In this document: positions 1 through 11,990 of the stretch, piece by piece | How the letters are laid out: each line of letters opens with the position of its first letter | Position numbering within the stretch: position 1 is the stretch's first letter | From: a virus | Taxonomy: Duplodnaviria; Heunggongvirae; Uroviricota; Caudoviricetes | Virus record (IMG/VR): IMGVR_UViG_2744054628_000002 | Coordinates: 1-11,990 of that record | Length of the DNA stretch: 11,990 nt | Direction: 5' to 3' (one strand) | The notes under the pieces: generated by a model | The model's database searches: none | What the model was told of the DNA's origin: nothing | The model's input: the letters and a program-made list of their open reading frames with translations, nothing else | Position numbers and translations under genes: made by a program

Positions 1-61
1 CAGAGTGGGCGCGAGACGTTACGACAACTGGAAACTAAAACTGGGGCAACAAGATATCTGA
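1..61 (+). CDS. 3' end of an upstream gene (partial, runs off window start); product unknown
   Basis: Open frame from position 2 ending ...RVGARRYDNWKLKLGQQDI, with TGA at 59-61 overlapping the ATG at 61-63 (ATGA-type coupling). Too short to identify. Confidence 0.3.
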   Translation, partial: RVGARRYDNWKLKLGQQDI

Positions 62-357
62 TGAGCGTTCTGGCCAGAGAGCTGGTTGCCAGTGGCGATG
101 TATACAACTCTGGTTACGGGTTATTCCCGTCTGAACAGGCGCGTAAGGACTGGCAAAATGCCCGTAAAAAGCTCTCAAGGGCAAAGCTGAAGAAACCATC
201 TGCGGTTGATCCGGACCTTATCTGGTCATTACCTGATGGAGAAATACGTCGTTACGACAGGCGTCATAATATGATTTGTACTGAGTGTCGTAAAAGCGAA
301 GTTATGCAGCGCATATTGTCGTTTTATCAGGGTGATGTTCGGTATTTATTGAAGTGA
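61..357 (+). CDS. hypothetical small prophage early-region protein, 98 aa
   Basis: ATG 61 to TGA 355-357; start overlaps the upstream stop; basic, Cys-containing C-terminal half (ICTECRK). Family not recognised from sequence alone. Confidence 0.55.
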   Translation: MSVLARELVASGDVYNSGYGLFPSEQARKDWQNARKKLSRAKLKKPSAVDPDLIWSLPDGEIRRYDRRHNMICTECRKSEVMQRILSFYQGDVRYLLK

Positions 358-488
358 CGAGATTAAAGTGCATTAGTTCAGATGCAAATTGACATTTTGT
401 GGCACAGGGTAGAGCTAGCGTGGTTGTCCGCTTTGTGCCAATAGCGGACATTGCTGGCTCATGGTATGTTAGTTTAAGGAGGCAGGTT

Positions 489-1511
489 ATGCCCTGTATT
501 TCGCTGTGGTATAATAGTTGCGCAATTGATACAAGGGAGCGTTACATCGTGAAAATTGTTTTCGAGGTTAATGGAAAGAAAGTTCCACTAAAATCTTTAA
601 AATACATAAGCAAAAAAGATCAACTCGAAGTAATGAAAAACTGGTTCTTTGAAAACTTTGAAGATCCGGCAAATGCTTGTCCGTATGAAAGTAGAGAAGG
701 TGGCTATGCTTACATATATGGCGGGCCGTATGATGCGAGCGAAGAACTACAATCCATCTTCGGTCAATATGTTAAATCTGAGTATATTGAGGAATTAGTA
801 GATGAATTACAAACACAATGTTTTGACTGGTCTGGAAACTCAAATAATATAGATGATTGGTACGATGATGATATCTACGACGCTGTAACGTCTTCCGGTA
901 ATCCGTATTTAAAATTCATTGATAATATCGATAAAATAAAAAAACTTGCAAAAGATAAAACTGAACAACAGCAAAAAAACCACTTGCTTAGTTTGCTCTA
1001 CACGAATGTTATTACAGCTTTGGAAACGCTTTATGTTGAGCTATTCATTAATTCTATAGAGAAAGATGATGTCTACATAGCCAATTGTATAGAAAAAGGT
1101 AAGACTGAATTTAAAGTAAGCAAAGATATTGCTGCGTTGCCTTTCAAGGGTGAACCCATCGAGAAAATTAGGGGAGAGCTAATCAGGTCAATCAAGGAAC
1201 ACTTGATCAGTGCAAGCTGGCATAGCACTAAAAAGGTAATCGACCGCTATGAAGCTACATTCGATATAAAAGTACAAAAAGACTGTCCGATAGAAGCTAT
1301 TGAATTGGCAACCCTCAATCGAAATCACTTAGTGCATCGTGGTGGAAAGGATAAAGAAGGGAACCTCGTTGTGATTACAGACCAGGATCTTGAAACGCTG
1401 ATTGAAAATGCATCGAACCTGGCAATTATGCTCTACAACAGTTTAAATGTAGCAACGAATAAAACCACCATTTTGCAACCAGATGACAAACCGTTCATTC
1501 ATGAATTTTAA
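489..1511 (+). CDS. cassette protein A, unknown function; C-terminal helical region carries an R-x4-H motif (RNHLVH) compatible with a HEPN-type RNase fold. Start ambiguous: ATG 489, GTG 549, or the ORF-track GTG 399
   Basis: Long ORF ending TAA 1509-1511. ATG 489 is preceded by AAGGAGG (476-482) with a 6-nt spacer; in-frame GTG 549 is preceded by AAGGGAG (533-539). AT-rich and N/K/I/Y-rich, unlike flanking phage genes. RNHLVH is encoded at 1320-1337. I recognise no family beyond this motif. Confidence 0.7.
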   Translation: MPCISLWYNSCAIDTRERYIVKIVFEVNGKKVPLKSLKYISKKDQLEVMKNWFFENFEDPANACPYESREGGYAYIYGGPYDASEELQSIFGQYVKSEYIEELVDELQTQCFDWSGNSNNIDDWYDDDIYDAVTSSGNPYLKFIDNIDKIKKLAKDKTEQQQKNHLLSLLYTNVITALETLYVELFINSIEKDDVYIANCIEKGKTEFKVSKDIAALPFKGEPIEKIRGELIRSIKEHLISASWHSTKKVIDRYEATFDIKVQKDCPIEAIELATLNRNHLVHRGGKDKEGNLVVITDQDLETLIENASNLAIMLYNSLNVATNKTTILQPDDKPFIHEF

Positions 1512-1526
1512 TAGCGCAGGTCATAC

Positions 1527-2528
1527 ATGGATATTCGCACACGAAAGACAAAATTTTTAGAGTCGTTAGATTCAACTGAAGTGATACGCAAAGCAGTAAG
1601 TCTCGCTATAGATTGCATTATTGATAATCATAATAGTAATGAAGATACCCCCTTAGTTATTACCAGCTATGATGATCTCTGTAGAATCCAGGTGCTAAAT
1701 TATGTACAGGAGTTTTGCGAAGCTGCATTCCCTGATATGGATGAATATTACTTTAGTCCTAACATACTTCGCATCAACGGCAAGACTAGTGAAGAAGCTT
1801 GTATTAACTTAATTAAACTCTTAAGAAGTACAAAAGGCATGCTATTCTGGTCCGATGCCCCATCGTGGTTCGCTAGCCTCCCCGACGGATTATTCCATGT
1901 TGTTAACATTGATCAAAAAATCGTTACTCGCGGCCTTAATAAGAAAAACTCTAAGCCGACAATAATCAATAAAGATTACAGTGTAGATACACTACTATCA
2001 GAGCTATTTTTGAATGGCGCACACATGGAGCAACCCAACGTACACAACGTTTCTGAGGGAAACATGAAGTTCTATGATGAATGCCATGCTGGATTAATCA
2101 GACCAATACCCGCTCCAATAGGCGCGTCATACGATGAAGAGATCACAATTAATTCTCCAGATTGGCAAAAGCTCGCGTGTGTAGCTTTACGCCGCTATCA
2201 GTCGAAGGAATGTCATGACGGAATGCAATGGGATACAACCGATCATGGTTGGACTGATGTAATCGCGTATCCATTCGTCGAAGAAATACAATCAATGGAT
2301 AATAGTGGTTATCGACAATGTTTAGTTGGGCTGGTCACAATAAACAATTCAAATGCAAATTCTCCGTACCTATCTACCGTTTGGATACATCCATTTTATC
2401 GCAGGAGAGGGTTATTAAGTAAGTTATGGCCAAAATTACAAGAGTTATATGGAAGTAACTTCGAAATTGAGCGACCTAATGAAAATATGAAAGCATTTCT
2501 GAAAAGTGCGAAACACGCAGATTACTAA
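1527..2528 (+). CDS. cassette protein B, 333 aa; unknown N-terminal domain plus C-terminal region with a GNAT-acetyltransferase-like motif A (IHPFYRRRGLLSKLW)
   Basis: ATG 1527 lies 15 nt after the stop of protein A, same strand, implying an operon; stop TAA 2526-2528. The motif at about 2385-2429 resembles the acetyl-CoA-binding V-x-P-x-x-R-x-x-G-x-G/A segment of GNAT enzymes, with L in place of the second G. AT-rich like gene A. Confidence 0.75.
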   Translation: MDIRTRKTKFLESLDSTEVIRKAVSLAIDCIIDNHNSNEDTPLVITSYDDLCRIQVLNYVQEFCEAAFPDMDEYYFSPNILRINGKTSEEACINLIKLLRSTKGMLFWSDAPSWFASLPDGLFHVVNIDQKIVTRGLNKKNSKPTIINKDYSVDTLLSELFLNGAHMEQPNVHNVSEGNMKFYDECHAGLIRPIPAPIGASYDEEITINSPDWQKLACVALRRYQSKECHDGMQWDTTDHGWTDVIAYPFVEEIQSMDNSGYRQCLVGLVTINNSNANSPYLSTVWIHPFYRRRGLLSKLWPKLQELYGSNFEIERPNENMKAFLKSAKHADY

Positions 2529-2941
2529 TTTATGAATCAGTCTGTGGAGTTAGAGTTGGTGTGAACAAGTAGGGTAAGAGCCTCAACGTGATGCTATGCC
2601 GACCTGCTCCCTGAGAATTCACACAGAAGGCTGCTAGCAATGTCTGCAGATCGCTCAAAGCGGACTAGAAGGTTAGCTTGCGTCGGACTTGGCGTATTTA
2701 AAGAAGTGCTGGTGGTGACTGGTTGTTGTGTTCCATTTCTACAGAACAAAATCACAGAAACTATACCCAATAGTTGTATCTCATCAATGATGAGACAGCC
2801 TCATATTTATCAGGACTGGTGTACGTCCAATACAGGAGGTTGTCGTGCTGGTTCTCAAATGTGCGCTGGCTATTGCAGCTGTAATGGCAATTTATTGTCT
2901 TGCTGTTGTTCTTATGGATCGCTTTTCTGATTGATTTTATA

Positions 2942-2970
2942 TTGGCGAGGTAACGGGAGTTAAGTAGAAT
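2942..2970 (+). promoter_or_regulatory. candidate sigma70 promoter for hok mRNA (-35 TTGGCG 2942-2947, 17-nt spacer, -10 TAGAAT 2965-2970)
   Basis: Hexamers and spacing read directly. The predicted start (~2977) falls at GGTGCTTGAGGCTATCTG, which resembles the conserved 5' end of hok-family mRNAs as I recall it (GGCGCTTGAGGCTTTCTG in plasmid R1). Confidence 0.45.
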
Positions 2971-3145
2971 GGCTGCGGGTGCTTGAGGCTATCTGTCTCA
3001 GGCATGAACACCAAAGGCAGATAGAGAAAAGCCCCAGTTAACATTACGCGTCCTGCAAGACGCTTAACATTAATCTGAGGCTCAATCTATGAACGGCAAA
3101 TCTAGGTTAGCCTCTTACGTGCCGAAAGGCAAGGAGAAGCAGGCT

Positions 3146-3301
3146 ATGAAGCAGCAAAAGGCGATGTTAATCGCCCTGATCGTCATCTGTTTAACCGTCA
3201 TAGTGACGGCACTGGTAACGAGGAAAGACCTCTGCGAGGTACGAATCCGAACCGGCCAGACGGAGGTCGCTGTCTTCACAGCTTACGAACCTGAGGAGTA
3301 A
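3146..3301 (+). CDS. hok: Hok-family type I toxin (small membrane host-killing peptide), 51 aa
   Basis: Translation MKQQKAMLIALIVICLTVIVTALVTRKDLCEVRIRTGQTEVAVFTAYEPEE matches the Hok/Gef/RelF(HokD) family as I recall it: single TM helix and conserved C-terminal AVFxAYE. ATG 3146; AAGGAG at 3131-3136. The ORF-track start 3089 is an in-frame upstream ATG. Confidence 0.9.
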   Translation: MKQQKAMLIALIVICLTVIVTALVTRKDLCEVRIRTGQTEVAVFTAYEPEE

Positions 3302-3368
3302 GAGACCAGGCGGGGGAGAATCCCTCGCCACCTCTGATGTGTCAGGCATCCTCAACGCACCCGCACTT

Positions 3369-3395
3369 AACCCGCTTCGGCGGGTTTTGTTTTTT
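3369..3395 (+). terminator. intrinsic terminator at the 3' end of the hok transcript
   Basis: AACCCGC (3369-3375), TTCG loop, GCGGGTT (3380-3386), then TTGTTTTTT. Lies inside the 5' part of ORF-track ORF 3339..3746, arguing that the downstream gene starts later. Confidence 0.7.
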
Positions 3396-3467
3396 CCTAG
3401 CATTCTGGTTTACAATTCGCACGCCAGCCTGAACAACTGGCACCTGCTGCGCCAGCAGAGACAACCG

Positions 3468-3746
3468 ATGGCGCACGATACCAAATTACACAATTCTGAT
3501 GATTCTGCCGTCTTTGCCAGCAGGCACGGGCGGCGTTCCCGCACTTTCAAATCTGACTGGTTCCAGCATCCCCCATGCACTGAAGAACAGGCCGAGTGGC
3601 TAATTCAGTGCTACCGCAGACACGGATACGAGATTAAGAAAGCCCTCAGCCTCGATTATCGTCACTGGATAATCTCCGTCAGGCTTCCTTACTCCGAGCG
3701 CCCACCGCGTCCGTCCCGCACATTCCAGCAACGCATCTGGAGGTAA
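3468..3746 (+). CDS. small basic prophage protein, Rem-like by position (between hok and the DUF968 gene, as rem is in Qin); function unknown
   Basis: First ATG (3468) downstream of the hok terminator in the 3339..3746 frame; stop TAA 3744-3746 sits inside the RBS-start spacer of the next gene. Positional analogy is from memory of the K-12 Qin map. Confidence 0.5.
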   Translation: MAHDTKLHNSDDSAVFASRHGRRSRTFKSDWFQHPPCTEEQAEWLIQCYRRHGYEIKKALSLDYRHWIISVRLPYSERPPRPSRTFQQRIWR

Positions 3747-3747
3747 C

Positions 3748-4797
3748 GTGCGGGTATTACTTCGACCTGTTCTGGTACCGGAACTCGGGCTGGTGATCGT
3801 TAAGCCGGGCCGTGAATCCATGCCGGTATTCCACAATACCCGGGTACTGGTGGAGCCGGAACCGAAAAGCATGCGTAATCTGCCGTCCGGGGTTGTTCCT
3901 GCCGTTCGCCAGCCGCTAGTGGAAGACAAAACATTGCTGCCGTTTTTCAGTAACGCACGGGTGATTCGTGCTGCTGGTGGTGCTGGTGCATTGTCTGACT
4001 GGCTGTTGCGCCATATTAAATCCTGCCAGTGGCCACACGGCGATTATCATCACAGCGAAACCGTCATTCACCGTTATGGTACCGGCGCAATGGTGTTGTG
4101 CTGGCACTGCGACAACCAGCTGCGTGACCAGACATCCGAATCACTCGAGCAACTTGCTCATCAAAACCTGTCAGCATGGATGATTGACGTCATCGGTCAC
4201 GCAATAAGCGGTACGCAGGAGCGTGAATTATCTTTGGCTGAATTATCCTGGTGGGCGGTCCGCAATCAGGTGGCGGACGCGCTACCGGAAGCGGTATTAC
4301 GTCGTTCGCTGGGGTTGCGTGCAGAAAAAATCCGCTCAATGTACCGTGAAAGCGACATCGTACCGGGAGAGCAGACCGCCACCAGCATACTGAAACAGCG
4401 CACAAAAAATCTTGCGCCGCTGCCTCACGCCCACCAGCAACAGAACCCACCACAGGAAAAGACGGTGGTCAGCATTGCCGTTGATCCTGAGTCTCCGGAA
4501 TCTTTCATGAAACGACCTAAACGTCGCCGCTGGGTTAACGAGAAATACACACGCTGGGTGAAGACACAGCCGTGTGCGTGTTGTAGTAAGCCAGCCGACG
4601 ATCCCCATCACCTGATTGGTCATGGTCAGGGCGGAATGGGAACAAAATCCCACGATATTTTCACGCTACCGCTGTGTCGGGAGCATCACAACGAGCTTCA
4701 TGCGGATCCGCTGGCGTTCGAAGAAAAGCATGGTTCTCAGGTTGATTTAATTTTTCGTTTTCTTGATCACGCCTTTGCAACCGGCGTGCTTGGGTAA
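3748..4797 (+). CDS. DUF968/YdfU-like prophage protein with C-terminal Cys/His-rich HNH-like motif, 349 aa
   Basis: GTG 3748 preceded by GGAGG (3739-3743); C-terminus has CACC...HHLIGHGQGGMGTKSHD...CREHHNELH. Size, sequence and position upstream of rusA and Q match YdfU-type proteins as I recall them. Confidence 0.8.
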   Translation: MRVLLRPVLVPELGLVIVKPGRESMPVFHNTRVLVEPEPKSMRNLPSGVVPAVRQPLVEDKTLLPFFSNARVIRAAGGAGALSDWLLRHIKSCQWPHGDYHHSETVIHRYGTGAMVLCWHCDNQLRDQTSESLEQLAHQNLSAWMIDVIGHAISGTQERELSLAELSWWAVRNQVADALPEAVLRRSLGLRAEKIRSMYRESDIVPGEQTATSILKQRTKNLAPLPHAHQQQNPPQEKTVVSIAVDPESPESFMKRPKRRRWVNEKYTRWVKTQPCACCSKPADDPHHLIGHGQGGMGTKSHDIFTLPLCREHHNELHADPLAFEEKHGSQVDLIFRFLDHAFATGVLG

Positions 4798-4809
4798 AAG
4801 GGGTTACTG

Positions 4810-5184
4810 ATGCGTATAGAGTTTGTTTTGCCTTACCCGCCGACGGTGAACACCTACTGGCGACGTCGTGGCAGCACATATTTTGTATCAAAAGCCGGTG
4901 AGCGTTATCGCCGTGATGTGGCGCTTATTGTTCGCCAGCAGCGACTGAAATTAAATCTGTCCGGAAGGCTGGCGATCAGGATTATTGTGGAGCCACCGGA
5001 TAAGCGTCGTCGCGACCTGGACAATATCCTGAAAGCACCGCTGGATGCGCTGACGCATGCGGGAGTGTTAATGGACGATGAGCAGTTTGATGAAATCAAT
5101 ATCGTTCGTGGTCAGCCAGTATCTGGTGGACGTCTGGGGGTGAAGATTTACCCCATAATGCATGAAGAGCAGGTCAAAAAATGA
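4810..5184 (+). CDS. rusA: RusA-family Holliday junction resolvase (endodeoxyribonuclease), 124 aa
   Basis: Conserved RusA signatures: N-terminal PPTVNTYW and catalytic-region RRRDLDN. AAGGGG RBS 4797-4802. Stop TGA 5182-5184 overlaps the Q start. Confidence 0.93.
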   Translation: MRIEFVLPYPPTVNTYWRRRGSTYFVSKAGERYRRDVALIVRQQRLKLNLSGRLAIRIIVEPPDKRRRDLDNILKAPLDALTHAGVLMDDEQFDEINIVRGQPVSGGRLGVKIYPIMHEEQVKK

Positions 5185-6002
5185 AACTGGAAGATTTACC
5201 GAAATACTACTCCCCAAAATCCCCTTGCCTGACCGATGCATCGGCCTCAACGTCAAAAGATGCGCTGAGTATCACTGATGTGATGGCCGCGCAGGGCATG
5301 ACACAGAATCGGGCTGAGATGGGGTTTTCTGCGTTCCTGGGGAAAATGGGCATCAGTATGAATGACAGGGCGCGGGCAACAGAATTACTGGCAGATTATG
5401 CACTCAGTCGGTGCGATCGTGTGGCGGCGTTGAGAAAACTTCCGGCAGAAATAAAACCGGTAGTGATGCGCATTATGGCTTCGTACGCTTTTGAGGATTA
5501 TGCCCGCAGCGCAGCGAGTAAAAAGCAGTGCCCTTGTTGCTATGGGGAAAAATTTATTGAAAGCGTAGTTTTTACAAACAAGGTCCAGTATCCGGATGGT
5601 AAGCCGCCGGTATGGGCAAAGTGTACGAAAGGTGTGTATCCGTCTTACTGGGAAGAATGGAAAAAAGTCAGGGAGGTGGTAAAAGTTGCCTGTCCGGAGT
5701 GTGGCGGAAAGGGTGAGGTTTCCACCGCCTGTAAGGATTGCCGTGGGCGTGGTGTCGCCATTCACCGTGAAGAGTCGGTAAAACGTGGTATGCCTGTTAT
5801 CAGAGACTGCCAGCGTTGTGGTGGTCGTGGCTATGAAAGACTACCATCAACGGAGGTATTTAATGCTATATGCGAGGTGACAAACCAGATAACACGCGCG
5901 TCATGGGAAAAAACAGTTAAGAAATTCTATGATGCGCTGGTGACCCGGTTTGATATTGAAGAAGCATGGGCTGAGCGGCAGTTAAAAAAGGTAACTAGGT
6001 AA
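5181..6002 (+). CDS. Q: late-gene antitermination protein Q (lambda Q family) with an expanded Cys-rich zinc-binding region, 273 aa
   Basis: N-terminus (KYYSPKSP...DVMAAQGM) and C-terminus (SWEKTVKKFYDALV...VTR) parallel lambda Q as recalled; central CPECGGKG, CKDCRGRG and CQRCGGRG repeats. A pR'-like promoter follows immediately. Confidence 0.88.
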   Translation: MKLEDLPKYYSPKSPCLTDASASTSKDALSITDVMAAQGMTQNRAEMGFSAFLGKMGISMNDRARATELLADYALSRCDRVAALRKLPAEIKPVVMRIMASYAFEDYARSAASKKQCPCCYGEKFIESVVFTNKVQYPDGKPPVWAKCTKGVYPSYWEEWKKVREVVKVACPECGGKGEVSTACKDCRGRGVAIHREESVKRGMPVIRDCQRCGGRGYERLPSTEVFNAICEVTNQITRASWEKTVKKFYDALVTRFDIEEAWAERQLKKVTR

Positions 6003-6007
6003 CAAGG

Positions 6008-6047
6008 TTGATTTTTCCGGAATCTGTGGTAAATTCGTCATAACGAT
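6008..6047 (+). promoter_or_regulatory. pR'-like late promoter with qut-like initial transcribed region
   Basis: -35 TTGATT (6008-6013), 16-nt spacer, TGg extension (6027-6029), -10 TAAATT (6030-6035); AACGATGGG at 6042-6050 resembles the lambda pR' pause-inducing element (AACGATGGG) as I recall it. Sits directly after Q. Confidence 0.5.
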
Positions 6048-6082
6048 GGGCGTTTTATGCCTGGCGTTAGAAGAGTTTCTAC

Positions 6083-6106
6083 AACCCGCCGCTGAGCGGG
6101 TTTTTT
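6083..6106 (+). terminator. tR'-like intrinsic terminator downstream of the late promoter
   Basis: AACCCGC (6083-6089), 6-nt loop, GCGGGTT (6096-6102) running into TTTTTT (6101-6106), then ATT. Confidence 0.6.
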
Positions 6107-6145
6107 ATTGCGAAATTAATTACGGACCGTTATTATTCTGCTCCC

Positions 6146-6221
6146 GGCCCTTTAGCTCAGTGGTGAGAGCGAGCGACTCATAATCGCCAGGTCGCTGGTT
6201 CAAATCCAGCAAGGGCCACCA
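6146..6221 (+). tRNA. tRNA with CAT anticodon (Met or lysidine-type Ile2), 76 nt, CCA encoded; probably the ileX/ileZ-like tRNA that lambdoid and Stx phages carry after Q
   Basis: Hand-folded cloverleaf: acceptor GGCCCTT/AAGGGCC, D-arm GCTC-AGTGGTGA-GAGC, anticodon loop CTCATAA (CAT at 6179-6181), T-arm GCTGG-TTCAAAT-CCAGC, discriminator A, CCA 6219-6221. Close to E. coli ileX as recalled. Confidence 0.85.
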
Positions 6222-6321
6222 TCACAAACCGCCATTAGCTTATCAGGAAGAGCAGACGACACGATAACAGGGTTGTTGGTGCGGGGGCGGGTCCCCGATG
6301 GCGGTCCATTATCGGTATTCA

Positions 6322-6366
6322 GCGTTGTTAGCTCAGCCGGACAGAGCAATTGCCTTCTAAGCAGCT
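6322..6366 (+). tRNA. tRNA-Arg(TCT)-like 5' portion (acceptor 5' strand, D-arm, anticodon arm); 3' half degenerate, so probably a tRNA pseudogene or fragment
   Basis: GCGTTGT-TA-GCTCAGCCGGACAGAGC-A-ATTGC-CTTCTAA-GCAGC gives a canonical D-arm and a TCT anticodon loop, but I find no T-arm (GGTTGCACTCC in place of GGTTCGAATCC) and no 3' strand complementary to GCGTTGT. Confidence 0.35.
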
Positions 6367-6731
6367 GTGGTTGCACTCCTGTTGTTTCTGGTGGTGATGG
6401 TGGACTTCAGCAGCCGGATAATGTCGGTGCTGTCTGATGGTGTTTTGGTGGCGGGTGTGTGGTTGTTGCTTTCCCGTTGCTGAAAAAGAAAGCATCAGGC
6501 GATTAGCAGGGTATCAGTTACCCGTTGAAATTTTTAAATACCTCACAATTCCACAGCTTGATGATTGTCTGGCTGCCGGAGAATTTGTTAAAAATTACAT
6601 CGCATGGTGAATCCCCCTGTGCGGAGGGGTAATCAGCGAGTAGGTATATGGGATAATCGCGGATTCAGGTGCTGGTACTGAATTCACCGGGAGGCACCCG
6701 GCACCATGCAATGGCACATAGCGCCACTCTC

Positions 6732-6759
6732 CAGCCCCTCTCCGGAGGGGCTGTTTATA
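6732..6759 (+). terminator. GC-rich hairpin followed by T-rich tract; candidate intrinsic terminator
   Basis: 9-bp stem CAGCCCCTC / GAGGGGCTG with TCCG loop (6732-6753), then TTTATATTGATTTTG. U-tract is interrupted, so strength uncertain. Confidence 0.4.
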
Positions 6760-6787
6760 TTGATTTTGTCAGATGTGAGTAAACTCC

Positions 6788-7123
6788 TTATGGACTTTGT
6801 TGTTTTAGTCCATAAGGACATATTTGCAGAATGCAACGGTTATTAAAGCATTCATTCAATACGTTATCTGTATTTGTAGGGCATTCCTGGCTGTTTTTGA
6901 TTAAATTCCAGAATGTTTTATTGAATGGTACTACGTTGTAAATGGTTACAGGTAGCACTTTGTTATTGAGCATGATGCCTGTGTGAGTCAGTGTAAATAT
7001 ACTTTCAGGAGGTAAGAAAGCATCCGATTGATACCAGATTATTAATTTTATTTTACTCCATATGACTGAAAAAGATATTCCGCATGATGGCTGGATAACT
7101 GTATCAATCACAATCCACTTCAT
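6788..7123 (-). CDS. hypothetical Cys-containing protein in AT-rich moron, 111 aa, no recognisable family
   Basis: ATG at 7123 (- strand) preceded by AGGA with ~6-nt spacer; stop at 6788-6790. Opposite strand to all flanking phage genes, AT-rich, and sits in the Q-to-S cargo slot. No signal peptide evident. Confidence 0.6.
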
Positions 7124-7382
7124 TTACTTTCCTTGTTTATGCCTTGCTGGTGATGTTCTGAAAAGTATAAATGATATTTTTGAATTAAACCATAGAGCAG
7201 AATTATTTTTCTGATGTTGTTTATTGTTTATTTAAATACAGGGTGGTTTATATCTCGTCTTGTAGTTTATCCATGCATATCTGCTTGATAATCAGGTTTT
7301 TATTTAAGGTATGGTTTTGTGTTTTTTCTGTATTACATGTCAGGTATTTTAAAGAATTATTTTTCAGATGGTGGAAAGAACC

Positions 7383-7571
7383 ATGGCATTTAAACACTAT
7401 GATGTTGTCAGGGCGGCGCCGCCGTCAGATCTTGCGGAAAAGCTGACACATAAACTGAAAGAGGGCTGGCAGCCGTTTGGTAGTCCGGTGGCCATAACCC
7501 CTTATACCCTGATGCAGGCGATTGCAGCAGAAGGTGATGTGGTGGTCAGCGGTGCAACTGAGCCGGAGTGA
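7383..7571 (+). CDS. small conserved lambdoid-prophage protein found upstream of lysis genes (possibly DUF1737-like); function unknown
   Basis: ORF 7368..7571; internal ATG 7383 has a better purine-rich RBS (GGTGGAAAGA). N-terminus MAFKHYDVVRAAPPSDLAEKL resembles small proteins I recall at this position; family name is tentative. Confidence 0.5.
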   Translation: MAFKHYDVVRAAPPSDLAEKLTHKLKEGWQPFGSPVAITPYTLMQAIAAEGDVVVSGATEPE

Positions 7572-7814
7572 TACTACGTCATCGTACTGGCCCGGCATTC
7601 CAGGCCATAAAAGACAGTCTGGCAGTGGGACTAAATGCACTGACGCTGACGGATATTACCAAAAATGCAACGTATGGCGTTGAGATAGAAAGTCTGGTGC
7701 TGGAGATAAATGCACCGGCATCATCATAAAAAGTGAGCCAGTCAAATGGAAGGTATCGTTAAACTCACCGGTAGTGTCAGTGGGTCGTCTGAGACGCTTG
7801 CATGAGTTATCAGA

Positions 7815-7843
7815 GCCATCAGTAGTTAACTGGTGGCTTTTTT
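7815..7843 (+). terminator. intrinsic terminator immediately upstream of the holin gene
   Basis: 8-bp stem GCCATCAG / CTGGTGGC (one G-T wobble), 7-nt loop, then TTTTTT (7838-7843). Lies inside the GTG-initiated extension of ORF 7774..8094, supporting the ATG 7879 start. Confidence 0.55.
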
Positions 7844-7878
7844 ATTGTTGTCAGCTTCCGGATAACGGGAGACGGGGT

Positions 7879-8094
7879 ATGGACCAGATGGAAAAAATCA
7901 CAACAGGTGTGTCATACACCACGTCAGCGGTGGGAACGGGCTACTGGTTCCTGCAGTTGCTGGACAGGGTTTCCCCGTCTCAGTGGGCGGCAATAGGCGT
8001 GCTGGGGAGTCTGCTGTTTGGGCTGCTGACATATCTGACTAACCTGTATTTCAAAATCAGAGAGGACCGTCGTAAGGCTGCACGGGGAGAGTAA
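7879..8094 (+). CDS. S: class II holin / pinholin (phage 21 S-like), 71 aa, with dual-start motif Met1...Met4
   Basis: [15 protein letters not shown]...[40 protein letters not shown]: two TM segments plus charged tail, similar to S21 as recalled. GGGAGA RBS 7867-7872, 6-nt spacer. Confidence 0.85.
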
Positions 8095-8098
8095 TTCA

Positions 8099-8449
8099 AT
8101 GACTCAAAACTATGAACTGATTGTGAAAGGGATCCGCAATTTTGAGAATAAAGTTACGGTAACTTTAGCGTTACGGGACAAAAAACGCTTTGACGGTGAA
8201 ATTTTTGACCTGGACATCTCGCTGGACCGTGTTGAAGGTGCCGCGCTGGAGTTTTATGAGGCAGCAGCCAGAATGAGCATCAGACAGGTCTTCCTGGATG
8301 TTGCTGCCGGGTTATGTGAAGGGGATGAGCAGTCGCCGGAAAAGCGCCCCGTAATTTTAGAGGCGCAGAATGTATGGATAACCTACAAAGGAAAGCTACC
8401 GGGAAGAATTACTGGTTCTCTGAAGACTCCTCCGGAATCACAACCTTAA
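8099..8449 (+). CDS. hypothetical protein between holin and endolysin (YdfR-like by position and size; possibly DUF1327), 116 aa
   Basis: ATG 8099 follows holin stop TAA 8092-8094 by 4 nt. Positional match to ydfR between essQ and rrrQ in Qin, from memory. No catalytic motif recognised. Confidence 0.65.
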   Translation: MTQNYELIVKGIRNFENKVTVTLALRDKKRFDGEIFDLDISLDRVEGAALEFYEAAARMSIRQVFLDVAAGLCEGDEQSPEKRPVILEAQNVWITYKGKLPGRITGSLKTPPESQP

Positions 8450-8512
8450 GTCACTGACCGGAACAGATAAACCTGTCCGTGGGCAGAAACCGATAAATCC
8501 TGATAAATATCC

Positions 8513-9046
8513 ATGAACGCAAAAATCAGATACGGCCTGTCGGCTGCCGTTCTGGCACTGATTGCCGTCGGTGCGCCCGCGCCTGATATTCTCGACCAGT
8601 TTCTGGATGAAAAAGAAGGTAACCACACAACGGCATACCGCGATGGGTCCGGCATCTGGACCATCTGTCGGGGTGCCACGATGGTGGATGGAAAACCCGT
8701 TTTTCCCGGTATGAAACTGTCGAAGGAAAAATGCGACCAGGTCAACGCCATTGAGCGTGATAAGGCGCTGGCATGGGTGGAGCGCAATATTAAAGTACTA
8801 CTGACCGAACCACAAAAAGCGGGTATAGCGTCATTCTGTCCCTATAACATTGGCCCCGGTAAGTGTTTCCCGTCGACGTTTTATAAGCGGCTGAATGCCG
8901 GTGATCGTAAGGGCGCATGCGAGGCGATTCGCTGGTGGATAAAAGATGGTGGGCGCGATTGCCGCATACGTTCAAATAACTGCTATGGACAGGTTATTCG
9001 TCGTGACCAGGAAAGCGCATTAGCCTGTTGGGGGATAGAGCAGTGA
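8513..9046 (+). CDS. R: SAR endolysin (T4-lysozyme-like muramidase, phage 21 R / RrrQ-like), 177 aa
   Basis: Gly/Ala-rich hydrophobic N-terminal signal-anchor-release segment ([16 protein letters not shown]), then E-x8-D-x5-T catalytic pattern ([16 protein letters not shown]) and C-terminal ALACWG, as in R21-type lysozymes. Confidence 0.9.
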
Positions 9047-9504
9047 GCAGAGTCGCCGCGATTATTTATGCTTTGGTTATCTGCATCATCGTCTGCCTGT
9101 CGTGGGCGGTCAATCATTACCGTGATAACGCCATCGCCTACAAAGAACAGCGTGATAAAAAAGTCAGTGAGCTGAAGCAGGCGATCGCCACTATCGCTGA
9201 CATGCAGCAGCGTCAGCGTGATGTTGCTGCGCTCGATGCAAAATACACGAGGGAGTTAGCTGATGCGAAAGCTGAAAATGATGCTCTGCGTGATGATGTT
9301 GCCGCTGGTCGTCGTCGGTTGCACATCAAAGCAGTCTGTCAGTCAGTGCGTGAAGCCACCACCGCCTCCGGCGTGGATAATGCAGCCACCCCCCGACTGG
9401 CAGACACCGCTGAACGGGATTATTTCACCCTCAGAGAGAGGCTGATCACTATGCAAAAACAACTGGAAGGAACCCAGAAGTATATTAATGAGCAGTGCAG
9501 ATAG
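9043..9504 (+). CDS. Rz: i-spanin Rz, 153 aa
   Basis: GTG 9043 overlaps the R stop (TGA 9044-9046) and follows GGGGGA. Product [31 protein letters not shown]... is near-identical to lambda Rz as recalled. The ORF-track start 9028 is TTG inside R. Confidence 0.9.
9263..9445 (+). CDS. Rz1: o-spanin Rz1 lipoprotein, 60 aa, embedded in the +1 frame of Rz
   Basis: [24 protein letters not shown]...[29 protein letters not shown]: lipobox VVGC, proline-rich; matches lambda Rz1 as recalled. GGGAG RBS 9251-9255. Confidence 0.9.
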
Positions 9505-9535
9505 AGCTGCCCATATCGATGGGCAACTCATGCAA

Positions 9536-9829
9536 TTATTGTGAGCAATACACACGCGCTTCCAGTGGAGTATAAATGCCTAAAGTAATAAAACCGAGAA
9601 ATCCATTTACGAATGTTTGCTGGGTTTCTGTTTTAACAACATTTTCTGCGCCGCCACAAATTTTGGCTGCATCAACAGTTTTCTCCTGTCCAATTCCCGA
9701 AACGAAGAAATGATGGGTGATGGTTTCCTTTGGTGTTACTGCTGTCGGTTTGTTTCCAACAGTAAACGTCTGTTGAGCACATCCTGTAATAAGCATTGCC
9801 AGAGCGGCAGAAAACAACATTTTTTTCAT
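9536..9829 (-). CDS. bor: Bor lipoprotein (serum-resistance / Iss family), 97 aa
   Basis: From ATG at 9829 (- strand): MKKMLFSAALAMLITGCAQQTFTV...LEARVYCSQ with lipobox ITGC; near-identical to lambda Bor as recalled. The ORF-track start at 9877 is an upstream extension. Convergent with Rz. Confidence 0.9.
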   Translation of the reverse strand: MKKMLFSAALAMLITGCAQQTFTVGNKPTAVTPKETITHHFFVSGIGQEKTVDAAKICGGAENVVKTETQQTFVNGFLGFITLGIYTPLEARVYCSQ

Positions 9830-10212
9830 CTTATTATCCTGCATTGTTAAAAACGGCAGAATCCTATGTGACAACAATTAAACGATAGTTAAATGGATTG
9901 ATGAAAATTAAAACTATATAGGTGGATGCTCAGCCTATCGGAGGTAGTCAGGATTTGAATGTCAGTCTGTTGTCGGCATTCTGGCAATGCAATTTGGATA
10001 AAGCGGGGATTAAAAAGATAGAGGCGAGCCGGTCAGGTAGAAATGAATCAGGCTCAAAGTGAAGCGGAAAAGGTCTGTGGCACAAGCTGATGCAGCCATA
10101 ATTACAGCCTGATGATTTGTGGAATGAAACATGTTGAACCTCCTTAATTGATGTTATTCGAGTGATGAAGGCATTCTGTCCTTCTATAGTGTCCAGTAAA
10201 TCAAACAGGAAA

Positions 10213-10234
10213 CTTGTCCAACGTGTTGGACAAG
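10213..10234. repeat. perfect 10-bp inverted repeat with 2-bp spacer (CTTGTCCAAC GT GTTGGACAAG), candidate operator
   Basis: Arms are exact reverse complements; additional TGTCC-containing half-site-like copies lie just upstream (~10177-10196). About 90 bp upstream of the G start. Confidence 0.5.
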
Positions 10235-10325
10235 CCTCTCCATTAGTGAGTTGTATTGATCACAACTCTACAAAGAATTCATTACTGGGTAGATGAAAAT
10301 AGTTTCACTATGAATGGAGGAGGCT

Positions 10326-10748
10326 ATGTCGGTGGCTTCTTCATTGGAGTACCGTCAGTTAATGAGGATAGATGTGATGACTAAAAATATCCGTAATCTG
10401 GCACTGGCAGCGATGTCGGGGTTTCGCCATAAAACTGTTGATGTGCCTGAATGGGAAGGGGCAACGGTTGTATTACGGGAACCTTCTGCAGAAGCCTGGT
10501 TGCGCTGGCAGGAGATCGTTAAAGCAAAAGATGATGAGACACCGTTATCCGTTGCGGAGCTCGCCCGCCGAAATCTGGAAGCGGATGTTGAACTGTTCAT
10601 CGATGTTCTGTGTGATACCGGACTGCAACCTGTATTTTCAGTGGATGATCGTGAACAGGTGATTGCCGTGTATGGCCCGGTGCATGCGCGGCTTCTTCGG
10701 CAGTCTCTGGAACTGATCAGTGATGCCGGCGAGGTTAAAAAAAAGTAG
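10326..10748 (+). CDS. G: tail assembly chaperone G, 140 aa
   Basis: ATG 10326 with GGAGG RBS (10316-10320); ORF ends EVKKK-TAG with the slippery heptamer A_AAA_AAG (10739-10745) just before the stop. The ORF-track start 10314 is an upstream in-frame ATG without a good RBS. Confidence 0.75.
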   Translation: MSVASSLEYRQLMRIDVMTKNIRNLALAAMSGFRHKTVDVPEWEGATVVLREPSAEAWLRWQEIVKAKDDETPLSVAELARRNLEADVELFIDVLCDTGLQPVFSVDDREQVIAVYGPVHARLLRQSLELISDAGEVKKK

Positions 10749-11050
10749 CGCTTCCGGGGATGCGTTTTCTGATGATGCTGGCGCTCAGGATGGGGCGCAC
10801 ATTGTCAGAGTTACGCCGGGAAATGTCCGCATCAGAAATCATGATGTGGGCAGAGTTTGACAGGTTCAGCCCGCTGGGGGACGAACGGGCTGATATCCGG
10901 GCTGCCCAGATTGTTTCAGCTGTTTACGGTGCGCAGGGGGTCAAAGTGCCACTGAATGATGCGCTTCTTCAGTGGGAGAAGGAGCAGACAGAAGGCGTAT
11001 CAGATCCATTTGCTGGACTGGAAAACGCGCTTTTAATAGTGTCTCAGTGA
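10739..11050 (+). CDS. T: T segment of the G-T tail assembly chaperone fusion, reached by -1 programmed ribosomal frameshift at A_AAA_AAG
   Basis: The -1 frame is open from the slip site through ...VALPGMRFLMMLALRMG... (ORF 10760..11050) to TGA 11048-11050. The fusion product would span 10326..11050. Confidence 0.7.
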   Translation, partial: KKVALPGMRFLMMLALRMGRTLSELRREMSASEIMMWAEFDRFSPLGDERADIRAAQIVSAVYGAQGVKVPLNDALLQWEKEQTEGVSDPFAGLENALLIVSQ

Positions 11051-11058
11051 GTCAACAT

Positions 11059-11990
<932 letters not shown>

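Follow-up and report, generated by a model that had tools for sequence, protein, structure and literature searches.

A prophage cargo operon of E. coli is the published anti-phage locus DS-33: a HEPN protein that probably defends by itself and a separately mobile GNAT-fold neighbour

The two AT-rich genes that lie upstream of the hok locus in the DNA analysed here (the window, a stretch of 11,990 nucleotides from a virus of the Caudoviricetes) form an already known locus, DS-33, which was reported by DeWeirdt, Mahoney and Laub ('DefensePredictor', Science 2026; PMC13092281, Tables S6/S7). An earlier note, made from the letters of the sequence, had put the pair forward as a candidate undescribed defence system; the anti-phage part of that proposal stands, while the claim of novelty falls with the publication of DS-33. 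We consider it highly probable that the product of the first gene (protein A) is a self-sufficient single-protein defence with an infection-activated HEPN domain, and that the second gene (coding for protein B) is separately mobile cargo that is not needed for the measured defence.

Results

DS-33 was found by searching supplementary tables for the RefSeq accession, and a literature search for HEPN plus GNAT as a described pair returned nothing relevant. The locus is listed in Table S6 of the source paper under the working id 'GNAT' (NZ_QOWT01000046.1 6922-8901, WP_014639476.1 + WP_000354965.1), where it is marked as defensive (TRUE) with a DefensePredictor log-odds of 9.45; it was cloned from an ECOR strain and validated (PMC13092281). 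Protein A of the window is identical to the tested DS-33 protein at 320 of 320 residues, and WP_014639476.1 is also the RefSeq annotation of A in S88. Protein B agrees with the tested DS-33B at 332 of 333 residues, the single difference being a proline in the window and a leucine in the tested protein at position 289. Gene order and the 15-nt spacer are likewise the same as in the window (6922-7884 and 7900-8901 in NZ_QOWT01000046.1). DS-33 is not discussed in the main text of the source paper, which gives no mechanism, trigger or RNA target for it (PMC13092281).

The published tests show 2-6 logs of protection by DS-33 against T7, T3, Bas67 and Bas26; for these four phages the first screen gave 4.7 for Bas26, 3.0 for T7, 3.5 for T3 and 2.3 for Bas67 (PMC13092281). 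The values for the mutant series are expressed as -log10 EOP in two replicates (Table S7, PMC13092281), and the deletion strains were challenged with five phages. Wild-type DS-33 scored 3.8/2.6 against T7, 3.3/2.4 against T3, 4.0/2.0 against Bas67, 5.0/5.9 against Bas26 and 0.8/0.1 against T5. In both replicates, protection was kept upon deletion of the GNAT gene (T7 4.8/4.3; T3 3.3/3.3; Bas67 4.0/3.3; Bas26 5.0/4.9; T5 1.7/0.5) and lost upon deletion of the HEPN gene (T7 0.1/-0.3; T3 -0.5/0; Bas67 0/-0.2; Bas26 0.5/0.3; T5 0.5/0.1) or with the R258A substitution (T7 0.8/0.5; T3 -0.3/0.3; Bas67 0.5/0; Bas26 0.7/0.4; T5 0.4/0.3), the T5 values being small in every strain (PMC13092281). These deletion and R258A data indicate that the HEPN protein is both necessary and sufficient for the measured defence and that the arginine of its Rx4H motif is required. 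As far as tested, B is dispensable for DS-33 defence, the published test having been done with the L289 allele.

The same values bear on the possibility that B is a brake or a self-immunity factor, that is, a GNAT acetylating A, the trigger of A or its RNA target and so damping HEPN activation, which might for example allow the host prophage to finish its lytic cycle. In 9 of 10 phage-by-replicate comparisons, the GNAT deletion lies at or above the wild type (6 higher, 3 equal, 1 lower), T7 reaching 4.8 instead of 3.8 in one replicate and 4.3 instead of 2.6 in the other, and Bas67 3.3 instead of 2.0 in one replicate. The spacing of A and B is also tight and conserved, and self-targeting must be avoided by HEPN defences of prophages, according to the HepS and Tha reports. 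These differences are nevertheless within about 1 log and may reflect expression effects of the deletion, and a possibly hypomorphic B allele in the test makes it difficult to interpret them. Besides, most A homologues, prophage-borne ones included, come without B, and B is also found far from any A. A braking role of B appears to us distinctly unlikely.

As announced by the earlier note, two co-directional ORFs separated by 15 nt exist, with the stop of A at 1511 and the start of B at 1527. Its start for A, at 399, has to be replaced by a conserved GTG at 549, which yields a protein of 320 aa: gene A, or DS-33A (WP_014639476.1), spans 549..1511 on the plus strand and encodes a putative PF18870 N-terminal domain followed by a HEPN domain, its role of defence effector resting on identity to the DS-33 protein and on the published mutants. 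Translation would begin from a Shine-Dalgarno sequence AAGGGAG (533-539) and the GTG codon (549-551), both on the plus strand (533..551). In an upstream DNA alignment of E. coli, Erwinia, Aeromonas, Yersinia and metagenomic copies, the GTG start and an AAGGAG-type Shine-Dalgarno sequence are kept in all 7 informative homologous loci. Homologues of A are 310-325 aa long, their first residue being that of GTG 549, and the 320-aa form is the one used by RefSeq and by the DS-33 paper. Position 399 merely opens the longest possible ORF, against which the homologues and the conserved GTG argue, and ATG 489, the start chosen in the PHROG family and one with a strong AGGAGG site, is not conserved, e.g. 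in Erwinia.

A candidate promoter of A can be read from the sequence as the extended -10 element TGGTATAAT (507..515, plus strand), 34 nt 5' of the start codon. The pattern TGnTAnAAT occurs at equal distance in Erwinia, in Aeromonas and in locus L134, and so in 4 of the 4 paired-clade copies with upstream DNA. A two-hexamer promoter scan did not pick up TGGTATAAT, owing to its poor -35. We infer that TGGTATAAT is the own extended -10 promoter of A; an own promoter is what one would expect of a defence gene located within the early operon, which is repressed in a lysogen. The sequence TTGACA at 391-396 was considered as a -35 and discarded, as it is followed by no usable -10 and the promoter scan was negative there.

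Protein A combines two domains. Its N-terminal domain (residues 26-92; 624..824, plus strand) probably belongs to HEPN_RES_NTD1 (PF18870), a putative sensor or regulatory module, with a Pfam match of 22.2 bits (E = 2e-4) that lies below the gathering score of 27.4 bits. The same family is matched at E <= 1e-3 by 44 of 64 aligned A homologues, several of which have precomputed matches. The HEPN domain follows at about residues 140-308 (966..1472, plus strand); RiboL-PSP-HEPN (PF18735) is matched by 28 of the 64 aligned homologues (best E = 7e-11), and the predicted structure of A (pLDDT 89) shows the all-alpha helical bundle of the HEPN fold. An Rx4-6H motif is present in the form of the putative catalytic Rx4H motif R258-N-H-L-V-H263 (1320..1337, plus strand), identified from the translation and from its invariance: R258, H263 and R264 do not vary among the 64 aligned sequences (motif RNHLVHR). 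The HEPN-like R-x4-H of A proposed in the earlier note is thereby corroborated, in the form RNHLVH. No RES domain was matched in A, whose C-terminal domain is HEPN, so that A does not fall under the definition of aRES. Elsewhere, PF18870 is also found fused to PIN_8 and to an HTH-M78 protein, as well as at the N-terminus of many proteins of about 280 aa in which Pfam matches nothing towards the C-terminus.

Other resources were less informative. PADLOC v2 gave noise only for A and nothing for B, NCBIfam nothing meaningful for either, and PHROGs only families of 'unknown function'; PDB sequences searched with profiles of the A family and of the N-terminal domain of B gave no match. The PADLOC check suggested previously was thus carried through without useful match; DS-33 is missing only in older resources, PADLOC v2 being one of them.

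Gene B (1527..2528, plus strand; WP_000354966.1 allele) encodes 333 aa that, according to the predicted structure (pLDDT 90.6), form an N-terminal domain of about residues 1-185 and a C-terminal module with the GNAT fold (about residues 190-333; 2094..2528, plus strand). For residues ~1-185, no match was found in Pfam, in NCBIfam or in the profile search of PDB sequences, and the GNAT half dominated both fold searches. The Pfam GNAT match of B reaches 19.9 vs 20.7 bits. The motif A region, P289-F-Y-R292-R-R-G295-L-L297 (2391..2417, plus strand), rests on the translation and on conservation. Compared with the GNAT motif A R/Q-x-x-G-x-G/A, R292 and G295 are present and the final G/A is L297 (Lys or Leu in homologues); R292 is invariant in B homologues. 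The GNAT-like motif A of the earlier note is present as the motif-A-like PFYRRRGLL and sits in a GNAT fold. An exhaustive profile search also turned up stand-alone versions of the C-terminal module, a family of about 160 aa in which the same motifs recur, and the family of this module matches the phage protein family phrog_36762.

Residue 289 of B deserves attention, as it is the conserved proline of GNAT motif A (V-x-P-x-x-R-x-x-G) and is Pro in 44 of 44 homologues and likewise in the stand-alone family of about 160 aa. P289, as encoded in the window, marks the common allele, found on at least 1000 contigs, whereas DS-33 as tested carries the rare L289 allele (WP_000354965.1), found on 31 contigs. 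Since the tested allele is rare and changed at this conserved proline, B was possibly already inactive in the published test. It could then be that the P289 form of B is functional, that the published dispensability reflects a crippled minor allele and that B is a real partner of A or a second defence activity; we judge this rather unlikely.

The distribution of the two genes was examined in 137 loci taken from collections of genomes, viruses and metagenomes. Fourteen loci, representing five lineages, have A and B side by side; A occurs without B in 30 loci, a count restricted to loci with room to judge, and B without A in 7. The paired lineages are E. coli (the window), an IMG/VR contig (A/B identity 96/92%), Erwinia (93/89%), an Aeromonas mobilisable element with a relaxase (86/79%) and a Logan contig (78/74%). 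A-alone copies are 28-77% identical; some are in prophages too (IMG/VR loci L097-L106), and all A-only loci are in unrelated elements, none in the same lambdoid slot. The 182-aa downstream neighbour of a distant A homologue (L004) was checked as a short B and rejected (hhalign probability 0.3%).

Neighbour-joining trees group all paired A sequences in a single clade, and the paired B sequences branch in matching order, while B-alone copies are nested among paired B and also fall outside them. This pattern suggests that A and B were ancestrally solitary, were joined once, and that B later became solitary again. The A-B spacer is an identical 15 nt in all five paired lineages, and the identical spacer and congruent trees persist down to about 75% identity, a hint that the linkage is to some extent under selection.

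A rival reading is an obligate two-component system, either a toxin-antitoxin pair or a sensor with its effector. The co-directional arrangement of A and B 15 nt apart, their shared AT-richness, their conservation as a pair with congruent trees in five lineages and the fact that the sole knockout test had B mutated at an invariant residue all speak for it. On the other hand, the GNAT-deletion strain is viable with full defence, and the HEPN-deletion strain, i.e. B alone, is viable without defence (PMC13092281). Solitary A (30 loci) and solitary B (7 loci) argue in the same direction, as does the lack of an RHH, MNT or other antitoxin-type partner; across homologues, partner co-occurrence was not found at the level of an obligate two-gene system. 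An obligate pair is in our view highly improbable, and the earlier suggestion of A plus B as a functional two-component or toxin-antitoxin module does not hold as far as tested, since the GNAT deletion defends and the genes are apart in most genomes.

B-alone copies are found 3' of an alpha-type primase in a P4-like satellite, in ICE cargo adjoining ParE/PaaA2, next to an Abi_2/HEPN gene, and in a defence island (TerB - BrxC/D-like ATPase - helicase, B, Mrr, HEPN_Toprim_N). Such intact copies in cargo sites of mobile genetic elements and in a defence island would fit B as an independent single-gene module of defence or counter-defence against phages or elements outside the tested panel, and so would the stand-alone family of its C-terminal module with its match to phrog_36762. 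DefensePredictor gives B a weakly positive log-odds of 1.08, under the authors' threshold of 4 (PMC13092281). Furthermore, B alone (the HEPN deletion, with L289) gave no protection against T7, T5, T3, Bas67 or Bas26, and B has no PADLOC match. We retain an independent module as a tentative possibility, although we would not bet on it.

The window belongs to an E. coli prophage of the lambdoid, Rac/Qin-like type. Its identity is 100% with NZ_OZ547155.1 and 99.9% with S88, IHE3034, APEC O1 and ATCC 11775. The whole 2.4-kb query is present in 205 of 5426 complete genomes, and about 1540 complete genomes have only parts of it, flank pieces being among the partial matches listed. In S88, the prophage adjoins ompW and reads repressor, cro, ydaT, replication gene, DUF977, two 'hypothetical proteins', hokD, DUF968, rusA, Q. 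The AT-rich island perceived by eye was confirmed by computation: A and B together (549-2528) have a GC content of 37.8% versus 49.0% in the remainder of the window, every other stretch of 1980 nt further downstream has at least 43.8%, and GC3 is 0.35/0.36 in A/B versus 0.49-0.55 in the DUF968 and Q genes.

On its left, the slot is bordered by the 3' part of a DUF977 gene of the prophage early region (61..357, plus strand; Pfam DUF977 E = 8e-17, RefSeq annotation) and on its right by the hok locus (2977..3302, plus strand), which comprises a sok antisense RNA match (2977-3151; Rfam, 110 bits) and hokD (3147-3302, annotated in S88). The order A-B-sok/hokD-DUF968-rusA-Q found here compares with relB-relE-hokD-rem-ydfU(DUF968)-Q in K-12 Qin, so that the Qin map given in the earlier note was correct and relBE occupies the same slot as A-B, directly upstream of hokD. 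relBE is a type II toxin-antitoxin system whose toxin is an mRNA interferase. It shares no homology with A-B and measures about 0.5 kb versus 2 kb; no RelB or RelE match was obtained for A or B in Pfam or NCBIfam, in agreement with the earlier note, and the view of A-B as horizontally acquired cargo in the relBE slot was borne out. In phage Evi, a regulator and a small acetyltransferase lie between the same two flanks, which makes the DUF977/hok slot a cargo-exchange site.

Discussion

The mechanism that we favour starts with the transcription of A from what appears to be its own extended -10 promoter, thanks to which A can be made in the lysogen. The PF18870 domain most likely keeps the HEPN domain inactive until infection. 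Upon infection, this block would be released, RNA would be cut through the Rx4H site and phage growth would stop. The RNase activity of A, its target, its trigger and an abortive-infection outcome are put forward by analogy with HepS and aRES. As for its neighbour, B would have joined A once, and the resulting two-gene cassette would since have moved among the lambdoid prophage slot, the mobilisable element of Aeromonas and further elements. In the prophage analysed here, it sits in the variable cargo slot, where K-12 Qin has relBE.

The role of B is to be read with its allele in mind, since the sole functional test was run with a rare allele in which an invariant proline of motif A is changed. 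Foremost among the guesses, B would be a defence-related acyltransferase acting independently or would modulate A. If the P289 form of B were functional, DS-33 would be a real two-part system, in which a GNAT-fold enzyme either tunes a HEPN effector as a brake or self-immunity factor or adds an acetylation-based anti-phage activity; neither of these GNAT roles is a described defence mechanism. More broadly, the DUF977/hok slot of Rac/Qin-like prophages emerges as a place where relBE (K-12), DS-33 (here) and a regulator with a small acetyltransferase (Evi) are found.

Both folds of the locus are known in toxin roles. GNAT toxins of type II toxin-antitoxin systems (TacT/AtaT/ItaT) are about 170 aa long and come with an RHH antitoxin, and HEPN toxins of the HEPN/MNT systems have an MNT nucleotidyltransferase as partner. 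B differs from the former by its 333 aa and extra domain, and A is non-toxic by itself; no RHH/DUF1778 or MNT antitoxin domain was detected in A, B or the flanks. The nearest earlier defence protein is subunit B of PD-T4-2 (RiboL-PSP-HEPN), with an HHblits probability of 96% over 55% of A (PMC13092281), although the PADLOC models of PD-T4-2 gave no match at E <= 1. PD-T4-2 (Vassallo et al. 2022) differs from A in its partner gene and in its N-terminal domain.

HepS of the Gifsy-1 prophage and Tha of S. aureus prophages are single-protein HEPN abortive-infection systems. They share with A the HEPN fold without further sequence relationship and do not carry PF18870. Their triggers are tail proteins of siphoviruses, whereas DS-33 blocks the podoviruses T7 and T3, and the trigger of DS-33 is for that reason probably a different one.

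The closest architectural parallel is offered by aRES, which is defined by a RES domain and PF18870 in one protein (Osterman et al., bioRxiv 2026, 10.64898/2026.01.28.702374). These stand-alone RES NADases protect E. coli and bring about growth arrest upon infection (10.64898/2026.01.28.702374). Like A, in which PF18870 is the putative N-terminal domain, they are stand-alone defence proteins that carry a toxic effector domain behind PF18870, are not in an operon with a partner, and occur in E. coli and other Enterobacterales. The effector of aRES is a RES NAD+ phosphorylase and that of A a HEPN domain, a predicted RNase, so that the killing chemistry of aRES and the phage counter-measures against it (NARP1-AP, aRad1) would not carry over to A. 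With the same N-terminal domain, A would be the HEPN-effector counterpart of aRES. Most simply, PF18870 would be a portable module for sensing or regulation, A representing the version with a HEPN effector, and this link between DS-33A and aRES makes PF18870 a candidate for a general infection-sensing module with swappable effectors (HEPN, RES, PIN).

Other contexts of the cassette and of its slot

A part of protein B, the 333-residue product of the second cassette gene, also occurs joined to a replication-type domain. In L092 (IMG/VR 2585427777_000024), protein P0148 (5644-6606) consists of a DnaC-like helicase-loader N-terminus, with its Walker A motif GKPGTGKN present, joined in frame to B residues 133-333. 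This locus is a deletion variant of the window's prophage: gene A (encoding the HEPN-type partner) is gone, as are codons 1-132 of B. The fusion protein was found on nine contigs. The GNAT-fold C-terminal module of B is also found on its own: in L137 (536-3420), a 160-residue stand-alone homologue overlaps the end of an 802-residue ORF by 7 nt. This ORF has no match in Pfam, and the arrangement may be one in which the module has another kind of partner.

In the Aeromonas caviae element (L130-L132), the A+B cassette adjoins two genes on the opposite strand (about 9212-10293), one with a SIR2 domain and one with a cREC_REC domain. This pair is probably another defence module, and its adjacency therefore places the cassette within a small defence cluster in that element. 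A third kind of cargo for the slot between the DUF977 gene and hok is carried by phage Evi (L129; LR597642.1, 3122-4335), where a 255-residue "transcriptional regulator" is accompanied by a 143-residue "putative acetyltransferase" in divergent orientation, possibly constituting a small GNAT toxin module. In the window itself, the 450-nt gap separating gene B from sok contains a candidate ORF for a cysteine-rich protein of 96 residues (2640-2930), which is identical in L092 and absent from the annotation of the closely related prophage of E. coli S88.

Accessory regions and integrity of the prophage

Downstream of the Q antiterminator gene, the window carries a single tRNA-Met (CAT; 6146-6221) and the sRNA STnc100 (6572-6762; 132 bits), whereas in the S88 prophage this place is taken by a DNA methyltransferase gene and by three tRNA genes, one for Ile and two for Arg. 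A second AT-rich island follows (6750-7350; 32% GC), with an AT content above that of A+B. Since it encloses a minus-strand ORF of 111 residues (6788-7123) with no match in Pfam, we regard the island as a candidate for another moron.

After the lysis genes comes bor (Lambda_Bor; minus strand), in a 41% GC patch within 9536-10748, directly followed by a tail assembly chaperone gene (from 10314). No terminase, portal or head gene lies between these two genes in that interval, whereas terminase genes come after the lysis region in the S88 prophage. Judged by this comparison, the window's copy looks like a defective prophage, deleted for its packaging and head genes.

Follow-up and report, generated by a model that had tools for sequence, protein, structure and literature searches.

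The DNA examined here is a stretch of 11,990 nucleotides (hereafter the window) from a virus of the Caudoviricetes (positions 1 to 11,990 of the IMG/VR record IMGVR_UViG_2744054628_000002), in which a hotspot of variable gene content is embedded in the conserved backbone of a Rac-like prophage. To the left of the hotspot lies the 3' part of a DUF977 (LygF/Ren-like) gene of the prophage early-right operon (61-357, plus strand; Pfam DUF977, E=8e-17), annotated as DUF977 in NZ_OZ547155.1 and homologous in phages Evi, Tritos and mEp460. It is followed by an intergenic stretch (358-425, plus strand), nearly invariant in four phages with different cargo, which holds TTGACA (389-394) and, at 400-405, TGGCAC, the reverse complement of the spacer of the L site described below. 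A 2.2-kb cassette with two genes on the plus strand follows. Gene A (549-1511) has a GTG start, assigned at 549 by PGAP too, and encodes 320 aa with a HEPN/RES N-terminal domain 1 and a C-terminal HEPN domain with the motif RNHLVH, an instance of the Rx4-6H motif in a C-terminal helical domain; R278 and H283 are invariant in 24 sequences, and Pfam PF18870 is weak in A itself, while PF18870, found on many of them, and PF18735 are precomputed on homologs. Gene B (1527-2528), the partner of A, encodes 333 aa with a weak GNAT-like C-terminus (Pfam Acetyltransf_1, E=9e-4, below the cutoff). Searches of A and B against PADLOC, NCBIfam and Pfam gave only weak hits. The A+B pair is kept in Serratia and in Aeromonas, and a gene A homolog sits in the P2 gpA-ogr hotspot of a Yersinia prophage.

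The Inverted Repeat and the Extended –10 Element

A preliminary description of the sequence drew attention to an 8-bp inverted repeat upstream of gene A, to a consensus extended –10 element between two candidate starts (ATG 489 and GTG 549), each with its own Shine-Dalgarno (SD) sequence, and to a weaker TTGACA further upstream. All these observations are confirmed: TGTCCGCT (425-432) and AGCGGACA (443-450) are separated by 10 nt, TGGTATAAT is at 507-515, the two start codons are in frame and 60 nt apart, SD-like AAGGAGG lies at 476-482 and GGGAG at 535-539, and no usable –10 follows TTGACA. By count alone, however, neither signal is significant. The window contains 15 perfect 8-bp inverted repeats with a loop of 3-20 nt, whereas 20 mononucleotide shuffles averaged about 2.8 with a maximum of 10, so that such repeats are not rare here, and TGNTATAAT occurs once, with 0.49 expected and at least one occurrence in 76 of 200 shuffles. 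What makes both real is conservation: the repeat is invariant in arm and loop across prophages that carry different cargo and sits exactly at the homology breakpoint, and the –10 element is kept at a fixed distance from the GTG. Chance, that is, a palindrome and a –10-like nonamer without function in AT-rich intergenic DNA, is thus already contradicted by the comparative data across cargos, contexts and genera, and can be practically discounted.

The extended –10 TGgTATAAT (507-515, plus strand) is very likely a working promoter for gene A, with a predicted transcription start near 522. It is conserved as TGGTACAAT in Serratia and as TGATACAAT in Aeromonas, each 33 nt before the GTG and each with the TGn, while A. 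taiwanensis has TATAGT about 2 nt downstream. A simple promoter scan did not list it because its –35 (TTATGC, 487-492) is poor, matching 2 of 6 positions. A weaker extended –10-like element, TGGTATGTT (462-470, plus strand), belongs to the first copy of a 13-nt direct repeat (462-474 and 507-519) and has positional counterparts, TGCTATGAT in Yersinia and TGCTAATCT in the sequence designated L150; a conserved inward promoter at every L end is nevertheless not supported, since TGNTANNNT was found in 7 of 51 L ends versus 6 of 42 R ends.

Of the two alternatives put forward in the preliminary description, namely that the cassette may be made from two transcripts and as two protein isoforms or that the longer N-terminus may not be translated, the data favour the second, and two isoforms have no comparative support. 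All 23 aligned homologs begin at the residue matching GTG 549, and the GTG itself is kept in Serratia, Aeromonas and Yersinia, preceded in all three, at the place of the GGGAG (535-539, plus strand), by AAGGAG or GGAG. In the 97%-identical Serratia copy the counterpart of ATG 489 is 61 nt upstream of the GTG and therefore out of frame, whereas Aeromonas has an in-frame TGA inside the –10 region. In addition, the strong SD and ATG 489 overlap GGAGGCAGGTTA (478-489, plus strand), an inner end-motif which recurs as GGGAGCAGGTCA 28-30 nt inside the inner arm in 5 of 51 L ends and 9 of 42 R ends, against a background of 2.2%, and whose counterpart at the right end of the cassette is GGGAGCAGGTCG (2600-2611, minus strand; in L116, an identical cassette, offset 30, 1 mismatch). 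They are thus more likely part of the cassette end than a start site. The annotation of gene A is corrected accordingly to GTG 549, and the 340-aa form called in some genomes is probably an artefact.

Paired Sites at the Borders of the Cassette

The inverted repeat forms the two arms of a 24-bp site, L (426-449, plus strand), with the outer arm GTCCGCT (426-432), tt (433-434), the spacer GTGCCA (435-440), at (441-442) and the inner arm AGCGGAC (443-449). A partner site, R (2642-2665, plus strand), with the inner arm GTCTGCA (2642-2648), ga, the spacer TCGCTC (2651-2656), aa and the outer arm AGCGGAC (2659-2665), closes the cassette. L and R have the same arms, different 6-bp spacers and mutually inverted orientation, so that each cassette carries imperfect terminal inverted repeats of about 26-36 bp. 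The outer 15 bp are constant (GTCCGCTTTGTGCCA on the left and GTCCGCTTTGAGCGA on the reverse-complemented right), and are followed by 2 nt, mostly purines, by a cargo-specific inner arm AGCGGAC and often by RTT. The same layout, two inverted arms around a short asymmetric spacer, holds in 51 distinct L ends and 42 distinct R ends, and a scan found 2 sites in the window versus about 0.05 in shuffles. Some arms are badly degenerate, for example ATATAGTC, GGCTGTT and TTCCACA, but the spacer is the best-conserved part even where the arms decay.

The sites coincide with the borders of homology. Prophages with other cargo share the window from 1 to 452/453 and again from 2639/2651, whereas a Serratia grimesii island shares only 426-2665, at 97% identity, and has RadC, CbeA, CbtA and DUF4942 genes on one side of the cassette and a McrB-like gene on the other. 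The switch from constant to variable sequence falls at the inner edge of the spacer in 27 cargo types. In total, 120 viral contigs carrying the R core hold 27 cargo configurations of 0.8-6.7 kb between L and R, on either strand, and six of ten cargo proteins tested match PADLOC families, including PD-T7-1, PD-T7-3, AbiH, PDC-S39 and PDC-S06. The same cargo was found in different surroundings in three cases, the window's cassette, a 1917-bp cargo and a 1522-bp cargo. On the other hand, co-variation between the two cargo-proximal arms was seen only in the cassettes designated L076, Tritos and L105, and no inverted repeat-like sites were found around the Aeromonas A+B copies, while the Yersinia locus has a degenerate L-like site and an R-spacer-like 12-mer which overlaps the stop codon. 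A synthetic query joining the outer parts of L and R found no empty site in 5426 E. coli genomes, the only hit being a 242-bp deletion remnant of one cargo, and a search of a plasmid collection returned nothing beyond mislabelled chromosomes.

These data bear on the proposal of the preliminary description that the repeat is an operator or an RNA hairpin, an interpretation which, taken together with that of the promoter and starts, is only partly supported. As RNA the 34-nt hairpin folds at –12.9 kcal/mol (z = –2.7), and with its flanks (412-460) at –26.8 kcal/mol (z = –4.0); it lies in a transcribed intergenic region of the early-right operon, where it could regulate gene A, or insulate or process the early-operon transcript around foreign cargo, and the 2 nt next to the inner arm could extend the stem through A-T or G-T pairs. 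However, the site is not specific to gene A, as it is found upstream of at least 27 unrelated cargo configurations and also outside any phage operon; the long 412-460 stem depends on cargo-specific bases and is not general; and arm variants are not compensatory, since both C-A mismatches and G-T pairs occur and some sites have lost the hairpin. The repeat is not an intrinsic terminator, as it is followed by TTGCTGGCTC and not by a U-tract, and a terminator scan found nothing overlapping it; Rfam scans at gathering and permissive thresholds gave nothing at 300-700. A pseudoknot between this repeat and a second inverted repeat (400-406 with 434-440) is possible in principle, but was rejected because a 2-nt connecting loop is sterically implausible. 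A role dedicated to gene A is not supported, and a regulatory one is very unlikely.

An alternative view is that the cassette is a non-autonomous transposon (a MITE-like or mobile-insertion-cassette element), the terminal inverted repeats of which would be recognised by a DDE transposase encoded elsewhere. In favour of this, the L end and the reverse complement of the R end match over about 36 bp in the window's cassette, and the unit from repeat to repeat is found in Serratia without other homology. By contrast, no target-site duplication was found in the flanks in E. coli and Serratia or in the array linkers, no transposase is associated (the IS genes in some cargos are unrelated insertions), and neighbouring units in arrays are separated by a fixed linker of about 18 nt. 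Moreover, the outer 15 bp stay with the context and diverge independently of the cargo (13 of 15 in Serratia versus 97% identity for the cargo), which fits hybrid recombination sites and not transposon ends. A long target duplication of a palindrome was also rejected, because L and R match as inverted and not as direct repeats (19 of 26 versus 16 of 26 positions). The transposon reading, too, is therefore considered very unlikely.

Arrays and Linkage to a Recombinase Gene

The sites also form tandem arrays, in which the R-to-L gap is 16-18 nt in 16 cases and about 660 nt, the length of a recombinase module, in 14 cases. Adjacent sites were counted as LR 102, RL 44, LL 45 and RR 19, so that alternation of L and R dominates but is imperfect. 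In such arrays, between an R-type and an L-type half-site, lies the gene of a 200-aa protein of the Phage_integrase family (Pfam PF00589, E=2e-17), in whose translation the tyrosine recombinase catalytic motifs can be read (LRGCDL, HSMRRT, LLGH and VRY), and homology to another array breaks within about 1 nt of the outer edge of the GTGCCA spacer in the recombinase-adjacent site. The gene is present in 924 of 5426 E. coli genomes; nearly all of the 8000 candidates scored, a lower bound on the total, passed E<=1e-10, and the 120 best are 77-98% identical and come from many Gammaproteobacteria. The protein gave no hit among solved structures and matched no curated family.

Outside phages, sites recur in islands of CFT073, Serratia, Proteus and Idiomarina, in several instances next to the recombinase gene (for example CFT073 WP_001305361.1). 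The CFT073 island has perfect L and R sites plus a composite of R, an 18-nt linker and L, Proteus has arrays, and in Idiomarina the recombinase is followed by L, 6.9 kb of cargo and a perfect R. Overall, 26 sites were found in 121 kb of these loci versus 0.4 in shuffles. Downstream of recombinase homologs, 18 of 28 distinct regions carry spacer + NN + AGCGGAC, an L-type half-site, and in distant homologs (55-76% identity) the spacer changes to CGGCCA or GGGCCA while the layout is kept. The link between recombinase and sites is by position only, and most prophages with L and R sites, this window included, encode no such recombinase.

Proposed Mechanism of Cassette Exchange

Taken together, the data suggest, with reasonable though not full confidence, that the inverted repeat is the pair of arms of a core-type site-specific recombination site forming the left border of an exchangeable cargo cassette. 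In this view, L could not recombine productively with R because their spacers differ, but L could pair with an L site, and R with an R site, on another molecule. Two such exchanges, cointegrate formation at one pair of sites and then resolution at the other, would replace one cargo with another, as proposed for Acinetobacter dif modules and as used in engineered recombinase-mediated cassette exchange. The likely enzyme is the widespread 200-aa tyrosine recombinase, which would have to act in trans. The cassette would carry its own expression signals, so that genes A and B could be expressed from the repressed prophage. The architecture of the sites, the positions of the breakpoints, the recurrence with many cargos and in unrelated contexts, the physical linkage to the recombinase gene and the conservation of promoter and start codon rest on direct sequence comparison, whereas binding, cleavage and catalysis by that recombinase, the two-step exchange pathway and the transcription start near 522 are inferences.

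A different possibility is that L and R are passive linker homologies, short shared stretches at module borders through which the phage's own relaxed recombinases (RecET or Red-like) or RecA would swap cargo by homologous recombination, without a dedicated enzyme. Rac-like prophages carry exonuclease/recombination genes, among them a 3'-5' exonuclease gene, most hotspots have no small recombinase nearby, Red and RecET can use arms of about 35-50 nt, and between related phages ordinary recombination in the long flanking homology would move cassettes without any site. Passive linkers, however, need not be palindromic, yet here two arm copies surround a 6-bp spacer, in two spacer versions mirrored at the two ends; the conservation of the spacer, the breakpoints at its edges, the occurrence of the sites in non-phage islands of several genera next to a tyrosine recombinase gene and the change of spacer along with the recombinase clade also speak against this reading, which is considered unlikely but less so than the transposon or the operator.

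Relation to Known Systems

The closest parallel is found in the dif modules of Acinetobacter plasmids (PMC13141974), in which accessory-gene modules are bounded by short, inversely oriented sites built as arm, 6-bp spacer and arm, which alternate in orientation along arrays, and modules are replaced one for one where the spacers on each side match; here, too, the spacer is 6 bp and the orientation inverse, but alternation is not strict. The sites described here bear no resemblance to dif, however: the arms GTCCGCT and AGCGGAC are unlike the listed pdif arms, there is no TTATGTTAAAT XerD arm, the two arms are copies of one another, and the two site types differ by spacer and not by arm order. 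Furthermore, a dedicated 200-aa recombinase gene is embedded in the arrays, instead of the host XerC/XerD, and the hosts are prophage hotspots and chromosomal islands of Enterobacterales and other Gammaproteobacteria.

As in integrons, a tyrosine recombinase gene lies directly next to a primary site and is followed by an array of interchangeable cassettes bounded by palindromic sites, with cargo rich in defence and accessory genes. The recombinase is not an IntI-type integrase, though, as it is about 120 aa shorter and scores 17.6 and 17.2 bits with the NCBIfam integron integrase models, against cutoffs of 435 and 265. The sites are of a 24-bp double-strand type and not attC hairpins of 57-141 bp with RYYYAAC and GTTRRRY cores (no GTTRRRY is present), each cassette has one at both ends, and cassettes are often multigene, lie in either orientation and carry their own promoters.

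In the R64 shufflon the core of the sfx sites recognised by Rci is 5'-GTGCCAA-3' (PMC4176322), and the window's L site reads GTGCCAA at 435-441, although the consensus of the family is GTGCCAR; sfx sites are likewise asymmetric, with one conserved and one variable arm, and inversely oriented (PMC11852207). The right arm matches only 6 of 12 positions (TCCGGTACGTGG versus TAGCGGACATTG), no evidence of inversion was found, no Rci gene or pilV segments are present, and the cargo consists of whole genes and not of pilV segments. Rci is far larger, at about 384 aa. The site thus does not qualify as an sfx site, and the shared 7-mer may be coincidence.

Finally, the locus resembles phage morons and the prophage defence hotspots of P2 and P4 (Rousset et al., 2022; PMC9122126), in which one fixed position in a conserved backbone holds many alternative, low-GC, self-expressed cargo genes, including validated defence systems. 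For P2 and P4 the mechanism of exchange was left open, with recombination near cos suggested, and no boundary sites were reported there or in a 2026 follow-up, whereas here discrete paired sites and a candidate enzyme are visible. Literature searches on the sequence, the hotspot and the recombinase found no prior description, although a relation to the site-specific recombination in the P2 TO region, reportedly the subject of Nilsson et al. (2004), cannot be excluded.

It is about as likely as not that Rac-like prophages and many gammaproteobacterial islands share an undescribed gene-cassette system, in which a tyrosine recombinase of roughly 200 aa and two heterospecific 24-bp sites (spacers GTGCCA and TCGCTC) would carry out natural recombinase-mediated cassette exchange. 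Were the sites and the recombinase to work as inferred, they would provide a compact natural two-site cassette-exchange tool and a simple sequence rule (L...R) for delimiting cassettes and finding new defence genes, including the uncharacterised HEPN/GNAT-like pair of this window. Above all, since defence hotspots in prophages and satellites are well documented but how their cargo is swapped so precisely has been left open (PMC9122126), they would give a concrete, testable molecular mechanism for the rapid turnover of anti-phage defence genes at a prophage hotspot.

The inverted repeat and the neighboring signals

Each of the elements listed in the preliminary description is present in the sequence at the stated coordinates, and the observation is confirmed. 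The two arms of the inverted repeat, TGTCCGCT (425-432) and AGCGGACA (443-450), are separated by 10 nt, the extended –10 element TGGTATAAT lies at 507-515, and the two candidate starts, ATG 489 and GTG 549, are in frame and are preceded by AAGGAGG (476-482) and GGGAG (535-539), respectively, while TTGACA is found at 389-394. By count, however, none of this is unusual: the window contains 15 perfect 8-bp inverted repeats with loops of 3-20 nt, against about 2.8 in shuffled sequences, and TGNTATAAT is expected 0.49 times. As RNA, the hairpin folds at –12.9 kcal/mol, but it is not followed by a U-tract, a terminator scan did not call it, and no match was found in Rfam.

Two further features surround the repeat. 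TGGCAC (400-405), in the conserved backbone, is the reverse complement of GTGCCA (435-440), the spacer between the arms, and the flanking arms match the site consensus in only 3 of 7 positions each; it could be a relic of an inverted copy of the left-hand site (L, below) or an accessory element. In addition, within 412-460, backbone GAGCTAGCG pairs with TGCTGGCTC of the downstream cassette around the repeat, giving a 57-nt hairpin of –26.8 kcal/mol (z = –4.0).

Genomic context and limits of homology

The window is 100% identical to a Rac-like prophage located next to ompW in E. coli AF44. The local gene order is replication genes, a DUF977 gene (61-357), two hypothetical genes (A, 549-1511, and B, 1527-2528), sok/hokD, DUF968, RusA, Q, a tRNA gene and then lysis genes. 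Genes A and B lie in DNA of low GC content, about 0.29-0.42, against about 0.55 in the backbone. The window also includes the sok antitoxin RNA (2977-3151), hokD (3146-3301), a tRNA annotated as Ile (6146-6218) and the sRNA STnc100 (6572-6762), and the prophage carries iraM (anti-adapter; 6788-7123, minus strand) and iss (increased serum survival; 9536-9829, minus strand) as further cargo genes. In the conserved backbone just upstream of sok/hokD, a small ORF (2846-2932, plus strand) with a strong SD (ACAGGAGG) and a GTG start encodes a 28-aa hydrophobic peptide (MLVLKCALAIAAVMAIYCLAVVLMDRFS); it overlaps a terminator-like hairpin at 2869-2888 and is not annotated in the RefSeq record.

Phages Evi, Tritos and mEp460 carry different genes at this position, and match the window over 1-452/453 and again from 2639/2651. 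By contrast, a Serratia grimesii locus, which is not a lambdoid phage and has RadC, CbeA, CbtA and DUF4942 genes on one side and a McrB-like gene on the other, matches only 426-2665, at 97% identity. The overlap of the two kinds of homology is therefore the repeat itself on the left and, on the right, a related element at 2642-2665, GTCTGCAgaTCGCTCaaAGCGGAC.

Organization of the sites and range of cargo

A scan of viral contigs for the right-hand core gave 120 loci, in which 27 cargo configurations of 0.8-6.7 kb lie between the same two elements. Read from the outside inward, both ends have the same plan, that is, 15 constant bases (GTCCGCTTTGTGCCA on the left, GTCCGCTTTGAGCGA on the right), two bases, mostly purines, and an arm AGCGGAC that varies with the cargo and is often followed by RTT. 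Each element is thus composed of an arm, a 6-bp spacer and an arm, the spacer being GTGCCA in the left site (L) and TCGCTC in the right site (R). The two sites are inverted relative to one another, which gives every cassette imperfect terminal inverted repeats, and in the cassette of the window the similarity runs about 36 bp. A further motif, GGGAGCAGGTCA, lies 28-30 nt inside each end and is found in 5 of 51 L ends and 9 of 42 R ends, against a background of 2.2%. GCTAGC-like hexamers flank both sites on both sides (GCTAGC...L...GCTGGC; GCTAGC...R...GTTAGC), which hints that the functional sites may be longer than 24 bp.

Six of ten cargo proteins tested match PADLOC families, including PD-T7-1, PD-T7-3, AbiH, PDC-S39 and PDC-S06, while others are non-defence genes. 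No empty site was found among the E. coli genomes searched, and the only near-empty hotspot found, in E. coli A20 (locus L145, 1557-1830), is an internal deletion that leaves 242 bp of the 2665-bp AbiH-like cargo between intact L and R sites.

Tandem arrays and a recombinase gene

Larger inserts are tandem arrays of the form L-cargo-R, a linker of about 18 nt, then L-cargo-R. The R-to-L gap is 16-18 nt in 16 cases and about 660 nt in 14. The 18-nt linker (loci L154, the CFT073 sequence, at 9747-9764, the L027 array, and L075) is nearly the same (cttcagctcagtgatatc) in a phage array and in an island of CFT073, and a variant (cttcagcttcgttaacac) occurs elsewhere. The 660-nt linker is a gene for a 200-aa tyrosine recombinase, which matches Pfam Phage_integrase at E = 2e-17 and has the catalytic residues. 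Upstream of the gene lies an R-type half-site, consisting of a variable inner arm, TCGCTC and then constant sequence, while downstream lie the stop codon, a hairpin and then GTGCCA, NN and AGCGGAC-like sequence; homology to another array starts within about 1 nt of the edge of that spacer. The gene is present, at several loci, in 924 of 5426 E. coli genomes. Of at least 8000 candidates, nearly all of the 8000 scored passed E<=1e-10, and the 120 best listed are 77-98% identical and come from many Gammaproteobacteria.

Occurrence outside phages

The same organization is found in non-phage contexts. The aspV-region island of CFT073 has perfect L and R sites around the recombinase gene, plus a composite of R, the 18-nt linker and L. 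Proteus loci show arrays, and in Idiomarina the order is gcvP, recombinase, L, 6.9 kb of cargo and then a perfect R. This Idiomarina cargo (locus L166, 8631-15534) is a two-component system plus an EptA-type phosphoethanolamine transferase, PAP2 and DAGK, a gene set of the kind linked to polymyxin resistance. The sites are about 60-fold over chance (26 against 0.4 in 121 kb).

Of 28 distinct regions downstream of recombinase homologs from viral contigs, 18 keep spacer + NN + AGCGGAC, and distant homologs (55-76% identity) keep the layout but use CGGCCA or GGGCCA as spacer. Three cargos occur with different outer flanks on both sides.

Expression signals of gene A

The preliminary description suggested that the cassette may be made from two transcripts and as two protein isoforms or, alternatively, that the longer N-terminus may not be translated. 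All 23 aligned homologs start MK(I/V)VF..., at the residue corresponding to GTG 549, and GTG itself is the start codon in Serratia, Aeromonas and Yersinia. The 20-aa extension from ATG 489 is found only in E. coli gene calls; in Serratia the ATG is 61 nt upstream of the GTG and therefore out of frame, and in Aeromonas an in-frame TGA lies within the –10 region. The extended –10 element is kept as TGGTACAAT in Serratia and TGATACAAT in Aeromonas, each exactly 33 nt before the GTG, while A. taiwanensis has TATAGT about 2 nt downstream. The likeliest reading is one cassette promoter, a start of transcription predicted near 522 and one 320-aa protein.

A 13-nt direct repeat, TGGTATGTTAGTT (462-474) and TGGTATAATAGTT (507-519), occurs with its copies 45 bp apart, each followed by an SD and a start codon, which suggests an old duplication of the promoter/RBS module. 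The second –10-like element (462-470) and the SD/ATG 489 belong to the cassette-end sequence, and a general inward promoter at L ends is not supported.

Proteins encoded by the cassette

Gene A combines a HEPN/RES N-terminal domain with a C-terminal HEPN carrying RNHLVH, in which the R and H are invariant, whereas gene B is unassigned, with a weak GNAT-like hit. A and B stay together in Serratia and in Aeromonas defence-island contexts, next to TIR and SIR2 genes. Gene A alone sits in a P2-like hotspot in Yersinia, beside an ApeA-like HEPN gene, and in a satellite-like element in E. coli (locus L150), where a 208-aa serine recombinase of the Resolvase family (3553-4179) lies about 0.8 kb upstream of the gene A homolog, itself preceded by a degenerate L-like sequence. 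A role in defence is plausible but remains hypothetical, and PADLOC has no match.

A putative mechanism of cassette exchange

The layout of the sites, their position at the limits of homology, their recurrence with different cargos and their linkage to the recombinase gene are directly observed in the sequences, whereas recombination at the sites, the involvement of the recombinase and the exchange of cargo are inferred from them. The layout is that of core-type tyrosine-recombinase sites. L and R have different spacers, so they should not recombine with each other, while L can be expected to recombine with L, and R with R, on two molecules, and that would replace one cargo by another. This is the route proposed for Acinetobacter dif modules, where modules replace each other when the spacers on each side match (PMC13141974), and it is also the logic of engineered cassette exchange. 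The model has weak points, since there is no recombinase gene in this prophage, alternation of the sites is imperfect (LL 45, RR 19), some arms are degenerate and no empty site was found. The L spacer plus one base equals the R64 shufflon core GTGCCAA (PMC4176322), but the arm matches only 6 of 12 positions, and we treat this as a lead only.

The interpretation in the preliminary description is thus supported in part: the promoter reading holds and the long isoform is unlikely, whereas the reading of the repeat as an operator or RNA hairpin is replaced by that of a boundary recombination site, as inferred here. No prior description of these sites, or of the role of this recombinase, was found in the literature searched, although this is not proof of novelty. 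In its logic the system is a variant of the integron and dif-module cassette systems, but it fails the membership tests for both.

Follow-up and report, generated by a model that had tools for sequence, protein, structure and literature searches.

A predicted two-domain HEPN ribonuclease in a cargo slot of a lambdoid prophage of Escherichia coli

Introduction

The locus studied here raises the question of whether a short R-x4-H motif (RNHLVH), found near the C-terminus of a prophage protein annotated as hypothetical in E. coli, belongs to a HEPN ribonuclease active site and, if so, what such an enzyme could do for the prophage that carries it. The whole stretch of DNA that we analyzed, hereafter the window, comprises 11,990 nucleotides and corresponds to an E. 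coli prophage of the lambdoid, Rac/Qin-like type, inserted beside ompW. The gene of interest (protein A) and the gene following it (protein B) form a cassette which stands out as a low-GC insert (35–39%, against about 50–56% in most of the flanking prophage sequence). The coordinates of the features discussed below are collected in Table 1.

Tha is a solo HEPN defence protein carried by a lambdoid prophage. HepS, another solo HEPN protein, is encoded by the Salmonella prophage Gifsy-1, where its gene occupies an accessory slot flanked by the genes for replication and those for late regulation (Sargen et al., 2026; PMC13043305). It is constitutively expressed and inactive until a phage tail-tip protein binds, after which it cuts tRNA anticodon loops (PMC13043305); the Rx4H motif is essential in this anticodon nuclease (PMC13043305). 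In a census of HEPN domains, the members of the "Ribo L-PSP-HEPN" family were predicted to be active RNases, with a distant relationship to AbiD/AbiF (Anantharaman et al., 2013; PMC3710099). HEPN/RES-NTD1, a domain of ~100 residues whose type example is KPK_1764 of Klebsiella pneumoniae 342, was defined in the same work by its fusion to HEPN or RES effectors (PMC3710099). More recently, stand-alone RES proteins that also carry this domain (PF18870) were defined as aRES; aRES protects E. coli with growth arrest and its RES NADase makes ADPR-1''-phosphate (Osterman et al., 2026; bioRxiv 10.64898/2026.01.28.702374).

Results and Discussion

The motif is invariant among relatives of protein A

The motif was recovered where the original prediction had placed it, near the C-terminus of protein A: positions 1320–1337 (CGAAATCACTTAGTGCAT) translate as R-N-H-L-V-H in the frame of the ORF 399–1511 (+ strand). 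Residue numbers are counted here from the ATG at position 489, which has the sequence AAGGAGG 7 nt upstream; the motif then corresponds to R278–H283. An alternative GTG start (549–551), giving a protein of 320 aa and the numbering R258–H263, is used by PGAP in E. coli ATCC 11775 and coincides with the position where most homologs begin. The first 20 residues of the longer form were not conserved and had pLDDT values below 50.

The prediction had also cautioned that so short a motif may occur by chance. This was justified for the bare pattern, as at least one Rx4H was present in 12.9% of 20,000 shuffles of protein A, at least one Rx4-6H in 34% and at least one R[NHDQ]xxxH in 2.6%, but the caution fell away once conservation was counted. 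Both R278 and H283 were invariant in 246 full-length relatives obtained from two database searches, with identities down to about 26%; R284 was kept in 244 of them, and position 279 was H or N in all. R278, H283, and R284 were likewise all invariant in an alignment of 33 sequences (to 26% identity), and the pattern R[HN]xxxHR was retained at each of the 77 species-level genomic loci, out of 80, with an alignment over the site. It is thus conservation across relatives, and not the bare pattern, that sets RNHLVH above chance.

Protein A contains a second Rx4H (RSIKEH). The residue corresponding to R233 was mostly K, E, D, or Q in the comparison of the 246 relatives, and RSIKEH was ruled out as an alternative active site and considered a chance occurrence.

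Table 1. Features of the window discussed in the text (residue numbers of protein A counted from ATG 489).
Feature	Position	Strand	Basis or remark
Protein A CDS, HEPN/RES-NTD1 followed by HEPN	489..1511	+	ORF list and translation; 340 aa from ATG 489
HEPN/RES-NTD1 core, aa 46–112	624..824	+	PF18870 match; 33/33 relatives
C-terminal all-helical domain, assigned to HEPN, aa ~139–328	903..1472	+
E179, conserved acidic residue in long helix 160–190	1023..1025	+	E in 244/246 relatives; AlphaFold2 helix
Second Rx4H, RSIKEH, aa 233–238	1185..1202	+	Pattern scan
W244-H245 dipeptide, insert between second and third core helices	1218..1223	+	W in 233/246 and H in 243/246 relatives
Predicted catalytic motif R278-N-H-L-V-H283 and invariant R284	1320..1340	+	Sequence; conservation in 246 relatives and 77/77 loci
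Protein B, 333 aa	1527..2528	+	15 nt downstream of A
hok/sok type I toxin-antitoxin module	2977–3151, 3089–3301	+	Rfam sok 110 bits; directly downstream of the cassette
Strong terminator-like hairpin	3369–3386
Q-like antiterminator gene	5181–6002
Prophage-borne tRNA-Met (CAT)	6146–6221	+	Just downstream of the Q-like antiterminator gene
STnc100 sRNA family match, full-length	6572–6762	+	132 bits; after tRNA-Met
111-aa ORF in a very low-GC region (about 32%)	6788–7123	−	Between the antiterminator and lysis regions

The C-terminal domain is assigned to HEPN through homologs

Neither PF18735 (RiboL-PSP-HEPN) nor any other HEPN model matched protein A at E ≤ 10, whether the full protein or its isolated C-terminal 204 aa was used, and no PF18735 match at this threshold was obtained for its closest relatives either. 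The HEPN assignment was thus made through homologs. PF18735 was matched at E ≤ 0.01 by 15 of the 33 aligned relatives, and two full-length homologs of protein A, P0103 (phmmer E-value of 3e-38 to protein A) and P0060 (59% identical to it), obtained 39.1 and 28.5 bits, respectively, for a gathering score of 28.4, with matches spanning nearly the whole profile. Full-length homologs of protein A thus pass or approach the threshold of the model and, as in the RiboL-PSP-HEPN family, their domain is all-helical, spans about 190 residues, and bears the R-[HN]-x-x-x-H signature. Protein A and its closest relatives from enterobacteria and Aeromonas differ from the family in being too diverged to match the model; moreover, protein A exhibits neither the fusion to endoRNase L-PSP nor the ParB operon, its N-terminal partner being HEPN/RES-NTD1.

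The C-terminal ~200 residues had been described by eye as rich in helices, in agreement with the AlphaFold2 model that we built on the alignment (mean pLDDT 84.5), in which residues 139–328 are almost entirely helical. The position given for HEPN motifs in general, in the last helix, has to be revised: in protein A the motif closes the helix 268–283 of the model and is followed by a loop or short excursion, then by the final helix 298–328. The end of the penultimate helix is the position described for the HEPN motif (PMC3710099). Several short helices fill the space between the helix bearing E179 and that of the motif. In many HEPN families helix 2 carries a conserved acidic residue near the active site (PMC3710099), of which E179 is, by analogy, a candidate equivalent. 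Similarly, the alternative histidine borne on an insert in some families (PMC3710099) makes H245 a possible auxiliary active-site histidine.

The prediction had proposed to look for R and H side by side in the model. Crystallography of resting HepS places the two residues about 17 Å apart (PMC13043305), so that their juxtaposition in a model of the monomer would be an unfair test. Comparison of the model with the PDB by Foldseek gave only non-significant matches to nuclear receptors and helical bundles (E ≥ 0.4, TM about 0.1), and no relative was found by a profile search of PDB sequences. The best hit of the latter, ribosomal protein eL20 (E 0.078), was rejected as spurious. No significant match was found in PADLOC-DB v2.0.0, which includes PD-T4-2/5, PD-T7-3, ApeA, and AbiD/F; the best E-values (0.01–0.026) corresponded to short stretches of unrelated models. 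PHROGs and NCBIfam assigned no function to protein A.

Taken together, the transitive homology to PF18735, the placement of the motif, with E179 as candidate acidic residue in a preceding helix, and the occurrence of the NTD1 domain in all 33 relatives support the HEPN reading, and sequence comparison and modelling indicate that protein A ends in a true HEPN domain whose catalytic signature is intact. That the motif would be a chance Rx4H in an unrelated helical protein agrees with its frequency in shuffled sequences (13%), with the existence of the second, unconserved Rx4H and with the lack of a HEPN match in Foldseek; it is contradicted by the PF18735 matches of the relatives and by the conservation in 77 of 77 loci and 246 of 246 relatives, and we consider it extremely improbable.

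Non-catalytic HEPN domains typically lose the Rx4-6H motif. In the 246 relatives of protein A, the R and the H were always present and E179, H245, and R284 were each conserved in at least 98%, which is the pattern expected of an active site under selection. Although some HEPN families are non-catalytic (PMC3710099), it is therefore very unlikely that this domain has the HEPN fold without nuclease activity and acts as a ligand- or RNA-binding or scaffolding module.

The N-terminal domain probably belongs to HEPN/RES-NTD1

The N-terminal part of protein A matched PF18870 with an E-value of 2.5e-4 and 21.8 bits, under the gathering score of 27.4, whereas the partial homologs P0115–P0117 passed this threshold; all 33 aligned relatives matched at E ≤ 0.01. 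The position and length of the domain in protein A also fit its original description (PMC3710099). The most conserved stretch of the protein lies here and not in the HEPN domain: it reads WFxxNFEDPAxxCPYESREGGYxYIYGGPYDA (residues 52–83), and W52, F53, P60, P65, G78, G79, and P80 were conserved in at least 98% of the 246 relatives. Within this conserved core, residues 61–80 were modelled as a loop of low confidence (pLDDT about 61–63).

One of the partial homologs (P0116) has HEPN/RES-NTD1 behind a PIN_8 nuclease domain. The NTD1 core is thus common to protein A, aRES, and this PIN_8 protein.

The census of 2013 already listed HEPN/RES-NTD1 fused to HEPN and to RES, so that the architecture of protein A was known in Enterobacteria from computational cataloguing (Anantharaman et al., 2013; PMC3710099). 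The fused HEPN (MAE_28990/MAE_18760 families) was assigned there to the MAE_28990 superfamily, whereas our Pfam scans placed the relatives of protein A in RiboL-PSP-HEPN; these general scans gave no match to MAE_28990. Pfam models exist for both domains, and neither this class of effector nor its carriage as prophage cargo is unfamiliar. What is new is limited to a diverged subclade from enterobacteria and Aeromonas, missed by the HEPN models and annotated as hypothetical, and to its coupling here with a GNAT-fold protein. The literature that we searched yielded no experimental characterization of protein A or of its family, and no experimentally tested member of the RiboL-PSP-HEPN family was apparent in it; the two domain families (PF18735 and PF18870) were covered there only by the 2013 census, a table in a review, and the aRES preprint.

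Relatives of protein A occur on mobile elements and in islands of defence genes

Among 1.84 billion cluster representatives (50% identity), a profile search retrieved 3591 relatives at E ≤ 1e-3, including 816 at E ≤ 1e-30. The best 150 of the 3591 were nearly all 270–340 aa long and were matched end to end. Relatives were found in Proteobacteria, Acidobacteriota, Desulfobacterota, Chloroflexota, Cyanobacteria, Bacteroidota, and others; some are named "HEPN-associated N-terminal domain-containing protein" or "HEPN domain-containing protein" in RefSeq, while the E. coli protein is annotated as hypothetical.

We then considered the genomic contexts at the 80 species-level loci. No neighbour family was present within 3 kb of the A gene at more than 3 of them. 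The gene was found at prophage edges, in ICEs and a conjugative element and on plasmids, beside ParE/HTH, AbiH, Fic, SIR2, and restriction genes. With no conserved neighbour and with these contexts, the family is one of solo genes that reside on mobile elements and in defence islands. Most of its members reside in chromosomal islands and at the edges of elements with defence genes, and not inside conserved phage modules; only two distant matches were detected in 50,697 sequenced phage genomes.

A HEPN RNase with this distribution might instead serve the mobile element itself, either as an addiction or stabilization toxin or as an RNase of the prophage's own lytic cycle, involved for example in host shut-off or RNA processing. 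In the window, the replication genes precede the A gene on the early-right strand and the nin/Q genes follow it, so that A could be expressed by read-through after induction; a promoter consensus scan found no site just upstream of A and no enrichment over shuffles. Members of the family on plasmids and ICEs occur beside toxin-antitoxin genes, and hok/sok immediately follows the cassette. Classical addiction is nevertheless unlikely given the lack of a conserved antitoxin-like partner, the prevalence of islands and element edges with defence genes fits this role poorly, and the two distant matches in phage genomes argue against a core phage function. We thus consider a role in the service of the element to be quite unlikely.

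Protein B is probably a lineage-specific companion

The HepT toxins of HEPN/MNT (HepT/MntA) type II/VII toxin-antitoxin systems are single-domain proteins of ~130 aa. Each comes with an antitoxin partner, an MNT nucleotidyltransferase, which AMPylates HepT. Protein A differs from HepT in having an additional N-terminal domain and no MNT neighbour. Its gene is flanked by a DUF977 gene and by that of protein B, which places it outside the HEPN/MNT systems. Protein B combines an unassigned N-terminal domain with a C-terminal GNAT acetyltransferase fold that is confidently predicted.

A and B were each present in 209 of 5426 complete E. coli genomes (~4%), the sampled matches being adjacent, and the E. 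coli copies of both were at least 99% identical in all but one record. An identical pair (WP_014639476.1 and WP_000354966.1) was found between relB and IS26, with qnrS1 a few kb away, on an IncF plasmid that is conjugative and carries resistance (positions 5001–6980 of locus L104, from NZ_CP069974.1), indicating that both prophages and plasmids exchange the cassette. On a mobilizable element of Aeromonas, a pair with 87% and 79% identity and the same 15-nt gap was also present.

A 3.3-kb contig labelled as a Collinsella sp. MAG (locus L024; JAIHTM010000277.1) encodes A and B 100% identical to those of the E. coli window; it is most likely a mis-binned enterobacterial contig. Homologs of B were twice observed near Abi_2 genes, which encode HEPN proteins of the AbiD/F type.

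These observations raise the possibility that A and B form one two-gene system, in which the GNAT-fold protein would restrain the RNase by covalent modification or act as a co-effector or sensor. The same-strand arrangement of the two genes, their equal frequency and adjacency in E. coli, the identical plasmid pair, the more diverged Aeromonas pair with its unchanged gap, the GNAT fold of B and the proximity of its homologs to Abi_2 genes would all be expected from such a system. At the level of the family the picture is different: B was present at only 2 of the 80 species-level A loci and absent beside relatives of A with 63–76% identity, and homologs of B were found without A in ICEs and defence islands. 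This distribution, together with the lack of any family-wide conserved neighbour of A, is that of independent cargo genes which travel together, and B was rejected as a conserved antitoxin or partner of the whole A family. The pairing thus looks recent and lineage-specific. We treat B as a lineage-specific travelling companion of A, and a functional link between the two as a minority alternative that we judge unlikely. A HEPN-GNAT pairing, if true, would be without described precedent. Since A is always found with B in the E. coli/Aeromonas lineage, it may not act alone there.

Proposed mechanism and comparison with known systems

By analogy with aRES and HepS, the role that we find most likely for protein A is that of a single-protein abortive-infection RNase. 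We favour, as probable though with clear reservations, the view that this two-domain protein works alone as a HEPN ribonuclease, forming part of the cargo of a lambdoid prophage and staying silent until a phage cue leads it to abort the infection. The C-terminal domain would adopt the four-helix bundle of a HEPN domain of the RiboL-PSP-HEPN type, with R278 and H283, aided by E179 and perhaps by H245 and R284, forming the active site of a metal-independent RNase. This site would probably become competent only through the pairing of two HEPN domains, as is the case for other HEPN enzymes. HEPN/RES-NTD1 may keep the enzyme silent in the lysogen and couple its activation to a cue from the infecting phage, possibly by gating the HEPN dimer, so that the R278/H283 sites would cut RNA only after the cue. 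The activated enzyme would then cleave cellular or phage RNA (tRNA or mRNA), leading to growth arrest and to an aborted infection, which would protect the population of lysogens and hence the prophage.

The best functional analogue of protein A is HepS, as both are solo HEPN proteins without a partner gene, in equivalent slots of lambdoid prophages. The HepS family is defined by homology to STM14_3211 and by stand-alone proteins of less than 250 aa without additional domains, and protein A falls outside this definition. aRES resembles protein A in being a two-domain, stand-alone protein without an operon partner, found in defence islands and carrying PF18870; its effector is a RES NADase in place of the predicted HEPN RNase, so that only the NTD1 parts are related (bioRxiv 10.64898/2026.01.28.702374). 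No RES domain was matched in protein A or in any of the 33 relatives, which sets them apart from aRES.

A broader conjecture, which we hold only tentatively and regard as rather unlikely, would be that NTD1 serves as a transferable module for phage sensing or auto-inhibition, associated with a RES NADase in aRES, with a HEPN RNase in protein A and with PIN_8 in the partial homolog mentioned above. Protein A would then represent an uncharacterized family of single-protein RNase defence systems, and the E. coli/Aeromonas lineage may have enlisted B to work with it, for instance as an acetyltransferase gating or complementing the RNase.

If protein A is an active RNase gated by a trigger, it would add a tractable single-gene abortive-infection system to E. 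coli and provide the first functional handle on HEPN proteins of the RiboL-PSP type; with protein A and aRES both available, what the conserved HEPN/RES-NTD1 senses could be tested directly. An explanation would also be at hand for two proteins annotated as "hypothetical protein" in about 4% of complete E. coli genomes. None of this would be a conceptual surprise, since both solo HEPN defence by prophages (HepS, Tha) and NTD1-effector proteins (aRES) are established.

The cassette occupies a variable slot of the prophage

In the window, the A-B cassette follows the DUF977 gene, with which the replication region ends, and precedes the hok/sok, DUF968, RusA, and Q genes. Related prophages of E. 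coli have other cargo in this slot (window 358–488; loci L106–L108): QueH alone, QueH with a hypothetical protein and a KwaB-like Kiwa protein, or hypothetical genes in the reverse orientation. This variation among related prophages indicates a cargo hotspot downstream of the DUF977 gene. The DUF977 flank matched 4041 of the 5426 genomes and the cassette only 209. Carriers of A include prophages of E. coli UTI89 and of the type strain ATCC 11775, as well as IncF resistance plasmids. In E. coli ATCC 11775, the counterpart of the ORF of the hok/sok module is annotated as hokD. A prophage-borne tRNA and an sRNA family match follow the antiterminator gene (Table 1), and the 111-aa ORF encoded beyond them on the opposite strand may be another cargo (moron) gene.

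Follow-up and report, generated by a model that had tools for sequence, protein, structure and literature searches.

What does a two-gene cassette, carried by roughly 4% of the complete E. coli genomes and annotated 'hypothetical' in both genes, do for carriers that include the extraintestinal pathogens UTI89, S88, APEC O1, and IHE3034 as well as the species type strain? The question is raised by the window analyzed here (the whole 11,990-nt stretch of DNA, positions 1 to 11,990 of IMG/VR record IMGVR_UViG_2744054628_000002), in which the original prediction recognized a resemblance to GNAT motif A near the C-terminus of the second cassette protein, protein B. The window comes from a lambdoid, Rac-like E. 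coli prophage; prophages in S88, IHE3034, UTI89, APEC O1, and ATCC 11775 match it at 99.9–100% identity, and ompW adjoins the prophage integration site in S88. The cassette forms an island of 35–41% GC (versus ~50% for the prophage) between a DUF977 gene, which belongs to the replication module, and the hokD/sok locus, and is laid out as follows:

506..516, + strand: extended -10-like TGgTATAAT, 5' of the protein A RBS; a possible cassette promoter, read by eye
549..1511, + strand: protein A coding sequence, 320 aa from GTG 549 (the RefSeq start), with the SD GGGAG before GTG 549
1512..1526, + strand: A-B intergenic spacer of 15 nt, with order and spacing kept in Aeromonas, Serratia, and Citrobacter
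1527..2528, + strand: protein B coding sequence, 333 aa in two domains (ORF list, RefSeq WP_000354966.1, full-length match to phrog_16994)

An alternative start at ATG 489 would lengthen protein A to 340 aa. A consensus scan of positions 1–3200 for promoters and terminators gave results not above shuffled expectation; the promoter scan needs a -35 match and did not report TGgTATAAT. The + strand ORF of protein B is entered in RefSeq (WP_000354966.1) as "hypothetical protein," and a homology search placed its homologues in 66 clusters. No paper was found for the RefSeq accessions of either protein, and literature searches on GNATs in defense turned up no account of the protein B family. Among NCBIfam models the best match to protein B was TIGR04045, at only E 0.048 and 13.2 bits against a cut-off of 68.45, while a search of PADLOC-DB v2 returned no match for protein B and only noise at E>0.01 for protein A. 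Within protein B, we distinguish four elements:

1527..2042, + strand: N-terminal domain, aa 1–172, alpha/beta and AAA+/STAND-core-like, with no Walker A; seen in the B family only
2082..2525, + strand: C-terminal minimal GNAT domain, aa ~186–333, beta1-alpha1-alpha2-beta2-beta3-beta4-alpha3-beta5-alpha4, with no beta6/beta7
2379..2429, + strand: GNAT motif A, the 17-mer VWIHPFYRRRGLLSKLW (from translation, PF00583, conservation, secondary structure E281-287/H289-308, and the RibT register)
2460..2507, + strand: beta5-alpha4 segment FEIERPNENMKAFLKS, motif-B-like (from conservation and an in-register hhalign alignment, of low probability, with a GNAT of phage Evi)

Several searches converge on the C-terminal domain. 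The sole Pfam family matched by protein B was PF00583 (Acetyltransf_1), at 19.9 bits and E 9e-4 over aa 264–311, a score 0.8 bit under the gathering cut-off of 20.7 bits; the matched stretch corresponds to beta3-beta4-motif A-alpha3 and thus includes the motif. Seventeen of 46 relatives (full-length sequences 38–91% identical to protein B) also hit PF00583 at E<=0.01, the lowest E being 6e-6, and three free-standing relatives of the domain exceeded the cut-off outright (P0224 with 27.2 bits, P0198 with 24.2, and P0213 with 21.9). When PDB sequences were searched with a C-domain family profile, the solved GNAT RibT was matched (E 0.004), with RHQGIG of RibT aligned in register with the family consensus RnrGll. 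Only the C-domain family profile reached RibT in the PDB sequence searches: the single protein B sequence and the full-length profile retrieved no GNAT there, and instead gave noise (Sgf11 of SAGA at E 0.39 and a radical SAM protein at E 0.04). Structural comparison agreed with the profile result, in that a Foldseek search of viral predicted structures returned phage and giant-virus GNATs only, and the protein-lysine acetyltransferases ATAT, HAT1, and ESCO1 were among the structural top matches of protein B. In the predicted model, the three-dimensional GNAT core is present from beta1 to alpha4 (beta1 ~192–196, alpha1 212–229, alpha2 239–242, beta2 245–255, beta3 262–273, beta4 281–287, alpha3 289–308, beta5 312–315, and alpha4 319–327, with the C-terminus at 333). 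A missing core or strong similarity to an unrelated fold would have counted against the motif; the model instead contains the core, and no strong homology to another fold emerged. We therefore consider it very nearly certain that the C-terminal domain adopts a GNAT fold. This assignment by itself is not new, as some relatives and fragments of protein B already carry the PGAP label "GNAT family N-acetyltransferase."

Two further comparisons were set aside. An hhalign comparison of the family with the canonical GNAT of phage Evi gave the expected register at 1.8% probability and was dropped as evidence of homology. Mimicry of ribosomal protein bS18, the substrate of RimI, was also considered; the family profile matched bS18 at E 0.14–0.9, and 9 of 20000 shuffles scored at least as high as the real comparison, a match that is not significant after database multiplicity and that we treat as chance. 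The A1 profile had no reported match to bS18.

The resemblance to motif A exceeds chance and holds at the level of individual residues, and the placement of the motif needs a small adjustment. Positions 2385–2429 translate to IHPFYRRRGLLSKLW, but the 17-mer quoted for the motif (VWIHPFYRRRGLLSKLW) occupies 2379–2429, so that the earlier start was 6 nt (2 residues) late. In this segment VWIH forms the end of beta4 and is followed by the loop P-F-Y-R292-R-R-G295-L-L297 and the start of alpha3; together they make a putative acetyl-CoA pyrophosphate-binding element. It is the most conserved part of the protein B family: L282, T284, W286, H288, P289, and R292 are invariant in 46/46 sequences, and G295 is kept in 36. 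The canonical motif is Q/R-x-x-G-x-G/A (QRRGLG in RimI), whereas protein B has R-x-x-G-x-L. The replacement of the second Gly by Leu, which the original prediction had flagged, proved to be a family trait, with L, M, I, or F at position 297 in all 46 sequences and G or A in none. Beyond the motif, Y308 and G309 are also invariant across relatives at 38–90% identity, as are P317, M321, and F324 in the motif-B-like segment, where N318 occurs in 45/46. Even free-standing relatives that are ~30% identical show little or no variation at H288, P289, and R292. Because H288, P289, R292, Y308, and G309 are invariant, the acetyl-CoA site of protein B is predicted to be functional.

Other canonical features are absent or altered. 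The model contains no beta6 or beta7, as the chain stops 6 residues past alpha4 (H319-327 of 333), and free-standing relatives stop at the same point. As for the catalytic Tyr and Glu of GNATs, which the original prediction proposed checking, the alpha4 Tyr that is usual in GNATs is apparently lacking (L325 takes its position in an alignment that is in register but of low probability), while E228 is a conserved candidate. Together, H288 and E228 are candidate catalytic residues by virtue of their conservation across the wider family. By fold, then, protein B belongs to the GNAT superfamily, but as a noncanonical member.

The N-terminal domain is of a different kind. The strand expected to precede a P-loop is PLVITSYDD (beta1), and no Walker A follows it; a Walker-B-like hhhhD is represented by LFWSD/LYWAD, in which D110 is nearly invariant. 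We read this domain as a degenerate NTPase-like domain that presumably acts in sensing or in substrate recognition. When 1.84 billion cluster representatives were searched exhaustively with an HMM, the N-domain turned up in no other architecture.

That search (cut-off E<=0.001, 466 proteins matched) also placed the C-terminal domain in a wider family. Only about ten of the 466 were full-length, two-domain relatives of protein B; dozens were free-standing proteins of 150–175 aa covering profile positions ~180–330, and a few longer proteins (437–568 aa) matched in the motif region alone, near their C-termini. The free-standing proteins show that the C-terminal domain is a pre-existing "minimal GNAT" module. 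Its signature in alignment A4 reads IRP..A..G..FD.WIT..SP.WQR...VQ.RRY...EC and, further on, CWIHPF.R..GLL..AW.....RYG.F.I..P.S.AM..FL. Those free-standing members that we placed as examples sit on integrative elements or plasmids: one adjoins an integrase, a DUF3987 primase, and an HTH gene, and others belong to an integrase island from a metagenome and to a conjugative plasmid of Cupriavidus. Three points are new: the minimal-GNAT family is defined, the N-domain is assigned, and the A-B cassette is recognized as a candidate conflict module.

Protein A, encoded immediately upstream, combines an HEPN/RES N-terminal domain 1 with a RiboL-PSP-type HEPN domain. The former (PF18870) scored 22.1 bits on protein A, under the threshold of 27.4, and precomputed annotations list PF18870, PF18735 (RiboL-PSP-type HEPN), or both for many homologues. 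The expected catalytic motif is present:

1320..1340, + strand: HEPN catalytic motif RNHLVHR (R-x4-H), with R258, H263, and R264 invariant in 35 homologues

From these sequence features we infer that protein A is a HEPN RNase with an aRES-type N-terminal domain and, by analogy of architecture, the HEPN counterpart of aRES. aRES, a RES NADase joined to PF18870, has been shown experimentally to be a stand-alone anti-phage protein (bioRxiv 10.64898/2026.01.28.702374). HepS, a solo HEPN abortive-infection protein of Gifsy-1, occupies an equivalent lambdoid accessory slot and has its motif at R100-H105 (PMC13043305). Protein A is not HepS itself, since HepS is much smaller and protein A has the extra PF18870-type domain.

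The genomic setting of the cassette points to mobile cargo. In other strains the slot after DUF977 holds QueH, a SAM methyltransferase, or unknown genes, and in phage Evi it holds an HTH-cupin regulator and a canonical GNAT; as none of this sampled cargo is a known defense system, the slot supports "moron" rather than specifically "defense." Elsewhere, protein B genes neighbor McrBC, SIR2 with cREC, a SIR2_2 protein, and Abi_2, as well as an island of TerB, BrxCD-like, helicase, Mrr, and HEPN_Toprim_N genes. Further neighbors are HigBA, a Tse2 ADP-ribosyltransferase, ICE coupling-protein and transfer genes, and antirestriction-RadC with CbeA. Seven plasmids carry protein B, and tblastn found it in no deposited phage genome.

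Among 5426 complete E. coli genomes, protein A and protein B were each found in 209 (at >=99% identity), and the two co-occur in every genome that has either. The 15-nt spacing is kept in Aeromonas (where protein A is 86% and protein B 79% identical), in Serratia grimesii, and on a Citrobacter plasmid, and adjacency of the two genes was found only in these taxa and E. coli. In other loci they part company. A Rahnella protein B with 86% identity has no protein A within 6 kb, nor does any relative of protein B at <=62% identity; protein B occurs without protein A in Serratia sp., Colwellia, Paraglaciecola, Arsukibacterium, Marinomonas, Idiomarina, Psychrosphaera, Neptunicella, and Shewanella. 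Relatives of protein A at <=71% identity are likewise solitary, in satellite-like elements of E. coli and at the ends of Aeromonas prophages. In an all-against-all BLAST of flanking ORFs from 15 loci, protein B had no conserved neighbor but protein A, at three of them (E. coli, Serratia grimesii, and Aeromonas). Either gene may also be lost alone: in SF-173, IS1 splits the protein B gene after ~187 codons while protein A is identical to wild type; in AHB12, the 5' half of the protein A gene is deleted next to IS1 and protein B is intact; and on the Providencia plasmid pNR1418-2 an intact protein B follows a remnant of protein A, its last 102 codons. Obligate genomic coupling of the two genes thus does not extend across lineages, and IS1 knock-outs of either gene are viable.

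We lean, by a modest degree, toward a composite explanation of these data: protein B acetylates a macromolecular target, the cassette acts in defense or conflict, and proteins A and B, as modules independent of each other, came together in one lineage. Protein B itself fuses a family-specific, P-loop-less AAA+/STAND-like N-domain to a minimal GNAT module. The R292-x-x-G295 loop would bind acetyl-CoA, H288 and E228 could take part in acetyl transfer, and the acetylated group might be a protein amine or an aminoacyl-tRNA, with the N-domain governing recognition or activation. In E. coli, the two genes would be co-transcribed as a low-GC moron cassette in a variable slot of the Rac-like prophage, serving phage defense or inter-element conflict. 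They would remain separable modules, linked in one enterobacterial/Aeromonas lineage, rather than an obligate toxin-antitoxin pair. A narrower proposal, that protein B, alone or with protein A, is the effector of an undescribed anti-phage family, in which either a P-loop-less STAND/AAA+-like sensor controls a minimal GNAT that halts infection through acetylation of a host or phage macromolecule, or protein B acetylates protein A, can be entertained only tentatively; to our knowledge, acetylation is not an established effector chemistry of bacterial immunity.

The remaining explanations assign protein B other roles. It might be a GNAT toxin of the TacT/AtaT kind held in check by protein A, or an acetyltransferase that modifies the HEPN RNase protein A, much as MNT AMPylates HepT in the type VII logic. 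Such a pairing would account for the tight operon with its 15-nt spacer conserved across genera, the joint presence of both genes in all 209 E. coli carriers, and their co-divergence between E. coli and Aeromonas, and an HEPN R-x4-H protein does lie next to a modifying-enzyme gene here, with protein B downstream. HEPN proteins are also commonly under the control of an adjacent modifying enzyme (PMC13000451). However, no DUF1778/RHH partner is present (the upstream gene encodes the HEPN protein A, which has no DUF1778 match), protein B is twice the size of such toxins rather than a single domain of ~160–180 aa, and it matched no NCBIfam or Pfam toxin family. Protein B is therefore outside the GNAT-toxin/DUF1778 family by partner, size, and sequence. 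Both genes are also solitary in most lineages, and stand-alone relatives of the protein A type (aRES and HepS) are inactive by default with no partner. The disruptions in SF-173, AHB12, and pNR1418-2, each of which leaves one gene intact, make a strict toxin-antitoxin pair unlikely, though deletions may also lose expression. On balance, we regard a toxin-antitoxin-like pair as improbable.

Equally doubtful is the proposal that protein B is an anti-defense or establishment factor, acetylating and disabling a host immune protein as AcrVA5, a phage GNAT, acetylates Cas12a, rather than acting as a defense effector. ICEs, integrative elements, plasmids, and prophages all carry protein B or its mini-GNAT relatives as cargo, and the genes close by are often antirestriction-RadC, relaxase/TraD, or an integrase with a DUF3987 primase; the top structural matches, moreover, include the protein-lysine acetyltransferases named above. 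Yet in E. coli protein B is paired with a defense-type HEPN protein, it also occurs in chromosomal settings that resemble defense islands (with McrBC, SIR2, and Mrr), and deposited phage genomes lack it. That protein B acetylates a small molecule (a polyamine, an antibiotic, or another metabolite), as a metabolic or resistance moron unrelated to protein A, seems to us highly unlikely. We give very little credence, too, to a catalytically dead binding scaffold. A pseudoenzyme of this sort would explain the missing beta6/beta7, a final motif-A residue that is never G or A, the variable G295, and the absent alpha4 Tyr, but the set of invariant positions (H288, P289, R292, Y308, G309, P317, M321, and F324, with N318 in 45/46) is typical of an active or cofactor site, and the retention of H288, P289, and R292 in distant free-standing relatives also argues against it.

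The assignments of proteins A and B turn an anonymous moron into a testable two-gene candidate for phage defense or inter-element conflict. The analysis also brings to light a previously unnamed family of minimal GNATs, which are ~160 aa long, stop after alpha4, and are common on integrative elements. If protein B is active, its target would show whether acetylation serves as immune or counter-immune chemistry. Were protein B to acetylate protein A, a HEPN RNase would for the first time be seen under type-VII-like control by acetylation.

Comparison with known systems helps to locate the cassette. With the GNAT superfamily (RimI, RibT, SSAT2, and alpha-tubulin acetyltransferase), protein B shares the fold from beta1 to alpha4, the R-x-x-G of motif A in register (as with RHQGIG of RibT), and a motif-B-like N-x-x-M/A-x-x-F helix. 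It differs from them in having no beta6/beta7, a Leu or Met as the final motif-A residue, no alpha4 Tyr, and a fused 170-aa AAA+/STAND-like domain with no P-loop, and it is so divergent that it falls 0.8 bit under the Pfam cut-off and into no NCBIfam family. The GNAT toxins TacT, AtaT, ItaT, and KacT, which are paired with DUF1778 antitoxins (PMC9177977), resemble protein B in fold, in their small operons on mobile elements, and in a theme of growth control or conflict. Protein B differs in having no DUF1778/RHH antitoxin, in its 333 aa and two domains (versus ~170 aa), in being solitary in most genomes, and in its E. coli partner, a predicted HEPN RNase rather than a DNA-binding antitoxin. 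AcrVA5 offers an analogy, as a mobile-element GNAT that acts, as protein B is presumed to do, on a protein of phage-host conflict; it has a single canonical GNAT domain, whereas protein B adjoins defense-type genes, and the likeness drawn here is one of role.

The closest parallels in gene organization involve HEPN proteins. As in HepT/MntA (HEPN-MNT, type VII), the gene for a putative HEPN RNase stands beside the gene for a covalent-modification enzyme; in A-B, by contrast, the modifier is a GNAT rather than a nucleotidyltransferase, the HEPN gene comes first, the two genes also occur apart in nature, and the HEPN gene product has an aRES-type N-terminal domain, as is typical of defense proteins that act alone; the resemblance is one of gene logic only. 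What links protein A to aRES is the PF18870-type N-terminal domain (its own match is sub-threshold, and relatives carry the domain), and with HepS it shares the HEPN R-x4-H effector logic and a lambdoid accessory slot after the replication genes. Both aRES and HepS consist of one gene each; in the cassette, protein B comes after the HEPN gene.

The cassette, which consists of the genes for protein A and protein B, and the prophage region downstream of it contain the following features in the window:

489, plus strand: alternative ATG start of protein A, with SD TAAGGAGG
506-516, plus strand: extended -10-like element TGgTATAAT
549, plus strand: GTG start of protein A, with SD GGGAG
549-1511, plus strand: protein A, a HEPN RNase with an R-x4-H motif at 1320-1340
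2977-3301: the type I toxin-antitoxin locus hokD/sok (Rfam sok, 110 bits), with a Hok-like ORF at 3089-3301
6146-6221: single tRNA-Met (CAT), downstream of the Q antiterminator
6572-6762: sRNA STnc100 (Rfam, 132 bits), also downstream of the Q antiterminator
6788-7123, minus strand: 111-aa ORF in a pocket of 32% GC, with the tRNA/sRNA region on one side and the lysis genes on the other
9536-11050: lysis cassette and bor, running straight into tail assembly chaperone genes (Phage_TAC_1, Phage_tail_T)

The start of protein A at 549 is favoured by RefSeq and by the N-termini of homologues. Since the extended -10-like element sits between the two candidate starts, the ATG at 489 may lie upstream of the beginning of the transcript.

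Downstream, the cassette is adjoined by hokD/sok. In S88, the position of the tRNA-Met and STnc100 is taken by a gene for a DNA methyltransferase together with three tRNAs (Ile, Arg, Arg), so that otherwise near-identical prophages differ in this region. The neighbouring 111-aa ORF, which had no match in Pfam, is possibly another moron. Terminase and head genes are missing, and this copy of the prophage is therefore deleted and defective.

In phage Evi, the slot that corresponds to that of the cassette (Evi 4122-5335) follows a DUF977-like gene. It is occupied, on the opposite strand, by the gene for an HTH-cupin regulator and that for a canonical GNAT (Acetyltransf_10, E 2e-13), an acetyltransferase gained independently at this position. 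A 3.3-kb contig binned with an actinobacterial MAG (Collinsella sp.) encodes proteins with 100% (B) and 99.7% (A) amino-acid identity to those of the E. coli cassette, and is most likely a binning contaminant. Natural IS1-mediated disruptions affected either gene: B is split and A intact in E. coli SF-173, while A is truncated and B intact in E. coli AHB12 and Providencia pNR1418-2. These loci are useful as ready-made genetic controls.

The ribosomal protein bS18 is a substrate of RimI. In the minimal-GNAT family, the relatives of the protein B C-terminal domain, the alpha1 region (B residues ~190-228, window ~2094-2210; positions 9-48 of the family alignment profile) bears a weak likeness to bS18, and the family profile matched ~10 bS18 chains (E 0.14-0.9). 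When the match was compared with 20000 shuffles, 9 of them scored at least as high. Allowing for database size, this is not significant, and the likeness is probably due to chance.

Homologues of protein A are mostly solitary genes located in satellites and prophages. Its R-x4-H motif is invariant, and A also contains the HEPN/RES N-terminal domain 1 that defines aRES, an experimentally validated defence protein (bioRxiv 10.64898/2026.01.28.702374). Protein A may be considered a candidate single-gene defence.

Follow-up and report, generated by a model that had tools for sequence, protein, structure and literature searches.

Evidence that a defective lambdoid prophage of Escherichia coli carries a complete hok/mok/sok type I toxin-antitoxin module in its nin region

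Does a small toxin locus carried by a lambdoid prophage constitute a complete hok/mok/sok type I toxin-antitoxin module, with its antisense RNA and its mok reading frame in place, or is it one of the forms that have lost their regulatory parts? The question is raised by positions 2942-3395 of a DNA of 11,990 nucleotides from a virus of the Caudoviricetes (IMG/VR record IMGVR_UViG_2744054628_000002), the whole of which is called the window here. A preliminary description of this DNA had claimed an apparently intact type I locus of the hok kind, equipped with promoter, leader and terminator. We consider it highly probable, at roughly 85%, that the locus is a complete hok/mok/sok type I toxin-antitoxin module, and that a defective lambdoid (Qin/Rac-like) prophage of E. 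coli carries it within the nin region, with a ren-like gene on one side and the gene of the Q antiterminator on the other. The genes of this prophage follow one another as a ren-like gene, two unknown ORFs, the hok locus, a rem-like ORF, a DUF968 gene, RusA, antiterminator Q, a tRNA and a lysis cassette.

Regarding its prevalence, the locus taken as 521 bp has matches in 4956 of 5426 complete E. coli genomes, with a median of two places per genome, and a full-length copy (at least 80% coverage) is present in 3839 of the 5426. Since full-length copies are found in most E. coli genomes and prophages are enriched in hok genes (bioRxiv 10.1101/2025.08.07.668861), the finding is already known and common, and the window locus is an ordinary copy of a well-known hok/sok module. 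What is added here is that the coordinates of Sok and mok are now fixed, both of which are omitted in the genome annotation, where RefSeq annotates only 'hokD'. Full-length copies such as that of the window are natural material for testing the function of prophage hok/sok.

What the present analysis shows is each of the sequence elements, together with three predicted folds and the conservation of these. The homologue alignment comprises 45 distinct sequences from E. coli, Shigella, E. albertii, Kluyvera, Photorhabdus and phages, and a separate set of 117 distinct hok loci was fetched for the layout of mok. The elements of the locus are given below in the order of their coordinates.

2942-2970, plus strand: hok promoter returned by the scan, -35 TTGGCG (2942-2947), 17-nt spacer, -10 TAGAAT (2965-2970).
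2978-3395, plus strand: putative full-length hok mRNA of about 418 nt, which begins at the inferred +1 and includes the whole T-run of the terminator.
2978-2988, plus strand: tac (translational activator element) at the extreme 5' end, near-invariant in the 45 homologues.
2995-3005, plus strand: partner of tac in the metastable nascent hairpin, from the fold of 2978-3030.
3027-3097, minus strand: predicted Sok antisense RNA of about 71 nt (5' end 3097), its ends mapped from 933W sokW and K-12 sokC.
3029-3037, plus strand: ucb (upstream complementary box, or anti-SD of mok), from the full-length and truncated folds.
3077-3114, plus strand: sokT target hairpin of the processed mRNA, from the truncated fold, with loop 3093-3100 = ACGGCAAA.
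3089-3301, plus strand: mok reading frame of 70 codons from the ORF list, in frame with hok and with a common stop, SD GAGG 8 nt upstream.
3104-3132, minus strand: Sok promoter, -35 TTGCCT (3132-3127), 17-nt spacer, -10 TAACCT (3109-3104).
3120-3131, plus strand: small conserved hairpin UGCC-GAAA-GGCA directly 5' of the hok Shine-Dalgarno sequence, from the full-length fold and the Rfam consensus structure.
3131-3136, plus strand: hok Shine-Dalgarno sequence AAGGAG, read from the sequence, 9 nt before the hok ATG.
3146-3301, plus strand: hok toxin gene of 51 aa, by Pfam HOK_GEF, PHROG 251 and identity to K-12 HokD/RelF.
3309-3329, plus strand: GC-rich 3' hairpin, from the full-length and truncated folds.
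3350-3361, plus strand: fbi (fold-back inhibition element), complementary to tac except for a single bulge at 3356.
3369-3395, plus strand: intrinsic terminator of the hok mRNA returned by the scan, stem 3369-3386, UUCG loop, then T-run.

Taken jointly, these elements are far beyond chance. Those listed in the preliminary description were all found at the positions it gave, and its claim of an intact locus is borne out element by element. In the alignment to the hok/sok leader elements that it had proposed, tac, ucb, fbi and sokT are all present, and the pairings that they form are conserved in the homologues; its statement that no disruption is visible also stands, for the alignment with 933W hokW, K-12 hokC and hokB and 40 other relatives reveals no IS, frameshift or deletion in the window locus.

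The promoter claimed at 2942-2970 is returned by a consensus scan as TTGGCG-17-TAGAAT with 9/12 consensus matches, being one of 3 promoter-like sites in 800 bp against 0.7 +/- 0.9 in shuffles. Its -10 hexamer, kept in the homologues as TAGAAT, TATAAT, TACAAT or TAGGAT, ends 7 nt before the conserved 5' end of the RNA. At this end, position 2978 aligns with the R1 +1 GGCGCUUGAGG, the leader GG(G)TGCTTGAGG begins at 2977/2978, and conservation falls sharply outside 2959-3388. The conserved 5' leader, also claimed before, is recognised by Rfam RF01794 on the plus strand over 2977-3151 (full model 1-157, 110 bits against a gathering score of 59, E=7.5e-25), and a relaxed-threshold Rfam search of 2500-3500 gave no other RNA family. 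At the other end, the UUCG-loop terminator claimed at 3369-3395 is given by the consensus scan as the stem 3369-3386 with a T-run; this terminator is common to the window and K-12 hokD and is absent from 933W.

The model RF01794 itself is named 'sok antitoxin', and its match lies on the sense strand of hok, where it spans the leader from the start of the mRNA up to the AUG of hok. What it describes is the hok leader and not the 71-nt antisense Sok, and annotation copied from such a match would misstate both the strand and the extent of Sok.

The 51-aa Hok-family toxin reported at 3146-3301 is confirmed by a match to Pfam PF01848 HOK_GEF over profile positions 1-42 of 42 (E=1.2e-23, 82.9 bits, cut-off 22) and by a match to PHROG 251 'MokW-like host killing' (2.8e-33), and its 51 residues are 100% identical to K-12 HokD/RelF and to RefSeq WP_000813254.1 'HokD'. 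This identical K-12 HokD was a toxic positive control in a recent survey (bioRxiv 10.1101/2025.08.07.668861). At the hok start the motif CAAGGAG is invariant across the 45 homologues, and the small hairpin before it takes the forms GACC-GAAA-GGTC, GACC-TTCG-GGTC and GCGC-TTTG-CGC in homologues. As a separate observation in the coding region, the Tyr47 codon TAC with the G that follows it (3284-3287) makes up UACG, the motif at which TadA carries out A-to-I editing of mRNA (Tyr to Cys); for hokD of K-12, identical to the window at this site, editing of about 6% is reported (PMC12214031).

The Sok promoter had been expected on the minus strand around 3100-3150, with no convincing site picked by eye. 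The expected location proved right, the promoter lying at 3104-3132, whereas the simple promoter scanner that had been suggested did not call the site, which has 7/12 of the sigma-70 consensus. Each of its hexamers is too weak for the scanner's thresholds, and the site was thus missed both by eye and by the scanner; it was conservation, together with the annotated ends of sokW and sokC, that located the promoter. The arrangement TTGCCT-17-TAACCT is exact in 62 distinct loci, the same geometry recurs in R1 (TTGCGC-17-TATCCT) and hokB (TTGCCG-17-TAAGAT), and the -10 hexamer ends 6 nt before the annotated Sok 5' end. For the RNA itself, 933W sokW is annotated on the minus strand with 71 nt and a 5' end 8 nt inside mokW (mok ATG+8), and in K-12 the 5' ends lie 8 nt inside mokC for sokC and 10 nt inside mokB for sokB. 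The Sok predicted for the window is identical to sokW at 64/71 positions, and the 43 bases upstream are identical as far as -4. Its predicted fold consists of a 14-nt single-stranded 5' tail, a long hairpin with a terminator-like stem and a UUUU tail (-30 to -33 kcal/mol); the same architecture is established for R1 Sok, with an 11-nt tail and a stable stem-loop (PMC1635323). A cis-encoded Sok with its own promoter is thus predicted to cover the mok initiation region.

Another hexamer, TAAGAG (3117-3112), was considered as the Sok -10 and rejected, as there is no -35-like hexamer at a workable distance and the start would fall about 8 nt upstream of the annotated 5' ends of sokW, sokC and sokB. 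The invariance of CTCTTAC on the plus strand, which had raised this candidate, arises because the adjacent dcb pairs with SDmok, the Shine-Dalgarno sequence of mok.

Regarding mok, the ORF list gives 3089-3301, in agreement with the in-frame ATG at 3089 and the 70-codon frame described before. The interpretation that accompanied it, an extended Hok instead of a mok, has to be abandoned, since the in-frame layout is that of the annotated mokC and mokW and of about 90 of the 117 relatives. In K-12, mokC and hokC end at one stop codon (16751..16960 and 16751..16903), and so do mokW and hokW in 933W. Among the 117 distinct relatives the mok ATG lies 57 nt 5' of the hok ATG, in frame, in about 90, and at 58 nt (the +1 frame, as in R1 and hokB) in about 10; in 10 others it lies at 56 nt, with a mok of 19 codons whose offset and length imply a stop in an ATGA overlap with the hok start. 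Judged from these sequences, all three layouts would bring ribosomes to the hok start. This fits the report that what matters is translation of mok as far as the hok initiation region and not the Mok product (PMC9841398), so that a 70-aa 'extended Hok' is to be expected as a by-product in this subfamily. By its sequence, the in-frame 70-codon frame is the standard mok of the subfamily, and annotators may regard an in-frame mok as normal there.

The opposite proposition, that the frame yields a real product, an N-terminally extended Hok started from ATG3089 with no separate coupling of mok and hok, seems to us very improbable. It is true that ATG3089 has its own GAGG 8 nt upstream with the frame open into hok, and that, since mok is in frame, translation initiated at 3089 can only yield the 70-aa fusion. 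However, the internal hok start possesses a strong SD, AAGGAG at 9-nt spacing, which is invariant in all 45 homologues, and close relatives with a +1-frame or 19-codon mok can make only the 51-aa Hok; moreover, no part of the locus varies more than mok codons 2-5, for which 14 alleles accompany an identical Hok, and this is unlike a functional protein segment. We thus retain the frame as mok.

Three conformations of the R1 hok mRNA have been described (PMC9841398; PMC1635323), and the three folds predicted for the window reproduce them. The first 53 nt (2978-3030) fold into a metastable hairpin in which 2979-2989 pairs with 2995-3005. In the full-length minimum free energy fold (2978-3395), tac at 2978-2988 pairs with fbi at 3350-3361, and ucb (about 3029-3037) holds the SDmok region 3075-3082. 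When the RNA is cut at 3346, just past the GC-rich 3' hairpin, 2978-2984 of tac moves onto ucb and SDmok pairs with dcb. The sokT hairpin is then made of SDmok GAGG (3077-3080) paired with dcb (3109-3114), the mok AUG in the inner stem and an 8-nt loop. If the cut is placed at 3335 or 3340 instead, the fold has no tac/ucb pairing, which is seen only with the 3346 end, so the prediction of refolding depends on where trimming stops. The hairpin 3309-3329 would likely be the road-block for 3' exonucleolytic trimming, a role assigned from R1 (PMC1635323), and it shows compensatory GC to AU changes in 17 and 6 sequences.

These pairings are conserved among the homologues. Across the 45 sequences the full-length structure is 88.9% paired, against 35-44% with the partners slid by 1-3 columns, a control that is tilted in favour of the structure because the scored structure was derived from the window's own sequence. 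Changes on both sides occur in 36 pairs of the 45-sequence alignment versus 24.3 +/- 2.7 in shuffles, none of 500 reaching the observed value. The tac/fbi helix is 97.0% paired in the 45 sequences with G-C to A-U compensation in 4, and a separate duplex search finds it as GAGG/CCTC to GAGA/TCTC; the tac/ucb helix is 99.3% paired in the 45 sequences, and the SDmok/dcb pairs are kept in 44-45 of them. The helices with double changes are real despite the origin of the structure in the window sequence.

Within the transcribed unit, diversity measured as entropy peaks at 3079-3098, a stretch that takes in the stem-loop of sokT, the codons with which mok begins and the 5' tail of Sok. Hypervariable are the 12 nt that follow the AUG of mok (3092-3103), where the loop of sokT coincides with mok codons 2-5 and with the 5' end of Sok. 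Among 70 loci whose Hok is identical to that of the window, there are 14 alleles of these 12 nt, the window allele AACGGCAAATCT being found in six, and copies within one genome carry different alleles. The sokT hairpin is predicted in most of the 47 sequence variants. The YUNR U-turn motif is absent from the predicted sokT loop of the window, ACGGCAAA; it is found in R1 (CUAG) and in about half of the 47 sokT variants, and as the commonest variant, CUCUACACA, is also without it, the motif is not universal in the subfamily. A loop without YUNR means that binding of Sok could be slower in the window locus.

The allele pattern, read from sequence, suggests selection for Sok/hok pairs that do not cross-react. 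More tentatively, and with less than even confidence, we propose that the 12 nt after the mok AUG, complementary to the Sok 5' end, may serve as an 'address' which diversifies rapidly and by which the different hok/sok copies of a genome stay mutually orthogonal, the window carrying a minority allele, AACGGCAAATCT, which would work without YUNR. Non-cross-reacting pairs are well established for the Sib/Ibs family, and orthogonal Sok/hok pairs would be a modest extension and not a new principle. Chromosomal Sok RNAs show no cross-talk with R1 hok (PMC9841398). The variable Sok-recognition loop provides a ready-made allele set for testing antisense specificity.

For the window locus we infer the transcripts, their processing, the toxicity and the biological role, and the mechanism as a whole is taken by homology from plasmid R1 hok/sok and phage hokW-sokW. 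On this basis, the weak promoter at 2942-2970 would produce a stable mRNA of about 418 nt, the 5' end of which (tac) would be held in a metastable hairpin in the nascent RNA. In the finished RNA tac would pair with fbi near the 3' end and ucb would sequester the mok Shine-Dalgarno sequence, and owing to these two pairings the full-length RNA would escape both translation and binding by Sok. As exonucleases slowly shorten the 3' end to about 3346, fbi would be removed and tac would shift to ucb, so that SDmok would enter the sokT hairpin and could be reached by ribosomes or by Sok. The unstable 71-nt Sok, made constitutively from the opposite strand (3097 to 3027), would bind the sokT loop by its 5' tail and block mok translation, with RNase III cutting the duplex. 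Once Sok is lost, mok would be translated and the in-frame ribosomes would run through the hok start, opening or feeding hok translation, and the 51-aa Hok would depolarise the inner membrane. The module would likely serve to maintain the prophage, or else to assist lysis and the release of phage upon induction, in the way reported for hokW-sokW.

It may be argued instead that the locus, although its structure is intact, has no physiological activity. It would then be an inert passenger, selfish or relic, that a single copy per prophage never allows to be activated and that plays no part in maintenance, lysis or defence. According to a recent summary, the chromosomal loci hokA of E. coli C, hokB of K-12 and hokC of ECOR24, all natural strains, gave no post-segregational killing and no rifampicin response (bioRxiv 10.1101/2025.08.07.668861); Faridani et al. 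considered that single-copy chromosomal toxins may be harder to activate (PMC1635323); and the host prophage has the look of a defective one, its tail genes being truncated in AF44, a near-identical genome. On the other hand, the regulatory elements are conserved with compensatory changes across many lineages, which speaks for selection that is still in force; R1 hok kills from one chromosomal copy when Sok is absent (PMC9841398); and hokW-sokW, 93.5% identical to the window locus, has a measurable effect on phage release (PMC8621323). We therefore hold an inert passenger to be unlikely.

The surroundings of the module yielded several observations of their own. Immediately upstream, a 29-codon ORF with a GTG start (2845-2934, plus strand; SD AGGAGG at 2834-2839) encodes a hydrophobic peptide, MLVLKCALAIAAVMAIYCLAVVLMDRFSD, with no Pfam, PHROG or PADLOC match. 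The ORF is open and of the same length in 15/15 distinct copies with mostly synonymous or conservative changes, and these 15 include copies of about 85% identity with unrelated upstream DNA. Its start lies 301 nt upstream of the hok ATG in the window and in phages HannyBb and mEp460, and the block around it, 2651-2945, was found in 1709 of the 5426 complete E. coli genomes and is unannotated in 15/15 of the records listed. By the pattern of its conservation it is probably a real small membrane-protein gene, and given its fixed distance of 301 nt the hok/sok module may extend further than has been assumed. Back-to-back with the hok promoter there is a promoter-like site on the minus strand, TTAACT-18-TAAAAT (2934-2963), an RNA from which would be antisense to the 3' end of the 29-codon ORF. 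As its -10 is TGAAAT in most homologous copies, conservation does not support a promoter there. A second type I toxin-antitoxin pair, made of the 29-codon ORF and this minus-strand promoter (2963 to 2934), was considered and is unsupported, the key A of the -10 being lost in most copies.

Further upstream, between the ren-like gene and hok, lies a two-gene cassette (399-1511 and 1527-2528, plus strand; phrog_17908 and phrog_16994), whose Pfam matches are weak and sub-threshold (HEPN_RES_NTD1 2e-4; C-terminal GNAT 9e-4) and for which 399-2528 gave no PADLOC match. The slot holds other cargo in other prophages, for example an IS5 with a hypothetical gene in PigCaeca_2, and may be a variable moron or defence slot. 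Downstream of Q there is a tRNA with anticodon CAT (6146-6221, plus strand), called Met by ARAGORN versus tRNA-Ile by RefSeq, the latter call implying, with this anticodon, a lysidine modification. After the tRNA, 6572-6762 on the plus strand is a full-length match to the sRNA family STnc100 (132 bits).

Compared with known systems, the window locus is 93.5% identical in nucleotides over 2957-3372 to hokW-sokW of the Stx2 phage 933W, a system also carried by Sakai prophage Sp5, with which it shares a 51-aa Hok (47/51 identical), a 70-codon in-frame mok and a 71-nt Sok starting from mok ATG+8. The two differ at five of the first nine Sok nucleotides and at mok codons 2-5, and the C-terminus of Hok is TAYEPEE in the window versus VDYESEK in HokW. 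The 933W sequence diverges from the window after 3372 and hence lacks the terminator found here, and hokW is near the genome end beside late and tail genes, whereas the window locus lies in the nin region. Experimentally, hokW-sokW behaves as a type I toxin-antitoxin system, its toxicity being neutralised by the 71-nt sokW and unmasked by mutation of the sokW promoter; it depends partially on RNase III and Hfq, and it aids the release of Sp5 after induction (PMC8621323).

The parB locus hok/mok/sok of plasmid R1 shares with the window tac, fbi, ucb, dcb, SDmok, sokT and the conformational switch, as well as a Sok composed of a 5' tail and a hairpin and a Sok promoter with -35 TTGC.., 17 nt and -10 TA..CT. 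Unlike the window, in which mok is in frame, R1 has mok in the +1 frame (ATG 116 versus hok ATG 174, a 58-nt offset); R1 hok/sok is plasmid-borne with YUNR (CUAG) in the sokT loop, whereas the window locus is in a prophage with a loop devoid of it. HokW, a near relative of the window Hok, is 44% identical to R1 Hok (PMC8621323). As a side observation, in an IncF plasmid (NZ_CP141206.1, locus L006) the leader of the R1-type hok is missing ahead of the mok region, and DNA next to an annotated IS150 stands in its place; this locus was compared from the mok region onward only, and its IS150 looks like a plasmid counterpart of IS inactivation at K-12 chromosomal hok loci.

Of the K-12 loci, hokC (gef)/mokC/sokC resembles the window in its in-frame mok (69 codons with a common stop), in the Sok 5' end 8 nt inside mok and in an identical tac; it differs in a Hok of about 80% identity and in a Sok of 59 nt that lacks the 16-18-nt hairpin extension, and its K-12 copy has an IS186 immediately downstream. 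Finally, hokD (relF) of the K-12 Qin prophage equals the window in Hok, coding DNA, 3' UTR, fbi and terminator, and has the same downstream order of a rem-like ORF, DUF968 (ydfU) and Q. Its homology to the window, however, starts only at about 3131, with relBE upstream in K-12. Because relBE replaces everything upstream, K-12 hokD is left without hok promoter, tac, ucb, mok start, sokT and Sok gene, and it has been described as having lost its regulatory parts through rearrangement and become inactivated (PMC12214031). The window locus is not of this K-12 type, a hok ORF fused downstream of relBE, for it keeps the 150 nt of leader that K-12 lost. The RefSeq label 'HokD' thus reflects protein identity only and is not to be read as the truncated K-12 form; by comparison of the sequences, the window locus is the unrearranged, full-length form of K-12 hokD.

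Follow-up and report, generated by a model that had tools for sequence, protein, structure and literature searches.

The stretch between the antitermination gene and the lysis genes of the prophage DNA analysed here (11,990 nt, hereafter the window) raises the question of which tRNA genes it once held, which of them survive and what became of the rest. A sequence-only reading had placed there an intact tRNA gene with a CAT anticodon and a truncated tRNA-Arg(TCT)-like remnant, and had related both to the ileZ-argN-argO tRNAs of Stx-converting phages. The location is borne out by the flanking genes: upstream lies a plus-strand ORF of 273 aa (5181-6002), the antitermination protein Q gene, annotated as 'antitermination protein' by RefSeq on an identical chromosome, followed by a tR'-like intrinsic terminator detected in a terminator scan (6083-6109, plus strand; 7-bp GC-rich stem and T run), and the holin gene lies downstream at 7879-8094. 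The same Q family precedes an intact module in phage Evi, with which the 6083-6109 region is conserved in alignment, and in the Nil3 record the interval from q to the tRNAs contains an annotated tR' late terminator.

The relation to the Stx-phage genes also holds, since a homologous cassette is annotated in Stx and related phages. A megablast search against phage genomes matched 376 records, mostly of Stx-converting phages with ileZ, argN and argO under the match, alternatively labelled as one tRNA-Ile/Met and two tRNA-Arg. Identity to the annotated cassettes of Nil3, Lahn2, Stx2a_1447 and phiP27, which occupy the corresponding position, is 83-92%. In the aligned relatives, Nil3 and PhiR49_2 carry ileZ, Arg-TCG and Arg-TCT, and phiP27 carries ileZ, an uncalled middle element, argO and stx2e. 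A literature search found no paper naming ileZ, argN or argO in a phage context; the names used here rest on GenBank annotations and on a report on tRNAs near stx2a, in which two tRNA-Arg and one tRNA-Met were noted (PMC7946995). As argued below, we consider it very probable that the region is a decayed ileZ-argN-argO cassette in which a tRNA-Ile2 gene survives, the argN slot holds a pseudogene and argO was cut by an event of about 650-660 bp.

The survivor lies at 6146-6221 (plus strand), carries the CAT anticodon and an encoded CCA end, and is the sole tRNA called by ARAGORN in the 11,990-bp window. It matches the Rfam tRNA family RF00005 over its full length (model positions 1-71) with 72.5 bits (E 1.2e-14), the gathering score being 29 bits, so that its earlier description as a canonically folding tRNA is confirmed by both programs. 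ARAGORN labels it tRNA-Met, a label repeated in several phage records, and an elongator tRNA-Met would not decode AUA. This label, however, is given because ARAGORN names a tRNA from its anticodon alone, and the rest of the molecule speaks against it. The gene is identical to K-12 ileX at 68 of 76 positions (89%), as against about 51 of 77 for metT and an identity of about 66% to metT/metU, and its acceptor pairs are C4:G69 and C5:G68, as in ileX, instead of the U4:A69 and A5:U68 of metT. The 4:69 and 5:68 pairs are major identity elements for E. coli TilS (PMC11947777). Additionally, PGAP (RefSeq) labels the gene tRNA-Ile in all E. coli genomes listed, and GenBank phage records name its homologue ileZ; it is 100% identical to the ileZ of Nil3 and PhiR49_2 and has one mismatch to that of phiP27. 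These features point to a tRNA-Ile2(CAU) rather than a tRNA-Met, and the latter identity appears highly improbable.

The TCT element is a different case. Over 6322-6363 (plus strand) it agrees at every position with the start of Nil3 argO, a tRNA-Arg(TCT) gene (nt 1-42; 42/42), and over the next 35 nt the identity falls to 6/35, the chance level. The retained 42 nt comprise the acceptor 5' strand, the D-arm, the 5' strand of the anticodon stem, the loop CTTCTAA and 3 nt of the 3' strand (GCA). Judged by its sequence, the truncated gene is a homologue of argO, which stands third in the module. ARAGORN called no tRNA at this element, and a permissive Rfam scan of 6000-6600 returned a partial tRNA match at 6331-6365 (model positions 10-42, 14.2 bits, E 6.7), below the 29-bit gathering score. 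Hence, neither ARAGORN nor Rfam recognizes a complete canonical second tRNA, and a functional argO product was not found, with only nt 1-42 of the gene present. The perfect D-arm and the missing T-arm and acceptor 3' strand described earlier both stand, but the anticodon arm does so only in part: it is native through the loop and the GCA, and the remainder of its pairing is a chance product of tciB sequence. The view of the remnant as a tRNA gene cut by a deletion is supported.

Phage matches, alignments and a junction probe place the cut, a deletion or illegitimate-recombination junction to which no strand is assigned, between 6363 and 6364, where …CTTCTAAGCA is followed by GCTGTGG…. The phiP27 match stops at 6363 and the match to tciB of JLK-2012 begins at 6364, with pairwise alignment in agreement, which corrects the breakpoint interval of 6366-6400 proposed from the sequence by moving it three bases upstream of that interval. 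At this position argO reads …AAGCA/ATCGG, tciB reads …CGCCTG/GCTGTGG and the window reads …AAGCA/GCTGTGG, with no microhomology. What follows is a tciB remnant (6364-6483, plus strand), recognized by translation against TciB of JLK-2012 and Evi, by Pfam and by PGAP. It begins at nucleotide 22 of tciB, the first 7 codons (21 nt) being gone; an in-frame TAA at 6358-6360, derived from the tRNA anticodon loop, directly precedes it, and a 1-nt deletion near 6459 shifts the frame into an early TGA. The remnant matches Pfam DUF3927 (PF13064) with 42.6 bits, above the cut-off of 25, over profile positions 11-39 of 53. A complete tciB frame of about 54 aa with its own start was not found in 6364-6483, where PGAP places a 'DUF3927 family protein' of 28 aa (6397-6483).

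The lost sequence can be read from undeleted relatives, namely Evi and IMG/VR loci of the L174 type, in which the order is ileZ, middle tRNA, argO, terminator, tciA and tciB; by Pfam, TciA is a TerB-domain protein and TciB belongs to DUF3927. Relative to Evi, the window lacks 659 bp, and 651-655 nt separate the flanks in L174, L215, L203 and L225. One non-homologous event, about 650-660 bp in extent, would thus have cut argO between 6363 and 6364 and taken away its 3' half, the terminator, the whole of the TerB-like tciA and the first 21 nt of tciB, so that two dead gene fragments, the 5' part of argO and the tciB remnant, are now fused. On this view, one old deletion left behind as debris both the tRNA pseudogenes, which are unannotated, and what PGAP calls a 28-aa 'DUF3927 family protein'. 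Given the loss of the argO terminator, transcripts started at the tRNA may run into the STnc100-like RNA downstream.

The anticodon stem-loop is a classic integrase target, and the break falls within it, as do the breaks of argN/argO chimeras of this module, in the anticodon loop. A mobile element integrated into argO with the anticodon loop as attachment site could therefore be imagined as the origin of the half tRNA. Nevertheless, to the right of the break there is neither an integrase nor a duplicated tRNA 3' part; instead, the sequence is tciB from codon 8 onwards, a gene that undeleted relatives carry some 650 nt farther downstream and equally oriented. The tRNA is not restored according to ARAGORN and Rfam, and neither program detects a further tRNA-like match in the window that could be the displaced argO 3' half. 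We rejected the integrase-site explanation on the grounds of the tciB flank, the missing integrase and the unrestored tRNA, and regard it as extremely improbable.

The anticodon loop is also where the cassette breaks elsewhere. Some modules of L139, L162, L184, L191 and similar IMG/VR loci have two called tRNAs and no strict match to the hairpin described below; at least one such sequence type is an argN/argO chimera joined in the shared GCCTTC/TAAGCA sequence, indicating that the cassette has broken repeatedly in the anticodon loop. L162 instead has the hairpin element with one base changed.

Between the survivor and the argO fragment, no third tRNA had been noticed. A third copy is nevertheless present at 6229-6308 (plus strand), an argN homologue missed by tRNA finders and recognized by its fold and by alignment to Nil3, PhiR49_2, Evi and phiP27, in which the aligned middle-slot genes are Arg-TCG in PhiR49_2, Lys-TTT in Evi and the same hairpin as in the window in phiP27. 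According to the alignment, the acceptor stem and D-arm are still there, as are the T-stem and the CCA end, and the positions of the anticodon arm and variable loop are taken up by unrelated sequence of about 26 nt. The anticodon arm has given way to a 9-bp hairpin whose triloop is AGG, and there is no anticodon loop. As in most copies, the T-loop has shrunk to GCGGGU, and its poly-G tract differs in length between copies, with 4 to 17 G. The element is recognized as a tRNA by neither ARAGORN nor Rfam, and the same is true of the phiP27 element despite its canonical T-loop. A G run of 4-17 is a mark of unconstrained slippage, and 6229-6308 is treated as a pseudogene; a functional second tRNA (argN, Arg-TCG) was not found there. 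The argN slot would thus have decayed through an unrelated hairpin overwriting the anticodon arm and through corruption of the T-loop. A search of 2.08 Mb of DNA from related phages revealed no donor of the 28-nt hairpin patch; it returned variant copies only, all in the same context.

Decay is not the only reading of this element, which could, alone or together with 6322-6400, be a functional non-canonical tRNA or tRNA-like RNA. Its predicted fold resembles a cloverleaf in which the D-arm, the CCA end and an acceptor stem of 7 bp are all present, and the hairpin patch hardly varies across more than 100 prophages and is shared by phage phiP27. This invariance, however, is partly ascertainment, the patch itself having been the search pattern, and the element has neither an anticodon loop nor a tRNA score. 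Furthermore, its fold is no better than that of shuffled sequences (z -1.3), its poly-G tract drifts between 4 and 17, and 6322-6400 folds worse than its shuffles (z +0.5), with a 3' part made up of coding-sequence debris. On balance, a functional RNA at either place seems very improbable, and we retain the pseudogene reading for both.

Across phages, the middle slot presents one backbone (C1-G72, U73 and the same D- and T-arms) with differing anticodon arms: Arg-TCG in 69 copies, Lys-TTT in 17, Arg-TCT in 1, by a point change, and the hairpin in more than 120. Besides the window, the slot was compared in L001 (724-800), L008 (1817-1893) and L002 (1624-1704) and in IMG/VR loci. The slot could conceivably be subject to anticodon swapping, with the hairpin form a retained tRNA-like RNA, e.g., a processing signal or an anticodon-nuclease decoy; we hold this to be improbable, and the drift of the poly-G T-loop argues against a function of the window's own copy. 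If the idea were correct, the cassette would be a record of an arms race with tRNA-targeting toxins or defences. The variety of anticodon arms may be taken as a lead and not as a finding.

The remaining question about the junction is whether it arose within one genome. The left flank is identical over 218 of 218 positions (window 6146-6363) to 85 L011-type loci, in which an intact argO follows, and 99% identical to L174, L215, L203 and L225, which combine the window-type hairpin middle element with tciA and tciB and in which ARAGORN calls an intact Arg(TCT); a strict argO sequence pattern missed the argO variant of these four loci. The tciB of the L174-type loci, however, is only about 81% identical to the window's right flank, which is 95% identical to the tciB of JLK-2012, where that gene follows Asn, Thr and Gly tRNAs. 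No relative is near-identical on both flanks, so the event was possibly inter-phage and not intramolecular. Additionally, the junction occurs with the hairpin element or with an intact argN (L190, L192, L210 and NCCP15648), and the same junction beside two different middle genes implies recombination in the module. Illegitimate recombination between two phages, instead of a deletion in one genome, would account for these observations. Against it, the elements follow one another exactly as they do in Evi and L174, in the same orientation, and in L177 an ileZ module occurs together with a tciB that shares 90.5% identity with that of the window, which makes an ancestor with both flanks plausible; later homologous exchange would explain the mixed affinities equally well. 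A two-phage origin is thus unlikely in our estimation, though still worth weighing beside a deletion, and the outcome for the tRNA genes is identical under either.

The age of the junction can be judged from its distribution. A 70-nt probe centred on the junction matched in full in 325 of 5426 complete E. coli genomes (about 6%). Any match was obtained in 2489 genomes, the non-full ones covering only the first 33-35 nt, in tRNA-Arg genes, and the 1279 genomes with at least 80% coverage were not taken as a junction count, as joined pieces may include undeleted forms. The window itself is identical to part of an about 25-kb ompW-inserted prophage of E. coli AF44, which lacks terminase, head and most tail genes. 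The same junction is present in the apparently complete prophages of JX4-T and NCCP15648, the latter with an intact argN, and some junction-bearing prophages still carry terminase, portal and capsid genes. It is also found in the phage-collection records vB_EcoS-640R1, 733R4 and related ones (partial genomes) and, among the 225 modules obtained by two exact-pattern scans of IMG/VR, in 6 loci with the hairpin element and 3 with an intact argN.

The same microhomology-free joint would hardly form on two separate occasions. Most simply, then, the event happened once, long ago, and homologous recombination has since moved its product into new combinations; the junction allele is an old, widespread variant of the module. 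Its presence in apparently complete prophages means that it does not date the decay of this defective prophage at the ompW site. Of the earlier description of the locus as a degraded relative of tRNA-bearing lambdoid phages, the homology is thus upheld, and the use of the junction to date this locus is not, the junction being an old circulating variant. The sequence CTTCTAAGCA followed by GCTGTGG is, at the same time, a handy marker for tracing late-region module recombination among lambdoid prophages.

The host prophage in ompW of AF44 (L232, NZ_OZ547155.1 1264841-1305361) spans from the ompW-adjacent integrase to the ompW 3' remnant beside yciE. It has a Rac-like early region with racR, a ydaT-family toxin gene, dicB and ydfA-C. 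Within the window, a hok/sok type I toxin-antitoxin locus is present, with sok at 2977-3151 (Rfam, 110 bits) and hokD at 3146-3301 (PGAP).

How the surviving tRNA would be expressed is suggested by its upstream sequence. The tR'-like terminator ends 37 nt before the gene, and a consensus scan detected a promoter-like TTGCGA-17 nt-TATTAT element on the plus strand (6108-6136, 9/12 matches), which ends 9 nt before it. In 186 modules, the 38 nt 5' of ileZ are conserved, mostly at 0.8-1.0 per column; beyond them conservation drops to about 0.5, and the neighbour there varies between Q/tR' and a DNA methylase. Conservation of these 38 nt despite differing upstream genes suggests a module-borne promoter, for which 6108-6136 is the putative site. 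Transcription of ileZ would start from this conserved element and/or come from Q-antiterminated read-through from PR'. The transcript would then be processed, host TilS would turn C34 into lysidine and IleRS would charge the tRNA.

A charged tRNA-Ile2 would read AUA, which is abundant in the prophage. Its CDSs contain 11.9 AUA, 8.1 AGA and 6.1 AGG per 1000 codons, as compared with 1.9, 1.6 and 0.0, respectively, in the flanking core genes, so that AUA is about 6 times commoner in the prophage genes than in the flanking chromosomal ones. AUA-decoding capacity is probably still supplied to the prophage by the surviving tRNA, to the presumed benefit of its AUA-rich genes, and AGA and AGG codons would now be read by host tRNAs alone. 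That both arginine codons are still heavily used without argO weakens a strict codon-compensation reading of the cassette.

Downstream of the tciB remnant, the window contains a strong match to the sRNA STnc100 (6572-6762, plus strand; Rfam 132 bits, gathering score 47), which ends with an intrinsic terminator at 6732-6753. Its core (at least window 6602-6710, approximately) is also found after the tRNA/cargo region in Nil3, PhiR49_2, JLK-2012 and Evi, and upstream of the lysis genes in those of these records that include them. Based on PGAP annotation of the identical chromosome, the other features around the module are an IraM-like anti-adapter gene on the minus strand (6788-7123; 6 AUA in 112 codons), a truncated N-terminal fragment of a DUF1737 (nanS-p-like) gene (7383-7568), iss/bor on the minus strand (9536-9829) and a tail-tip pseudogene directly after the lysis cassette (10002-11909). 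The last of these adjoins the lysis cassette, implying that the terminase-to-tail block was lost.

The segment between argO and STnc100 varies in other loci as well. L011 and 84 similar IMG/VR loci, the commonest relatives, have, at module positions of about 280-800, an AT-rich segment with an ORF of about 118 aa in the place of tciA after an intact argO, and their tciB is damaged in another way than that of the window. The argO-to-STnc100 stretch behaves as a cargo-exchange hot spot. The JLK-2012 record (L005 1730-1805) annotates tRNA-Asn, tRNA-Thr and tRNA-Gly after Q, and ARAGORN calls Asn and Gly only; the tRNA-Thr gene may be atypical.

Several minor candidates in the region were rejected. 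Weak Rfam matches on the tRNAs (YrlA at 16-20 bits against a gathering score of 69, Plastid-ycf2 antisense, SNORD103 and SAM_alpha) and on the tR' terminator (Trp_leader and isrK) are below threshold and are explained by tRNA-like and terminator features. The minus-strand ORFs at 6200-6376 and 6328-6495 overlap the tRNA debris and have no PGAP annotation.

Both the cassette and its location have long been known, as has the role presumed for it with rare codons, and the surviving gene is already annotated in RefSeq. What is new is the exact junction, the identity of the lost sequence, the middle pseudogene and the frequency of the junction allele. Overall, this is ordinary prophage decay and matters little beyond annotation.

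Compared with known tRNA genes of E. coli K-12, the surviving tRNA resembles ileX, a TilS substrate, in its length of 76 nt, its CAT anticodon, the 68 shared positions, the C4:G69 and C5:G68 pairs, A73 and the encoded CCA; it differs by eight substitutions, with one pair (6:67) compensated, and by being prophage-borne and located behind a phage late terminator. The argO fragment shares its anticodon and D-arm pattern with K-12 argU, tRNA-Arg(UCU), to which it is identical at 31 of 42 positions over the retained part, but it belongs to the phage argO lineage and lacks everything 3' of the anticodon loop.

Among phages, 933W also carries ileZ-argN-argO. The Stx cassettes of Lahn2, Nil3 and Stx2a_1447/WGPS2 occupy the same site as that of the window, after Q/tR' or a methylase and before cargo and lysis genes, with homologous spacers and an argO whose 5' half is identical. 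Unlike them, the window has ileZ alone intact, a pseudogene in the argN slot and an argO cut after nt 42, and it carries no stx, its cargo being the tciB remnant, the STnc100-like RNA and the IraM-like gene. The Stx2e phage phiP27, a functional phage, has the same hairpin form of the argN slot and is 92% identical over window 6106-6363, but its middle element has a canonical T-loop, its argO is intact and stx2e follows directly. Finally, Evi (LR597642.1) shares the 273-aa Q family and the PR'/tR' region with the window and, like the L174/L215-type loci, presents ileZ, argO, terminator, tciA and tciB in undeleted order; it differs from the window in having a tRNA-Lys(TTT) as its middle gene, a tciB about 81% identical to the remnant and about 659 bp more sequence.

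Follow-up and report, generated by a model that had tools for sequence, protein, structure and literature searches.

An iraL gene, very probably encoding an RssB anti-adaptor, as an opposite-strand AT-rich moron between Q and the lysis genes of a lambdoid prophage

The window analysed here is the whole stretch of 11,990 nucleotides of the virus record IMGVR_UViG_2744054628_000002. Its late region was found to contain an AT-rich cassette with an opposite-strand gene, flanked by a small RNA gene on the left and a remnant of nanS-p on the right. The features of the locus, in window coordinates, are as follows.

5181-6002: Q (PF03589) of the lambdoid late region, preceded by DUF968 and RusA
6146-6221: a single tRNA, between Q and iraL
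6572-6762, + strand: STnc100-family sRNA gene (Rfam RF02076, 132 bits against a gathering cut-off of 47, full model 1-206)
6732-6753: GC-rich hairpin CAGCCCCTC-TCCG-GAGGGGCTG from the terminator scan, 35 nt beyond the iraL stop
6763-7367: AT-rich cassette, GC 0.317, between the STnc100 terminator and the DUF1737 start
6788-7123, - strand: iraL coding sequence (111 amino acids plus stop) for the probable RssB anti-adaptor, from the ORF call and identity to CFT073 iraL
6791-6889, - strand: C-terminal tail, residues 79-111, C81-P-x10-C92-x4-C97-x4-C102-P-Y-G, from family alignments
6890-7123, - strand: N-terminal domain, residues 1-78, a predicted beta-barrel plus helix contacting RssB, from the 8TWD_A match and the AF2 model
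7124-7156, - strand: 5' UTR of 33 nt, with a putative transcription start site (TSS) at 7156 by homology to the RACE-mapped CFT073 end
7128-7134, - strand: Shine-Dalgarno AAGGAAA, read from the sequence, ending 4 nt before the iraL ATG
7164-7169, - strand: -10 hexamer TATACT, identical in CFT073, probably at positions -13 to -8 relative to the TSS
7184-7191, - strand: -35 region GGTTTAAT (CFT073: GGTTTACAT), from the alignment
7368-7571: DUF1737 remnant of 67 amino acids, nanS-p being cut down to its DUF1737 part
9536-9877, - strand: bor/iss, the second - strand gene, right of the lysis genes

The open reading frame at 6788..7123 of the - strand was found to contain an ATG start and 111 codons in the ORF listing, and the Cys-containing stretch that had been quoted from the sequence alone corresponded to residues 81-105. 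Five Cys residues were present in the protein, namely C14, C81, C92, C97 and C102. About 50 clusters of the IraL family were found at E<=1e-10 across Enterobacteriaceae, and the ORF is therefore not a chance one. Within the cassette, GC was 0.342 in the coding sequence and 0.279 in the upstream part (7124-7367), against 0.506 in the left flank (6000-6762) and 0.509 in the right flank (7368-9500). The sequence-only reading, which had described an AT-rich 111-codon ORF on the - strand with its own ribosome-binding site, was thus borne out in its coordinates, in its base composition (0.317 against about 0.51) and in the AAGGAAA motif. Its further statement that this is the only - strand gene held inside the interval from Q to the lysis genes but not for the late region overall, since bor/iss is also on the - strand. 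To the right of the DUF1737 remnant, a P21-type holin was found followed by the presence of DUF1327, lysozyme and Rz. The prophage was decayed, with the tail chaperones G and T directly after bor and with the truncated nanS-p.

The protein was found to be identical to IraL of CFT073 (c1429 / WP_000871291.1) at 110 of 111 amino acids, the sole change being I98 in the window in place of T98, and the two coding sequences were identical at 335 of 336 nucleotides. IraL was first described in 2014 in uropathogenic E. coli CFT073 by Hryckowian et al. in mBio (PMC4045071), as an IraM paralogue 58.9% identical to K-12 IraM. The gene was defined in that work by a nucleotide identity to CFT073 iraL of 95% or more along the entire coding sequence, and the window gene lies within this definition (335/336 nt). 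Compared with K-12 IraM, 67 of the 111 amino acids were identical in the window protein (60%), and nucleotide identity to K-12 iraM was 70.9%. The NCBIfam model NF007393, 'anti-adapter protein IraM', was matched at 162.6 bits (cut-off 121, E=3.1e-48), the alignment covering protein residues 1-110 and model positions 1-113 of 114, and PDB entry 8TWD_A (IraM 1-78) was matched by phmmer at E=9.4e-32. Neither the window protein nor K-12 IraM matched any Pfam family by hmmscan, even at E<=10, and the identification was therefore made through RefSeq annotation, NCBIfam and PDB. The protein had been taken for an unrecognised one belonging to no family, a view which the NF007393, CFT073 IraL and 8TWD_A matches overturn. 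The ORF is, with high probability, iraL, a horizontally carried paralogue of iraM which would encode an RssB anti-adaptor and would be expressed as a moron from the prophage.

The distribution of the gene was examined in 5,426 complete E. coli genomes. A megablast search with positions 6700-7400 matched 2,221 of them, the gene there being annotated as 'anti-adapter protein IraM', and by blastn iraL was present at 90% identity or more, again with RefSeq annotation, in about 1,440. The best match was 60-80% identical in 3,330 genomes (blastn) and represented iraM together with other clades. The gene iraL is already known and routinely annotated, and its location explicitly as a phage moron is the point added here.

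The N-terminal domain was modelled with AF2 from 49 family sequences, with a mean pLDDT of 83 and values of 87-96 over residues 1-78. In Foldseek, a 15-sequence AF2 model matched 8twd_A with TMt 0.83 and rmsd 1.5 A, followed by PmrD (4hn7, 2jso, 2rqx) as the next best matches. Structure prediction, proposed earlier as a check on the protein, thereby returned the IraM fold, and the N-terminal part is modelled as an antiparallel beta-barrel with a flanking hairpin and helix, as in IraM(1-78). Three clusters of contacts (I-III) are listed for the IraM-RssB structure (PMC10844676), and 10 of the 14 IraM contact residues were found to be identical in the window protein. Cluster I, which faces alpha4-beta5-alpha5 of the RssB N-terminal domain, contained I4, I6, W22, K26 and I42, all five identical, whereas of the nine residues in clusters II and III, which face the linker and the RssB C-terminal domain, four were substituted (T13S, L75I, H63N and I64V). 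In two-hybrid assays IraL binds the N-terminal receiver domain of RssB only, whereas IraM binds both domains (PMC4045071). The kept cluster I and the altered C-terminal-domain and linker contacts would fit such N-terminal-only binding.

The C-terminal tail was found to contain the most conserved positions of the family. HMMER searches against 1.84 billion representative proteins gave 91 matches at E<=1e-3 and 48 at E<=1e-10, and the named members, all called IraM, came from Salmonella, Citrobacter, Enterobacter, Kosakonia, Intestinirhabdus and Dryocola. In 49 intact members with identity down to 20%, only W72, C81, C97 and C102 were invariant, followed by C92 and P103 with conservation of at least 90%; in a 32-sequence alignment of the tail all four tail Cys residues were invariant, and C14 was not conserved in the family. 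The attention drawn earlier to the Cys-rich tail was well placed, as its four C-terminal Cys are among the most conserved family positions. The confidence of the AF2 model in the tail rose from pLDDT below 40 with 15 sequences to 58-69 with 49 sequences. The crystallised IraM(1-78) omits the tail, the full-length protein having been proteolysed, and the tail has been described as less conserved and flexible, truncated IraM still binding RssB (PMC10844676). A tail profile gave only non-significant matches in the PDB (E 0.1-0.26), both to CCCH zinc-finger proteins, and no paper studying this C-terminal tail was found in the searchable literature. It is tentatively suggested, as an idea that is rather less probable than its negation, that the tail might be a Cys4 metal-binding (zinc-knuckle-like) or redox-sensing module which could control the stability or activity of IraL and IraM; a coupling of transcripts through STnc100, discussed below, belongs in second place to the same tentative proposal.

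The 5' end of the CFT073 iraL mRNA was mapped by 5' RACE (PMC4045071), and the sequence of this mapped end, ACATCACCAGCAAGGCATAAACAAGGAAA, was found to be present identically in the window from 7156 downstream on the - strand. The -35 region was found to differ from CFT073 by a 1-bp deletion in which the C is missing, so that TTTACA becomes TTTAAT and the spacer is shortened; TTTACA is the only good -35-like hexamer and is destroyed in the window allele. The longer upstream stretch reads GGTTTACATTC in CFT073 against GGTTTAATTC in the window. The other changes relative to CFT073 were G>A at -1 and CC>GT directly before the ATG, and identity from -100 to the ATG was about 96-97%, the reference criterion being at least 96% with the -10, the -35 and the TSS. 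Over positions 7110-7260 the window allele is a minority one, with 166 of the 1,446 iraL-positive genomes at 99% identity or more and 1,254 in the 95-99% band, and the listed matches of that band spanned 152 bases against 151, with the extra base present. The window -35 allele was also found in JJ1886, B20123 and AF44, and the whole promoter allele was identical to the JJ1886 copy at 2.168 Mb. Strain JJ1886 carries two iraL copies, of which iraL2 has a -35 point mutation, its expression being left uncertain by the authors (PMC4045071); the window allele probably corresponds to iraL2, judging from the sequence.

A consensus promoter scan did not call the RACE-supported iraL promoter, and the other weak sites which it called were no more frequent than those of shuffled sequence. 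No similarity was found between the K-12 iraM promoter and the iraL promoter, the homology stopping at the start codon, and such unrelated upstream DNA is in keeping with different regulation of the two genes. IraM is PhoP-regulated, and for this reason a PhoP box was searched for. A candidate was found as a 1-mismatch direct repeat, TGTTTATTGTTTATTTA, at 7218-7234 (-62 to -78 relative to the TSS). The surrounding DNA is AT-rich, and at least one such match was given by 34 of 200 shuffles; the candidate was set aside as regulatory evidence in view of this rate and is kept as a weak lead only.

At the 3' side, the STnc100 gene was found to be convergent with iraL, ending at the hairpin and 25 nt from the iraL stop. 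On the + strand, where a T tract comes after it, the hairpin at 6732-6753 has the form of a canonical intrinsic terminator; in the RNA of the - strand the hairpin still folds (z = -2.67) but lacks a U tract, and no canonical terminator for iraL was found on the - strand by the terminator scan and RNA folding. In RefSeq a pseudo-CDS called 'partial hypothetical protein' is placed over the STnc100 gene. The convergent pairing of STnc100 with an iraM-like gene was also found in the Stx2a phage EH2201 and in E. albertii. It could be that iraL travels with this prophage sRNA as a fixed convergent pair, an arrangement which could couple the two transcripts.

The same slot was found to be occupied in other prophages. 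In CFT073, iraL has the corresponding place in the lambdoid prophage that adjoins potB, a location named the 'potB genomic island' (PMC4045071), and a syntenic iraL position was found in a JJ1886 prophage. Phage records sharing the flanks numbered 354, only 43 of them covering at least 80% of the query, and a locus search with a close-family alignment recovered only close relatives. By tblastn, IraL-like genes were found in 46 phage records, four of them at least 99% identical and 41 in the 60-80% band. In phage 933W about 215 bp (GC 0.45) separate the STnc100-like element from the DUF1737/NanS start, against the 605-bp cassette of the window. The proposal that the ORF is a cargo moron in the Q-to-S slot stands well with these data, the slot being filled in CFT073, JJ1886 and Stx phages and empty in 933W-type phages, and the recurrence at the same position for which a search had been suggested was found in other prophages and in Stx2 phages. 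As expected of a moron, the gene varies in its presence among related phages, with conserved phage genes on both sides, and its GC differs from that of its flanks (0.317 against 0.506 and 0.509). Its own promoter is probable by homology to the RACE-mapped one, but is a variant of it, and expression has been shown for the CFT073 allele. These observations support the view of iraL as an opposite-strand, self-contained AT-rich moron in a lambdoid prophage.

The function reported for IraL comes from CFT073, in which deletion of iraL lowered log-phase sigma-S and shortened its half-life from about 5 to about 2.5 min, followed by restoration of sigma-S stability when iraL was re-inserted with its own promoter, and RssB was co-purified with IraL (PMC4045071). 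Later studies of CFT073 in the literature detected iraL mRNA, with a rise at 37 degrees C and in a fur mutant. [quoted passage not shown] RssB would be sequestered or remodelled in this way and sigma-S (RpoS) would not be handed to ClpXP; the stabilised sigma-S would prime the general stress regulon, in the case of IraL even in exponential growth. The gene would act as an autonomous unit on the strand opposite to the late operon, having a sigma-70 promoter and a Shine-Dalgarno of its own, and its place in an AT-rich insert between Q, the tRNA and STnc100 on one side and the lysis cassette on the other would mark it as a moron for lysogenic conversion, with expression from the prophage. Binding of RssB and stabilisation of sigma-S, shown for the CFT073 protein one residue apart, are probably properties of the window allele as well, and this allele is presumably transcribed with its altered -35 region. 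The effect of I98 in place of T98 was counted as a caveat against direct transfer from CFT073 IraL.

Two readings which give the protein another function were weighed. A PmrD-like connector with a target other than RssB among the response regulators (it might, for instance, protect phospho-PmrA) would agree with the fold match to 4hn7 (TMt 0.69) and also to 2jso and 2rqx, with the precomputed PF11183 (PmrD) label borne by homologues, and with the resemblance of the IraM fold to PmrD only (PMC10844676). However, the sequence identity to PmrD was 13%, the current Pfam hmmscan was empty at E<=10, RssB binding and an effect on sigma-S stability are known for the CFT073 protein, which is 99% identical, and the contacts to the RssB N-terminal domain were conserved, which makes such a connector very improbable. 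A novel Cys-rich toxin or a phage-exclusion (defence) protein would suit a slot in which lambdoid phages hold toxins and other cargo, and an AT-rich gene with its own promoter, but the whole family is annotated as IraM, its characterised members are anti-adaptors, and IraL is constitutive in growing CFT073 with no toxicity reported (PMC4045071); this reading is given an even smaller chance than the connector. A search of PADLOC-DB 2.0 with the window protein gave no family at E<=0.01, and the defence or exclusion reading was dropped on this result. The role in toxicity or phage exclusion for which assays had been proposed from the sequence is thus unsupported, PADLOC being empty and the function of the family being sigma-S stabilisation.

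The remaining alternative accepts the gene and takes the window allele for a poorly expressed or silent copy, with little sigma-S input in its host. It concerns activity and not identity and is compatible with the iraL reading. In its favour are the deleted C of TTTACA, the minority status of the allele (at least 99% identity in 166 of 1,446 genomes), the doubt of the authors about the JJ1886 iraL2 -35 mutant (PMC4045071), and the decay of the prophage itself, in which bor leads into G/T and nanS-p is truncated. The upstream DNA, with 28% GC, may further be bound by H-NS. The iraM gene is silenced by H-NS, and the same is conceivable for the AT-rich iraL DNA. On the other hand, the ORF, the Shine-Dalgarno, the -10 hexamer and the TSS sequence were intact, many strains of unrelated origin were found to retain the allele (seawater, human, bird and the ST131 strain JJ1886), and the A-rich upstream DNA could serve as an UP element. 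Weighing both sides, a silent or weak copy is considered a real possibility, though clearly the less probable state of the allele.

The reading of the locus as a prophage-borne iraL would mean that control over RpoS proteolysis is passed from strain to strain by temperate phages, with this gene as a moron in the stx slot. Some STEC strains have high RpoS in log phase, for which the 2014 survey gave no explanation (PMC4045071), and the paralogue of Stx phages which adjoins stx2 may have escaped that survey, which used iraL/iraM-specific PCR and a BLAST criterion of at least 95%. The conserved Cys4 tail is a testable feature in a family used as a model of regulated proteolysis. Residual value attaches to the altered promoter, to the conserved Cys4 tail, to the pairing with STnc100 and to the paralogue of Stx phages.

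Compared with known systems, the closest likeness was found to CFT073 iraL, with which the window shares the slot order Q - tRNA - DUF3927 - STnc100 region - iraL(-) - DUF1737 remnant - holin. The CFT073 prophage was found to contain three tRNAs and IS200 after Q, whereas the window contained one tRNA and no IS200, and head genes have been lost from the window prophage by an internal deletion.

K-12 IraM (YcgW/ElbA, b1160) shares NF007393, the five Cys positions, the fold and the contacts to the RssB N-terminal domain with the window protein, whereas its gene lies beside the e14 attachment site at icd without an STnc100 neighbour. Mg2+ starvation is the inducing condition for IraM, which contacts both domains of RssB; IraL works in log phase and its binding is confined to the N-terminal domain (PMC4045071, PMC10844676).

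In Stx2c and some Stx2a phages (2851, 1717, Stx2a_WGPS and EH2201), a paralogue 74.5% identical to the window protein was found, the tblastn matches in this group ranging over 72.7-74.5% identity. It was found to lie opposite to the late operon, convergent with STnc100, directly after stx2B and before nanS-p. In EH2201 (Stx2a) the order was Q, three tRNAs, stx2A, stx2B and STnc100, followed by the presence of the opposite-strand iraM-like gene, nanS-p and the holin. The Stx-phage gene differs in its length (107-110 amino acids), in its 65% identity to K-12 IraM and in its 70% nucleotide identity over the cassette, and it forms a third clade. It is usually unannotated in phage records, and no paper characterising it was found in the literature.

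The Salmonella member of the family, which we take to be RssC, and the other enterobacterial proteins called 'IraM' were found to share a length of about 110-125 amino acids, W72 and the tail C-x10-C-x4-5-C-x4-CP with the window protein, and differ from it in an overall identity of 20-41%. PmrD (PF11183; 4HN7, 2JSO, 2RQX) is likewise a small beta-barrel plus helix which binds the receiver domain of a response regulator, but it shares 13% identity, contains no Cys4 tail, has PmrA as its target, and its Pfam model was not matched by the window protein. IraL would act in the manner of a connector, although it is classed outside PmrD. With the classical lambdoid morons (bor/iss, lom and stx), iraL shares the organisation as an independent unit of atypical composition between conserved phage genes which benefits the lysogen, whereas IraL would act on the regulatory proteolysis of the host and not on the cell surface or a eukaryotic host.

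The gene for the RssB anti-adaptor IraL (111 aa; - strand) was found to be adjoined on its downstream side by a complete small RNA gene.

6572-6762, + strand, complete gene for an sRNA of the STnc100 family (Rfam RF02076; 132 bits, gathering score 47)

The STnc100 gene is convergent with iraL; it terminates at the hairpin 6732-6753, and its end lies 25 nt from the iraL stop codon. In RefSeq genomes the position of STnc100 is overlain by a pseudo-CDS annotated as a 'partial hypothetical protein'. An iraL-like gene converging with STnc100 was also found in the Stx2a phage EH2201 and in Escherichia albertii (L006), and no STnc100 adjoined the paralogue iraM in its K-12 neighbourhood. A 2026 preprint on Pas sRNAs, which treats STnc100, contained neither iraL nor iraM.

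The iraL-like gene of phage EH2201 belongs to a third IraM/IraL clade, with 74.5% amino acid identity to IraL and 65% to K-12 IraM.

6001-6324 of EH2201 (L004), third-clade IraM/IraL gene, directly after stx2B and on the opposite strand to it

This clade was found in the same position and orientation relative to stx2B in Stx2c phages (Stx2c_*) and some Stx2a phages, phages 2851 and 1717 among the carriers. Its gene was mostly left unannotated, and no characterisation of the clade was found in a literature search. PCR specific for iraL or iraM may have overlooked it. Some STEC strains show a high and unexplained log-phase RpoS level (PMC4045071), on which the Stx-phage clade might bear.

Upstream of iraL, a PhoP-box-like direct repeat was found 62-78 nt from the inferred transcription start site.

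7218-7234, + strand, TGTTTATTGTTTATTTA, one mismatch to KGTTTA-N5-KGTTTA

The repeat was kept in the uropathogenic strain CFT073. It was not significant, as at least one such match was found in 34 of 200 shuffles and the local DNA is AT-rich.

An AT-rich two-gene cassette with a GC content of 0.29-0.42 was found at 399-2528, flanked by DUF977 and a hok/sok locus whose Hok homologues are annotated hokD in RefSeq.

399-1511, + strand, cassette gene 1 (370 aa)
1527-2528, + strand, cassette gene 2 (333 aa)
2977-3151 and 3089-3301, + strand, hok/sok type I toxin-antitoxin locus (Rfam sok RF01794, 110 bits; Hok PF01848)

The cassette may be a second cargo, because the prophages of B20123 and JJ1886 carry other small genes in its place. 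All of its Pfam matches were below threshold (HEPN_RES_NTD1, 22.1 bits, cut-off 27.4; GNAT, 19.9 bits, cut-off 20.7) and PADLOC returned no match for it; the two genes are possibly a defence-like or toxin-antitoxin-like pair.

The late region contained a gene remnant, followed by a junction at which bor/iss meets the tail genes.

7368-7571, + strand, DUF1737 ORF (67 aa; partial in RefSeq)
9536-9877, - strand, bor/iss
about 9880-10310, junction of bor/iss and tail chaperone G
10314-10748, tail chaperone G

The lysis cassette and bor were followed directly by the tail assembly chaperones G and T (PF06222, PF06223), and no terminase, portal or head genes were found between bor and chaperone G; the prophage is therefore defective and has lost a large internal segment. 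Of the genomes in the collection, AF44 was the closest, matching 91% of the window at 99.9%; its junction is different and leads into a truncated tail-tip gene. The DUF1737 ORF is what is left of the N-terminus of a sialate esterase of the NanS-p type (SASA); other iraL-bearing prophages contained either the complete esterase or a DUF6645 gene in its place.

A single tRNA gene was found after Q.

6146-6221, + strand, tRNA, assigned by ARAGORN as Met (CAT)

It is labelled tRNA-Ile in RefSeq homologues, and we take it to be ileZ-like, with a CAT anticodon that reads Ile once lysidine-modified. The CFT073 site contained Ile-Arg-Arg together with an IS200 and that of JJ1886 contained Ile-Arg, whereas a single tRNA was found in the window; the stretch 6104-6363 still matched the tRNA cluster of CFT073 by BLAST (90.8%).

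Follow-up and report, generated by a model that had tools for sequence, protein, structure and literature searches.

Several lysis regions of lambdoid phages have been described which are close to the locus reported here. Phage lambda encodes a class I three-helix holin (S) and a cytoplasmic transglycosylase (R), together with Rz, Rz1 and Bor. In phage 21/DLP12 (EssD, RrrD, Rz/Rz1, bor) the S and R are of the phage 21 type and are paired with Rz/Rz1/bor of the lambda type, and in DLP12 no gene separates S from R. Phage 21 itself has been placed in the lambda spanin families (PMC6139136). The E. coli K-12 cryptic prophage Qin has the order essQ-ydfR-rrrQ-rzpQ/rzoQ, with a spanin of the DUF2514 type. 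The lysis regions of the Stx phages 933W, H-19B and Stx2-86 carry S, R, Rz/Rz1 and bor. Among these, 933W combines Qin-type S and R with lambda-type Rz/Rz1/bor, has no ydfR and has an ant gene between R and Rz, and in Stx2-86 a YdfR-family gene (product of 268 aa, then a reverse ORF) separates S from R, and lambda-type Rz/Rz1 and bor lie downstream. Pinholins form small heptameric channels which depolarise the membrane and keep a cytoplasmic endolysin inside the cell. SAR endolysins of the R21 or P1 Lyz kind combine a T4-lysozyme-like muramidase domain (triad E-x8-D/C-x5-T) with an uncleaved, weakly hydrophobic, Gly/Ala-rich N-terminal membrane segment and are released and activated when the proton-motive force collapses.

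In the window (the whole stretch of viral DNA that was analysed, 11,990 nucleotides) the region 7879-9504 codes for five proteins, namely S, a YdfR/DUF1327 protein, R, Rz and Rz1 (Table 1). A mosaic lysis cassette had been proposed at this place by a sequence-only reading and the proposal was borne out, as the five ORFs are intact and all their products have Pfam matches far beyond the cut-offs. The ORF positions of that reading are also those of the RefSeq annotation in near-identical genomes (coordinates of the RefSeq-annotated locus L001 minus 1701 give window coordinates). We put the probability at about 0.88 that the region represents the lysis cassette in the late operon of a lambda-like E. 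coli prophage, including the accessory YdfR and a joint between Qin/933W-type and lambda-type genes. The cassette, its mosaic structure and its gene families are already known from RefSeq annotation and from descriptions of Qin, DLP12/phage 21, 933W and lambda. A tested stretch of 2.65 kb was covered to at least 80% in 430 of 5426 complete E. coli genomes, in which the genes are named class II holin, YdfR family, lysozyme, lysis protein and Iss by RefSeq. The phage isolate vB_EcoS-640R1 and others also carry the cassette stretch with 99.1% identity.

Table 1. Coordinates of the lysis cassette and its neighbouring features in the window
Feature	Position	Strand	Evidence and remarks
Terminator-like hairpin and T-run	7812..7840	+	About 40 nt upstream of S; consensus scan: 12-bp stem, then TTTTATTG
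S, class II holin, P21 family (pinholin type), 71 aa	7879-8094	+	Pfam PF04971 9e-33; PHROG holin families
ydfR-family (DUF1327) gene, 116 aa, predicted soluble	8099-8449	+	Pfam PF07041 5e-42; PHROG 406/2091
Spacer between ydfR and R, 63 nt	8450..8512	+	No feature detected
R, T4-lysozyme-like endolysin (Phage_lysozyme), 177 aa	8513-9046	+	Pfam PF00959 1.5e-23; E35/D44/T50
Rz, inner-membrane spanin subunit, 153 aa	9043-9504	+	Pfam PF03245 (Phage_lysis) 9e-52
Rz1, outer-membrane lipoprotein spanin subunit, 60 aa	9263-9445	+	Pfam PF06085 3e-20; within Rz
bor/iss lipoprotein gene	9536..9829	-	Pfam Lambda_Bor PF06291 4e-30; just downstream of Rz/Rz1

The S protein matches Phage_holin_2_1 with 112 bits against a cut-off of 26 and corresponds to WP_000372595.1 in RefSeq ('class II holin family protein'). 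It shares 70 of 71 residues with S of Stx2-86, 69 with S of 933W, 57 (80%) with EssD and 56 (79%) with EssQ, whereas its 27% identity to lambda S is no real similarity. Comparison with S21 (54/71 identical) was used as a side check only, and the conclusions on S and R rest on EssD and RrrD of DLP12 and on the PDB chain of R21. Hydropathy analysis gave the two transmembrane segments expected for S, a weak TMD1 (aa 8-28, KD 0.53, 52% G/A/S/T) and a strong TMD2 (aa 36-58, KD 1.48), with values almost equal to those of EssD. The TMD2 residues G40, S44 and G48, which we take to be a glycine zipper as in the S21 literature, are conserved in EssD.

A dual start of S, as antiholin and holin, had also been proposed, and this stood in part. 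Met1 and Met4 (codon at 7888) are both present and each is preceded by a G-rich Shine-Dalgarno-like sequence, but the extension Met-Asp-Gln is without Lys or Arg. RNA structure around the two start codons was not significant (z = -1.17). The start MDQM (MYQM in 933W and Stx2-86) is unlike the S21-type MKSM with its cationic residue, and the antiholin S21-71, which begins with MKSM, is marked by its extra positive charge (PMC9636201). The long form of S from Met1 is thus a putative antiholin whose role is unproven, because its extension does not have this charge. The idea that ydfR makes up for the missing cationic extension was discarded, since ydfR occurs together with MKSM in Qin and is absent from 933W, whose S starts with MYQM.

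In the R protein the proposed E-x8-D-x5-T triad was found again, and each of its residues is aligned with its counterpart in the R21 structure 3HDE; the PDB matches of R include R21 (3HDE, E 9e-16) and RrrD (4ZPU). The proposed SAR segment was seen by hydropathy as an N-terminal Ala/Gly-rich, SAR-like segment of about aa 7-24 with a KD of ~1.9, against 2.29 for the SAR segment of RrrD and 3.0 for the N-terminal membrane anchor of Rz (aa 4-20). Lambda R has no N-terminal hydrophobic segment. The holin family and the E-D-T triad are those of phage 21/DLP12 and the N-terminus of R is SAR-like, but R is only 36% identical to RrrD, in comparison with 94% to RrrQ (166/177), 165/177 to R of Stx2-86 and 90% to R of 933W (160/177). 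The term 'phage-21-type' given to both genes thus suits S, which is of the P21 family and 80% identical to EssD, and not R. On the basis of the likeness of S to 933W and of R to RrrQ and 933W, both were assigned to the Qin/933W type. As judged from homologues which are 36-80% identical, S would be a pinholin-type holin, with pinhole formation and differing use of Met1 and Met4, and R would show SAR behaviour.

Rz and Rz1 form an embedded two-component spanin of the lambda type, and the near identity with lambda proposed earlier was confirmed by alignment (Rz 139/153, 91%; Rz1 59/60, 98%). The corresponding values for DLP12 are 137/153 (90%) with RzpD and 59/60 (98%) with RzoD. Rz1 lies in the +1 frame of Rz, since (9263-9043) mod 3 = 1, and has the same lipobox as lambda (VVGC). 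Rz combines its N-terminal membrane anchor with a coiled periplasmic domain. It starts with GTG and overlaps the R stop in the sequence GTGA, and DLP12 has the same GTG start within CAGTGA. The product of bor/iss has a LITGC lipobox and is identical to lambda Bor in 88 of 97 residues (91%) and to the DLP12 protein in 90%; in near-identical genomes RefSeq names it 'increased serum survival lipoprotein Iss'. This gene belongs to the same lambda-type module as Rz/Rz1.

At the DNA level, homology with Qin covers 7888-8304 and 8503-9046 of the window and homology with lambda covers 9044-9883 (91.6% identical over 840 bp). The Qin homology ends exactly at the R stop/Rz start, where the lambda/DLP12 homology begins, and the joint is the hexamer CAGTGA, which is common to the window, DLP12 and Qin. 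Qin has the same S-ydfR-R order and the same S-ydfR junction, unlike its spanin, which is unrelated to the one here (31% and 27% identity). The view that the cassette is a recombinant of lambdoid lineages thus holds relative to Qin, with the breakpoint at the R stop/Rz start, and the same combination is published and common. Judged by sequence, a module S-(ydfR)-R of the Qin/933W type has here been joined to a lambda/21/DLP12-type Rz-Rz1-bor module. This is routine lambdoid mosaicism and no special event; lambda-type Rz/Rz1/bor are already paired with Qin-type S and R in 933W and with 21-type S and R in DLP12.

The 116-aa ORF between S and R had been compared with ydfR of Qin, and its membership in the DUF1327 family was confirmed (142 bits against a cut-off of 25, over the N-terminal domain). 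Its start lies 4 nt past the S stop and its Shine-Dalgarno sequence (GGGGAGAG) is within the 3′ end of S. In the spacer before R the last ~30 nt (ACCGATAAATCCTGATAAATATCC) are common to Stx2-86 and the last ~15 nt to Qin. The protein is 99% identical to a cluster of 1129 member sequences (YdfR family/DUF1327 in NCBI and UniRef), the dN/dS of codons 1-70 is 0.25-0.28, and the ORF is a real gene under purifying selection. K-12 YdfR is ~80% identical over aa 1-70 and differs after residue ~70; it has 103 aa with an unrelated C-terminus overlapping the rrrQ start, where the present gene is followed by the 63-nt spacer. No hydrophobic segment was found in the 116-aa protein (maximum KD 1.03). Its AlphaFold model has three strands and a long helix in aa 3-72 (pLDDT ~60-86 per 10-residue block), with low confidence in aa 73-116 and a mean pLDDT of 60. 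A PDB sequence search gave nothing up to E 10, Foldseek with the model gave no hit below E 0.01 in PDB or BFVD, and PADLOC and NCBIfam gave no match, so these searches offer no structural or family lead past DUF1327.

Outside the lambdoid prophages of Escherichia/Shigella the YdfR/DUF1327 family is hardly found. An exhaustive profile search, run over 1.84 billion representatives, gave only 90 DUF1327 clusters, many of them fragments or stand-alone domains of 72-76 aa, and the family lengths were 103-287 aa in the searches (up to 296 in PHROG profiles) with a common N-terminal domain. Stand-alone genes of 72 aa sit after a tape-measure gene, and in a Pantoea prophage (one locus, from a narrow-alignment genome scan) such a gene is flanked by Q and by a class I holin, which is accompanied by a GH19-type endolysin. 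The restriction of DUF1327 to pinholin/SAR cassettes was dropped as an idea in view of these two contexts.

By analogy with phage 21 S and R and with lambda Rz and Rz1, the homologues on which experiments have been done, the following course of lysis may be proposed. Q-dependent late transcription would give one mRNA for S, YdfR, R, Rz and Rz1, and the hairpin upstream of S is probably one of the terminators which are read through by the Q-modified polymerase. An Rfam scan gave no match within 7879-9504. S would build up in the inner membrane until its weak first helix leaves the bilayer and small pinholes are formed, which would collapse the proton-motive force. R would be exported via Sec, with its N-terminal signal-anchor-release (SAR) segment holding it in the membrane in an inactive state; after depolarisation it would pass to the periplasm, refold and cut the peptidoglycan with E35, D44 and T50. 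The Rz/Rz1 complex would disrupt the outer membrane as the last step. The 116-aa YdfR would be a soluble, co-transcribed, 'moron'-like accessory product at the boundary of the S and R modules, and bor/iss would give a lipoprotein expressed in the lysogen from the opposite strand.

Two other explanations concern the working of the cassette itself. The N-terminal segment of R might be an ordinary cleavable Sec signal peptide, so that R is secreted and not tethered to the membrane; the layout of a basic MNAKIR, a hydrophobic core and small residues resembles a signal peptide, and the relatives RrrQ and 933W R have AGA|S, which resembles a signal-peptidase site. In this allele of R, however, a proline comes directly after each of the two A-x-A sites (VGA|P, APA|P), and proline in this position blocks cleavage by signal peptidase I. 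The core is also short and Ala/Gly-rich, with a hydrophobicity far below that of the Rz anchor, in the manner of R21-like SAR segments, and the partner holin belongs to the pinholin family, the typical companion of SAR endolysins (PMC9636201). We consider a cleavable signal peptide very improbable and prefer the SAR reading of R. It is a more serious, though still unlikely, possibility that the prophage is decaying and that its cassette, in this genome, is a silent relic without a present function. The prophage in the window is without terminase and head genes: relative to the intact prophage NZ_LR882050, ~8.2 kb, including genes for HNH endonuclease, terminase, portal, protease, capsid and connector, was deleted directly after bor/iss, and a sister strain has a different deletion at the same place. 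Because of the missing genes the cassette cannot serve virion release here and may be silent. Against this reading, the five lysis ORFs are undamaged, identity of the region with the intact prophage is 99.8%, and both Q and the late-region elements upstream have been retained, so the cassette could still kill the cell on induction.

The third explanation makes the YdfR-family protein a dedicated lysis regulator, acting as an antiholin-like cytoplasmic factor or in the control of SAR-endolysin release and timing lysis with S. Its place between S and R is fixed in hundreds of E. coli genomes and in 101 phage records, the gene is tightly coupled to S by the 4-nt gap and the Shine-Dalgarno sequence inside S, and a long S form without cationic extension could need another timing control. 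An envelope-integrity screen cited in PMC13232886 is said to have flagged ydfR. Against this, 933W has near-identical S and 90%-identical R without ydfR, the combination of MKSM and ydfR in Qin means that the presence of the gene does not follow the S N-terminus, and hydropathy shows neither a membrane nor an export signal in the protein, which also has no match to a lysis-regulator family, solved structure or fold. Distant DUF1327 genes follow a tape-measure gene or precede a class I holin whose partner endolysin is of the cytoplasmic type, and over-expression of K-12 YdfR gave no growth defect (PMC13232886). A regulator of this kind therefore seems improbable. The ydfR-family gene behaves, so far as its sequence and distribution indicate, as a late-operon accessory gene and not as a core lysis gene, on account of the 933W arrangement, the 268-aa protein at the same site in Stx2-86, the varied lengths and contexts of the family, the absence of a hydrophobic segment and the dN/dS. 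Aa 1-72 of K-12 YdfR are reported to bind the catalytic half of RNase E (Rne 1-597/598) in two-hybrid and pull-down assays, and RNA co-purifies (PMC13232886). This evidence was obtained by over-expressing the K-12 protein, which diverges from ours past residue ~70, altered few transcripts and caused no growth phenotype. As the conserved aa 1-72 of our protein match this RNase E/RNA-binding part, the most likely, weakly supported reading is that it may be a late-expressed modulator of host RNA metabolism. The specific form of this, in which it would bind the catalytic half of RNase E (or RNA) and tune the stability of late and lysis transcripts, hence lysis timing or burst size, is doubtful.

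The cassette provides a clean worked example of the exchange of endolysin and spanin modules at a shared joint of 6 bp. For the widespread YdfR/DUF1327 family, the RNase E binding reported in 2026 opens a way to test its function. A role in tuning transcripts through RNase E, if true, would explain why ydfR has lodged so often in or beside lysis cassettes.

The lysis cassette described in the sequence-only reading was confirmed as an observation, and its interpretation is supported, though three points need qualifying: the type of the endolysin, the charge of the holin (S) and the standard nature of the mosaic. The five forward-strand genes listed there, i.e. S, the 116-aa ydfR-family gene, the endolysin gene R and the spanin genes Rz and Rz1, were found in their positions by ORF listing and direct reading. 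All Pfam scores, including that of Bor, are far beyond the cut-offs, PHROGs is consistent with Pfam on the gene families, and in near-identical genomes the same ORFs carry the RefSeq names class II holin family protein, YdfR family protein, lysozyme, lysis protein and Iss. Rz starts with GTG, within the GTGA that overlaps the R stop.

Features of the window, and stand-alone DUF1327 domains in other loci (last three rows)
Feature	Position	Strand	Details
DUF968 gene, rusA			upstream of cassette
Q antiterminator gene	5181-6002		upstream of cassette
Promoter-like site	6108-6136		
tRNA	6146-6221		anticodon CAT; just 3' of Q
sRNA STnc100	6572-6762		full-length family match, 132 bits; between Q and lysis genes
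IraM-like ORF	6788-7123	-	111 aa; 'anti-adapter protein IraM' in near-identical genomes
DUF1737 ORF	7368-7571		intact in window ORF list
Terminator-like hairpin	7812-7840		shortly before S
S	7879-8094	+	71 aa; second Met codon at 7888; Phage_holin_2_1, 'Bacteriophage P21 holin S', 9e-33
116-aa ORF (ydfR family)	8099-8449	+	DUF1327, 5e-42
R	8513-9046	+	177 aa; Phage_lysozyme, 1.5e-23
Rz	9043-9504	+	Phage_lysis, 9e-52
Rz1	9263-9445	+	inside Rz, +1 frame; Pfam 3e-20
bor-like gene	9536-9829	-	Lambda_Bor, 4e-30
72-aa DUF1327 domain, L008	4140-4358		outside pinholin cassettes
72-aa DUF1327 domain, L009	3642-3860		outside pinholin cassettes
72-aa DUF1327 domain, L011	3501-3716		outside pinholin cassettes

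The two hydrophobic segments expected of a pinholin-family S were confirmed by hydropathy (KD): the first is weakly hydrophobic (aa 8-28, KD 0.53, Gly/Ala/Ser/Thr 52%) and the second clearly so (aa 36-58, KD 1.48), with values close to those of EssD from prophage DLP12. Identities are 70/71 to Stx2-86 S, 69/71 to 933W S, 57/71 to EssD and 56/71 to EssQ of prophage Qin. The dual start at Met1 and Met4 exists as codons, but the antiholin role assigned to the longer form is unsupported by the sequence, its extension Met-Asp-Gln having no cationic residue. The long N-terminus (7879-7890) reads Met-Asp-Gln-Met with an acidic three-residue extension, whereas the 21-type EssD and EssQ begin MKSM (Met-Lys-Ser-Met) and the S proteins of 933W and Stx2-86 begin Met-Tyr-Gln-Met; additional positive charge is the hallmark of the S21-71 antiholin (PMC9636201). 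The clade of window, 933W and Stx2-86 S is without the charge feature linked to antiholin activity.

The joint naming of S and R as phage-21-type holds for the holin, which falls in the P21 family, but the endolysin is of Qin/933W type, with identities of 166/177 to RrrQ of Qin, 165/177 to Stx2-86 R, 160/177 to 933W R and only 36% to RrrD (DLP12) and R21. A solved-structure search with R returned the phage 21 endolysin (3HDE, 3HDF) and RrrD (4ZPU); in its alignment R21 has the same E35, D44 and T50, therefore the E-x8-D-x5-T triad proposed for R is real. At the N-terminus is a short hydrophobic Ala/Gly-rich segment with KD about 1.9, compared with 2.29 for the signal-anchor-release (SAR) segment of the 21-like RrrD and 3.0 for the Rz membrane anchor; lambda R has no such N-terminal segment. 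In the window allele proline directly follows both A-x-A sites, which argues against cleavage and would fit retention of the N-terminus as a putative SAR segment. The periplasmic domain holds eight cysteines (52, 74, 109, 118, 136, 150, 157, 172), with none in the hydrophobic segment and four in RrrD; a part in disulfide stabilisation or regulation is possible.

The closeness to lambda was borne out for Rz (139/153) and Rz1 (59/60), with Bor at 88/97, and the corresponding DLP12 proteins have nearly equal identities to the window. DNA homology to Qin covers 7888-8304 and 8503-9046, that to lambda covers 9044-9883 (91.6%), and the switch lies at the R stop/Rz start. The joint sequence CAGTGA is common to the window, DLP12 and Qin, and these 6 bp are a plausible crossover point. 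The proposed recombination of different lambdoid lineages is upheld as Qin-type S/R joined to lambda-type Rz/Rz1. This mosaic with bor is a standard, already published combination: 933W has Qin-type S and R with lambda-type Rz/Rz1/bor, and its published annotation names both Qin and lambda among its relatives; in DLP12 the same lambda-type genes come after S and R of 21 type. A spanin survey assigned phage 21, 933W, H-19B and Stx2-86 to the i- and o-spanin families of lambda (PMC6139136).

The cassette is common. Of 5426 complete E. coli genomes, 430 cover at least 80% of the 2.65-kb stretch 7300-9950; for 344 records the best match reaches 99% identity or more, and sequenced phage isolates carry the stretch too (e.g. 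vB_EcoS-640R1, 99.1% identical). Directly after bor/iss come tail-assembly-chaperone genes (Phage_TAC_1, 10314-10748; Phage_tail_T, 10760-11050). Against the intact relative NZ_LR882050, about 8.2 kb is deleted with the joint at about 10350 (region 9830-11050); HNH endonuclease, terminase, portal, protease, capsid and connector genes are among those lost. With head and terminase genes lost the window prophage is therefore defective, its lysis genes still being intact. The sister strain NZ_OZ547155 is also deleted at this place, but differently.

The elements upstream of the cassette form the usual Q-dependent late-region layout, from which we infer its expression. The tRNA is called tRNA-Met by ARAGORN and tRNA-Ile by RefSeq for the identical gene; the STnc100 match runs up to a strong terminator hairpin (6732-6753), and the IraM-like ORF has no Pfam match. 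RefSeq treats the near-identical DUF1737 gene of relatives as a partial pseudogene; a 53-aa 'hypothetical protein' ORF (7568-7729) comes next and overlaps it. A hok/sok type I toxin-antitoxin locus lies at 2977-3301 (Rfam sok match 2977-3151; HokD-like ORF ending at 3301). A segment of low GC (399-2528, 35-41%) that NZ_LR882050 lacks (window 450-2642 is unmatched there) contains two ORFs, of 370 and 333 aa; their sole Pfam matches, HEPN_RES_NTD1 and GNAT, are sub-cut-off and PADLOC gave none. The segment may be uncharacterised toxin or defence-like cargo.

The ydfR family is narrow, with 319 clusters at 90% identity, nearly all from Escherichia/Shigella, 90 representatives among 1.84 billion proteins and 101 phage records, every one an Escherichia lambdoid or Stx phage. 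The commonest form is 116 aa, as in the window (a single cluster with 1129 sequences). The family alignment shows conservation of an N-terminal domain (aa 1-72) and of a second stretch (aa 73-113) that is absent from K-12 YdfR, whose C-terminus is unrelated, and in some members extra C-terminal extensions giving 176-287 aa; tandem two-domain versions also occur (P0184, P0191). The gene is under purifying selection: dN/dS is 0.25-0.28 over its N-terminal domain, while S and R have 0.05-0.10. AlphaFold models aa 3-72 as three strands and a long helix (pLDDT roughly 60-86 in 10-residue blocks), with low confidence beyond aa 72. No significant fold match was obtained in PDB or BFVD, no match by PDB sequence search, PADLOC or NCBIfam, and no hydrophobic segment by hydropathy.

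The evidence is mostly against this family being a lysis gene. In 933W no gene separates the near-identical S from an R of 90% identity; Stx2-86 has at that site a 268-aa member and a reverse ORF. Stand-alone 72-aa DUF1327 genes directly follow the tape-measure gene on two metagenomic contigs, and a Pantoea lambdoid prophage has another such gene, with Q on one side and a class I (lambda-type) holin plus GH19-type endolysin on the other. The domain therefore moves around as an accessory of the late region, independently of the pinholin/SAR pair. The sole experimental clue to function comes from K-12 YdfR: its residues 1-72 bind RNase E in the N-terminal half of the enzyme (two-hybrid and co-purification), RNA co-purifies with YdfR, and YdfR over-expression altered few transcripts and left growth unaffected; an envelope-integrity screen cited there also flagged ydfR (PMC13232886). 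With low confidence, the most likely function is that of a modulator, expressed late and acting on RNase E or RNA.

Follow-up and report, generated by a model that had tools for sequence, protein, structure and literature searches.

What became of the packaging, head and major tail genes of a prophage in which the lipoprotein gene bor is followed directly by the tail assembly chaperone gene G, and what occupies the gap between the two? These questions are raised by an 11,990-nucleotide stretch of viral DNA, the whole of which was analysed and is referred to here as the window. A first-pass annotation, which took the gene order of lambda (bor-cos-Nu1-A) as its reference, had noted that about 500 bp of non-coding DNA without a recognizable cos separate the two genes and that terminase, portal, capsid and major tail genes are missing. 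It had proposed a large internal deletion or rearrangement in a defective prophage that retains accessory cargo, and had suggested that the breakpoints be mapped by BLAST against related prophages and phages.

Genes flanking the gap and the parental gene order

Family matches on both sides of the gap (Table 1) agree with the placing of bor directly before the tail chaperone, and the gap itself measures 547 bp (9830-10376). Positions 9500-9944, which include bor, match the Rz-bor region of lambda-type phages at 99.6% identity, and the chaperone is 100% identical to that of intact prophages. Comparison with these relatives places the native chaperone start at the ATG at 10377, not at 10314 (the start in the longest-ORF listing) or 10326. 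An A8 slippery run lies at 10737-10744 in G, and a -1 shift there continues into the T frame, so that the chaperone ORF ends in a slippery run from which the -1 frame enters a T domain, as in lambda-type G/G-T pairs. Genes for terminase, portal, capsid and the major tail (tail-tube) protein are all missing from the ORF list of the window, in line with the earlier reading.

The intact relatives comprise phage vB_EcoS-640R1 (ON470612) and prophages of E. coli EC958 (ST131) and PigCaeca_2, to which the retained segments are 98-100% identical; close relatives of the window prophage are integrated beside ompW in E. coli. Like the window, these three elements carry antiterminator Q, a lysis cassette, bor/iss, the spacer, the tail chaperones and the tape measure gene in the same order (97.5-100% identity), whereas, unlike the window, they are complete, with a further 8.2 kb that extends from HNH into the major tail gene and 7.2 kb that extends from the tape measure gene into J. 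The parental order after bor is the spacer, an HNH gene, a cos-like site, P27-family TerS (Terminase_4), TerL, portal, an HK97-type (S78) protease and an HK97-fold capsid. This HK97/SfIV-type packaging module filled the deleted interval in the parent and is wholly absent from the window. A Nu1/A-type terminase and a lambda cos do not follow bor in the relatives, where only bor and the tail modules are lambda-like. Since the deleted module is of HK97/SfIV type, the lambda frame of cos-Nu1-A was unsuited as a reference. Comparison at the level of sequence thus shows the window to be part of a lambdoid prophage that combines lambda-type lysis and bor, HK97/SfIV-type packaging and head, and lambda-type tail modules.

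The same spacer of about 520 bp separates bor/iss from HNH in intact relatives, which indicates that it is native and was not made by a deletion. The description of the gap as non-coding stands in so far as there is no long ORF, but what fills it is a native spacer with internal structure and not filler left by a deletion.

Table 1. Positions in the window of the features from bor to the end of the stretch
Feature	Position	Strand	Remarks
bor/iss lipoprotein gene	9536..9829	-	97 aa, intact; Pfam Lambda_Bor E = 3.7e-30
Lambda-type sequence upstream of bor	9830..9944		Lambda-like phage homology stops at 9944 (mosaic joint)
Relic 3' end of SfIV-type Rz1 (o-spanin) gene	9945..10062	+	BLASTP 23/29 identities to SfIV Rz1 residues 74-102
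40-aa ORF MFHSTNHQAVIMAASACATDLFRFTLSLIHFYLTGSPLSF	10010..10132	-	ATG at 10132; Shine-Dalgarno AAGGAGG 10139-10145
K1-5 (Vectrevirus)-type single-subunit RNA polymerase promoter (predicted) ATTTACTGGACACTATAGAAGGA	10179..10201	-	Predicted +1 at 10184
Conserved stem-loop, core GTCCAAC-NN-GTTGGAC (GTCCAACGTGTTGGAC)	10209..10238	-	13-pair stem; 5' end of predicted T7-type transcript
T7/Berlinvirus-type promoter (predicted) CAATACAACTCACTAATGGAGAG	10236..10258	-	Predicted +1 at 10241; 29.0 bits
Junction of deletion 1	10350..10352		8,214-8,219 bp lost; 2-3 bp microhomology (AC or TAC) common to both flanks
Last four codons (TVS*) of Ig-domain major tail gene, ACCGTCAGTTAA	10351..10362	+	Sole remainder of that gene
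Tail assembly chaperone (G analogue), intact	10377..10748	+	Pfam Phage_TAC_1 E = 7.7e-57
T frame of G-T chaperone	10760..11050	+	Pfam Phage_tail_T E = 3.1e-19
Tape measure gene, first 246 codons	11097..11834	+	Pfam TMP_3; collinear with relative L001 up to its position 21015
Tail tip protein J from about codon 765	11835..11990	+	Pfam Ig_J_second; in-frame fusion to tape measure

The two deletions and their junctions

Window positions 6560-10352 and 10351-11834 are collinear with vB_EcoS-640R1 and the two E. coli prophages at 97.5-100% identity. In each of the three, a single element carries the two pieces, 8,214-8,219 bp apart, and the 8.2 kb of the relatives inserts exactly between window positions 10352 and 10351. 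The missing segment begins 3 bp ahead of the HNH start codon and stops 12 nt short of the end of the major tail gene. The short flanks are ...GGAGTAC|ATATGCCC on the left (HNH start) and ...CTGTAAC|CGTCAGTTAA on the right (major tail gene end). Intact elements read ...CATTGGAGTAC|ATATGCCCCC on the left, where the ATG is the HNH start codon, and ...CACTGTAAC|CGTCAGTTAATGA on the right, while the window reads ...CATTGGAGTACCGTCAGTTAATGA across the junction and contains no filler DNA. As no foreign DNA is present, this is a deletion and not a rearrangement; of the two events envisaged at first, the deletion is thus confirmed to the base pair by the proposed BLAST mapping, with the accessory cargo kept. 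As read from three annotated and several unannotated relatives, the lost block contains, in order, an HNH endonuclease, P27-family small terminase, large terminase, portal, HK97-family prohead protease, major capsid, head-tail connector, head closure, gp10-like protein, tail completion gp17 and the Ig-domain major tail protein. A cos-like sequence, GGGGAGGGGCAGGTCAAATC, follows HNH in the intact relatives and is similar to the SfIV sequence immediately preceding the right terminus of that genome; it has no match within the window, which upholds the earlier remark that the gap holds no cos-like sequence.

The first deletion has also brought the Shine-Dalgarno region of the HNH gene and an upstream ATG (10326, after GGAGGAGG) into frame with the chaperone, and gene callers consequently report an extended chaperone of 140 aa. 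This 140-aa ORF is a handy exact-match marker of the deletion in sequence databases.

A second deletion, of about 7,168 bp (7.2 kb), has its junction at 11834|11835, with a 3-bp microhomology (TAT) and no inserted DNA. Lost with it were the genes M, L, K and I, the greater part of the tape measure gene and two thirds of J. The window stops within J; if the remainder of J is intact, the fusion predicts a chimeric protein of about 640 aa.

Junctions of this kind could be assembly or chimera artefacts, since prophage repeats often misassemble and the contigs carrying the first junction are short (2-2.6 kb). The 140-aa ORF, which starts at 10326 and crosses this junction, was found on nine such contigs from ENA and Logan runs. 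Six contigs of different accessions were retrieved as loci (one from an ENA metagenome assembly and five from Logan runs, several of them occurring in three to four samples) and are 99.9-100% identical to the window across the junction; five of the six cross the second junction as well, and both junctions recur in at least five independent data sets. Independent assemblies are not expected to create the same chimera at the same base, which makes an artefact very improbable. The juxtaposition of bor and G could alternatively be the native order of some phage family whose structural genes lie elsewhere, and the window does span only part of the prophage. No positive support for this was found, and it can be given practically no weight: every relative with both flanks has the full block from HNH to the major tail gene between them, contrary to a native order in a known family, and the breakpoints cut genes, leaving 12 nt of the major tail gene and fusing the tape measure gene to J.

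Database searches locate the two pieces widely and the junctions nowhere among complete genomes. Neither junction occurs in any of 5,426 complete E. coli genomes, and the first is absent from 50,697 phage records. Exact-junction scans found neither of them in species-representative genomes and did not find the first in metagenome contigs, and none of the relatives retrieved by look-ups of the cassette protein and of YdfR carries a junction. Positions 9500-11990 split into pieces when searched against the E. coli genomes and the phage records, with no single place covering them. The left piece (9900-10352) has 100% identity to a stretch of the E. coli genomes that match best, and several induced phages share it at 99.8-100%; in 584 complete E. 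coli genomes at least 80% of the query is covered. The right piece (10350-11834) is 100% identical to the region of the major tail gene end, chaperone, T and tape measure in other E. coli prophages. As the junctions recur in contigs and are absent from genome collections, they represent a derived, lineage-restricted state and not the gene order of the family. On this sequence evidence, the deletion scar is a real, inherited state of one lineage.

We conclude that the window almost certainly belongs to a defective prophage that arose by two recent deletions and in which the gap between bor and G is mostly the native bor-HNH spacer. The deletions would be products of illegitimate, microhomology-mediated recombination, microhomologies of 2-3 bp being too short to prove the mechanism. 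That they are recent follows from the retained segments, which are still 98-100% identical to intact prophages, and from the intact G/G-T frameshift signal. Collinearity with a complete phage, minus essential morphogenesis genes and with breakpoints that cut genes and contain no foreign DNA, is what a cryptic prophage presents, and the earlier view of a defective prophage that has kept its cargo through an internal deletion is borne out. The element would be unable to package DNA or build heads and tails while keeping Q, the lysis cassette, bor and other cargo. From the loss of the terminase, portal, capsid and tail tube genes we infer that it would produce no virions. The earlier suggestion that the prophage is non-inducible goes further than this, as the immunity and integration genes lie outside the window. 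Nothing suggests that the missing genes have been relocated elsewhere in the genome, and no inserted DNA marks the junctions.

Retention of tail chaperones, a lysis cassette and cargo genes might also be expected of a streamlined satellite that, in the manner of PICIs, uses the capsid of a helper phage. Such elements have their own packaging signal and genes for redirecting helper capsid or terminase. No cos-like site, small terminase or capsid-size-redirection gene is present in the window; moreover, the tail genes persist as fragments and the rest is 98-100% identical to a complete phage, so that we regard a satellite as highly improbable and retain the defective prophage. DLP12, Rac and Qin of E. 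coli K-12 are likewise defective lambdoid prophages that keep antiterminator and lysis genes (and, for DLP12, a bor homologue) and have lost morphogenesis genes. These remnants are old and heavily decayed, whereas the window deletions are clean, with junctions marked only by microhomology and retained parts nearly identical to functional phages. We are highly confident that this is a defective prophage produced by two clean deletions, which is a commonplace finding. The deletion itself is of minor significance, as one more disabled prophage whose cargo (bor, lysis genes, hok) persists, and its one point of value is the base-level resolution of both breakpoints.

Further cargo was observed elsewhere in the window. 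A two-gene cassette (370 aa and 333 aa, at 399-2528) lies between a DUF977 gene and hok; its products have only weak Pfam matches (HEPN/RES N-terminal domain 1; GNAT acetyltransferase), and PADLOC gave no hits for four window proteins other than the spacer peptide, this cassette included. The 333-aa protein is recorded in 15,103 assembly-collection blocks, and the places retrieved are lambdoid prophages. The cargo of intact relatives differs at this position, and because the closest of them (L001 and L002) have different genes there, the position has the look of a slot for variable cargo or defence genes. At 3089-3301 there is a gene for a Hok-type small toxin, MKQQKAMLIALIVICLTVIVTALVTRKDLCEVRIRTGQTEVAVFTAYEPEE, which is named hokD in relatives. 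A tRNA-Met (CAT) gene (6146-6221) lies downstream of the Q antiterminator gene, where two relatives have tRNA-Ile and tRNA-Arg, and an IraM/PmrD-like gene (6788-7123, minus strand) precedes the holin gene.

Anatomy and variants of the bor-HNH spacer

Beyond the mosaic joint, homology to Shigella phage SfIV begins at 9943, with 85% identity to its Rz1-to-HNH interval. The relic of the Rz1 gene is considered non-functional, since a lambda-type Rz/Rz1 of the prophage itself is present at 9043-9504. Other features of the spacer lie on the minus strand and form a cassette, in the order T7-type promoter, stem-loop, K1-5-type promoter, 33 nt, the Shine-Dalgarno sequence and the 40-aa ORF, followed on the same strand by bor.

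Both predicted promoters are of a kind that is, to our knowledge, used only by T7-like and K1-5/SP6-like virulent phages. The T7-type site was scored with a matrix built from 13 annotated promoters of Yersinia phage Yepe2 (training range 26.9-37.3 bits); the next best site in a scan of the whole window reached 6.7 bits. It is closest to the annotated Yepe2 phi9 promoter and departs from the consensus at -2/-1 and +3 to +6. The K1-5-type site is identical at 23/23 positions to phage K1-5 at position 12580, and that phage contains four copies of ATTTACTGGACACTATAGAAG, the first 21 bases of the site. By the 23/23 identity and the 29.0-bit score, both sites agree with the 23-bp consensus (-17 to +6) of the T7 supergroup. 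As a fact of sequence, a cassette of phage-type promoters in the bor-HNH spacer would be unexpected to specialists.

The stem-loop sits just upstream of the K1-5-type promoter, and its core is retained in SfIV, in Klebsiella phage Kp4864-1 and in all cassette variants; between the window and Kp4864-1 the hairpin is 21/22 identical and the flanks about 50%. In a BLAST search, successive parts of the 93-nt core of the cassette matched different phages: the first part Berlinvirus/T7-like phages, the middle part SP6-like phages of Klebsiella and Salmonella, and the last part Vectrevirus phages, at 4-7 sites per genome. A search of viral contigs for the hairpin core returned the prophage family and, unexpectedly, SP6-like podophages, in which it is present in multiple copies beside promoters. 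In SP6-like podophages GTCCAACGTGTTGGAC also occurs inside long ORFs, apparently those of the RNA polymerase and primase/helicase as judged by size and position (translated ...MSNVLDKGRRKD...). Occurrences in these podophages include 2977 and 5213 of L144, 5735 of L082 and 7542 of L062, and the presence of the core both beside promoters and inside ORFs suggests a site that acts at the DNA level. Singleton matches of the 16-mer in GC-rich contigs were set aside as consistent with chance by a rough estimate.

Other identities for the elements of the spacer were considered. The scan for sigma-70 promoters and terminators found no sigma-70-like promoter in the spacer; it scored the hairpin as terminator-like on the minus strand, an assignment that we did not adopt, since no T-run follows the stem in the Klebsiella version. 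Rfam gave only a chance miRNA-like match, below threshold, for 9400-10800. The prophage sRNA svsR, reported to limit phage infection, was rejected as a candidate since it is located at the 3' end of cI.

The 40-aa ORF is annotated solely in ON470612, as a hypothetical protein. Peptides of the cassette and its variants have no match among Pfam, NCBIfam or PHROGs families and no identity with a known toxin was found. All variants combine a strong Shine-Dalgarno sequence with a moderately hydrophobic ORF of about 36-40 aa, except L074, in which the stop codon is missing and the ORF extends to 166 aa. For the most hydrophobic 19-aa segment, the Kyte-Doolittle mean is 1.40 in the window peptide, 1.65-2.31 in other variants and 3.07 in Hok. 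Relative to SfIV, the 5' UTR and Shine-Dalgarno sequence are identical at 46/48 positions; by comparison, 13 of the 23 codons outside the overlap with the Rz1 relic differ, and, as all 13 differences are nonsynonymous, the peptide sequence is not visibly constrained. Capture of the whole peptide gene from a podophage was rejected because tblastn finds the peptides in temperate phages only.

Promoter content differs among the variants. SfIV carries AATACGACTCACTAATGGGGAGG and an SP6-type promoter, ATTTAGGTGACACTTTAGAAGGA, one mismatch from the SP6 consensus, which we take to be ATTTAGGTGACACTATAGAAG. Variants in Klebsiella temperate phages carry ATTAAGACTCACTATTAGGAAGG and a second element, which together with the hairpin matches multi-copy sites of 45-kb Klebsiella podophages, and two metagenomic temperate phages have near-perfect T7-type cores.

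The spacer cassette is present at no less than 80% coverage in 626 of the 5,426 complete E. coli genomes (~11%), where it is unannotated. We found no description of it in the literature, including by its exact sequences, in a search whose coverage left out most subscription journals. The bor-HNH spacer is also an insertion target elsewhere (19305-21002 in L006, equivalent to window position ~10309, and 11920-13148 in L022). In one genome a reverse transcriptase gene of the group II intron type (RVT_1, GIIM) lies about 1.5 kb past the end of homology to the window; in another, an IS3-family transposase gene intervenes between bor and HNH.

Possible roles of the spacer cassette

The cassette shares with the promoters of K1-5 (Vectrevirus), SP6 (Zindervirus) and Berlinvirus/T7-like phages the 23-bp identity to K1-5 and a T7-type score in the range of Yepe2. 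It also resembles the late-gene leaders of SP6/K1-5/T7-like podophages in having a 5' stem-loop and a strong Shine-Dalgarno sequence, a layout for which the T7 phi10 promoter-leader design offers a comparison. Unlike the podophage promoters, the cassette resides in a temperate phage or prophage without a single-subunit RNA polymerase gene, has two promoter specificities in tandem and precedes the ORF of a peptide that was not found in podophages.

One possible interpretation, which we advance tentatively and as something short of probable, is that the cassette is a trap or sensor in which the RNA polymerase of an invading T7-like or K1-5/SP6-like phage fires the mimic promoters and so harms the cell or the invader in an abortive-infection manner. 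The tandem promoters would be silent until an infecting phage brings its own RNA polymerase, which would then produce the ~40-aa peptide and/or a long antisense or leftward read-through RNA from the minus strand. Either product could abort or impair the infection, so that defence would be triggered directly by promoter mimicry. Several observations favour this idea. The promoter matches are far beyond chance (23/23 for K1-5; 29 bits, where the next best site reaches 6.7), and the tandem of two specificities is unlike any single podophage. Promoter types track host-matched phages, being SP6-type in Shigella SfIV, K1-5-type in E. coli and similar to those of Klebsiella podophages in Klebsiella. 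The scan detected no sigma-70-like promoter on the minus strand; conservation with SfIV extends over the 5' UTR and the Shine-Dalgarno sequence, and a short, moderately hydrophobic ORF is present in each variant. Podophages lack the peptides, and the cassette is carried by the 626 E. coli genomes noted above. Against a trap, however, the window peptide is weakly hydrophobic in comparison with Hok, its differences from SfIV give no visible sign of constraint, and the T7-type promoter of the window is off consensus at -2/-1 and +3 to +6.

A neutral relic of recombination between temperate phages and podophages, or an element that serves the temperate phage in some other way, such as an RNA stem-loop or terminator ending the late lysis transcript, is a rival reading to which we give only slightly less probability than to a trap. 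Temperate phage genomes are mosaic and the spacer already holds the relic of the Rz1 3' end; by itself the hairpin might work on the late transcript of the plus strand, and the peptide evolves freely. A neutral relic, however, would not be expected to preserve the hairpin, two different promoter cores and a strong Shine-Dalgarno sequence through the divergence of the E. coli, Shigella and Klebsiella versions, nor to switch promoter type to suit the phages of each host.

A trap triggered by an invading polymerase would have parallels. Hok is the small hydrophobic toxin of a type I toxin-antitoxin system, and, by analogy with Hok-like type I toxins and with abortive infection triggered by phage products, the cassette would encode a short, mildly hydrophobic peptide in a prophage and is proposed to be silent in uninfected cells. 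Unlike in Hok-type systems, the proposed trigger is the action of the invader's RNA polymerase on a mimic promoter, and the Rfam search of 9400-10800 identified no antisense RNA antitoxin for the peptide. If the promoters are functional, temperate phages would have copied the promoters of their virulent competitors and made the invader's polymerase the trigger. This idea may bear on phage therapy directed at Klebsiella and at K1 and ST131 E. coli, and the sequence in question is one left blank by current genome annotation.

Follow-up and report, generated by a model that had tools for sequence, protein, structure and literature searches.

A defective lambdoid prophage very probably carries the programmed −1 ribosomal frameshift site of an HK97-type tail assembly chaperone pair

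Introduction

Programmed −1 frameshifting in the tail genes of long-tailed phages is known from phage lambda, where the slippery sequence is G_GGA_AAG. Another case, the E. coli dnaX gene, reaches an efficiency of about 50% by means of an upstream Shine-Dalgarno-like element and a downstream stem-loop. The lambda G/G-T system has reportedly been treated by Levin, Hendrix and Casjens in 1993 and by Xu, Hendrix and Duda in 2004, 2013 and 2014. G-T frameshifting is widely conserved in long-tailed dsDNA phages; the binding partners of G and T are the tape measure protein and the major tail protein, respectively, and low-level frameshifting sets the G:GT ratio needed for tail assembly, which is about 30:1 molar in lambda (PMC5009743). 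E. coli has one tRNA-Lys (mnm5s2UUU), which pairs better with AAA than with AAG, and A_AAA_AAG is both the most shift-prone heptamer tested in this bacterium and the site used in dnaX (PMC5009743). Sites of the dnaX and IS911 type consist of this identical heptamer and follow the same slippage logic, based on the same tRNA-Lys with its mnm5s2U34 (PMC5009743).

For the locus described here the better comparator is phage HK97, whose gp13/gp14 pair (NC_002167) belongs to the same two protein families. The RefSeq record of HK97 gp14 carries the remark "translated due to a -1 frameshift", and joined G-T coding sequences are annotated in phage HK446 and in Burkholderia phage KS9. The HK97 shift site, CGG GAA AAG, lies 15 nt before the G stop within a 52-nt overlap of the two genes, and only its A_AAG is in canonical phase.

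We examined a related site in an 11,990-nt stretch of viral DNA, hereafter the window (positions 1 to 11,990 of IMG/VR record IMGVR_UViG_2744054628_000002). We are highly confident that positions 10739-10745 are the programmed −1 ribosomal frameshift site of an HK97-type tail assembly chaperone pair (G/GT), inherited unchanged; as part of this explanation, its source would be an intact lambdoid prophage with HK97-like head genes. The identification is based on the geometry of the site, the families of both products, and the conserved −1 arrangement and fusion junction; no conserved 3′ structure was found. From these observations we infer that slippage occurs at 10739-10745, as well as its efficiency and its mechanism at the level of tRNA. 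The feature is a recoding site of textbook type, already known, and it opens no new biological question.

A slippery heptamer boxed in by stop codons

The G gene ends in the zero-frame codons GAG GTT AAA AAA AAG TAG, and a slippery heptamer makes up its final two sense codons. The elements that define the site are as follows.

10736-10738, + strand: −1-frame stop TAA, directly 5′ of the heptamer
10737-10744, + strand: A8 homopolymer enclosing the slippery site, followed by G at 10745
10739-10745, + strand: slippery heptamer A_AAA_AAG, with P-site AAA at 10740-10742 and A-site AAG at 10743-10745
10746-10748, + strand: zero-frame stop TAG (end of G), directly 3′ of the heptamer

The heptamer is in the phase X_XXY_YYZ relative to the ORF that ends at 10748. 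Because the zero and −1 frames overlap by only 10 nt, bounded on either side by a stop (TAA at 10736-10738 and TAG at 10746-10748), a productive −1 shift is possible only on the heptamer itself. From 10739 the −1 frame is open to a TGA at 11048-11050, which amounts to 101 codons past the Lys-Lys of the slip site. The sequence-only reading from which this work started had placed an A_AAA_AAG, formed by eight A residues and a G, at 10739-10745 just before TAG 10746-10748, and this proved exact to the base. Its further claim that the −1 frame stays open through the downstream ORF holds equally: a stop near the slip site, which it had named as the finding that would speak against it, does not occur for 101 codons.

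As a bare string, AAAAAAG is unremarkable, with six occurrences in the window against 3.07 expected. Specificity was assessed by a screen of the 132 X_XXY_YYZ strings that the window contains, whatever their strand or phase. A string had to be preceded by a long zero-frame ORF, to have a stop no more than 20 codons away, and to leave 60 or more codons open in the −1 frame. A single string combined all of these properties, namely 10739-10745, with an upstream ORF of 142 codons. As a clean natural A_AAA_AAG boxed by stops in both frames, it could serve as a minimal frameshift reporter. A second in-phase AAAAAAG is found at 5984-5990, near the end of the Q antiterminator gene (5181-6002), with five codons to go to the stop; a −1 shift at this point would meet only four open codons, so that no extended product is possible.

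Products of the G and T frames and their counterparts in HK97 and lambda

The genes on either side of the shift point, and a hairpin that follows them, are listed below.

10377-10748, + strand: G-like tail assembly chaperone gene, 123 aa (PF06222, phrog_344), ending AAA AAA AAG TAG
10745-11050, + strand: T segment (VALPGMRFLMMLALRMGRTL...), translated in the −1 frame once slippage has taken place, with stop TGA at 11048-11050 (PF06223)
11059-11082, + strand: strong hairpin of intrinsic-terminator type, AACCGCTTCGGCGGTT plus T8, past the T stop and ahead of the tape measure start

The G start is taken as ATG 10377. The ORF has an earlier ATG, its first, at 10314, but a deletion junction at about 10350 separates it from the gene; with ATG 10377, start and length are the same as in the annotated coding sequences of two intact relatives, L001 and L002. 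Over its entire length (residues 1-123 of 123) the G protein matches Phage_TAC_1 (PF06222; E 7.7e-57, 191 bits against a cutoff of 25), and it also matches the tail assembly chaperone family phrog_344. The −1 product matches Phage_tail_T (PF06223; E 4.3e-19, 69.1 bits against a cutoff of 25.9), so that the T-domain similarity predicted for the downstream ORF, the absence of which was to count against a frameshift site, is present. Joined at 10745, G and the T segment yield a conceptual G-T fusion of 224 aa. The PHROG profile phrog_14766, which was built from fused proteins, has 224 positions; G aligns with 1-121 and the −1 segment with 123-220, and the match is contiguous over the junction.

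G and the T frame lie directly upstream of the tape measure gene, which begins at 11097, and this succession of a G-like chaperone, a −1-frame T and a tape measure corresponds to the Xu/Hendrix/Duda arrangement that the initial reading had recognized. The terminator-like hairpin at 11059-11082 is presumably read through under Q antitermination; annotated terminators occur in the same module of relatives HK446 and HK97.

The resemblance to HK97 extends through the module. PF06222 is matched by HK97 gp13 with 203 bits, and PF06223 by the HK97 T part with 73 bits and by lambda T with 54 bits. Across the whole fusion, identity to the HK97-like phages HK446, HK544 and HK106 is about 62% at the amino acid level. 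The genes of HK97 follow one another in the same way (major tail, G, T in −1, tape measure), with the moron gp15 between T and the tape measure gene, and HK97 shares the fusion junction, K|V..PG..FLMxLALRMGRTL, which there falls inside the G/T overlap. The shift sites themselves differ: compared with the site of HK97, the window has the full canonical A_AAA_AAG, abutting the stop, and an overlap of just 10 nt.

Likeness to lambda G-T is borne out in part. Lambda G/G-T has the same arrangement and presumably the same role, lambda T likewise belongs to PF06223, and the lambda −1 shift also ends on tRNA-Lys at A_AAG. The likeness does not extend to the G family, since lambda gpG is assigned to PF06894 (Phage_TAC_2) whereas the window G matches PF06222 only. 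The alignment with lambda G-T that had been proposed as a check on the −1 fusion gave no significant BLASTP match between the window and lambda G and T (E 4.3 for lambda G and 0.22 for lambda T), and the relatedness of T to its lambda counterpart is visible at the profile level only. Judged by its profile and BLASTP matches, the window G is an analogue, or at best a remote homologue, of lambda gpG, outside the family of the latter.

In the closest relatives, and by PGAP, G and T are annotated as separate genes. Taken at face value, such annotation would mean that no recoding takes place, that T is an independent 96-aa protein starting at ATG 10760, and that the heptamer is a coincidental run of three lysine codons; RefSeq and several phage records do list a separate "phage tail assembly protein T" from the equivalent ATG. 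The comparison with relatives argues strongly against this. ATG 10760 is not conserved, its place being taken by Ile, Val, Thr or Leu, whereas the −1-frame peptide V-x-x-P-G between the slip point and the position of ATG 10760 is conserved. In HK97-type relatives the conserved junction peptide is encoded within the overlap, before the G stop is reached. Its position there and the variability of ATG 10760 both speak for frameshifting at a homologous point as the way in which T is reached. Moreover, the GGGG that abuts ATG 10760 is a poor ribosome-binding site, the fused PHROG profile runs through the junction without a break, and the lysine codon at the shift site is AAG in 39 of the 39 intact relatives that have a lysine there. 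AAG is the minor lysine codon in E. coli. We therefore consider independent translation of T to be extremely improbable, and retain frameshifting at 10739-10745 as the route by which it is reached.

Conservation of the junction among relatives

A tblastn search with the conceptual 224-aa fusion returned 226 phage records, and all full-length matches, from 96% down to 36% identity, were split into two pieces in two frames. The ends of G were then analysed in 43 species-level genomic loci and 80 IMG/VR loci, collected with an alignment of five enterobacterial sequences. Forty-one of the 43 species-level loci are intact, and the T homologue is in the −1 frame in every one of them (41/41) and in the +1 frame in none. 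Their shift sites fall into the following types.

A_AAA_AAG, stop directly after: 13 of 41 intact loci
A_AAA_AAG, 24-30 nt before the stop: 2 of 41
G_GGA_AAG: 5 of 41
G_GGA_AAC: 2 of 41
HK97-type (C)GG GAA AAG: 6 of 41
GTG GAA AAG CCG TAA: 2 of 41
GCA/GTA/GAA AAG TAA: 11 of 41

A full canonical heptamer is thus present in 22 of the 41 loci, an in-phase A_AAG in 39 and A_AAC in the other two. The stop stands at distance 0 from the shift site in 24 of the 41. Every lineage keeps the fusion junction K|V(x)xP(G)xxFLMxLALRxGRTL, translating from the slip point. On comparative grounds, the shared in-phase A_AAG points to slippage of tRNA-Lys from AAG to AAA.

Among close relatives the heptamer and TAG are essentially invariant, and the exceptions, four loci in number, concern the length of the homopolymer. 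The IMG/VR loci L098 and L113 have A7 in place of A8 at about 1860-1867 (equivalent to 10737-10744 of the window), so that G would grow to 160 aa in the +1 frame and a −1 shift could no longer lead into T; A7 is either an error in the sequencing of the homopolymer or a genuine inactivating mutation. L121 and L122 have A_AAA_AAA variants, with A9.

This variation in length bears on a different route to the same product, in which the G-T fusion would arise mainly by transcriptional slippage, the RNA polymerase adding one A on the A8 run in a fraction of the mRNAs, which are then translated in the standard way. The run is eight A residues long, and transcriptional slippage in bacteria has been described on runs of nine A or T (PMC5009743); homopolymer length does vary in relatives, from the A7 of L098 and L113 to the A9 of L121 and L122; and the fusion protein made after addition of an A would be no different (V K K K V A L P), so that the product cannot tell the two routes apart. 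However, the feature conserved across the family is the in-phase A_AAG and not the length of the A run. The same junction occurs with A6 (L003), with A7 (Kosakonia, Rahnella), with A3 in G_GGA_AAG, or with GCA AAG, and the runs of 3-7 in these relatives are too short for polymerase slippage; even the run of eight in the window falls below the nine-nucleotide runs cited for efficient slippage. Because relatives with the same junction have A runs of only 3-7, we regard transcriptional slippage as improbable as the main route. It is possible that the A8 run is a minor hot spot for transcriptional slippage or for mutation, alongside the ribosomal frameshifting that we favor.

Some relatives depart from the canonical heptamer. 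In 11 of the 41 intact species-level relatives there is no heptamer, and GCA, GTA or GAA AAG stands directly before TAA. Heptamer-less G ends are seen in L006, L015, L026-L028, L032, L034, L036, L037, L043, L046 and L049; the −1 overlap in such relatives can be as short as 10 nt, which suggests that a single tRNA may slip on A_AAG beside the stop. In HK97-type relatives the GGGAAAG string is phased CGG GAA AAG (G_GAA_AAG), as at 1333-1341 of the HK97 locus (L137) and also in L004, L011-L013, L016, L023, L025 and L123-L133. This phasing is one base out with respect to lambda G_GGA_AAG, leaving only the A_AAG tetramer canonical, and a P-site tRNA-Glu at such a site would need to re-pair from GAA to GGA.

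Proposed slippage on the heptamer and its expected efficiency

By analogy with the described systems, most ribosomes would make G (123 aa) and halt at TAG 10746, whereas a minority would slip back by one base on A_AAA_AAG. The slip would be driven by the single E. coli tRNA-Lys, which is poor on AAG and would re-pair better with AAA. Translation would then proceed in the −1 frame through GTA GCG CTT... to give the 224-aa G-T fusion, whose G and T parts would, respectively, bind the tape measure protein and recruit the major tail protein. Two routes can be envisaged. Slippage probably occurs in tandem, with AAA and AAG in the P and A sites; it may also occur after a further step, when AAG has moved to the P site and the A site contains TAG, which is decoded slowly and awaits release factor; the protein that results, ...EVKKK|VALPG..., is identical by either route. 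A contribution from P-site slippage at the adjacent TAG is plausible, because both a stop at distance 0 and a bare A_AAG plus stop recur in relatives.

Elements that could stimulate slippage were sought on both sides of the heptamer. A single-sequence fold of 10746-10835 was no better than shuffled sequences (z = −1.47), and RNAalifold, applied to 15 diverse relatives, returned as the only structure an invariant 5-bp hairpin 36 nt downstream, with zero compensatory pairs; this hairpin falls inside the stretch that codes for the conserved LALRMGR. An Rfam scan gave no match at the frameshift site. Nor was a stimulated cassette of the dnaX type found, in which a conserved Shine-Dalgarno-like element precedes the heptamer by 10-14 nt and a stem-loop follows it at 5-8 nt. 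One upstream candidate, the Shine-Dalgarno-like GAGGT at 10731-10735, was rejected: it is only 3 nt from the site and is not conserved in L003 and L114.

The dnaX stimulators thus have no conserved equivalent in the window, and for that reason a much lower efficiency than that of dnaX would be expected, despite the identical heptamer. Since neither a stimulatory structure nor a conserved upstream element was found, a modest, lambda-like level of frameshifting appears likely; by analogy with lambda G-T, the efficiency is probably a few per cent.

The main consequence is for annotation. The locus should be taken to encode G and a 224-aa G-T fusion, and the latter is missing from the annotation, in the window and likewise in many E. 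coli genomes that carry intact, 100%-identical prophages.

The site in a deleted prophage

The window represents the late region of a lambdoid prophage. It begins with DUF977, a sok RNA, DUF968, RusA and the antiterminator Q; Q is followed by a tRNA, the STnc100 sRNA, holin, DUF1327, lysozyme and Rz genes, by bor/iss on the other strand, and then by G, T and the tape measure gene. The RNA genes, and the remnants that delimit the G-T module, are the following.

2977-3151: sok antitoxin RNA (Rfam, 110 bits)
6146-6221: tRNA with CAT anticodon, called Met (ARAGORN), between Q and the holin gene
6572-6762: sRNA STnc100 (Rfam, 132 bits), between Q and the holin gene
10350-10362, + strand: last 13 nt of the major tail (Ig-domain) gene, at the upstream deletion junction (about 10350-10352)
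11097-11834, + strand: 5′ part of the tape measure gene, of about 246 codons when the GTG start of L001 is adopted (PF20155 TMP_3, E 2e-51)
11835-11990, + strand: fragment of the tip attachment protein J, second Ig-like domain (PF24489 Ig_J_second, E 4e-18)

In intact relatives, iss is followed by genes for an HNH endonuclease, terminase, portal, capsid, connectors and an Ig-domain major tail protein, the last of which lies directly upstream of G in the intact prophage L001. All of these have been deleted from the window, and the upstream deletion junction (10350-10352) occurs in none of 5,426 complete E. coli genomes. At the other end, homology to L001 stops at 11834, where a deletion has cut the tape measure gene and fused it in frame (11834/11835) to the J fragment, which continues past the end of the window. 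E. coli AF44 (NZ_OZ547155.1) has the same tape measure/J junction, annotated as a pseudogene, and also lacks the segment corresponding to 10012-11136 of the window, including G and T. Between the two junctions, 10350-11834 is 100% identical to intact prophages.

These findings modify one claim of the sequence-only reading, that the site is retained although the prophage looks defective. The prophage is indeed defective and the site is intact, but retention is uninformative at 100% identity to intact prophages, and reflects recent deletion and not selection. Because the prophage lacks the partners of G-T, the site is not under selection here. The G-T product is very likely useless in the window, since the major tail gene has been deleted and the tape measure gene is cut and fused to J.

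It is likely, in our judgment, that the site is now a silent relic, competent in itself but either never translated in the defective prophage or yielding a product that does nothing. The loss of the HNH, terminase, head and major tail genes, the truncated tape measure joined to J, the disappearance of G and T altogether from the sister genome AF44, and an identity to intact prophages that leaves no room for independent evolution all fit this description. On the other side, late transcription could still reach G and T, since they share the + strand with Q and the lysis cassette. Silence in any case concerns biological relevance and not the identity of the element, and is compatible with a programmed frameshift site at 10739-10745. 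We think it very improbable that the G/G-T module has been kept because it is still used, be it by supplying chaperones in trans to co-resident or superinfecting phages with HK97-type tails, by acting as a recombination donor for them, or alternatively by working with the tape-measure::J chimera; we place at the same low level a smaller variant, in which the conserved recoding core would be the A_AAG tetramer beside the stop, instead of the heptamer, together with a component of transcriptional slippage on A8.

Near the start of the window, two ORFs at 399-1511 and 1527-2528 (370 and 333 aa) have only below-cutoff Pfam matches, to HEPN_RES_NTD1 (E 2e-4) and to a GNAT acetyltransferase (E 9e-4), respectively. 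They could represent accessory or defence cargo borne by the prophage.
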